From Ylistrum balloti (taxonomy: Eukaryota): a DNA stretch of 64,000 nucleotides. The position numbers and the translations under genes were made by a program. Positions 1-64,000 of this stretch are shown here, piece by piece; position 1 is the first letter of the stretch, and each line of letters begins with the position of its first letter. The DNA lies in contig NW_026782462.1 in assembly GCF_031769215.1 (NCBI RefSeq), forward strand, positions 1,116,001 through 1,180,000, in the 5' to 3' direction. The notes beneath the pieces were generated by a model that searched no databases, was not told the origin of the DNA, and saw only the letters and a list, made by a program, of their open reading frames with translations.

Positions 1-13785: not shown

Positions 13786-16700
13786 ATCATTCGTCTCCCT
13801 CCCTATAAAACCTAACTTATGTTTATTATCAGAGAACAATTCATCTACCTCCCTGTAAACCACGCTTCCCTGTAAACCACGACATCTATTTATCATCAGA
13901 GAACCATTCATCTACTTCCCTGTAAACCACGACATCTATTTATTATCAGGGAACCATTCATCTACCTCCCTGTAAACCACGGCATCTATTTATTATCAGA
14001 GAACCATTCGTCTACTTCCCTGTAAACCACGACATCTATTTATCATCAGAGAACCATCCGTCTACTTCCCTGTAAACCACGACATCTATTTATCATCAGA
14101 TGACAATTCATCTACTTCCATGTAAACCACGACATCTATTTATTATCAGAGAACCATCCGTCTACTTCCCTGTAAACCACGACATCTATTTATCATCAAA
14201 TGACAATTCATCTACCTCCCTGTAAACCACGGCATCTATTTATCATCAGAGAACCATTCGTCTACTTCCCTGTAAACCACGACTTCTATTTATTATCAGA
14301 GAACCATCCGTCTACTTCCCTGTAAACCACGACATCTATTTATTATCAGGGAACCATCCGTCTACTTCCCTGTAAACCACGACATCTATTTATCATCAGA
14401 GAACCATTCGTCTACTTCCCTGTAAACCACGACATCTATTTATTATCAGAGAACCATCCGTCTACTTCCCTGTAAACCACGACATCTATTTATTATCAGG
14501 GAACCATTCATCTACTTCCCTGTAAACCACGACTTCTGGTTATTATCAGAGAACCATTCGTCTACTTCCCTGTAAACCACGACATCTATTTATTATCAGA
14601 GAACCATTCGTCTACTTCCCTGTAAACCACGACATCTATTTATCATCAAATGACAATTCATCTACCTCCCTGTAAACCACGGCATCTATTTATCATCAGA
14701 GAACCATTCGTCTACTTCCCTGTAAACCACGACTTCTATTTATTATCAGAGAACCATCCGTCTACTTCCCTGTAAACCACGACATCTATTTATTATCAGA
14801 GAACCATTCGTCTACTTCCCTGTAAACCACGACATCTATTTATCATCAGAGAACCATTCGTCTACTTCCCTGTAAACCACGACATCTATTTATTATCAGA
14901 GAACCATCCGTCTACTTCCCTGTAAACCACGACATCTATTTATTATCAGGGAACCATTCATCTACTTCCCTGTAAACCACGACTTCTGGTTATTATCAGA
15001 GAACCATTCGTCTACTTCCCTGTAAACCACGACATCTATTTATTATCAGAGAACCATTCGTCTACTTCCCTGTAAACCACGACATCTATTTATCATCAAG
15101 ATGACAATTCATCTACTTCCCTGTAAACCACGACATCTATTTATCATCAAATGACAATTCATCTACCTCCCTGTAAACCACGACATCTATTTATCATCAG
15201 ATGACAATTCATCTACTTCCCTGTAAACCACGACTTCTTTTTATCATCAGATGACAATTCATCTACTTCCCTGTAAACCACGACTTCTATTTATTATCAG
15301 AGAACCATCCGTCTACTTCCCTGTAAACCACGACTTCTGTTTATCATCAGATGACAATTCATCTACTTCCCTGTAAACCACGACTTCTGGTTATTATCAG
15401 AGAACCATTCGTCTACTTCCCTGTAAACCACGACTTCTATTTATTATCAGAGAACCATCCGTCTACTTCCCTGTAAACCACGACATCTATTTATTATCAG
15501 AGAACCATTCATCTACTTCCCTGTAAACCACGACTTCTGTTTGTTATCAGAGAACCATTCGTCTACTTCCCTGTAAACCACGACTTCTGTTTATTATCAG
15601 AGAACCATTCGTCTACTTCCCTGTAAACCACGACTTCTGGTTATTATCAGAGAACCATTCGTCTACTTCCCTGTAAACCACGACTTCTGGTTATTATCAG
15701 AGAACCATTCGTCTACTTCCCTGTAAACCACGGCATCTATTTATTATCAGAGAACCATTCATCTACTTCCCTGTAAACCACGACTTCTGTTTGTTATCAG
15801 AGAACCATTCGTCTACTTCCCTGTAAACCACGGCATCTATTTATTATCAGAGAACCATTCGTCTACTTCCCTGTAAACCACGGCATCTATTTATTATCAG
15901 AGAACCATTCATCTACTTCCCTGTAAACCACGACTTCTGTTTGTTATCAGAGAACCATTCGTCTACTTCCCTGTAAACCACGACTTCTGTTTGTTATCAG
16001 AGAACCATTCGTCTACTTCCCTGTAAACCACGACTTCTGGTTATTATCAGAGAACCATTCGTCTACTTCCCTGTAAACCACGACTTCTGGTTATTATCAG
16101 AGAACCATTCGTCTACTTCCCTGTAAACCACGGCATCTATTTATTATCAGAGAACCATTCATCTACTTCCCTGTAAACCACGACTTCTGTTTGTTATCAG
16201 AGAACCATTCGTCTACTTCCCTGTAAACCACGACTTCTGGTTATTATCAGAGAACCATTCGTCTACTTCCCTGTAAACCACGGCATCTATTTATTATCAG
16301 AGAACCATTCGTCTACTTCCCTGTAAACCACGACTTCTGTTTATTATCAGAGAACCATTCATCTACCTCCCTGTAAACCACGACATCTATTTATTATCAG
16401 AGAACCATCCGTCTACTTCCCTGTAAACCACGACATCTATTTATTATCAGAGAACCATTCGTCTACTTCCCTGTAAACCACGACATCTATTTATTATCAG
16501 AGAACCATTCATCTACCTCCCTGTAAACCACGACATCTATTTATTATCAGAGAACCATTCATCTACCTCCCTGTAAACCACGACATCTATTTATCATCAA
16601 ATGACAATTCATCTACCTCCCTGTAAACCACGACATCTATTTATTATCAGAGAACCATTCGTCTACTTCCCTGTAAACCACGACATCTATTTATTATCAG

Positions 16701-17259
16701 ATGACTATTCATCTACCTCCCTGTAAACCACGACATCTATTTATTATCAGAGAACCATTCGTCTACTTCCCTGTAAACCACGACATCTATTTATTATCAG
16801 ATGACTATTCATCTACCTCCCTGTAAACCACGACATCTATTTATTATCAGGGGAGCATTCGTCTACTTCCCTGTAAACCACGACATCTATTTATCATCAG
16901 AGAACCATTCGTCTACTTCCCTGTAAACCACGACATCTATTTATCATCAGAGAACCATTCGTCTACTTCCCTGTAAACCACGACATCTATTTATCATCAG
17001 AGAACCATTCGTCTACTTCCCTGTAAACCACGACATCTATTTATCATCAGAGAACCATTCGTCTACCTCCCTGTAAACCACGACATCTATTTATTATCAG
17101 AGAACCATTCGTCTACCTCCCTGTAAACCACGACATCTATTTATCATCAGAGAACCATTCGTCTACTTCCCTGTAAACCACGACATCTATTTATTATCAG
17201 AGAACCATCCGTCTACCTCCCTGTAAACCACGACATCTATTTATTATCAGGGGAGCATT
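13786..17259. repeat. 50-bp minisatellite array (about 69 copies)
   Basis: Unit CCCTGTAAACCACGACATCTATTTATTATCAGAGAACCATTCGTCTACTT with several recurrent variants. Confidence 0.98.
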
Positions 17260-17975
17260 AGTTCCCTGTATTCCATGTATTGTATGTCCAACTATCTGAG
17301 GTCCTTCTCGTCTTTGTTATGATGATATATAACAAACAAAATGCTGATATGATGAACAGAAATGTTTCTTTTTTTTCTTGTAAAGTGGCCGAATCTGGTC
17401 TCATGTTTTAAGCGATCTGAGTTAAACCGATGTCTTTCTAATTTATCTATTAAATTCTAAGAGATCACCGCGATGTCAGTCTCTATTTTAGCCAAAGCGG
17501 TCGAAGATGAGTCACAATCATTTTCATTATTATTTTTAAGAGGTCGGCGCTATGTCATAGGCTCTCTTTTTCTTTAAAGCATTTTTTCATAGTCTCTGTG
17601 TTTATAGTTATTATTTCATATGGATTTAAACTGCTGTAAATGTAAATAGTACCGAGAAAATCTGTACGATTCACACATGCAAGTGCAAACACTATAAAGG
17701 ATTGTGCACGGACAAAATGCACACGTGAACGACAGCTTTCAATAAAATATTGCAATCAAATATACCATAGAATAAGGATCCATTAAACTGAATCAAATAC
17801 TTCTGTCGTTTCGGGACTCATTATTGATGATGGACCGAAATTGCTAAACTTAGCGGATACTTTGGAAAATCAAAATTGGATGAAATAAATGTAAAAGACG
17901 AACCAATAGATATTGCAATATCCTATATTGAATAACTGTTTAAAAAATTATTTTTGCATGCACTGTTATATCGGC

Positions 17976-18075
17976 TTTTTTTTGTTCTTTTGATTTTTCT
18001 TTTTTTGTCTTTTTTTAACTTTTTTTTTTTTTTTTTTTTTTTTTTGTTTAGTTTCTTTTTATTCTATTTTTTTTT
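17976..18075. repeat. T-rich low-complexity tract
   Basis: Long poly-T runs. Confidence 0.9.
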
Positions 18076-18610
18076 TATAATATATAAGCATCATAATGTA
18101 TTCCTTTCGCATATGTATCCACTGTCCCTTCATCGGCATGATTCTCGATCCTCTATAATACATATACACATGACACCCACTACGCAAATGTATCTATTCC
18201 ATATGACAGAACCAGCTATTCTCTCTCAGTTGTTTTAATTAGGAGTGGTAAGATTACTAAAACCAGATCAATCACGCAGGTGTATTATGCACTTTAAAGT
18301 GATGTCAACTGTCTTTGATAAGAGAAATCAATGTGAAGTGAAGATGAACGAGGAAGACAGCTCTCCTCCCTTGGTGATGCATGCTTCTACAATACAAATT
18401 GTTTGGATTATATTTCAGTCTTCAGGGATATCTTCTTCATTTAGAACTATTAGAATTTCCGTCTAGGGTTCCCAACTCTTTAACTGCAGACTTGAAATAT
18501 TTGTTGTGTAAGCTGTGTATAACAGCTGGAGTTATGTGAAACATTCGACCACCTTATAAAAACATGCCTGTATAGGCTCTGAGACTTCAAATTGGTCCAG
18601 CTTATTTCAG

Positions 18611-18641
18611 ACACAGACTGGAAATGTCAAGTTATCTGTTG
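18611..18641 (+). CDS. Candidate 31-nt exon (TQTGNVKLSV or DTDWKCQVIC), gene unidentified
   Basis: CTTATTTCAG acceptor and G|GTAAGA donor. The frame is ambiguous. Confidence 0.25.
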
Positions 18642-19943
18642 GTAAGAACTCCGCATTTTTCTTATAAAACACGTTTTACTTGCAGGTAGCATCCGTCGCC
18701 CGTATATAGTCTTATTTTGATAGGTTACAAATATCGCTCAACACTCAGTGTCATATGTTATACAGTATCCACGTCTCTTAAATAGGGGCAAATGACCACT
18801 AATTTACTGTAAACCTACAAAATTATCACCCGCTTTCTCGAGAACTGGTCTGCTTAGGGCCATCTCTGAATATATTTACGTTGTCCCAATAAAGTTAAGT
18901 GTTCCGTATTTGATGAAATTACATTCATGATACATGCATGACTAGCCCGTGTAGACTATTTGGGGTACATCGTTGTACGTTTAAATATATGACCTAACGT
19001 TATTGACGTTAGTTTACGAGACTGGTTTCGGGGAAATACGTTGTTGCCAAAAACGGGCTCCGTGTACAATGGAATATATAATTGGTAATTGAGAGTCTGT
19101 CTAAGGATTCTCAGCATTGCCCCGAATACAATGTCTGCAGGTTAAAAACGTCAATACACATGGGCTGTTACATTACATTTGTTTGATCCAATATTTACCT
19201 CCACAGACCGCAAATCGTATTTCAAAGACGCTTCCTTTCCTTTCATTGCTTTCAAATTTGATTTTTGATATATCCACCGAATGAATGTATCTTGATTGAA
19301 AAGCGATAAGATTTCGAAGTAACTTTAAATGATACAATTTGTTCTATCGCCAATGTAAAAGACTGGGTGTGAGGCTGTGTATTATATTCAATATATTGAG
19401 GTTGACAATAATGTTGTTAGCCCTTGCATTGCCGACATTTTGATCCATATAGGTTAGCATCACTGGTCATACCTCGGGAAAAGCGCCTCCACACACTTCT
19501 ATAACGAGAACATAATCGGACGGATTGTCAATCCTTTTGTAGCAACTGATTATCATCAAGTCATTATGCATCTTAGCATGAGGACTTGCTCAGGGGTATC
19601 CAATCCTTGGCCAAAGTAATTTCTTTGCCGATCTCTTACCACTTGCTTTTTCCATTTTCATGATTGATATTTTAATTCTACATTTATATATTGTATACAA
19701 AATACCAAATGTGATCGAATACAGTACATCAACAGACGAAACTGTATGTGTATGATAAAAACAGATACGGTACACTACAAACCACTTTATACCACACATA
19801 AAGAAGCCCAGTAATTCCTTCTCTGTATAATTGATCTTGACATATCTGCTATATCTCCTTGTGGAGTTGTTTAGAATTGTACATCAGTTTGGGCGATGCT
19901 TGAAGCATCATTAACTTTCAATTCTGACTTTGTCCCTTTTCAG

Positions 19944-20014
19944 TTCCTGATTTACACCCACGAACGGAACTGGTGCACAACCAGGAAGCTACCTGCAATC
20001 TCAAGGTTTAACAG
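19944..20014 (+). CDS. Candidate 71-nt exon FLIYTHERNWCTTRKLPAISRFN, gene unidentified
   Basis: TTTGTCCCTTTTCAG acceptor and CAG|GTATGT donor. Only one frame is open over the whole length. Confidence 0.3.
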
Positions 20015-23000
20015 GTATGTTGTTTGCATTTGTAATCTCACATCTGACACCTCACAGTGTCAAAAGTTCAGCTATGATATCGACATCTATCTACTTGATT
20101 TATTATTATAGTATGTATGTGATAATACGGCTGTTCGTCTATGTGAATACACTTCAAAGACCTTGAGAACAGACGGTCTTCTATGTGTAAGAATTTAATC
20201 TTGAGTAAAGAGTGGCTAGGTTGATTTCGAAGCCAATAGGCACATCTTAAACATATATTTTCAGAAAGTAATGAAACAGATATGTTTACTTGTGGGGAAA
20301 GTTGGCACTTAACTGACATATAAACAGTTCACGAATATTACCATTCTTAATTCACATATGTTTAACGTTTCTGTAAATATCGGAAGACACGTGAAGTAGA
20401 AAAAGCATGTCATCCGTCTAACTGCGGAAAACTGATAAAATATATCTACATTATTAACAGTATGGGGTAAATAAACAAGACATTTTATCTAGTAACGTGT
20501 ACATAACAATCTAAAAATGTAGTTCTCTGGCAGATAATTAAATTTCAAAACATAACGACAAAACCTTTACAGTTACATAGCACAGCTCGACATCTTTTTG
20601 TGTCCGAAGTCAAAACATACTATATTTGCTGACTGTTCTCGTGATTTAAAGCCAAATTACATATCATGCGACATCGAATTGATTTTAAGTTTATCAATTA
20701 CTTTATATGAAAACCATCCATACAGCGGCGACTTTAAGTACAAAGTGCTTTTACTTTCTACTGTACTTATTATAAAATATTGCCAACTTGCACTGTATCA
20801 CCTCAACTCCATCAGCTTAGATCTGAAAATATGGAAGCACTTTTTAAAATAGAATGTATAAAGATATATACGCGATTTTAACACATTTTCACACGAAAGA
20901 AGAAGATGGGGACAGGGAAAGGGACGAGCTGTATATACTTATATGTAGCCAGTGGTATCAGCCACTATGATGTATGGCGTAGCACTCCGAAGTTCTCACG
21001 AGATATATTTTATGTTCTGTAAACGATCCCACAAGGCCCAAGCTTAGAGACAATCTCCATCCTTAAAGAACATCAATCACACAACTATTAGGCTAGAGAT
21101 GATGTACTCGTCATTGGCAAACTTGTGGTATTTAGTTCTCCAATACTGCAAAATTGATTTACTGTATTTCAATACAATAGGGGAAACAACTATAATTGAA
21201 TGTGAAAAGTGTCCAAACCTGTAATGAAATATTCAGTCTTGCCCTCGGTGCTCTACGATCCGTCATTTTATCGCCTAACAATGGTCATAAGGTGCGAGGT
21301 TTTCTAATAACACACAACAGTGACGTTTGTAAGATAAAAGACAGTATAAAAAACGATATCATTACAGTTTTAATTTAAGAAATATTCAAATATAATCCTG
21401 TCTTATCAAGACTTGTTTTACATTTCTTTATATGATTTTAAAGTCATTATTAGTCAACGCCGAGTTATTTGAAATCTTTAAATTGTTTTCTGTACATTAT
21501 GACCATTGAACTACTTCTCGTGTTAATGTGCGTGCGAGGCTGTGTTACTTAAGTAGCTATGTAAAACACATTCAGGAAAGACGTGTGTAAGACATAGCGG
21601 CATGATAGAAAAGACGCTATAATAGGCACTCGTTTTTATTATTATTATTTATTATTTTTGTTTTGTTTTGGTTTTATCGTAAATGACTAAAAATTCATTT
21701 GAGTTTCATTTGCTAATTATTTCCTTGATTATGGTGTTTGATTTCCCGATAATAACGCTGTCACAGTGCATGGTCAATATAATTATGAATCAAGTTTACA
21801 GGAAGAATCAGTTTTGACAGATGATATTGCAAAGCCTCCACGGACACGCTGATTAGATGTGTTGTATTTGTTTTAGATACAAGAAATCATTCCTTTTGAT
21901 CTCATGGTATAGTGAGTTCAGAATCAACATACTGATCATACTGATTGGATTGTTGACAATTTGACTTTTCTCGGGATAAGAATTCGGGATACATGTATTA
22001 TCAAATTATAATGATGTTAACGTCAGGCCACGGATAACGAAATGTATTAAATAGGATTGCCGCGTTTCCCATAGGAACATCCTAGAATGAGTATACACAA
22101 TACCATATACAAGTTTACCACATGAACATTGTCCGTGTGTATGATTGAGCTCAAAGAGCACCATAAAATACAAGATGGGTTTAAAAAACAATGAACAAAC
22201 AATGAATGTGAAAAAGTAATTAGATTGGTAAAGGTCATATACAAGATATATCAGTTGTAAAAGTTACAGGCACTGTTTTCATCAGGAATCGTGATTGTGA
22301 AGTCGATACAAAAAGTTAGAAAGAAAACGAAGGTGAAAAGTAAGTACAGAATGAAAAATGTGTCTGTCAGTATCAAAGCACCTTGTGATTCGGAAGTGTT
22401 TCTCTTATAGTAAATCCGGAATGTCAGGTTAAAAGGGTTTTTTTTTTCTCTAAGACTCATTACTATTTGGTGTTAGAATACCGTGTAGAATATTGCATCT
22501 TATCATAAAATAAGAAAACGGATATTCACGGATCATACGGTACTTTGTAACATAGGTAACATTTACAGATGACCACTCCACCGGACTATAACCATTGAAT
22601 CCCCTATACAATGTTACCTCTAACAAACCAGGAGAAGATAGAAAGCTGTCCCTGAAGAATGAGGTTTTGTCGCCATACTGAACATAGAATGAACTGCCTA
22701 AAATCTATAGCGAAGTTTTCAATCTTGAAAACAGATATCGTCATACCACATGAACTTAATAGCCATTACACATCAAACCTATATAAACTACATCATCAAT
22801 GTATACATTATTTCTTTACACACATTTGTCTTATAGCATAAATCACAAATACAACTTAAGGTTTCATTGTTAGGAATTCATGTTTTATTTCACCAAATAC
22901 AAATAAAAGTCCCGGTGTTATTACTTATTTCAATGCGCCTCGAGCATTGTAATGAAAACAAAGATGAAGTTCCATCTGGTATTTAAGGACGGAGTTTGGG

Positions 23001-23298
23001 CGTTCCTCGCATATATCCTCTCCGTATATATATTGGATCATCTGTTCGACTCAAGATGGCCAACAATAAACAGGGTAATAGGAGAGGTCCTTGAGACCAG
23101 ATCCGTCAGGAGGAAGTGGCTGGTGGGATATTCAGCTCCTCAAGCCCTAATGTCAGACCGTGTGTTACTTCGGCTGATTTATCACCTAAAGTACTTCTAA
23201 TTCATTTTATCTCCTGAAAATACTTCATATATTCCGAATCGACAGATTTGTCTAACACAGCCCCACTCTACAAGTGCTTGTTTCTGTCTTTCTCACAG

Positions 23299-23331
23299 TC
23301 CCTCTTACTGACGTTGCTGATTCTGATACTT
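23299..23331 (+). CDS. Candidate 33-nt exon (V)PLTDVADSDT, gene unidentified
   Basis: Strong TTTCTGTCTTTCTCACAG acceptor and a weaker GTAAAG donor. Symmetric phase 1-1. Confidence 0.25.
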
Positions 23332-23807
23332 GTAAAGGGATTTGTATGTGATAGTTCCCGCACACTACACAATATGTCGATATTATGCCTTTAAATATTT
23401 TTGTAAGATGCTTATGTGTAAGGACTTGCCTGTTCCCGTCCTCATTTACTCGAAAGTTCTTTATTATTTTACCAGAACAATAAACCCCATTCATCATTTA
23501 AGTATCTTTGAAGATCTCTACATGTATGTACTTTGTGCAAGTCACCTTCATTAATACCATATCGCCCCTCTATATTACTTCGCCTGTTTTTACTTTTGCG
23601 ATAAGATTGCCGGAAGTATGTAATATTTCAAGGATCGCGTTAAACTTTTTTCTACACTTTCATTTATGTAGATATTTAGATTGCTGTAATTATTTACAAA
23701 TATTGCTTAGCTTGTTCGTTATGTTATCAAATAAAAAAACATATTTAAACTTCAAAAGAAATATTATCTGTATTTTATTTATTTGCAATTTCATCGTTAT
23801 ATTTCAA

Positions 23808-23940
23808 NNNNNNNNNNNNNNNNNNNNNNNNNNNNNNNNNNNNNNNNNNNNNNNNNNNNNNNNNNNNNNNNNNNNNNNNNNNNNNNNNNNNNNNNNNNNN
23901 NNNNNNNNNNNNNNNNNNNNNNNNNNNNNNNNNNNNNNNN
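23808..23940. other. Assembly gap (133 N)
   Basis: Run of N characters. Confidence 1.
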
Positions 23941-24846
23941 GGGTGAAATAGATGTGATTATCTCCCCATCTAATTTCGCGTTGAGCACTCAGTGGGTTGT
24001 TGTTAAAGTGCCTGTAAATTAATTAATACTATCTGTAAGGGTTCTGAAAGTAGTGATTCCCCATGGTCGTCTTTGTCATTGGGCAGTTCAGACCTGCACA
24101 CTCTTCAAAAACTTTTATTTTTATTTATCAACACCAATAAGTTTAGTTCAGACGTTAAAATGACTTGTCAATTAGTAAAATTGAAGATAAATACACTCTG
24201 TCCCATCTCCTCCATCACGATGGAATTAGTTCATAGATATGACGATAAATGTCAGGTAGGGGGTCTTTGTTTATAAACAGACCTGTCATCGGTTCTGTAT
24301 CGGTTATAATTTGATTACAGTATTTTTCTCCCGTTGCCTTGACGTCGGATGTTTATCGATTTTAAATTTTGAAACCATCCGGAAAATAGCCATTTTGGAA
24401 CGGCCTTCTTCCCTAGAGTTATAGTGTCTGATACCACAGGCAACAAACTGAACAACAAATCTAAATACTTCTCATAATCAAATATCACAAGCTATCTTGT
24501 AAAATAAAACCTCAATAATTTCATGAAGTTCGACTTTAAAATAAATCAACGCATTTTGTTTTGCTTAGGCATACGGAAAAACGCGGCAAGTTCAAACCCA
24601 GTGTGTAAATCGGTAGCGTGGGAGTGATCCAAACCTACATAAATATGGCTACGTGGGAGACAAGGACAATTGGTTTAGAAGGTCATTGAAAGATATAAAG
24701 ATGAAAGAGTCCATTACAGCGGTATCACGGTGATGGTCGATGTAAAGCTACACCAATGCTTGCTTATATCTGATATTTTGTCTCTTTTGCATTGTTATCG
24801 AGAACATCCGCAAAAAGAAAACAAAAAAATTGAACATTTTCTATTA

Positions 24847-25460
24847 GTTGTGTTATAAGATGAAGGTGACCGTGTAGTCATCGAAACGTCACACTAATCT
24901 TCTACTGGTTGTGTTATAAGATGAAGGTGACTGTGTAGTCACCGAAATGTCACACTCTAATCTTCTACTGGTTGTGTTAGAAGGTAAAGGTGACCGTGTA
25001 GTCATCGTCACACTCTTATCTTCTACTGGTTGTGTTACAAGAAGAAGGTGACCGTGTAGTCACCGAAACGTCACACTCTTATCTTCAACTGGTTGTGTTA
25101 TAAGATGAAGGTGGCCATGTCGTCATCAAAACGTCACACTCTGATCTTCTACTGGTTGTGTTATAAGATGAAGGTGGCCATGTCGTCATCAAAACGCCAC
25201 ATTCTAATTTTCTACTGGTTGTGTTATAAGATGAAGGTGACCGTGTAGTTATCAAAACGTCACACTCTAATCTTCTACTGGTTGTGTTATAAGATGACGG
25301 TGACCGTATAGTTATCGAAACATCACACTGTAATCTTCTACTGGATGTGTGATAAGGTGAAGGTTACCGTGTAGTCACTGAAACGTCACACTCTGATCTT
25401 CTACTGGTTGTGTTATAAGATGAAGGTGACCATGTAGTTATCGATACATCACACTCTAAT
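24847..25460 (+). repeat. 63-bp array (10 copies) built from a degenerate Penelope-type minimal hammerhead motif
   Basis: Consensus GGTTGTGTTATAAGATGAAGGTGACCGTGTAGTCACCGAAACGTCACACTCTAATCTTCTACT. It contains GATGA-A, the stem GGTGAC/GTCACC, GAAACGTC and a GTGT/ACAC pairing. The array is certain and the HHR origin is an inference. Confidence 0.85.
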
Positions 25461-26556
25461 TGATATTATTGCCAGATATCTGTCGTGTACCCTCTGTGGA
25501 TATCTGTAACTTTGCCAGAATGTCTATCATAGACTGAGTATTTACCGTGTGCTGGATGTCAATAAGCTAGCTTCAGGACCGTCCAACGCTCTCGTGTCCT
25601 TGGAGAAGTCACTTTACCTCTGATTTCGTTGGATAGGAAGCGATGGACCTCTGTTATGTTGTTCAGAGAGGTAGCAAGGACATATCACCTCATAATGGCA
25701 TAATCTATTAACGAAGTAACTAACTGAGCCAGCAAACAAATGGTTTCGACACGCTGAGTCCAATTTATTATTTCAAAGTCTCTGATGGTTTTATGATGTC
25801 AGCTGTCGATCTATACTATACATGTTCTACTGTGTTATAATCACACAAGGTTAAGCCGACACTTAAATACGCTTTATGATATCTTTCGTTGTCACTTTTA
25901 TTCGACAGTCCCGTGCATATGATGTAAGCATGCACGTGCTGGGATGTATGGGTTTAACGAAGCATATTTTCACTGTTGATGCTGCCATTTGCCGGAGGTG
26001 TCATCGTTTCACATGATTAGTATTGTGGTAAAATGGTGAAGTTGCTGAAATAAAAGACGAGCGAAGATACTTGTTTCTCATTTAGATTATTCATCACTAT
26101 TTTAAAATGGTGATTCTAAGCTCGAGGTTATTAATCTGATTCACGAGACATTACACGGATCAATTCATATAACACAAATAACACACTGATATGCGTCTGT
26201 ATATTAAAAGATGTTATTCACGTGCATGTCTTTTGTATAGTTTTCAAGACAGGCAGTACATATGCCAACTAAAAGAAAAAATATCTCCTAACAGTCATGT
26301 GACATTTCTATCAATCACGCCTCTATACCTACTGCTGGTGTTCGGTCGGATCTTTTGGACTCGACTAGACGCAAAGACACAACGCATTGTATTGTCTGAT
26401 TATTAGCGGACGAGACTGGTAGGTGGAGACAAGTTGATTCTGGACCGATTGGTGTCGTGAGCGAGTATTTTAACACATGGTTGGTCGCTTAGGTTCAGGT
26501 TTTCCGTCTCCGTAACTCTTCCTAAAGAAGCATTGAGTCACCGACCAACGTCACTG

Positions 26557-27719
26557 TTCTGGCGAAATGTTTTACCAAATAAAGACATTGACTTTACACA
26601 CCGCATAACCTGCATAAGATCATTTATCTAAGGTCCTGGCGAAATGTTTTACCAATTAAAGACATTGACTTTACACACTGTATAACCTGTGTGAGATCAT
26701 TTATCTACAGCCCTGGTGAAATGTTTACCAGATGAAGAGTTATACACACCGTATAACCTGTGTGAGATCATTTATCTACAGCCCTGGTGAAATGTTTACC
26801 AGATAAAGAGCTATACACACCGTATAACCTGTGTGAGATCATTTATCTACAGCCCTGGTGAAATGTTTACCAGATAAAGAGTTATACACACCGTATAACC
26901 TATGTGAGATCATTTATCTACAGTCCTGGTGAAATGTTTTACCAGATAAAGAGTTATACACACCGTATAACCTGTGTGAGATCATTTATCTACAGTCCTG
27001 GTGAAATGTTTACCAGATAAAGAGTTATACACACCGTATAACCTATGTGAGATCATTTATCTACAGTCCTGGTGAAATGTTTTACCAGATAAAGAGTTAT
27101 ACACACCGTATAACCTGTGTGAGATCATTTATCTACAGTCCTGGTGAAATGTTTTACCAGATAAAGAGTTATACACACCGTATAACCTGTGTGAGATCAT
27201 TTATCTACAGTCCTGGTGAAATGTTTACCAGATAAAGAGTTATACACACCGTATAACCTATGTGAGATCATTTATCTACAGTCCTGGTGAAATGTTTTAC
27301 CAGATAAAGAGTTATACACACCGTATAACCTGTGTGAGATCATTTATCTACAGTCCTGGTGAAATGTTTTACCAGATAAAGAGTTATACACACCGTATAA
27401 CCTGTATGAGATCATTTATCAAGGTCCTGGTGAAATGTTTTACTAGATAAAGAGTTATACACACCGTATAACCTGTGTGAGATCATTTATCAAGGTCCTG
27501 GTGAAATGTTTTACTAGATAAAGAGTTATACACACCGTATAACCTGTGTGAGATCATTTATCTACAGTCCTGGTGAAATGTTTTACTAGATAAAGATAAA
27601 GACTTACACACACCGTATAACCTGTGTGAAATCATTTATCTACAGTCCTGGTGAAATGTTTTACTAGATAAAGATAAAGACTTACACACACCGTGTAACC
27701 TGTGTGAGATCATTCATCT
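26557..27719. repeat. 71-72-bp minisatellite array (about 16 copies) with internal inverted repeats
   Basis: Unit CTGGTGAAATGTTTTACCAGATAAAGAGTTATACACACCGTATAACCTGTGTGAGATCATTTATCTACAGTC. Confidence 0.97.
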
Positions 27720-28245
27720 GCGGTTGTTAGTTTCAGGTTGTGACAAGTAGTACGGATTCAAATAAATTGTAAGCTGATTGATGATGTAATTTGCAATGTC
27801 TGTAGCATTTTCTACTAAAATGCATCTTGAAATGCGCATGTTCAACCTGGAGCCGAAATTGAAAATACTTAAAACATTCCAAATACAAAGTTAATTTGAA
27901 ATACGTTCGCTGGCGTGCATTGCCTTCAACACTGTAGAAATGTCGTTTCTAGCCCGCAGTCATATTCTATAAAGTTTCGGAAGTTTTAAAACAAATGAAA
28001 TGAATTAGTTCCAACTAAAGTATTTTGCCGACATTTCTAAGAACGTTGCTTATCAAAGACGGGCGGTGTATGTCACATTAACAGCGTTTGTACGACTCAA
28101 AATAGTTTCAAATAAAACGCTCATGTTAGGGTTTCTCTGCTTTGTTGATGTCTTCTCTAATCAGTCATTTTGACTGTCACAAATGTTGTCCTTGTCTGCT
28201 CAGCCTAAGGTAATTTTTTCCCACTTTTATTTTTATGGTATATTT

Positions 28246-29087
28246 TGCCTGGTCTGATTATGTGGTACAACTGTATCTACTGCCTGGTCTGATTCTGTGG
28301 TACAACTGTATCTACTGCCTTGTCTGATTCTGTGGTACAACTGTATCTACTGCCTTGTCTGATTCTGTGGTACAACTGTATCTACTGCCTGGTCTGATTC
28401 TGTGGTACAACTGTATCTACTGCCTGGTCTGATTATGTGGTACAACTGTATCTACTGCCTGGTCTGATTATGTGGTACAACTGTATCTACTGCCTTGTCT
28501 GATTCTGTGGTACAACTGTATCTACTGCCTTGTCTGATTCTGTGGTACAACTGTATCTACTGCCTGGTCTGATTATGTGGTACAACTGTATCTACTGCCT
28601 GGTCTGATTATGTGGTACAACTGTATCTACTGCCTGGTCTGATTATGTGGTACAACTGTATCTACTGCCTTGTCTGATTCTGTGGTACAACTGTATCTAC
28701 TGCCTGGTCTGATTATGTGGTACAACTGTATCTACTGCCTGGTCTGATTATGTGGTACAACTGTATCTACTGCCTGGTCTGATTATGTGGTACAACTGTA
28801 TCTACTGCCTGGTCTGATTATGTGGTACAACTGTATCTACTGCCTTGTCTGATTCTGTGGTACAAATGTAACTACTGCCTTGTCTGATTCTGTGGTACAA
28901 CTGTATCTACTGCCTGGTCTGATTCTGTGGTACAACTGTATCTACTGCCTTGTCTGATTCTGTGGTACAATTGTATCTACTGCCTGGTCTGGTTCTGTGG
29001 TACAACTGTATCTACTGCCTTGTCTGATTCTGTGGTACAAATGTAACTACTGCCTGGTCTGGTTTTGTGGTACAACTGTATCTACTG
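28246..29087. repeat. 35-bp minisatellite array (24 copies)
   Basis: Unit TGCCTGGTCTGATTATGTGGTACAACTGTATCTAC with G/T and A/C variants. Confidence 0.98.
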
Positions 29088-30298
29088 ATTTTTAACAGCT
29101 GTGTCTACTGCATTGTTCTTTGGTATATTACGTTGATTCCGTCGTAAATTTTTCTCTCCATTAAGGACTTTCTAGTATGTTTGAACTTGTCTGTATTTGT
29201 TGTACAATTTCGTCTGTTCTGCGGTGGTATATTTCGTCCTCTCTGTATAATGTTGTCCCGATGTTTTATATTCTGGTGATATGTTGATGTTTGATTTTCA
29301 GATTGGTTTAATGCTGAGTTGATCTTATTTTTGTAATTTCAAACGATAGTGATGATACAATCATTAATCTTGTAAATATGGACTCGTCAGTGCTTGGTAT
29401 TAGATATTGCTTATTCTGTACAGTTCCATCAGGTTATTCCTTCAAAAGAGCGTGAGTTTAAAGTGTTTGATAATACTTAATCATTTTTTTACTTGTTACC
29501 TAGTTTGCAGAACCGCTAACTAGTTCTTGCTTAGAATCTGACAGCGTCTGACTTTGAAAGCTAGTTTGTTTTTTCGACATCTTTGCATCGCTTGGTCATT
29601 TAAAATGTGTTGTACAATAAAGCAGTTTAAAGGTACCACAATTTATTGACGATTCATCAATCAACAGATTTCATCTATGTACTAAACAAAATGTTGCATA
29701 TTATATAAACTGCCTTCTTGGAACTCAGGTTTTTACCTTTGAATTTGTTTGTCATTGATTTAAATAATCGGAATTAAGTTCTGCAGGGCCAAACACGAGC
29801 TATTGATCTAGCTCCCGATCCTACTTCGATGAAAAGTGACAAGAACGAATCAAAATATACATTGTACCAGCAGTGCATATGTACTTTTCTGATGTCTGTC
29901 GCCATATATAACATGTAGCTCGTCGCCATAAAACTGTTATGCCAACAGTATCCGACAAACGACATCGAGTTGTGTTCTTCTTTGTCGCCGTTCCTGATTA
30001 TATGATCATATCTGATTCTGGTTGTGAGCATGAATTCTGGTCACAACGCACTTTGTAACCAATTTCAATAATGAAATAAATATTGAAAGGGAAATCTTAA
30101 AATTGAATTTCCAATTATGCAATTAAACTAATATTGCTCAGAGATTTTTATAATGCATGGCGTTTCATTATTTTGAGCATATGCAGGATTAAATGAGGAT
30201 AAAACTGAAAGCTCTGGTGGTAAAGTTGATCCCCGGCCAAAGTTTTCTCTGATGTAATATTAAGGAGAGGCAGCCTGTGAGCTTCATTTTCTTCTTGA

Positions 30299-30507
30299 TT
30301 TTGATGCCCTCGGATCGAAAGATCGGGGACATACTGTTCTTGTGCTGTCTGTCTGTTGTCAACTTTAACCTCGCCCATAACTACTGCATTGTAATAGGTA
30401 GGGCTTTCATTTCTAACATGTTTGTTCTTTGTGACAAGGCATTTCTGATGGTACCAAAATGTTTATACCATGTGAACCTGACGGTAACCTTTGACCTACA
30501 TCTGAAA
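30299..30507 (+). mobile_element. Non-autonomous Helentron-associated (HINE/DINE-like) element fragment
   Basis: A T-run is followed by the subterminal palindrome ATGCCCTCGGATC-GAAA-GATCGGGGACAT, a (GTCT)n microsatellite, then AACTTTAACC...GGGCTTTCAT...TGTGACAAG...GGTACCAAAAT...TTTGACCTAC. This matches from memory the common mollusc Helentron-type body. Confidence 0.7.
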
Positions 30508-31480
30508 GTAGCATGCACATGCATTGCACAGTACAGTTTTCTTGTCCAAGTTCTGCATTGTGTTGCAACCTGGGGCAAATTGTTTAATGATAACATCTTT
30601 GTTTTCTTTTGTTTTTTGTTTTAAGTGGAATTGTAGCTGATACTGGTGGCTGTCGCTGTTGTTCCTTACATACATCGTTCCTGATATAGCCTCTAAAGCC
30701 TCCATGGTGCATGGCCATGTACATGTAGCAAACTCACAGTACCGCCACCCCTACGCTAGATGGCAGCACAGATTCTACCGTTAAATTTTCAAGACATTTG
30801 ATTTATTTCAGCAAACAAAATCCCAGGAGACAAAAATTATCGATTTCCGATGAAAACACTAGCAATGTCTTCTGTAGACCGAACTCATCTCGATTGCATT
30901 CACAATCATGTGGGTCCATAACTTATACGGCCCGACTAATGTATTTGATGAAAAATCGGATTGCATGCTTTCAAATACCTTTTCCTTGTTATAGTAGGTA
31001 TGTCTCCCCATTAACCTTGACCTTGCCCTTTAGAGTATGACAGGTAATATATCACAAGACATGTCTACGTACATGTCTACGCTTCGGAATCGGTATCGGA
31101 TCGCAGTCTGATCGTTTAACATTGTACGAGTAAGACACAACTTTTTTTTATTTATTTGGAAAAGCTGTTAATTGTACGATTGTAACATTTTAAATAGATT
31201 ATAAATCAATTTGGTTCCAGCGTTTCTTGTCAAATATAAGTACATGTATCTTGACAGTTTTTATTTATTTTATTTATTTATTTTCTTGATTTATTTATCT
31301 AATGTCCATAGATGATCTTTGTATTTCTATCTTTACAAATGGTGTAGTTGTTATTCCAGATTCTTTCACAGACAAACATTACGCATACTTACAGCCATTT
31401 ATTGTCAAAGAATCAATGTCTTGTTTATCATAGAGACAAGGTGATCTACAACACTAGCTGAATACACGCTGAATCACCTA

Positions 31481-31837
31481 ACCTTTCAGAAGAGCCCGTA
31501 TGTAGATTCTTGTTCTTATTCATCAAGAATATGATCACAATACGTATATATATATATAAACTTTCAGAAGAACCCGTATGTAGCTTTCTGTTCCTAGTAA
31601 TCAAGATTATGATTACAATAAGTATTTATATATATATTTATATAAACTTTCAGAAGAGCCCGTATGTAACTTCCTGTTCCTGTTTATCGAGAATATGGTT
31701 ACAATAAGTATATATATATATATATTTATAAACTTTCAGAAGAGCCCGTATGTAACTTCCTGTTCCTATTTATCGAGAATATGGTTACAATAAGTATATA
31801 TGTATATTTATAAACTTTCAGAAGAGCCCGTATGTAG
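31481..31837. repeat. Compound tandem repeat, 5 copies of 78-86 bp with a variable (TA)n spacer
   Basis: CTTTCAGAAGAGCCCGTATGTA recurs at about 31483, 31561, 31647, 31733 and 31815. Confidence 0.93.
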
Positions 31838-31874
31838 CAACAATTGCAAGTTCTTTCAGCTGATGTAAGCGCGC

Positions 31875-31955
31875 GATGGGTTATACGTGATGGAGAACAG
31901 AGTACCCGGGGAATACCAAAGTGAGCGGGCAGGTGACTCCATACCTTCACACCTT
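31875..31955 (-). mobile_element. V-domain SINE-like fragment
   Basis: GGAGAACAGAGTACCCGGGGAATACCA resembles the reverse complement of the V-SINE central motif (GGAAACCGGAGTACCCGGAGAAAACC). Confidence 0.5.
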
Positions 31956-34132
31956 TTCGTGTCCTGTGTATATATGTAAATATGTAAATGCCAGAGTTGA
32001 CTAAAAACAATTATGTAGTATTTAACATTAATCTTTAACTGCATTAGATGTATATGTGTCATGCATGTAAGGAACGCATGCGCACATAAAGATCCCACAA
32101 CAGTTAGGCCTGAAGAGTCACTACTTACTAATGAGATGAAACACATAGAATAACCAGAACTATTGATGTATATTTATATATGTATTTTTGTCTACATTAA
32201 TTCTTGAATAGATATTCGGTTAATATCTCCAGGAATTGATATTATTCCAACAAGAGGAACAATTATCAAATAACCTTGAGTAGTTGGTGTGTATTATACC
32301 TGGGAGTAACATCGTAACATGACTGACTTTACCGCTAACCTCTGTTCGCCCTCTATACTTGGACATGTTATTGGAAGTTGATGAAATTTACTTCCACATT
32401 CCTTACATTTTTTTTGTTCTAATTACATTTTAACCAGACCAAATTAGGTTATACCCCTATGACATTCCAAAAGTTCACGGGTCTTTATGGGTTAACACAC
32501 GTGTATTATGGTAAATTGTATCCCAGCTGATCGATATCAATAGTTTAATTGTCACATGTTTTTTCCTATACGGCTTCAAATCACATCTATATCACCGTGC
32601 TTAAGATACATGAGATACATATTAGAGAGGTTAACGCGATTTTTATTATTTCTTTTTCAAGAGCAAGAATTTAATGGTTCATGTATGAACATGACGACAA
32701 ATGTCTACGAAAATTCACAATATATATATATGTTTGTCATGTTAAGTGATTAATTTTCTCTGTCTATACGATACACAAAGTTTTTATCTTTTTAAATTAT
32801 ATATATATATAGATATACATAATGAATAAAATTCCTGACATTGCATTATGTAAAGTCCACTTTGAGAAATTGTTTCCAACACGACAAATCATGGAGAGTA
32901 CCAGTTACACCCTTAATGATAGTAGGACAATATAGTAATCTACAAGTATGATCCATGACAGACACTATCACAGTGTATAACAGCTTATATTGGTTAATTC
33001 TAATCCTGTCAAAGTCGAACACGTCTGGGTTTCCAAGTGTTTGATGTGTATGATTAGGATTGGTAAACAGCTCTCTAAATTACTTCACCTTTGTTTTATG
33101 TAATGTGTGAATCTTTCTGAGTAGATCGTCCTGTTGTTACGTAGCTGTACCCTGTGTCTAATGGGTGAGGGTTTAACTTACATATTACCGTGATGTGTCA
33201 GTCACATTAAAGATATCGATCACACCAATTATCTAGAGAGAAATGTGTGCTGACGTCGTCAAGTGACTATGATGATCTAGCGTATTATGTCATCATAATT
33301 TGTTTAGTTACATTTAAACACGAGTTTGAGATGTTGCTTTCGCCTGCCAAAGTTCAAGGACATTTGTGGTTTGTGTTGTGTGCCGATGGTGAAGTGGCCT
33401 CGTTGTCATTACCTAACTAATGGAAGTTGACAGACGGGAGCCAGGCTTTGTTTTCAGAGTGTGATCCTATGTCATCGGCATGTTACGTTAAATTCCGTAA
33501 TTACGTTGACATCTCTGTAACGATACCATTGATTATGAGGACGAGAGGCGGAGGCAGCTGGGGAGAGGCCGCTATTACAATACATACAAACACTGATTTA
33601 ACTATAAAATGAGGATTTGTTCCAATTTCCCCTCGGCCCTAGTTGACAAACAAACATTTAGTGGTTCTAAATGACAAATAACTCCTTTTACCAGATGAAC
33701 GTGTACGATAAAAAAAAAAAACCCTTTATAATTTGTTTTGTACGTATCCGACATTAAACAATACAGGTCTATTCTACAAACTGTAGGACTTCAAATTATT
33801 TCATTACAATTTCATAATTTACATATGAAGAATAACTACATTATTATTACTACATAATACATTAACGAATAAGCCCGAATACCGAATAAACATGTGTTTT
33901 TATCGTTTATCTTATCCTTTCTGTAGTTACACATTTCAGTATTTGTATAATTATTGATTATGGAACTTTTTAAAACCATGACGCACATAAATGATGTAAA
34001 CCATCATTATTATGTAATACCAAGAGTAAAGTCATTGTGTCCGGGGAACTTCACACCTCACGTACAAAGTGTTCATATGTGGCTGACTGATGCACAAAAT
34101 ATCTGTAAATGAAATATGTCTTGTGTAAAGAA

Positions 34133-36174
34133 AATGTACACAGATGTTCCATGTAAACAATGCACACAGATGTCACGTGTAAACAGTGGACACAAATGTC
34201 CAATGTAGTGTAAAGAGATGTACCATGTAAACAGTGTACACTGATATCTAATGCAAACAGTGTACAAAGATGTCCCATGTAAACAGTGGACACCGATGTC
34301 TCATGTAAACAGTGGACACAAATGTCCCGTGTAAACATTGTACACAGATATCCCTTGTAAATAGTGTACACAGATGTCCCGTGTAAACAGTGTACACAGA
34401 TGTTCCATGTAAACACTGGACACAGATGTCTTATAAAAAACGCTGTACACATATGTCCCATGTAAACAGTGTACATATATGTCCCATGTAAACACTGGAC
34501 ACAGATGTCTTATAAAAAACACTGTACACATATGTCCCATGTAAACAGTGTACACAAATGCTCCATGTAAACAGTGTACACATATGTCCCATGTAAACAG
34601 TGTACAAAGACGTCCCATGTAAATAGATGTACACATAAGTCCCATGTAAGCAGTGTACACAGATGTCATATGTAAACAGTGTACACAGATGTCCCATGTA
34701 AACAGTGTACACAGATGTCATATGTAAACAGTGTACACAGATGTCCCATGTATACAGTGAACACAGATGTCCGATGTAAACAGTGTACACAGATGCCCCA
34801 TGTAAACAGTGTACACATATGTCCCATGTAAACAGTGTGCAAATATGTCCCATGTAAACAGTGTAAACATATGTCATATGTAAACAGTGTACACAGATGT
34901 CCAATGTAAGCAGTGTACACAGATGTCATATGTAAACAGTGTACACAGATGTCCCATGTATATGTGAACACAACTGTAAACAGTGTACACAGATGTCCCA
35001 TGTAAACAGTGTACACAGATGTCCCATGTAAACAGTGTACACAGATGTCATATGTAAACAGTGTACACAGATGTCCCATGTATACAGTGAACACAAATGT
35101 CCCATGTGTACACAATGCCCCATGTAAACAGTGTACACATATGTCCCATGTAAACAGTGTGCCCATGTAAACAGTGTAAACATATGTCATATGTAAACAG
35201 TGTACACAGATGTCCAATGTAAGCAGTGTACACAGATGTCATATGTAAACAGTGTACACAGATGTCCCATGTATACAGTGAACACAGATGTCCGATGTAA
35301 ACAGTGTACACAGATGTCCCATGTAAACAGTGTACACAAATGCCCCATGTAAACAGTGTACACATATGTCCCATGTAAACAGTGTACATATATGTCCCAT
35401 GTAAACAGTGTACACAAATGCCCCATGTAAACAGTGTACACATATGTCCCATGTAAACAGTGTACACAGATGTCCCGTGTAAACAGTGTACACATATGTC
35501 CCATGTAAACAGTGTACACAAATGCCCCATGTAAACAGTGTACACATATGTCCCATGTAAACAGTGTGCAAATATGTCCCATGTAAACAGATGTACACAT
35601 AAGTCCCATGTAAACAGTGTAAACAGATGTCCCATGTAAACAGTGGACACAGATGTCCGATGTAAACAGTGTACACAGATGTCCCATGTAAACAGTGTAC
35701 AAAGATGCCCCATGTAAACAGTGGACACAGATGTCGTATGTAAACAGTGAACACAGATGTCCGATGTAAACAGTGTACACAGATGTCCCTTGTAAACAAT
35801 GTACACAAATGTCTCATGTAAACAGTGTACACAGATGTCCCTTGTTAACAATGTACACATATGTCCCATGTAAACAGTGTACACAGATGTCCCGTGTAAA
35901 CAGTGTACACAGATGTCCCATGTAAACACTGGACACAGGTGTCTTATAAAAAACACTGTACACATATGTACCATGTAAACAGTGTCCACAGTTATCCCAT
36001 GTAAACAGTGTACACAGATGTACACAGATATCCCATGTAATCAGTGGACACAGATGTCATATGTAAACGATGTACACAGATGTACAGAGATGTCCCGTGT
36101 AAACAGTGGAAACAAATATCCCATGTAAACATTGTACACAGATATCCCATGTAAACAGTGTACACAGATGTTCC
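34133..36174. repeat. 26-bp minisatellite array (about 78 copies)
   Basis: Unit CATGTAAACAGTGTACACAGATGTCC, containing the palindrome GTGTACAC. Confidence 0.97.
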
Positions 36175-37136
36175 CTTTTAAACGAAAGTGACCGGATATC
36201 CCATGCTGACAATGTTAACATTGAAAGCAGATGTCTGTCCCAAGTTAACAAAAAGTGTACACACATTTTTGTTGTATGTACAGAAAGTGTGCCCAGGCGT
36301 TCATCTGATGACAAAAGTGTACATAAATGTCTTATGACAAGATCAATTTTACAGAAATTTGTCTTAAATATTTATGAAATAGCATTGTGATGAGACCATC
36401 CAAGACAAAGCGCGGGTTCTACTGAAAACCTTTTACATAAAACCAGCTTTACTTCAATTAGAGGTCTGTTTTTATCCGTATACCGGAGATTACATCATGA
36501 AAACATTCATGACCTGATCTCCAGTATATTTATAAAAAATAAACATACCATCCGCATTCTTGACTAATTTGAGTCTAAAAGTGTTGTAATTTTCATAATA
36601 TCAATGAAATTTAACAAAAACAAAGACCTGTACAGTTTTGTTGGAAACGTCCGCTCAAGTTTGTCTTAGCCAATCAAAACGTTTCTTTCAACCACAGATG
36701 ATACCACATAATTTTGTCAAGGAATTGAGCCTAATAGCATGTGCAAATGCCGGGAAAATACAGAGACAGTACTACTGACAAAAGAATCCAACCGCTCACT
36801 CGGAGAGATAGAATTAAAATGTACCGAAGTACTAGGGACAAAAAAGAAACCCGCAAGACAGAAAGTTTCATCTAATATAACAACCTCGTCAAAGTCCGTC
36901 AAGTGTCCCATGTCCAGTCCGTAGCTGACCACAACTCACGTACAGCACACATACATACGTACAAAGCGCAAACAACGAAACGCACTCGCGCTATACCCGG
37001 CATATGTACGGGTATACATGGACAGGTAAAACGTAACGCGAGTTTTACGAACAACATACAAGTAATTGAAAAACAACTAATTCAGTAATGTTGACCCCGT
37101 TACTGTTAAAATCCTTCTTTTTATTGATCACTGTAG

Positions 37137-37178
37137 AACACTGTACAAGAAGAACAGAACTGGTCAGGACAGATAAAG
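37137..37178 (+). CDS. Candidate 42-nt exon (NTVQEEQNWSGQIK or HCTRRTELVRTDK), gene unidentified
   Basis: TCCTTCTTTTTATTGATCACTGTAG acceptor and AAG|GTAAGC donor. A plausible upstream donor CAG|GTAAAA lies at 37025/37026. Confidence 0.4.
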
Positions 37179-37953
37179 GTAAGCATGCAAACTTAGTTCT
37201 TCACATTAAAAATCGTAATAATATTTTTTTGGTTTGGTTTGGTTTTGTATAAAACATTTTACCCTACACTAAGCCAGCCGTCACTACTTGATAAGTGACA
37301 GCGCTATTATTCACTACTCATATAAAAAGTAGAAGAAAAAACATTAATGTTAACGCAATATGAGTCAAATCCAATAAAACTAGCATTAACTGTGATAACT
37401 GTAATTTCCAATCGAGCATCAGTAATTAAGATGACTGATTAGTTCAGCAATTTTTCATAATAGTCATTAACGAATCTGTACTTTAAAATTTTCCACGGCA
37501 ATTTGGGTGCTAATGCAATAGGCCTATCGAAGAATTGGAGCCGTATTTTACACGGTTGGCCTCATATCCATCACGACAAATCATATCATTCACGGCAAAA
37601 TAAGGTTTCGATAGCAAAATTGTGCGGCCGTTCGGAAAGTCGCACAAGTCTGGCAATATGGCGACACTAACTGGGACACAGCACAACATTCTGTCATCTG
37701 AACTGTACCGTAGAGGTCAGCAAATATAGGTATATCTTCACAAACAAACTAAGAGTGCAATGTTCGTGAATTGCCATCATTACTGAGTGGAATCGTTTGA
37801 CTGGTAGGGTCCATCTCCTTATTAGTATCTATATCGGAAATGGACACAAGAAAACAGATTTTTTTTGCGTTAATGGTCAGATTCGATAGAAATAGCCTTA
37901 TTGTTAAAATACTTTACGACTTAACAAGATGGCACTATAGCAAAGTAAGTATT

Positions 37954-37985
37954 GGCGAACCCGCCGCAGGGTCACCCGCACTCGT
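37954..37985 (+). mobile_element. Possible Helitron-like 3' terminus
   Basis: GC-rich hairpin ACCC-GCCGCA-GGGT followed by CACCCGCA-CTCGT, one mismatch from CTAGT. Confidence 0.25.
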
Positions 37986-39035
37986 GAAGTGAGCAGAACA
38001 CCCGAGACAAAATCGTGCTTTCAAGTATTAGACAAATTGCTATTCCCGGACAGATCCGAATAAGAAAGAGGATTAGTGATAGAAAATCATCGTTTCTTAT
38101 ACGCCATATCATACTCTAGGAGAATGATTGTATTGTGTGATAAAGGGCAAAATATAGCAGATCGTTATATACTCCTCGATCGTTTGATAAAATTCAAAGG
38201 TGACTTACAAATTGTAACACATGAAAGGAAACATGCAAAGAATATAATTTGTGCGCATATTTTACTGTCAATCGTAGATAAGATCCTCTATTTTGATCTA
38301 CTACATACAAGTACAATATCTTAGTGTTCTCTATAATAGGTTTTGTCCTTCTTTAGCATATGTACGAATTACATTGTATCCAGGAATTCACTGTTAGAGC
38401 CTCGAGTCTCTCGATCTGGAAAAGGCTATTGAGACTGACGGGGTCTGCGCTTCAGTGACGACAACACTTGCGGACGTAAAGGCAAGAGTTGTTTACAAAA
38501 TTGAGTACCCTCCAGACGTCCATTGCTAAGCATATTCTGTCCAATTGCAACGAATCACAAAGCTATTCAGAGGCTTCATATATTGTTCTAAGGTAGAGTT
38601 GTACCATTGTACAACCGTTTGTACCTACGCGATTTTAGCTTTTGTCAGTCCCTAACAATTAGACATATATATTTGGCTATATAAGATATATGCCTATGGT
38701 ATATCTGTATACAGATCATTCAGGAAGTGAAAATGGTAGGCCGAATTAGCAATAAATTAAAGGAATCCTTACGAAGTGTTAAGCATCGTACGCTGTCGAC
38801 GTGTAATTCAACCCATGTCAATATTAACCTTGCTTGAAATAAGATTGAAAGGTAAATCGTACGTCAAGTTAGGACATGTAGGACATGAAGAATGTAAGCA
38901 GACAAGGCTAGATACTACACATATGAAGATAGACCAAATAAAGGACTCGCGAAGATTGTACACGAGACACAATAGTAAACAGCACAGTACAGATTTAGCG
39001 TTAGATACAGAAGAGCTAAACAATGAATTAAACTG

Positions 39036-39094
39036 CATCATACAACTATTTCGTCCTTCTAGGACTCGTCAGTGATGTTACATCATACAGTTGT
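39036..39094 (-). ncRNA. Hammerhead ribozyme with complete catalytic core (type I fold 39036-39077, type III fold 39042-39094)
   Basis: RNA: ACAACUG-UA-UGAUG-UAA-CAUCA-CUGACGA-GUCC-UAGAA-GGAC-GAAA-UAGUUGU-A-UGAUG. CUGANGA, GAAA, the GUA triplet and G10.1-C11.1 are all present, and stems I and II are perfect. Confidence 0.88.
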
Positions 39095-39348
39095 TTTGTC
39101 CTTCTAGGACTTGTCAGTGATGTTACATCATACAGCTGTCTAGTCCTTCTAGGACTTGTCAGTGATGTTACATCATACAGCTGTATAGTAATTCTAGGAC
39201 TTGTCAGTATTGTTACATTATACAGATCTATAGTCATTCTAGGAATTGCCAGTGATGTTACATCATACAGCTGTTTTGTCCTTTTTAGGACATGTCAGTG
39301 ATGTTACATCATACAGTTGTTTCGTCCTTCTAGACTTCGTTAGTGAAG
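39036..39348 (-). repeat. 45-bp tandem array of hammerhead motifs (7 units)
   Basis: Units start at 39036, 39081, 39126, 39171, 39216, 39261 and 39307. Minus-strand consensus: CATCA CTGAC(G/A)A GTCC TAGAA GGAC (G/A)AAA CA(G/A)CTG TA TGATG TAA. Confidence 0.95.
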
Positions 39349-40837
39349 TTAAGGGTTTCGTAAATTTCGTAATGTTCACCTACCTGGTGGAAGAACGTCA
39401 CAAGCCTAAAGAGTTGAGAAAGTGATACCTGTAAATTTAATAATTGTTATGAATGTATACATTCTAATAATATTGTATATTCTGGTACCACCATGTGTAT
39501 GTTTATCGTGTGCAAATAAAGATTATATATGGTCGTCTAACTTCCAATTCACGATATAGTTAGTGAAAAGTTACATGTACACCGACTTGTGAACGCCTTT
39601 CCGGGTTTCTACCTGCTTAAGAACGTCACGTTTACATACCGAACGTCTGATATACAGTGAAACATATTGAAATATTTATATGCAATGGCTGACTATATTG
39701 TAGTATAACATCGCTCCACTGCGTACGATATCAAAATTTATGTCTTGAATTTGAGTTTGGATCATGATTATGTTGACGTATTGGCATTTTCTTGTTGGTT
39801 TTTGCTTAAGGTTATGTCGCACATCTGCCACCAACGGTCACTTGTTCGGCGTCTATATTTGGGAAACACAGTGGAGCATTATGTTCTTAGGTGTGTAGAC
39901 ATTAAAATATTGTATATAATAATTTTTTGTCATCCTCTGTCTGTGTCGACTGGAGCTGAGGTAGATACAAGCTACATTAACAACTGTGTAAAACGGTATC
40001 TTATATATGTTCATATATTGATTATTATAGGACCATTGCAGTCGCCTGCCTTATCAAACCCGGTCGTATGCCAGAGCAGCACTATTACAGTATATACGCA
40101 ATGTTATTTTAGAATATAACCGTTGTGTATGTTTGATCAGCCTGGCTATTGTCTCCTGCTAGAGTAAAATTGGCACATTCACTCCATAATATGCTCGCTA
40201 GGAGCCTGACCATTCCATGCTCCGGTACATATATTGGTTTCAGCGTACCTCGGCGTTGTATTTATGGTACACATACACGCTCCGTCTACATCATTGTCGG
40301 TATGAAATTGTGTCATTATTTTTACCTAATGTCCAAGTTTACCTTAATGTACGACTTGATGAAGTGAATTCGGAATGGAATGCATCCATGCAGAAATACA
40401 AATATGTTTTGTTACAAATAAATATCGCAGCTTAATGCTTGCAATTGGGTGTAAACATAGCTTTTAAAGTGGGAATGGCCGTTTATTGTCCATCCTCACA
40501 AAACAATTTGTCTCCATTTGCGTTGAGGTAGATGTAGATGTAAACTTTGAGTAAATATCATTTGCCGCGATGTACTCCGAATGAAACATTAAGCGATATG
40601 TTGATAGTTATAATATTGTACACTTCATGACGTCATTTTGAAGCTCTATCGTTGATTAGAAAATAACCCCAAAGAACAATTCAGCATTTACATTTCACAT
40701 TAGTGTACAAAGAACAGAATTTGCCTCACTAGAAATATATCTATGAATCCCCTGAGTTTACCATCGATCTTCTATGTATGCTTGTAAAAGTAATCTTTTC
40801 TGTCTCAATCTCGCCTTGTTTATTCTTTGTTGGTAAC

Positions 40838-41228
40838 CTCTGTTGTTAGCAGTAAATATTTACAGTCCAGGTCACGATTTATCTACCCTGTGTTGTTTAC
40901 AGTAAACATTTACAGTCTTGGCGACGACTTATCTATCCTCTGTTGTTAACAGTAAACTTTTACAGTCTAGGTCACGACTTATCTACCCTCTGTTGTTTAC
41001 AGTAAACATTTACAGTCTAGGTCACGACTTATCTACCCTCTGCTGTTAACAGTAAATATTTACAGTCTAAGTCACGACTTATCTACCCTCTGCTGTTAAC
41101 AGTAAATATTTACAGTCTAGGTCACGACTTGTCTACCCTCTGTTGTTAACAGTAAATATTTACAGTCTAAGTCACGACTTTTCTACCCTCTGTTGTTAAC
41201 AGTAAATATTTACAGTCAAAATCACGAC
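40838..41228. repeat. 50-bp minisatellite array (about 7.6 copies)
   Basis: Unit CTCTGTTGTTAACAGTAAATATTTACAGTCTAGGTCACGACTTATCTACC. Confidence 0.95.
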
Positions 41229-44200
41229 GTAACTTGACTCCCTTCCGAATATTTGCAAAATTCGTGTCAGACAATTTTAGAACGAAATTTTCCCTAAAGC
41301 ATTGTTTATCACTGATCAGTAAGTTGAAACCATTGCATGATAATATGAACTGTGAATATTGGATGAATGTTGGGGTCATCAGTCATTTTTGTATTATACA
41401 ACCACGTTTCCTTTAATCGGGAGAGAGACAGATTCGCGATTTATGAAAACAGCAGCATTAATGAGTTACTTGATGTTGACGACTCTGAAGTATCATCAGC
41501 CCCGATACACACACGACGAGATTGAATGAGGTGCCGGTAATCTGATAAGGCACGGTTATTTCCTATTGCCGATATGGGTTAACATTCGATTATAATACGT
41601 TTCATTTCGGATGTATTAATTGAAATAGGTTTTACTGCAGAGAAAGGCAATGAACTGCAGCTACGACCATCAATAAAACTTACACGTAATAAAACTTACC
41701 TGCAATAACGGCTGATTATGTAAATATCCCTATCTGTTTGGATTATTTAATTTATTCAAGGATTGACCAATTAGGTTTCACCTCGTGATGAGTAACATGG
41801 AATGTGCATACAGCACGTGCAGTATAATAATCTAAGCGATATATATGGCTTGAGATAACCTAGCAATGACTTTCTTATCGCTGCGCTTGATCACTAAGCC
41901 CCTACCGACCAAGTTACACACGGCAATCAAAAGACACATTTTCCTCATTAATTTGTGGCCAAGGGCGAACTGTTATATTCATATTCACGCTCGTTATTTG
42001 ACACAATTACAATGTACGGTGATATCTCCTTCCGGTCATTTGATTTATTCCAGGACAAGTAAACAATATTATTTCAACTAAGAGCTATACACTGTTGCTA
42101 TGAAGCCACCAGCGCGATACCCAATGGCTGTACATGTTCTTTATGCGTTCGGTTCGCTGAGTTTTGACGGTGTGTTTTATCTGAGGTAGTGATTCTGCAC
42201 GGCGGAAGGCGAGTGGACATGATTAGTTTTTTTTAATGTTATGAATGAAGGCGAGGGGAACTATTGGATTGTTGATGAATCATCTGAATTTTACCGATCA
42301 GGTAGAAATCTGTTCATGACACATACCATAAAGGGTCATTCATTGTCATGACTCAAAGTTTACAGCAGTGGGCTTAAATCAGAATATGAGTAATATGGAA
42401 AAGTTCCGTAGTAGCTGTGTTTTACTGTTGTTATATGTTACAAGATACAGAATTAAACAGTATTTAAGTGATTTTGACAAGGTGTTATAAAGGTATTTGT
42501 ATTCTTATATTTCGACACGGTTTTTCTGATAATTTGGGAGAACATAACTTTATGGTCAATTGTAGAAGTCAATCACAAAGGTTGTTTCTATGGTAATTCA
42601 ACAACAAACAATGTTTAAAATACAGTTTTATATGTTTAGTTCCACATGGAAACGTGAGTGCATTACAGTAGGCAATGAAACATAATGCACTTATCATTCC
42701 GGAATGCCTGGTGTTATCATCATTGTACAGTATATAACATTGATATCATTGTGTTAGTTTATCACTGTTTGTAAAAAATAAAGTAAGTATGTATATAATA
42801 ATACTATGTCAATTACTAATGTCAAAGACCTAGCCACTCTCCAGCAATTTATCTGAGATAATAATATCTAGATTAAGTTATCTGACCACGTGTGGGCATG
42901 ATACAAAGTTTATTTACTAAAATATTCGATATTTAAGTTGTAATCCAAGCTGTCTGGTGTTATCTCCCTTTGTCAATGGATAAGTAAACATTTTATTGAC
43001 ATTGAATACTATTTAATTACGGATAATTAGCGGAAATCAATATTTCCAGAATATAATTCTAATCATTTAAAATTTATCAGCATTATGTGATTAACATATG
43101 TTGCAATATGTATATTAATAATGAATTAAGATGGTACAGATAACAAATATGCTCTATTTTTAAAAAGGCTAAGTTTTGGGACTGATTTAAATGGGCATTG
43201 AAACCAGTGTGATAACAGAGATATCAGTAATAGTGTGCACACTTTTCAACAAGATTGATTGTTTTAAAAAGGAGGAAAAATATAGAAAAAAAGATATTTT
43301 GTTAAAACACAAGTAACAGATAATAGATATGTTTACCTTTTCATTATCTTCAACAAAACACGGTGGTTTAGACATTTTCGATACAGTAATATATAAACAC
43401 TTATCAAGGTAAGCTTGTAATAATTGGATCGCTGTGTGTTTTACCGTATGATGGTCCTAATGACCTTTTAGGTGTTGACGGGCCGTTAAGAATGTAATGA
43501 TAATAATAAAGCTAGTAGTAATAATTGTATCTATGTTACAGTAATATCTTATTTAATACCATAGCTATCATATAGGAATTGATCTGAGAACAGCTTGACT
43601 AAATTAGATCATTTGACCTATTGAGGACAGTGTTCAAGTTTTACCTTTCGAAATATATGTTATACAAATATCTAATCCAAGCTGTCTATAATTACCTCCC
43701 TTAGTACAAAAAACTTAATTTTATTGTATACTAGTAGATTATTGATAAAGAGTTTAGTTTCATCCTAACCAATATTACTAGAATGTAGCATTAAGCACTT
43801 TAAAGGATATTGATACATTTCTGCGTGTATGTTTCAAGATAGTTTTTGGTATTAGAACATACTTCAGCAAGTATACAAATATACTGGTACCCTCATGTCT
43901 GAAAAAACACCGGTACTAGGGCCTGGTTTTTATGGGCATTGCAGTCGGCATGGTAGGAGAGAAATGATGATTTGGAATATTTTTCCATTCTACCAGTCGA
44001 AAAAAATATGTTTTGACATTTTGCAAATACAAGCATTGGCTTAAACGCAGCTAACAGGCTTTAAGAGTATTTAATGAAAAACGGGAATAGATATAGTTTT
44101 AAATAGAGTAATATATTAATACTTCTTACCTGTTTATTTGTAGAAATGATTATAATTATGAATAATTTTGTATCAGGCATATCATCCGCAGATTATGGGA

Positions 44201-47200
44201 TCCGATTGGCAAATTTTACAGATGTGTTCTCAAAAGACATACTTTCTGTTAAACAAGATAAAATTGTTTTGCATCATGTTTTTATTAATTATGTAACTGG
44301 TTTATCTTTTCATGTGATGGCTATAGTAGGCTACATGTATACTAAAACTAGTGTGACGTCATAAATGCATCACCTATAAGTAAGAACTTTCGCTTTACTT
44401 TCGGAGGTATCTAATAAATGTTATCTTACATTCCTGTCCATGTAACATGAAAGTCGTCAGACTCGTCAAATAAATTAGGTTGTTATCTACCTAGTTATTT
44501 AACGAGTTTGAAAAGTTTCATATTACAGACACAATCATACAAGATTTTCTATGTTTGAAATATCTTCACATTCATCTACCATATAACTACATTAATTTGA
44601 AATGTACCAAAGTCTGCTGTAAGTAATATGTTTTATGGAAATTTAACGTTATATTAATTTTAATTTTGGACACACATTCCAGAGCACGTAAATTACTAAT
44701 TTCCGGTCTTTTAGTTATTGTCATTATTTGGATTGACTTTGATATTGAAAGCGAAACGAAAATTGATCAATTACAGCTTTGGTACCATTTAATCTATACA
44801 TACAAGAGTCATAGTAACGACACAATCTAAGGCTGTATGGCCGTTGATAACTGTTCATATCGCGGCCACACACAGACAGATTTATCGTTCTATCCAGCTA
44901 AGAGACTAAAATGTTTTCAATGTTTTGGATTGAATGTTAGCACGTAAAACCAGGCGGATTCAATCCTATTCTCCTTTAACCCGGAAAATAACCCGGACAG
45001 ACTGTTAATGTGGTTACTTTATGAACATTTACATGTCTGTCTTGTGTCTGAGCGGTAGTAAGCTAGTCATTAGCCGTAGGAGAATACAGACTGAACCGTA
45101 CCTTTCCTCATTATGGTGAAGTTAACGCACCGAATAAGTATTAACCCTTAGTGTACACTTCTCGGCTACACAACTATTAACTAGTCACATACGTGTTTAC
45201 TACCATGTGTAAAACTGGGATCAAAATATTTGAACCGTGATTAACAACCGAAACAAATTAATAAACAAATGGCAATCTGAAAGGACGTTGATTTTACTTT
45301 TTAAACGATTTTTTTAAACTAAAATGGTATACCCTGGGAAGAGAGTCCCAGACTGTGACATTATAACATTTTCTATCGGTTTACCGTGCTGCTAATAACA
45401 CTATACATTTGCCGTCATTAATGAAATTTGCGATTATACCTCTGGTTATGATAGTACAGACTAAAATGTACACCTCTAAAACAAAATGTACCAAACACAA
45501 ACAGCAAGCATTGAGAGCCAGAAACATGTCGTTTGTGATGTAGCGGCGCTTGGCATTATTATCTGTTACGAAAGAAGGTCGACGTGCTTGATTGAAAAAG
45601 AGAACATTGAAGTGGTTTAATTAAACAGACGAATCAGCGATAAACATCTTCTTACAATCATGTAATAGGATGTAACATCTTCATAATTAAAAGATGTTAT
45701 CGTCACGACTCACACATCGTAGGTCTGAGGAGACAGAATTCTGTCATTTTTACCATTTAACAGAGAAGTAAAGATCACATGCGGAGAAAGGAAACACATC
45801 AGATATGTATGGAATCTGATGTGATAATCATTTCACATTCATCATTAGTCTTTATCGTGTATAGGTGGTTAATGAACCACTTGTACAACACAAGTGTGAA
45901 CTAAGCGCATACATTTTCTGTTAAAGCAGTCGTTATCTGTGTATTTGGCAATAAATTGTGTTAGAATATGATAGAAATAGTAAACCTATCCTGGTTATAT
46001 TTTCAAATGGTCGGATTGCTAACTCATATAACCACCAGTAACCTTAGTAAAATGGCGAAAGATTGAAATATATTTATGCTACATTTTGCCTTTCACTCTT
46101 ACGACGTCATCCGGGTTTTTTTTTATAGTTTTGAAACATTGTGTAAACTTAACTTTTTAATGACTTTTATTGTTGAAATGATATTACAGTTTAGTTTTTT
46201 ATAATGTCGATGCATTACTCCTCGTACTTTTTTATGTTCACTCTAATTCATTACATATCTTACTACTTTGTTTTGGCCATGTCGATATTTCCTTTACAAA
46301 TCTTTTGATATCACTAGGTCTTGATAATTTGGATATATTCAAGGTACAAATTAAGTAGATCCTGTGAAATCTTTATTTCCTTAATTCCATTCAGTTAATA
46401 CCGGTGTTATTTTTTTAATATTAAATTAAAAACATAACTAAAAGTGGTTTGCGCATTCTGTAACATGTTACCTAACTCGCCATGGAACGTGTGATAGAAC
46501 AGTAGAATATGATAGTCTCACCTTAAACATTGAATATTTGAATTCAGCAGAAATGTGCAACATCTTGGTTCGTTTGTCTTTGTCAGAAATGTCGTTATTA
46601 TTCCGATAAAACAAGAAAAGAATTAGTTGTTACAAGTCTTATTCATAATAACACTTGCTGGTCTATCTCAGCGGAGATGGTAACCTTTATGATGCAGCCA
46701 TCCCTATATCTGAGAAGAAACAGATCTCCATCACCTATAATGAAAAGTAACATAATAGATATATTTGTTTATAATTTCGTTTGTATTTAATTGCATTTTA
46801 AAAAATATCCCTTGTAGAGTTGTTCAAAGTTTGTATCAATGTACACAGTGGGTTGTTTCCTTCTACGTCATACTCCTGTTAAAAAAACATACTTATGGCG
46901 TATGGTTGGCAGACATGGGCAACCAGATGGTAACCAGGAACTTTACTTTATGACCACTTCAGCGTCATTAACATTTTAGCGCGTGCTTATGAATTAAAAT
47001 TCCATTGGAAAATGAATCATTTCTATACAAAAAATAGTATATAAGTAGAGAAAATATTTTTCTGTGAGGAAACATATTAAGATAGATTGACGGAAAAAGA
47101 GCTAGAATAAATATGATATATCTTAAAGAGATTTTAATAGGCAGAAATAAACAATTTCTATTAAAACTGACAAGTATATCTAAAAAGGGACGTCCATCAG

Positions 47201-50200
47201 TAAGCATGCGTAATGGAGGAATATATAGGGGATATATGAGATATAACATTGATTATTAATCGATACATACATAAAGTAAATAAACACCCTGCATTTTATT
47301 TATTGACAAACGATTTAAATTGAGAAAATCAGCGTTAGTTTTATATCATTTGAAGCTGAGATACTCGACAAATATGTGTATTGTTGAAGTAAATAGAGAT
47401 AATGAAGTGGAGGACATATTTATCAATGACCCCTAAACGAACTCCAAATGAAATTGTTCTGCCCATTTACATTTGTTCTGAGAATATAAGAGACAAATTT
47501 GTCGAATCTCATTGGGTTGTTGGCTAGTTGTATATAGAAGCTGGTCAGGGGAATGTCACAACGAAGCTTGTGGTCAATGTATTGACCAGATCACCTCACA
47601 AGATATGTCTTTGTGAACCTAAATGTACCCAGAGAATAACGATGGCTAAGTCAATAAGCGGATAGCTGGCTGGAATGTTCTAATACAGCCAGAATATCAC
47701 ATGATTTGGGAATTTTCAGTGATAGACTGTCAGAAGCAGTCATGAACATATAAGTTGGAATTGTTTTGATTATGACGATCAGATATAACCTTTCCCCGAC
47801 CTCATCGTCAGAAACAATATTGTTAACTTTCTAATACTATTATCATAAGAGAGATTATTCCAAAGGGCCCTCAACACTTTCGGCGATAGCAATTCCAAAG
47901 TTTACCATGATTGGTGATTCTACTTCAGTACATAATTTAATAATATTGGTGTATTAACGATAACAAATTCACAATTACAAAATTCCAATGCAATTCGTAA
48001 ATCATTAAACGCGTAGTTGTTAAGCTTACAATATAATGTTCCTGGTTAGATTATTACATACTATTGAACATATATATCTATGACTTCAAACCAACACAGA
48101 AACATACTACATTGTACCCTTAAGTCCGCTGTACTTCATGGTTAAAAATGTAAAATGATAAATGGTAAGAAATATAAAGCAATAATCTAACTTGGGTTTG
48201 GCTGTAAAACGCTTCCATATCTGTGTAATGATGGCAATTAAACGGCACAGTGAAACAGGGAGAATGGAAGATAAGAACGAGATGGAAACATCACAACCAT
48301 GATCAGTCAAAAGTCACATTTGAGAACGTGACACTATTTGCTTTTATTAGCCACGGTTTACGTGATGGAGGTTTTCGATGTAGCCTGTGCAAGTCTTTCT
48401 TTTGCCCTAGTTTTATTGAAATAAATTTGAGTTTAGATATTAGAATATGTTAAGAAGTTGGTATTTTTGTTACATAGCTAAGAGTTACTATACAATATTG
48501 CTAAAACACATATACTGTGAAATTTCGTGTTTTTTCCTGGACATTATTGTAGCTAAACCTTGCTCGTGTCATCATGAAAGTCACTTGTACAACTTTAACT
48601 CGTTTATGAACAGACATAATTCTGTGGATTAAGACTACCCACGATATCACCGAACAAAGTTCCTCCACGAACAATATTGATTTTGTAATTCAGATTAACC
48701 AACAACAAAAGATGGCGCTCAATAACTTTGAACAGTCCATTTCCCATCATATCACATTCGATTTAGTACAACATTTATTCTCTACAAGTGAAAACGTGGT
48801 TTAGGTTTTCAAAACGTTTTCTTTTCAGTTTGATTAGAAAACAGCTTTTCACAACACTGCATCACAACTTCTGATACCGATCTTCTTTTTTAACCTTTCA
48901 CCGTTTCCGGCTTCTTGACTGGTAGATTTATTGTGGTGTTTCCTCGTAATAATATTACCTTCTCTTGTACAACATTATTTGTTCTAACTAGTTTCCAAGT
49001 CACCTAACAAATTGATCTGGTTTGTGATTCTTTTAAGTACATATTTGAAAATTGCACTTTTACGTTAGATTACAATCACCTCGTTGCTAGAACATGTCTG
49101 AACTGTTTCACCCTCTGGTAGCAAATATTATGTATGTTAGATGTATATCTCATTACATGTTATTGTATAGTGTGCGATATTATAACAACCCGGAACGTTC
49201 ATTGAATACAAATTGTAATGAATACAAAATTGCCTTTCTTCAAATATATGCACTCGTTTGTTTGGCATTGTAAACGTGACAGTAGGGTTTCCTTGATAGC
49301 CCAGATATTTAGGCGGTAAACACCCGTCATTTCGCTCTCCGTGTATTTGTTTTTATTTACGACAAAACAATTTTTTGTAATGAATTCGGTAAACATTTAT
49401 CGGTTTCCCTTTGTATTTGCAAGCTATTTATAGGTTCTCTGTCAGCCAAATGAATGTCGCTTTAACTAGAGGGGGAAAAGGTCAAGGTGAACGACGTAGT
49501 TTATTGGGAGCGTAGCAGACAAGTTTGATGGCTTTGTCGAAGATCCAAATAGATCGCCGGTCAGTAAAGTCACGTGTTCAAAGAGAATGTGTTAGTTGCT
49601 GTATCATGCCTTCAGATTCTTTAATGTTTTCATCGAACTTACAGTATGTTCGTCGAAGCAACAACCATGATTCGTCCGCGGGAGTACTTAAATTACTCGA
49701 TGACCAAATTAAGCTATTTTAACAACGCGGCACAGCGTCATCTAGGTAGGTTGGTCCCTATAATTCTTACCACAGTCTTCTAGGTAATCTGGTACACCGG
49801 TATGTCTAAATTGTTTACATGAGTGGGACTCCAGACTGCATGCTTTATTGCAAAAGTAGTATGTTCTTAGTGTACAGTATCTGGTTTCGTTAGTATAAAC
49901 CACCTTCTCCTTTGCTACCCTGACATAACTTGGATAGACCCAAGACCTATATGCGAGAACGTGGTCGATGAAGCAAAAGACACCGACTTTGTACGAACAC
50001 TAGATCTTGTTAATGCTGTAATAACATCTTCAGTCATGTTACACCATATAATTTAAAGGACATTTTAATCAACCTGCCTGAATGTTCTTGTTTTGTTAGA
50101 AGTATTATTATATTTTTTCTGTTCTCGCTTGAGTTTACATTTAGTTTTTACTTTGTTATTTACTAGCGCGTGTAAAAGTCGATGTACTTACGACTACCTG

Positions 50201-53110
50201 CCTAGTTACCGCCATTTCTACATTTGTATTGAGAGTAGCTAAGTGAAGGTATACCTAGCGGTTATGAGAATGTGAATATATTGGGTAGTGGTCAAGTTAT
50301 TATGAGAACATCACACGCTTGCATGGACTAGAATTCACATCGCGGGTGTCGTCGTTGAAGTTGATGAATAAAAAGACGTTTATCCTTCCGGAACTCTAAT
50401 AATCCTTGTATCTACGTGATCCTATTTTGACCATATTCTATCAATTGTTATTGTTTTTCACACCAGGGTAAGTCTTACGTATTAAGAGTTTTTTAACACA
50501 AGTGAAAGTCTTACGTAACAAGAGTTTGTTTGTTTCGAAAGTGTTTTTGAAGTATTTATAAAAAGTGTTTGTCTGATTGATGTATGGAGTATTTGGGTAG
50601 ATATCACTCTATGTGCCTTTGATGGTAACATCTTTGTAAATTTAGCGACTTTGTAGTTTTCTGAGGTAATGTAAGTATGTTTTAATGATAATGTCAATGA
50701 CAAGTGATAACGTCAGGTTGTCTCGGTGATTTCTTGTCTCTTTTTATGTTGTATGAGTATTTTTATTTTTACATTATTTAATTTTCTATTCAATTATTGT
50801 CGATATAGCTATAACATTTCCAGATAACGTGAAGCACGTACCTGCTGTATGATACATGTGTGACATTTCATCAGTCTTCTGTTTACAATTTTAAAAACTC
50901 GTCCCTCTGATTTCACTCACCGGCTTTCAGACTGCCTCCATAGCAATTTCATGGAGAATACTTACACCATGCATGTTACATAATTATGTCACTTGAGTAT
51001 TAAATTCAGAATCATATTATTGATCGCTTTTCTCCTTTGCCATGAAATGTTCAAAAACAATCCCCATTATTAAATTGAAAATTGGTTATGTTCGACAATT
51101 GGAAACGAGCATGAATCCATCACACCAGACATGGTATGAGATCTACATGTAAACTACGACTAGGCATCTTTAGCTGTATACTAGGTATGTTTAGGAATCG
51201 TCTCCGTTTTTTCTAGTGGTAATTTAACCTTTCCCAGAATTGTTGATCATTCCTTGGTATTTTGGTTACCGCCTTAATTATTCTTTCTAAACATACGAGT
51301 ATCCGAAAGCACTCTACGTCATACACATTACTCATGGTAGACAATGCCAAGTTATGTAGAATTTGTGCCATGCAATGCACTCTGCAATCCTATATAACAG
51401 AATGTGCAAACCAAATTATACTGCAAGACTAACCTTGCCTTTCTCATAAATAACTTTCTTGTTGCTTGCTATTTTTAAGCATTCAATCCGATTTTAATGT
51501 TCTCGCCGACAGTGTAGCTATTTTAACGAAAGCCAAAGTTTACTTAGTTGAAATCTTCTGTCCTATGCAAGCAGAAAGGTGATAATGAGACCAATCAATG
51601 ACAGCTAATCAAAACTGCAATTGTAAGTAAGTTTAAACAAAAACAAGGGGATATCTTTAGAATGCATGATGACATTGTGTGGTATCATTTAGCATTATAA
51701 GGCCTCATACCAGACTGTTCTATACGACTCTCCAGCACCCGTCGAGACTTCCTCTAATATAAGAAAACCTCACTGCAATCCTATTTAGAAATAGCGTGTT
51801 AGTTTTGACCCGGTGTTATTACGTGCGACCATGACTATGTAACACAGCTATATTCTCAGACTTCAAGACGGACTCTAGTGGACGCAGAGCGATTTTGAAT
51901 TCATATCGACTGGAACAGACCGATTTAGTATACAGCTATCGTACTGCCTGTGTTCTAGTAACACTTCGGTCTTCCTGACTATAGGATCCCTACATCCGCC
52001 ATGCCATGTGCTTCTGTAGATCGTCGACAGTGTACATAAAAACTGAAATAATACTCGGATTCTGGGTATCACATTGTCACCATCAGTGACGAAATACTAT
52101 GTACCGCAATGTAATCTACATCAACACAATTCTCGTTAAGTGGATGTTTCTACACATGGTATCGAAGTGACGGGAAGGACACTACCTCTTATCCTATCGA
52201 TGTGAGTATAACAAAGATCGAATATCGTAGATATTCCTGCCTTTTAACATTTTTCATGTTGTTCTGTTGGAAGCAAATCATGAATGGTTTGTGTACTTAA
52301 TGCCTGTATGCATGTCTATTCTATAGTGGTCTTCTCCTGCCTGTGTAATGTTTCATAGCATTCCCGGTGCAGAAAGATGTTGGCTTATGTACATCGGTTT
52401 GACGCCTTATACTGCAGAGATGACGTAAATTATAAGCTCGGGTTATTCAAAACAAACTTCAAATTTTTTGAGGCTACAGTGTAATTTGTGTGCTTGAAGA
52501 GAGTTAACTTTGTAAGAGAGTATTACGAGCTTTAACATATAGGCTGTGTTAAAACAAGTATTATGTCACAATGTATTTCACATATACAAGCAATTACAAA
52601 CAAAATGTCATGGAAAATGTATGAAAATGCACAAATAATGTTTGCTGACTAATACAAAGTCTTTATTGACATATACATAAACAATTTTAACTGAGAATCT
52701 TTTTTATAAAATCCTAAAATTTCATGTGAAATGGAAAGATGTATTCTTTTTCACATAAGTAAAAGAAGTTAAATGTTGACAGAGTTTGAAGGAAAAACGT
52801 TGAGAACAGTATCAAAACGAAGAAATCATTATGTTGCACCATTTGTCCAAATCATGGCATCAAAAATATTTCTGACTGGAAACAATGAAAGCCGCTTCAG
52901 GTTATAATACGGTAGTGGCAAATTCACTGGATGAGAAGCGAATTATGTGATACTAACTTTCAAGTGTTTGTTGATGTATACAAGATATATAGAAAAGTGT
53001 TACACAAACGCAAAATATCAAGGTGATTATTTGTTTACATATACAAAGCACTTATTGATGAGACTCACAAAATAAAAAAGAAACGTTTCTTGACATATTC
53101 AGAATATTAA

Positions 53111-56100
53111 CAGAAGTGTTTGTTGACACATACATGGTATAAGACAAATGTTTGTTGACACATACATGATATCAGAGAAGTGTTTGTTGACACATACATG
53201 GTATAAGAGAAGTGTTTGTTGACACATACATGGTATAAGAGAAGTGTTTGTTGACACATACATGGTATAAGAGAAGTGTTTGTTGACACATACATGGTAT
53301 AAGAGAAATGTTTGTTGACACATAAATGATATAGGAGAAATGATAGTTGACACATATATGATATAAGAGAAGTGTTTGTTGACACATACATGATATAAGA
53401 GAAATATTTGTTGACACATACATGATATAAGAGAAGTGTTGGTTGACACATACATGATATAAGAGACGTGTTAGTTGACACATACATTATATAAGTGTTT
53501 GTTGACACATACATGATATAAGAAAAATTGTTTGATGACACATACATGGTATAAGAGAAGTGTTTGTTGACACATACATGGTATAAGAGAAATATTTGTT
53601 GACACATACATGATATAAGAGAAGTGTTTGTTGACACATACATGATATAAGAGAAATGTTTGTTGACACATACATGATATAAGACAAGTGTTAGTTGACA
53701 CATACATGATATAAGAGAAGTGTTAGTTGACACATACATGATATAAGAGAAATATTTGTTGACACATACATGATGTAAGAGAAGTGTTAGTTGACACATA
53801 CATGATATAAGAGAAGTGTTAGTTGACACATACATGATATAAGAGAAATATTTGTTGACACATACATGATGTAAGAGAAGTGATAGTTGACACATACATG
53901 ATATAAGAGAAGTGTTTGTTGACACATATATGGTATACGAGAAATGTTTGTTGACACATACATGGTATAAGAGAAGTGTTTGTTGACACATACATGATAT
54001 AAGAGAAGTGTTTGTTGACACATACATGTATACGAGAAGTGTTTGTTGACACATACATTATATAAGAGAAGTGTTTGTTGACACTTACATGATATAAGTG
54101 TTTGTTCACACATACGTGATATAAGAGAAATGTTTGATGACACATACATGATATAAGAGAAGTGTTTGTTGACACATACATGATATAAGAGAAGTGTTTG
54201 TTGACACATACATGATATAAGAGAAGTGTTTGTTGACACATACATGATATAAGAGAAGTGTTTGTTGACACATACATGATATAAGAGAAATATTTGTTGA
54301 CACATACATGATAAATGAGAAATATTTGTTGACACATACATGATATAAGAGACGTGTTAGTTGACACATACATGATATAAGTGTTTGTTGACACATACAT
54401 GATATAAGCTTGTTGACACATACATGATATAAGTGTTTGTTGAAGCATACATGATATAAGAGAAATGTCTGTTAGATTTGACACATACATGATATAAGAG
54501 AAGTGTTTGTTGACACATACATGGTATAAGAGAAGTGTTTGTTGACACATACATGATATAAGAGAAGTGTTTGTTGACACATACATGATATAAGAGAAGT
54601 GTTTGTTGACACATACATGGTATAAGAGAAGTGTTTGTTGACACATACATGATATAAGAGAAATATTTGTTGACACATACATGATAAAAGAGAAATGTTT
54701 GATGACACATACATGATATAAGAGAAGTGTTTGTTGACACATACATGGTATAAGAGAAGTGTTTGTTGACAAATACATGATATAAGAAAAGTATTAGTTG
54801 ACACATACATGATATAAGAGAAGTGTTTGTTGACACATACATGGTATAAGAGAAGTGTTTGTTGACACATACATGGTATAAGAGAAGTGTTTGTTGACAC
54901 ATACATGATATAAGACACATACATGATATAAGAGAAGTGTTTGTTGACACTTACATGATATAAGTGTTTGTTGACACATACATGATATAAGAGAAGTGAT
55001 AGTTGACACATACATGATATAAGAGAAATATTTGTTGACACATACATGATATAAGAGAAGTGTTTGTTGACACATACATGATATAAGTGTTTGTTGACAC
55101 ATACATGATATAAGAGAAGTGTTTGTTGACACATACATGATATAAGAGAAATATTTGTTGACACATACATGATATAAGAGAAGTGTTTGTTGACACATAC
55201 ATGATATAAGAGAAATATTTGTTGACACATACATGATATAAGAGAAGTGTTTATTGACACATACATGATATAAGAGAGAAATGTTTGTTGACACATACAT
55301 GATATAAGAGAAGTGTTTGTTGACACATACATGATATAAAGAGTGTTTGTTGACACATGTTTGTTGACACATACATGATATAAGAGAAATGTTTGTTGAC
55401 ACATACATGATATAATGACACATACATGATATAAGTGTTTGTTGACACATACATGATATAAGTGTTGGTTGACACATACATGATGTAAGAGAAGTGTTTG
55501 TTGACACATACATGATATAAGTGTTTGTTGAAGCATACATGATATAAGAGAAATGTCTGTTGACACACACGTGTTAAGAGAAATATTTGTTGACACATAC
55601 ATGATAAATGAGAAATATTTGTTGACACATACATGATAAAAGAGAAATATTTCTTGATACATACATGATATAAGAGACGTGTTAGTTGACACATACATGA
55701 TATAAGAGAAGTGCTTGTTGACACATACATGATAAAAGAGAAATGTTTGTTGACACATACAAGATATAAGAGAAATATTTGTTGAACATACATGATGTAA
55801 GAGAAGTGTTAGTTGACACATACATGATATAAGGGAAATGTTTGTTGACACATACATGACGTAAGTGTTTGTACACACATACATTATATAAGAGAAGTGT
55901 TTGTTGACACTTACATGATATAAGTGTTTGTTGACACATACATGATGTAAGAGAAGTGTTTGTTGACACATACATGATATAAGTGTTTGTTGAAGCATAC
56001 ATGATATAAGAGAAATGTCTGTTGACACACACGTGATATAAGAGAAATGTTTGTTGACACAAACATGATAAAAGAGAAATAATTGTTGACACATACATGA

Positions 56101-56512
56101 TAAAGGAAAAGTGTTTGTTGACACATACATGATATTAAAGAAGTGTTAGTTGACACATACATGATATAAGAGAAGTGTTTGTTGACACATACATGATAAA
56201 AGAGAAATGTTTGTTGACACATACAAGATATAAGAGAAATATTTGTTGAACATACATGATATAAGAGAATTGTTTGTTGACACATACATGGTATAAGAGA
56301 AGTTTTTGTTGACACATACATGATATAAGTGTTTGTTGACACATACATGATATAAGTGTTTGTTGACACATACATGATGTAAGAGAAGTGTTTGTTGACA
56401 CATACATGATATAAGTGTTTGTTGAAACATACATGATATAAGTGTTTGTTGACACATACATGGTGTAAGTGTTTGTTGATACATACATGGAATAGGTGAA
56501 GTGTTTGATAAC
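53111..56512. repeat. 32-bp minisatellite array with 27-bp deletion variants (over 100 copies)
   Basis: Unit GAGAAGTGTTTGTTGACACATACATGATATAA. Confidence 0.98.
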
Positions 56513-57597
56513 AAATTGACAAACGCAGAGATATACACATATATGAAATGTTAAGAGAAACATCCAGTATTTCATCATGATATACACTTAGAGCTATCTT
56601 TGCTTTTACTTAAGGGATGCTTTTCTTGTTTCATTCTTTCTCCCAGCTGTAAGCTTTTGTACATATTTTGAGTACGTGTCGATAGACTCTTTCCGAGATG
56701 TCGCCATTATCGATATTCCCTCTCAATAGTACACGACAGAGTTAAAAGTATCATCAACTCGAAGTCCGGAAAGAAATTGTAGAAAGTTATTTGGATGTAC
56801 GTTTTCATGCACAGATTATTTCTGTACACGAAATGGCATGAGCTATTGAGGCTTAGAGTGTCAGACAGATTCGTGTCGAGATAGTTTTGGAGAAGAAAAT
56901 ATCTTTTTTATATATTTTCTAGCTTGTCGTGCTTGAGGGCCTCTCAGCGTGTACTTGTCATATTGATTGTGTGTTGTGATTGTCAGAATTACCCCTTTGA
57001 AGCAGGAGGAAGCTTCAATTCAAGTGCACTTTTTACAGCAAACATGAAATTATTTTGTTAGATTATTTTGTTTGAAATAGTAAGGTTGATTTGATTCAAC
57101 ACTCTGTTAACAAAGGATGATTGTTCTTACAAGACGAATTACCTGCTGAAACATGAACATTATACAGCGATTATCAGAATATCTACACTATATAAACCCA
57201 TGAAAGGTGTTTAGTGTTGTATATGATGTTTGAGAGGTTTCAGAGTACTCCTAGGATTTCGCAAAAAAGTACCTAAAATTCATTTCGCTTTTTTATGAAG
57301 ATCTTATTTTGATATTAAAACCAATTAAAGACATATTCATATACATCTGTATGCGGGCGTTCAATTTGCATTACGTGTACAAGAAAAATTCGTTTCAAAC
57401 ATTATTGTGCTATATCATATTTTACAAAGAGCAAAAGACATGATCTTGGGTACTGTGTTGACTATTGAAAGGGGGGCTCCAGTTTATCATTGTGGTCGTA
57501 TTACCTTAAACCACCGTCACATGATTGTACCGCACTGAATCATATTCAGTCTTCAATGTTGTTGTTCTTTTGAAGATGGAAATCGATTTCTGGTTGC

Positions 57598-57678
57598 CTG
57601 GAATGTAGTCCGATAGTCCCGTGGCTAAGCTCCAGAGTTTGGATGGAAAGGTCCAATTTCCAAAAGCTGATACAATTT
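57598..57678 (-). CDS. Candidate 81-nt exon (E)IVSAFGNWTFPSKLWSLATGLSDYIP, gene unidentified
   Basis: Acceptor ...CAATTGCATAG, inside a stop-free frame of about 65 codons. The donor is uncertain (CAG|GC assumed). Phase is compatible with the 60786-60833 exon. Confidence 0.3.
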
Positions 57679-58023
57679 CTATGCAATTGTAGCTTAGAAG
57701 TAACTACAGTTAATATCTTGCACACTGCTTGTCCAAGATTCTGATAACTGTAAGAAAAGCTAACATCATGTTGAAAGCAGTTTAGTGATCATATGTATTA
57801 TGCTATGTAATCGCCTACACAAAACTGGAGTCCCTTTACTGCCTCGGATTAAATATTGAACGGGTAGACAAATGGGAGATTCCTGACCTGTAGTCAATAA
57901 TACCCTCTGAGTCTGATATATTTAAACTGTAAGAAAAAAACTCATTGATACGATGTTTAGCGGCTTAAGCTAATGTGATAATGGACTGTAGTGTTTGATA
58001 ATTACCTTAACGGTAGCAAGCAG

Positions 58024-58100
58024 TGCGGTGGTCGTTGTCTAGAGTTTGAATGTTTCATCTGAACCACTACTATCAGTACCGGGGATTCGTACCAGGCTGT
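58024..58100 (+). mobile_element. Degenerate tRNA-derived SINE head
   Basis: GCGGTGGTCGTTGTCTAGAG (A-box-like) followed about 50 nt later by GGGATTCGTACC (B-box-like). Confidence 0.4.
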
Positions 58101-58714
58101 AGGATTAACTCTTTTATGATTGTATAGCTTCACGATTTAACAGTTGTGATAGCGGATGGTGCAGCAGAAACTTAATTTACACATAAAGTATACTTCGGCC
58201 GCACATCGTCCACACACACGCACAAAATCGAAAGCACGAATGTGATATAATATCGCACATTTTGTGTAGCTCGGTAAAATGGTTGGTTAACAGTACGGAC
58301 AGATTAGATGGGAAACTCCTGTAGTTACAACTTAACAACAAACACAGACATATAGATTATCAAGTTCATTTTTATTTTAAAGTTATTATAGTGCAACTGG
58401 ACCTTCGTTAAATAGTCTCGTAAGGGTGCAGTTTCACATCTCACAGATCAGCGAGCGGTTAACACTAAGCAACACATTTACATGTATACAGGTATCGGTA
58501 AACACGTGGTCCGTACCGACTGCGTTTCCGGTGTCACAAACACAACACATAAAATTTACTCGTTTCACAACCAAATGATAAAAAATGCCAGTCTCAGAGC
58601 GATTGTAGATGAAATAACGTTTCTGACAACACAATGCCTTAGATGATTCATTGTCGAGACAATGAGCGACATTCATTTAGTGTTTACATGTATAATTTAT
58701 ATATAAGAGTATCT

Positions 58715-60304
58715 CTACACAAACAATGGTAAGGAGTGACACTTACACACGGGAGTATATAACAGACCAGGCTATATCTGATACAGGTACACAGACAATG
58801 GACAGGTGTGACACTTACACACGGAAGTATATAACATATCAGGCTATATCTCATACAGGTACACAGACAATGGACAGGTGTGACACTTACACATGGGAGT
58901 ATATAACAGACCAGTCTGTACCTGATACAGGTACACAAACAATGGACAGGTGTGACACTTAAACACGGGAGTATATAACAGATCAGGCTATATCTCATAC
59001 AGGTACACAGACAATGGACAGGTGTGACACTTACACACGGGAGTATATAACAGCTCACTCTGTACCTGATACAGGTACACAAACAATGGACAGGTGTGGC
59101 ACTTACACACGGGAGTATATAACAGCTCACTCTGTACCTGATACAGGTACACAAACAATGGACAGGTGTGACACTTACACACGGGAGTATATAACAGCTC
59201 ACTCTGTACCTGATACAGGTACACAAACAATGGACAGGTGTGACACTTACACACGGGAGTATATAACAGCTCACTCTGTACCTGATACAGGTACACAAAC
59301 AATGGACAGGTGTGACACTTACACACGGGAGTATATAACAGCTCACTCTGTACCTGATACAGGTACACAAACAATGGACAGGTGTGACACTTACACACGG
59401 GAGTATATAACAGCTCACTCTGTACCTGATACAGGTACACAAACAATGGACACGTGTGACACTTACACACGGGAGTATATAACAGATCAGGTTATATCTG
59501 ATATGGGTACACAAACAATGGACAGGTGAGACACTTACACACGGGAGTATATAACAGCTCACTCTGTACCTGATACAGGTACACAAACAATGGACAGGTG
59601 TGACACTTACACACGGGATTATATAACAGATCAGGCCATACCTGATACAGGTACACAAACAATGGACAGGTGTGACACTTACACACGGGAGTATATAACA
59701 GATTAGTCTGTACCTGATACAGGTACACAAACAATGGACAGGTGTGACACTTACACAGGGGAGTATATAACAGATCAGGCCATACCTGATACAGGTACAC
59801 AAACAATGGACAGGTGTGACACTTACACACGGTATATATAACAGATTAGTCTGTACCTGATACAGGTACACAAACAATGGACAGGTGTGACACTTACACT
59901 CGGGAGTATATAACATATCAGTCTATATCTCATACAGGTACACAAACAATGGACAGGTGAGAGAGACACTTATACACGGGAGCATATAACAGATCAGGTC
60001 ATACCTGATACAGGTACATAAACAATGGACAGGTGTCACACTTACACACGGGAGAATATAACAGCTCACTCTGTACCTGATACAGGTACACAAACAATGG
60101 ATAGGTGTGACACTTACACACGGGAGTATATAACAGATCAGGTTATATCTGATACAGGTACACAAACAATGGACAGTGTGACACCTACACACAGTAGTAT
60201 ATAATAGATCAGGCTATATCTGATACAGGTACACAAACAATGGACAGGTGTGTCACTTACACCCCTGGGTATATAACAGATCAGGCTACATCTGATACAG
60301 GTAC
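58715..60304. repeat. 72-bp minisatellite array (about 22 copies)
   Basis: Unit GTACACAAACAATGGACAGGTGTGACACTTACACACGGGAGTATATAACAGCTCACTCTGTACCTGATACAG. Confidence 0.98.
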
Positions 60305-60785
60305 TCAACACAAAGATGTATGGCTTGAACTGGAAACATACCTAGTTAAACCCTGGTATATATTGAAACTAAAATATCCATTCCCAGACATACTCTTAAG
60401 TAATTTCTAGATTTACATCAACCGCGACAGAAACGCATATATATACGATAAAACAACATCTCGTTTTCCAGAACTTTGAGGTGTGATCGATGATGGCAGA
60501 ATAAAAAGTGTTATAAACATTGGATGGTTTATTCTAGGAATTCAGGTGATTAGATGATATAGCCAGTGTTGAAAATTTGACTGGGGAAGATGACTAGTAT
60601 TGTGAGGTTAAGTCAGAGCGTCTGTCAATTAAAGAATATTTTCAATGTTTATGGATGGAAACACAATGGCAACTAAAGTAGATAACCGGTGTTTAAACGG
60701 TCGGCCTTAAGCAAACATCGAAACTGTTCTTAGAATTTAGCGGTATAGACATACGTAGAATTGACTCAATGTATTATTTACTTAC

Positions 60786-60833
60786 CGTTGTTGTAGTCTG
60801 TTGTGTATTCACGGATTTTTATGGTGTTTGCCC
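60786..60833 (-). CDS. Candidate 48-nt exon (G/R/W)ANTIKIREYTTDYNN, gene unidentified
   Basis: TTTTTACCCAG acceptor and ACG|GTAAGT consensus donor. Open frame, phase 1-1. Confidence 0.45.
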
Positions 60834-61110
60834 CTGGGTAAAAATCGACTCTGCAGGATTGTTCACCCAAAATATATGTGTTCATGTAGAGTGTGCCCTT
60901 GGTAACAATTATCCAGAAAATACACGTTATTATCAGAGAAGCCAGGTTCATCACAGCATATAGCCATCAACCTCTGATATTTATTTTGAAGATTTGTTGG
61001 TAAGCAAAGCGTTCAAATGATTGTGCAAAAGACACAAAAATAAATAGCACCTTTTTATACAGTACAAAATTGGAGTTAAATATGGCAGAGCCAAACACTT
61101 CATTATACCG

Positions 61111-61241
61111 CGACATAAAGTTGTTGCGTCCTTCTATGACCCGTCAGTGATGCTGAAAACCTAAACATTGAGGACATGGAGACGATGGAGGAAAATCCAA
61201 AGCGATCGAAAGAAAAGTCAAAATGTTGATGGGGAGGTACA
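61111..61241 (-). mobile_element. HHR-bearing retrozyme-like element, copy F (degenerate)
   Basis: 61111-61152 (minus): CATCA CTGACGG GTCA TAGAA GGAC GCAA CAACTT TA TGTCG. The upstream flank aligns with copy D (GAGACGAT...GCGATCGAAAGAAAAGTCAAAATGTTGATGG). Confidence 0.75.
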
Positions 61242-64000
61242 ATAGCCCATTAGTTCAATAACATTAGTAATTTCCATGTGTATAATAGTTACGTATCGAA
61301 CATGTGTTTATTCTGTATTGTGTTACTCTTTAAATACATTAAAACGTAGCAGGTTATGGCAAATTTTGAGGACTAAACTTCCACCTGCAGTGGCTTAGAA
61401 TTAGACACGACATTGTCAAAAATTGTTTGAATGTTTATCCAGGGTGAATATTTAACTAGAGAAAATAAAACATATTTAGAAATATAGCTCGGAGAAGGAT
61501 TCGCCGGGAGGAACGAACAAGTGTTTGAAAAGGTTGTCTATCATTCCTAATTAACTGAAGCTCTGACTGCAGGCGTCATGTTTCGAGAGGAATTGAAGCA
61601 TTATCTAGGATGAAAAATGAGGCCAGATTCTAACTATTTGCCACTTGTGTAAAGTTCTAGTAGAAGACGTTTCCATGGGCGCCACCTGACCAAGATTCAT
61701 TGGAAGCTTATTGGATAGTTGATAACGAAGAAAAAACTTGAAAGTGATCAGCACTTTATTCTAATCAAGAGGCGCTGAGTTGAACGTATTGCCACATTTA
61801 ATGGCGTGGACATCGGTGAATGTCTCCACCGGATCTTGTTTAAAGCTGTTGTCAGGTACTTCTCAAAAAAAAAAAAAAAAAACATCCCGTTTGAATGGAG
61901 GCAATAGCTAGCGAAAATTCCTTTTATTCTAATTTCAATTTGATATTACGTCGAAAACGTCTCTAACATCTGATTGAATTAATCAAAAAGTGCATTGTAT
62001 ACAACACAATAGTTGAAATATGTAACTTTTACTTTGCAATACAAACTGGTCAGTATGTTCTATCGCTATAATAATATACCACGTGAATTGAGTTACAATT
62101 CATACAGGGTTTTTTTTACAGATATCAAATGTATTTAAAAGAGTCTAGCCTTTACTTACAATATATTTAGCTGATACATGGGAATACAGCTTTGATATCC
62201 TTAGGAAAAATGATATAGTAATTGCATTTCAAAATGCCATTTATGATACTGAATGGTTAATGGTGGAATGTAGAAGTCGGGTTTATGTGAAGTTGTCATG
62301 ATGATCTAATTACAATTATTTGTCATCTTATTTATTTATCTATTTTATTTTATATATTTGTTTGTTTGTTGTTCCATTATTTGAAAATTGGTTTGTTATT
62401 TAGGGATTGACATGTGCAGGTTTGTTTTTAATCAGTTTTACTATGTAAGATAATCTCTAGGATGATATAAGGTCTATATTTTATTACTTTCATTTAGAAA
62501 CTTGTTACTGGAATGAGAGTTGATAAGGATCATGATATTGACATCCTAACAAAATCTTTTTGCTTACCAGCGTATAAATATATAGAGAATACATGGTCAG
62601 TGTCTTCAAATAAAAGCTGTATCTTGGCGAAGGTGAAAAACGTGGCGACCCTCTGGCGAGCCAAAATATAGCTTACATTTTAAGACACTGGCCATGTATT
62701 CTATTTATCCTGCAACATTGACTGAAAATCAGACTGTTGATCCTTGAATAGTTACCTAACGTTGCCGTTACGCTGAATTTTGCCTGATGGGAGATGCCAA
62801 AATAATTGTTCCGCGCAGAAATATAGTTCCAAACTTTATTGGATATAAGAGTAATTTTATTTGTTTTTATATAAATCAACTTGTACATCACAACATGTGA
62901 AATCGTTTATTTCAACAACTATATATATTTTTTCCCGTAAGTAAATTCTGTCGAATTACCGCACGTGCTAAAATCAGCTATTTTCCGTCACTACCGATTA
63001 CAGCAAAATGTATGCATTCCTGTAATGACAACCCAAGATACAGGATGAAATTAAATATTATGTCTGTATCAACCGTTAAAAATCAAGTTTGTATGATTTA
63101 CATTCCGGTACAAATTGTTAATCTATTTGTATTTACAATAGGACATAAATGAAGACATAGAAAGCGTTTTTTGTCACAAATTCTAATCAAATTCTGATCG
63201 AATGCATATTATCTCAAAACTGCAGTAAGTGACACGTCGTTTGATGATGGAGTTTATAAGAAAACTGTCTCCGTTATATATTGGAGTACAGATGGTTATA
63301 CATTTATATATGTATATAAAACTGCTTTATAAACGGAACTCAGCATGAATGAATTAGCAAGCACATCTCTCACACCAAGTTCTTCTTTCAAAAGTTATCA
63401 AGTTACAAATAATGGGTTGTGTTGATAATTTTTGTAATAGGTCTAGAATAAATCGGTTATGTAAAAATATGTTACCTGCTGGATTGCATGAGCACATGAT
63501 GTATTCATCACATAATTCGTAAATATTAGATGCTGTACAGTTTTGATTTCTGTGATTTAAATAATCCATACATATAAATAAGATTAGGTATATAGCGACA
63601 ACAGTGCCACATCAGACAGTTAAGAAAACATTGTTAAGTTTAACATGTAAATTTAAAGATGAATTTAAAGGAAAAACATATGAATGGAATGATATGCAGT
63701 CTAAATGTTCCATAAACGACACAATATACACCTCGACAGCGACAAAAAATGCTTCTCATATAAAGTAGAGCGCTAGGCTTTCTGTAATTTATGAACTGAA
63801 GGAAGACACCAGGTTCCAATCATAAGAGAATGCGTACGGCGTGTGGTAGCGTCCCTAGTGTGGTAACACTTATCAATACCGAGGATAGTGTGTTTGTATT
63901 CTCATACATCTGCAGGTAAGGTGTTTATACATTAATAGCCGATTTTATTTACCGTCCAGGATTTATTCGGCTGCAGCAGGTGATGTTGATTAATCCTCGC

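What the first reader, a model, noticed from the sequence alone, without database searches (positions are those of the whole stretch)
39042..39094. Tandem duplication turns a minimal type I hammerhead into a fully paired type III hammerhead
Seen: on the minus strand the unit2/unit1 junction reads ACAACUG-UA-UGAUG-UAA-CAUCA-CUGACGA-GUCC-UAGAA-GGAC-GAAA-UAGUUGU. Stem I is UGAUG/CAUCA with a UAA loop, and stem II is GUCC/GGAC with a UAGAA loop. Stem III is ACAACUGU paired with AUAGUUGU, 8 bp with one G-U. The two neighbours deviate from the family palindrome CAGCUG in complementary ways (CAACUG and UAGUUG), so they pair better with each other than with themselves. Established: CUGANGA, GAAA and an NUH triplet define the HHR core, and minimal type I HHRs with short palindromic stem III in animal retrozymes and Penelope-like elements cleave best as dimers. 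Inference: this junction is a catalytically competent HHR cleaving after GUA between 39086 and 39085, produced by circular permutation through tandem duplication. U15.2-G16.2 replaces the usual C-G and may slow it.
Basis: partly seen in the sequence, partly recalled or inferred. Interest (0 to 1): 0.9.

Follow-up and report, generated by a model that had tools for sequence, protein, structure and literature searches.

The report
Junction hammerhead ribozyme in 45-nt satellite
The last two units of a seven-copy, 45-base DNA repeat together spell a complete, well-paired self-cutting hammerhead RNA. This is the built-in geometry of a repeat made of nothing but hammerheads, the other copies are dead, and cutting has not been tested.

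Summary
Observation confirmed. Minus strand 39094-39042 reads exactly as described. It has all invariant hammerhead core bases, a 5-bp helix I with a UAA loop, a 4-bp helix II, and an 8-bp helix III (7 Watson-Crick pairs and one G-U) made from the ends of two neighbouring 45-nt units.

Rfam Hammerhead_3 scores it 45.4 bits (cut-off 48.5; E 1e-6 for the window). The type I reading of the same core scores 22.6 bits, and folds at -3.5 against -13.0 kcal/mol.

Interpretation partly supported.
- The type III fold is not special to this junction. It follows from a satellite whose whole unit is a hammerhead with a palindromic helix III, which is a cis form of the long-known double hammerhead.
- Five of the six full units are dead, with G8 changed to A and G12 lost. 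They share these lesions, so dead units were amplified at the DNA level.
- The "complementary deviations" come down to one covarying pair (neutral expectation 2-8%).
- Predicted folding in the native context is unstable, because a flank sequence competes for the helix III strand.
- No Penelope-like ORF lies nearby.

The scan's notes, which I did not check, report the same 45-nt arrays and the same junction reading on other pieces of this genome. Cleavage is untested.

The parts
39036..39351 (-). The 7 x 45-nt minisatellite whose unit is one whole hammerhead. It runs from loop 1 through the 3' strand of helix I, the core, helix II, GAA, palindromic helix III and A17 to the 5' strand of helix I. 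It is exactly seven units (45+46+5x45 = 316 nt).
   Evidence: TRF period 45, 7.0 copies, 84% matches. Units in register. Flanks show no significant similarity to the unit.
39042..39094 (-). Junction (type III) hammerhead formed by the end of unit 5 and all of unit 6. It is the only copy with an intact core.
   Evidence: Rfam RF00008 scores 45.4 bits, E 9.5e-9 locally and 1e-6 over the window. The minimum-free-energy and centroid fold of the 53-mer is the type III hammerhead.
39087..39094 (-). Helix III strand 16.8-16.1 (ACAACUGU), the tail of dead unit 5.
39086..39086 (-). A17. The predicted cleavage is 3' of this base, between 39086 and 39085.
   Evidence: Position in the Rfam alignment and the hammerhead numbering convention (PMC3088659).
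39073..39085 (-). Helix I hairpin UGAUG-UAA-CAUCA, 5 bp with a triloop. This is the same architecture as the Rfam type III consensus.
39066..39072 (-). Core C3-A9, CUGACGA. It holds the C7-G8 CpG that all interior units have lost.
39053..39065 (-). Helix II, GUCC-UAGAA-GGAC.
39042..39052 (-). G12-A13-A14 followed by helix III strand 15.1-15.8 (AUAGUUGU).
39036..39041 (-). The second A17 (39041) and the terminal UGAUG, which lets the same core be read as a minimal type I hammerhead (39078-39035).
   Evidence: Rfam RF00163 scores 22.6 bits (cut-off 34). The fold energy is -3.5 kcal/mol.
39031..39038 (-). AUGCAGUU, spanning the array edge and the flank. It can pair with 39092-39085 and sequester the helix III 16.x strand and the cleavage site.
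   Evidence: With this flank included the minimum free energy is -17.5 against -13.0 kcal/mol for the hammerhead fold, and P(helix III) falls to 0.00-0.01 for transcripts ending at 39032-39030.
39086..39311 (-). Five complete but dead units, u1 to u5. All have G8 changed to A. G12 is A in u1 and u5 and U in u2 to u4. u2 and u3 carry further lesions.
39312..39351 (-). The first unit, u0, which lacks an upstream 5' strand for helix I. G5 is changed to A and helix II is damaged. It keeps both CpGs and carries the same ACAACUGU variant as u5.

Best explanation
This is the 3'-terminal junction of a decaying 7 x 45-nt minisatellite. Its repeat unit is nothing but a canonical-style animal hammerhead: helix II GUCC/GGAC, and helix III A-C, AGCU, G-U, palindromic. 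The few-hundred-nucleotide body of an ordinary ribozyme repeat is reduced here to a UAA triloop.

In such an array each core has two ways to close helix III. It can close on itself (2 bp plus a tetraloop, type I, weak). Or it can pair with the identical palindrome at the end of the preceding unit (8 bp, type III). The second way is the classical double hammerhead made intramolecular and compact.

At this locus only the last core is intact. If the minus strand is transcribed, the expected event is one cut after A39086, probably slow. The reasons to expect slowness are the U-G pair at 15.2/16.2, the short loops, and the competing folds.

Shown here: the sequence, the fold of the isolated 53-mer, the covariance-model scores, the decay pattern and the array boundaries. 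Inferred: cleavage, transcription, and the history of the array.

The array itself grew by ordinary DNA-level repeat expansion of units that were already inactive. The intact edge unit is therefore most likely a survivor that escaped CpG decay and homogenisation, not a ribozyme kept by selection.
For: - The unit is a complete hammerhead, and the type III reading scores 45.4 bits against 22.6 for the type I reading.
- Fold energies are -13.0 (type III) against -3.5 kcal/mol (type I). The 53-mer's minimum-free-energy fold is the type III hammerhead.
- The helix III consensus ACAGCUGU is self-complementary, so any two neighbours pair at 8/8.
- All five interior units share G8 to A at a CpG. u2 to u4 share G12 to U and u1 and u5 share G12 to A. 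u4 and u5 differ at only 3 positions. This means dead units were duplicated.
- The edge units u0 and u6 alone keep both CpGs, as expected for array edges that homogenise less.
- u6 carries 2 changes from the inferred unit, against 3 for u4 and u5, so it is not unusually conserved.
- Window CpG observed/expected is 0.77 and TpG+CpA is 1.28, consistent with CpG decay.
- The window is packed with unrelated minisatellites, so DNA-level repeat formation is rife here.
- The same helix II and helix III module occurs as a true type I hammerhead in 565-569-nt tandem repeats in lake metagenomes.
- The dimer principle is established in the literature (PMC4209133, PMC3088659, PMC6765202, PMC7229834).
Against: - Helix III stays fully paired despite three substitutions, which happens in 2-8% of neutral simulations. 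This could mean some selection on the junction fold.
- Both changes in u6 fall in distal helix III and none in the core or helices I and II.
- Notes from the scan, which I did not check, report many such arrays, some mostly intact. That leaves room for an RNA-level life cycle of the family that one decayed locus cannot reveal.
- I have no transcription or cleavage data.
- Only seven units were available, so descent among the units is inferred from few characters.
Confidence: 0.6

Rival explanations
1. The junction is a selected, catalytically competent type III ribozyme. The two neighbouring units acquired complementary changes in helix III because cleavage at 39086/39085 matters to the element or the host.
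For: Helix III has 7 Watson-Crick pairs plus 1 G-U despite 1+2 substitutions. The partners pair worse with themselves (6+0 and 4+4). The neutral expectation for staying fully paired is 2-8% at a transition bias of 1-4. The core and helices I and II of u6 are untouched. Another note of the scan (s1-254184, not checked) reports junction-complementing mutations in a second array.
Against: This is a single covarying pair, noticed after the fact. With transitions only the expectation rises to 23%. ACAACUGU is also the tail of u0, so it is an inherited variant and not a local response. A two-sided G-C to A-U change also sits in helix I of dead unit u3. The partner unit u5 and all other interior units are dead, and dead units were amplified. 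The native-context folds disfavour the active structure.
Confidence: 0.15
2. Ultra-minimal retrozyme. The 45-nt family propagates through RNA. Junction hammerheads cut multimeric transcripts into 45-nt monomers, a tRNA ligase circularises them, and a reverse transcriptase of the Penelope type copies them by rolling circle into new arrays. This locus would be an old insertion.
For: Cutting at successive junctions would release exactly one unit. Animal ribozyme repeats are proposed to spread this way (PMC7229834, PMC7761336). The scan's notes, not checked by me, list many dispersed 45-nt arrays in this genome.
Against: The array is an exact integer number of units with sharp edges. I saw no target-site duplication by eye. 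No reverse transcriptase or endonuclease domains turned up in ORFs of 62 aa or more within about 10 kb. Dead units were the ones amplified. Known retrozyme RNAs are 170-400 nt (PMC7229834). An earlier follow-up on another array of this family concluded DNA-level expansion (not independent evidence).
Confidence: 0.1
3. Type III first. The ancestor was a single type III hammerhead whose two helix III strands, being the same 8-nt palindrome, are also direct repeats 37 nt apart. Replication slippage between them created the 45-nt array, and the type I reading is the by-product.
For: ACAGCUGU equals its own reverse complement, so the two arms of a type III helix are direct repeats. Helix I (5 bp plus a triloop) matches the Rfam type III consensus architecture, and the type III score is near the cut-off.
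Against: The array begins at loop 1 and ends with the 5' strand of helix I. So the duplicated segment holds a whole type I motif but not a whole type III motif. The helix II and helix III module is that of type I hammerheads in long animal-style tandem repeats. Eukaryotic repeat-associated hammerheads are overwhelmingly type I (PMC3088659).
Confidence: 0.1
4. Inert relic. The sequence never acts as a ribozyme, either because the minus strand is not transcribed or because the RNA misfolds, and the motif is only a fossil.
For: The predicted probability of the junction helix III is 0.00-0.21 in most native contexts. A flank competitor is 4.5 kcal/mol better. Only 1 of 7 cores is intact. Minimal hammerheads with a short helix III cleave poorly in vitro even as dimers (PMC4209133).
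Against: Energy models ignore hammerhead tertiary contacts and co-transcriptional folding. Some contexts give P up to 0.64. All sequence requirements for activity are met.
Confidence: 0.3

Closest known systems
Double (dimeric) hammerheads of newt satellite 2, avocado sunblotch viroid, Aedes/Nematostella repeats and Penelope-like elements
   Same: Helix III is weak and short, with a palindromic loop. Two copies pair their palindromes into one long helix III, which gives the active fold. Tandem arrangement is the enabling condition (PMC4209133 Fig. 1A; PMC3088659 Fig. S8; PMC6765202).
   Different: In those cases the two copies lie hundreds of nucleotides apart, or in separate molecules, and helix I stays open. 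Here the spacer is a 3-nt loop. One core plus the neighbour's palindrome is therefore a self-contained 53-nt type III motif, and only one of the two cores is alive.
Metazoan non-LTR retrozymes (tandem repeats with type I hammerheads)
   Same: Tandem repeats in an AT-rich animal-type genome. The hammerhead has a 4-bp helix II (GUCC/GGAC) and helix III A-C, AGCU, G-U. The same module occurs in the 565-nt repeats L001-L003 (PMC7229834).
   Different: The monomer is 45 nt against about 170-400 nt, so there is no body. Only 1 of 7 units is intact. There is no evidence of circular RNA.
Minimal hammerheads in pseudo-LTRs of Penelope-like elements
   Same: Small hammerheads occurring in tandem, thought to act through dimers (PMC4209133, PMC7761336).
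   Different: Those hammerheads have a helix II of 6-8 bp with a bulged base and little or no helix III, and they flank a reverse transcriptase/GIY-YIG ORF. Here helix II is 4 bp with no bulge, and no such ORF lies within about 10 kb.
Type III hammerheads of viroids, satellite RNAs and plant LTR retrozymes (Rfam RF00008)
   Same: Open helix III, and helices I and II closed by small loops. Helix I is 5 bp plus a triloop, as in the family consensus. The score is 45.4 bits.
   Different: The score is below the curated cut-off of 48.5. Loop 2 is 3 nt shorter than the consensus. The context is an animal-type minisatellite. Helix III is built from two copies of one palindrome.
Permutation-by-duplication model for enzymes, suggested for ribozymes
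   Same: Tandem duplication of a motif creates a circularly permuted copy across the junction. Eckert et al. 2023 (PMC10085705, Discussion) mention this as a possible route between hammerhead types.
   Different: That is a model. Here both readings coexist in one natural array, but the direction of change and the activity are unproven.

Membership tests
Hammerhead ribozyme (any type) | Invariant core C3 U4 G5 A6 N7 G8 A9, G12 A13 A14, the A15.1-U16.1 pair, and H17 | tested here: met
   CUGACGA at 39072-39066, GAA at 39052-39050, A39049 paired with U39087, and A17 at 39086. The criteria are those listed in PMC3088659.
Hammerhead ribozyme (any type) | Three helices around the core, with no mispair next to the core (1.1-2.1, 10.1-11.1, 15.1-16.1) | tested here: met
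   U-A, G-C and A-U respectively. Helices I, II and III have 5, 4 and 8 bp. The minimum-free-energy and centroid fold of the 53-mer is this structure.
Hammerhead ribozyme (any type) | Rfam covariance-model score at or above the curated gathering cut-off | tested here: not met
   RF00008 scores 45.4 against 48.5, and RF00163 scores 22.6 against 34. As a calibration, well-formed type I hammerheads in 565-nt tandem repeats (L003) also score only 28-30 against 34, so the cut-off is conservative.
Hammerhead ribozyme (any type) | Site-specific, Mg2+-dependent self-cleavage giving 5'-OH and 2',3'-cyclic phosphate ends | not testable with these tools
   This needs in vitro transcription and end mapping.
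Hammerhead ribozyme (any type) | Loop 1 to loop 2 tertiary contact that gives fast cleavage at physiological Mg2+ | not testable with these tools
   The loops are UAA and UAGAA. Loop 2 is 3 nt shorter than the RF00008 consensus. No 3D tool for RNA was available.
Type III topology | Helix III open, helices I and II closed by loops, on one contiguous strand | tested here: met
   39094-39042.
Type I topology (minimal, palindromic helix III) | Helix I open, and helix III closed by a short palindromic loop | tested here: inconclusive
   The strands are present at 39078-39035. But helix III is A-U plus U-G with the loop AGUU, which is no longer palindromic. The fold energy is -3.5 kcal/mol and the score 22.6 bits. 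The array consensus, A-C, AGCU, G-U, does fit.
Metazoan non-LTR retrozyme | Tandem repeat monomer of about 170-400 nt carrying one type I hammerhead | tested here: not met
   The monomer is 45 nt. The size range is from PMC7229834.
Metazoan non-LTR retrozyme | An intact hammerhead in every unit (the definition of an active element in 10.64898/2026.07.22.740005) | tested here: not met
   1 of 7 units is intact.
Metazoan non-LTR retrozyme | Expression as linear and circular monomer RNAs | not testable with these tools
   No transcriptome data were available.
Penelope-like element pseudo-LTR hammerhead | Lies in a repeat flanking a reverse transcriptase plus GIY-YIG ORF | tested here: not met
   No Pfam family at or above its cut-off in 25 ORFs of 62-325 aa between 29.8 and 50.7 kb. 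The long ORFs at 34-36 kb are a 26-bp repeat. Short or badly decayed remnants could escape this test.
Penelope-like element pseudo-LTR hammerhead | Helix II of 6-8 bp with an unpaired base after A9, and helix III absent or 1 bp | tested here: not met
   Helix II is 4 bp with no bulge, and the helix III consensus is 2 bp plus a tetraloop. The descriptor is from PMC4209133.

The most novel reading that the evidence does not exclude
The 45-nt hammerhead-only repeat family, of which this locus is a decayed member, is the smallest self-processing mobile RNA yet seen. Junction (type III) hammerheads would cut array transcripts into exact 45-nt monomers, which are circularised and copied back into DNA by rolling-circle reverse transcription. 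At the same time the arrays would be a living intermediate of permutation by duplication between type I and type III hammerheads.
Probability: 0.1. Interest if true: 0.8.

Novelty: new variant of a known kind. Interest (0 to 1): 0.4.

Why it matters
The hammerhead types are circular permutations of one fold, and how one type turns into another in nature is not documented. A tandem array whose unit is only a hammerhead shows both readings on the same DNA. The junction reading is much the stronger one, which makes the duplication route concrete and testable at the bench.

It also pushes the known size range of ribozyme-bearing animal repeats (about 170-400 nt) down to 45 nt. I found no description of this in the searchable literature.

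For this particular locus the practical meaning is small. There is one surviving core in a decaying satellite, in a region full of other minisatellites.

Tried and rejected
- **Penelope-like element context.** I scanned 25 ORFs within about 10 kb against Pfam and found no reverse transcriptase or GIY-YIG domain. The big ORFs elsewhere in the window are minisatellite artefacts.
- **Flanks as part of a repeated element.** BLAST of 2.5 kb on each side against the window found only a neighbouring 50-bp array and short chance hits. The scan's sequence index gave nothing, and a blank there means nothing.
- **Hidden degenerate units beyond the array.** Local alignment of both flanks to a double unit was no better than shuffles (170/500 and 105/500). 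An apparent 63% copy in the repeat finder is therefore not supported.
- **Exact copies elsewhere.** The 29-nt core pattern gave 0 hits in metagenome and viral contigs. A looser pattern gave 0 in prokaryotic genomes and three lake-metagenome loci that are type I hammerheads in about 565-nt repeats.
- **Other hammerheads in the window.** Rfam at E up to 1 and a relaxed core scan find none outside this array.
- **Lünse et al. 2017 on dimeric Penelope hammerheads.** The library does not hold this paper. I cite it only through PMC6765202.
- **Equilibrium folding as a test of activity.** The results swing between 0 and 0.64 with the choice of transcript ends, so I treat them as a caveat and not a verdict.

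Full report
**What is there.** On the minus strand, 39351-39036 is a tandem array of period 45 with 7.0 copies and 84% matches. In register, each unit has these parts:
- UGAUG-UAA-CAUCA, the helix I hairpin
- CUGACGA, core positions 3-9
- GUCC-UAGAA-GGAC, the helix II hairpin
- GAA, positions 12-14
- an 8-nt segment whose consensus ACAGCUGU is its own reverse complement
- A17

The unit is therefore nothing but a hammerhead. No spacer or body lies between one ribozyme and the next. The array is exactly seven units (316 nt) in the phase that starts at loop 1 and ends with UGAUG. The flanks on both sides resemble the unit no more than shuffled sequence does.

**Check of the observation.**
- Helix III between 39094-39087 and 39049-39042 has seven Watson-Crick pairs and one U-G pair at 15.2/16.2.
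- The complete core pattern occurs once in 64 kb, against none in 100 shuffles. A relaxed core scan finds no other credible hammerhead in the window.
- Rfam Hammerhead_3 aligns end to end at 39093-39043 with 45.4 bits. That is E 9.5e-9 for the local search and 1e-6 for the whole window, but below the curated cut-off of 48.5. This is why the default search returned nothing.
- As a calibration, clean type I hammerheads in 565-nt tandem repeats from lake metagenomes score 28-30 bits against a cut-off of 34. Falling just under a cut-off is therefore not strong negative evidence.
- The isolated 53-mer folds into the type III hammerhead as both its minimum-free-energy and centroid structure: -13.2 kcal/mol, frequency 0.35, z -2.2.

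**Type III against type I.** The same core can also be read as a type I motif (39078-39035), because the array ends with a spare UGAUG. That reading scores 22.6 bits (cut-off 34). Its fold is worth -3.5 kcal/mol, against -13.0 for the junction fold.

**Why this is not special to this junction.** The helix III segment is a palindrome, so any two neighbouring units can pair 8/8.
- Unit 4 has a perfect junction helix and still scores 29.4 bits with a dead core.
- Pairing two copies' palindromic helix III and loop 3 into one long helix is the classical double hammerhead. It has been described for newt and viroid RNAs, for Aedes and Nematostella repeats, for amphibian retrozymes and for Penelope-like elements (PMC4209133 Fig. 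1A and Results; PMC3088659 Fig. S8; PMC7229834; PMC6765202).
- The difference here is that the distance between copies has shrunk to a 3-nt loop. One core plus its neighbour's palindrome then becomes a contiguous type III motif.
- Eckert et al. mention duplication as a possible route to circular permutation of ribozymes (PMC10085705, Discussion). This array illustrates that idea. The edge phase of the array, which holds a whole type I motif but not a whole type III motif, fits a type I starting point.
- The same helix II and helix III module (GUCC...GGAC, then GAAAC-AGCU-GUA) occurs as a true type I hammerhead in 565-569-nt repeats elsewhere. This also points to type I ancestry.

**State of the array.** Only the last unit (39085-39041) is intact.
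- Units 1 to 5 all read CUGACAA or a variant, with G8 changed to A at the C7-G8 CpG.
- G12 is A in u1 and u5 and U in u2, u3 and u4. u2 and u3 carry further damage.
- The first unit has G5 changed to A and a damaged helix II.
- These lesions are shared in nested fashion, and u4 and u5 differ at only three positions. Inactive units were therefore the ones copied, so the array expanded as DNA and not under selection for cleavage.
- The two edge units alone retain both CpGs, as expected if array edges take less part in homogenisation.
- The window shows moderate CpG depletion: observed/expected 0.77, with TpG+CpA at 1.28.
- The intact unit carries two substitutions, against three in u4 and u5, so it is not conspicuously conserved.
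- The window is crowded with unrelated minisatellites of 26-86 bp, so local repeat expansion is common here.

**The complementary deviations.** The upstream strand has G16.5 changed to A. The downstream strand has C15.5 changed to U and C15.2 changed to U.
- The first two changes form an A-U pair. The third gives U-G.
- Against the consensus, the downstream strand would still pair at all eight positions (6+2). The upstream change therefore turns a wobble into a Watson-Crick pair and does not rescue a mismatch.
- In simulations with one and two random changes, helix III stays fully paired in 2.3%, 4.0% and 7.6% of trials at transition bias 1, 2 and 4. With transitions only the figure is 23%.
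- The ACAACUGU variant also ends the first unit of the array, so it is inherited variation.
- Helix I of dead unit u3 shows a two-sided G-C to A-U change.
- Together this is a hint, not evidence of selection.

**Would it cleave?** All sequence requirements used to accept hammerheads are met (PMC3088659 Methods). There are three caveats:
1. U-G stands in place of C-G at 15.2/16.2.
2. The loops are short, and their capacity for tertiary contact cannot be assessed here.
3. Misfolding is predicted.
   - Once 39038-39031 (AUGCAGUU) is transcribed it can pair with 39092-39085. The resulting fold is 4.5 kcal/mol better than the hammerhead.
   - In transcripts starting at 39094, the probability of the junction helix drops from 0.97 to 0.01 or less between 3' ends 39036 and 39032.
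   - With longer 5' ends the probability varies from 0.00 to 0.64.
   - These equilibrium numbers ignore tertiary stabilisation and folding order, so they are a warning, not a verdict.

Related minimal hammerheads cleave poorly in vitro even as dimers (PMC4209133).

**Context.**
- No Pfam domain was found in 25 ORFs of 62-325 aa between 29.8 and 50.7 kb, so there is no Penelope-like element beside the array.
- The flanks are unique within the window.
- Nothing here shows transcription of the minus strand.

**Earlier notes of the scan.** These are AI notes and I did not check them.
- They report many 45-nt hammerhead-only arrays on other pieces of this genome, up to about 105 copies, and the same junction type III reading.
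- Two follow-ups describe other arrays as far more compact than published ribozyme repeats. One concludes DNA-level expansion inside a dispersed element.
- I could not inspect those loci. My conclusion on DNA-level expansion rests.

**Literature.** Searches for a hammerhead-only minisatellite, or for type III hammerheads in animal satellites, found nothing describing a 45-nt unit. Published animal ribozyme repeats are about 150-450 nt (PMC7229834, PMC7761336).

**Verdict.** The structural reading is sound and a neat illustration of permutation by duplication. But the mechanism is the known dimer principle in compact form, this locus is a decayed copy with one surviving core, selection on the junction is not shown, and activity is untested. 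I class it as a new variant of a known kind, with moderate interest. The family as a whole, rather than this locus, is what deserves the bench work.

Noticed in passing
window 1-64000: The window is crowded with unrelated minisatellites:
- 72 bp x32 at 1-2306
- 27 bp x39 at 7110-8155
- 50 bp x68 at 13865-17250
- 71 bp x16 at 26559-27719
- 35 bp x24 at 28246-29087
- 26 bp x about 80 at 34135-36183
- 32 bp x109 at 53085-56507
- 72 bp x22 at 58716-60313

The long ORFs in these stretches are repeat artefacts with no convincing Pfam hits.
   Followed up: partly
window 24839-25460 (+): A 63-bp x10 array resembles a Penelope-type minimal hammerhead: a bulged A, a 6-bp helix II GGUGAC/GUCACC, then GAAAC-GUC. 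But it reads AAGAUGA where CUGAUGA is required, and it gives no Rfam hammerhead hit at E up to 1.
   Followed up: partly
window 10970-11030 (-): A hammerhead-like remnant...CGACGAGUCCCAGAGGAACGAACCAGCUGUA..., shares the CAGCUGUA palindrome with the 45-nt unit. Its core is imperfect and it gives no Rfam hit at E up to 1.
   Followed up: no
window 40837-41228: A separate 50-bp x about 8 array lies 1.5 kb upstream of the hammerhead array on the minus strand. I saw no hammerhead core in its unit.
   Followed up: no
L001:1964-1995, L002:145-745, L003:28-1754: Lake-metagenome contigs carry type I hammerheads with the same helix II and helix III module (GUCC..GGAC, then GAAAC-AGCU-GUA) in 565-569-nt tandem repeats. 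These look like retrozyme-type repeats of an unidentified eukaryote. Hammerhead_1 scores 28-30 bits in L003, below the cut-off of 34.
   Followed up: partly
window 39176-39220 (-): Dead unit u3 has a two-sided G-C to A-U change at helix I positions 1.2/2.2, next to an A-A mismatch at 1.3/2.3. Compensatory-looking changes therefore also occur in units that cannot cleave.
   Followed up: yes
window 39380-39410 and 39620-39650 (-): The short motif GUGACGUUCUU ... CAGGUAG occurs twice, about 240 nt apart, upstream of the array. This may be chance or a small duplication. The repeat finder did not report it.
   Followed up: no
window 23808-23940: A single run of 133 N, far from the finding. I left it untouched.
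   Followed up: no
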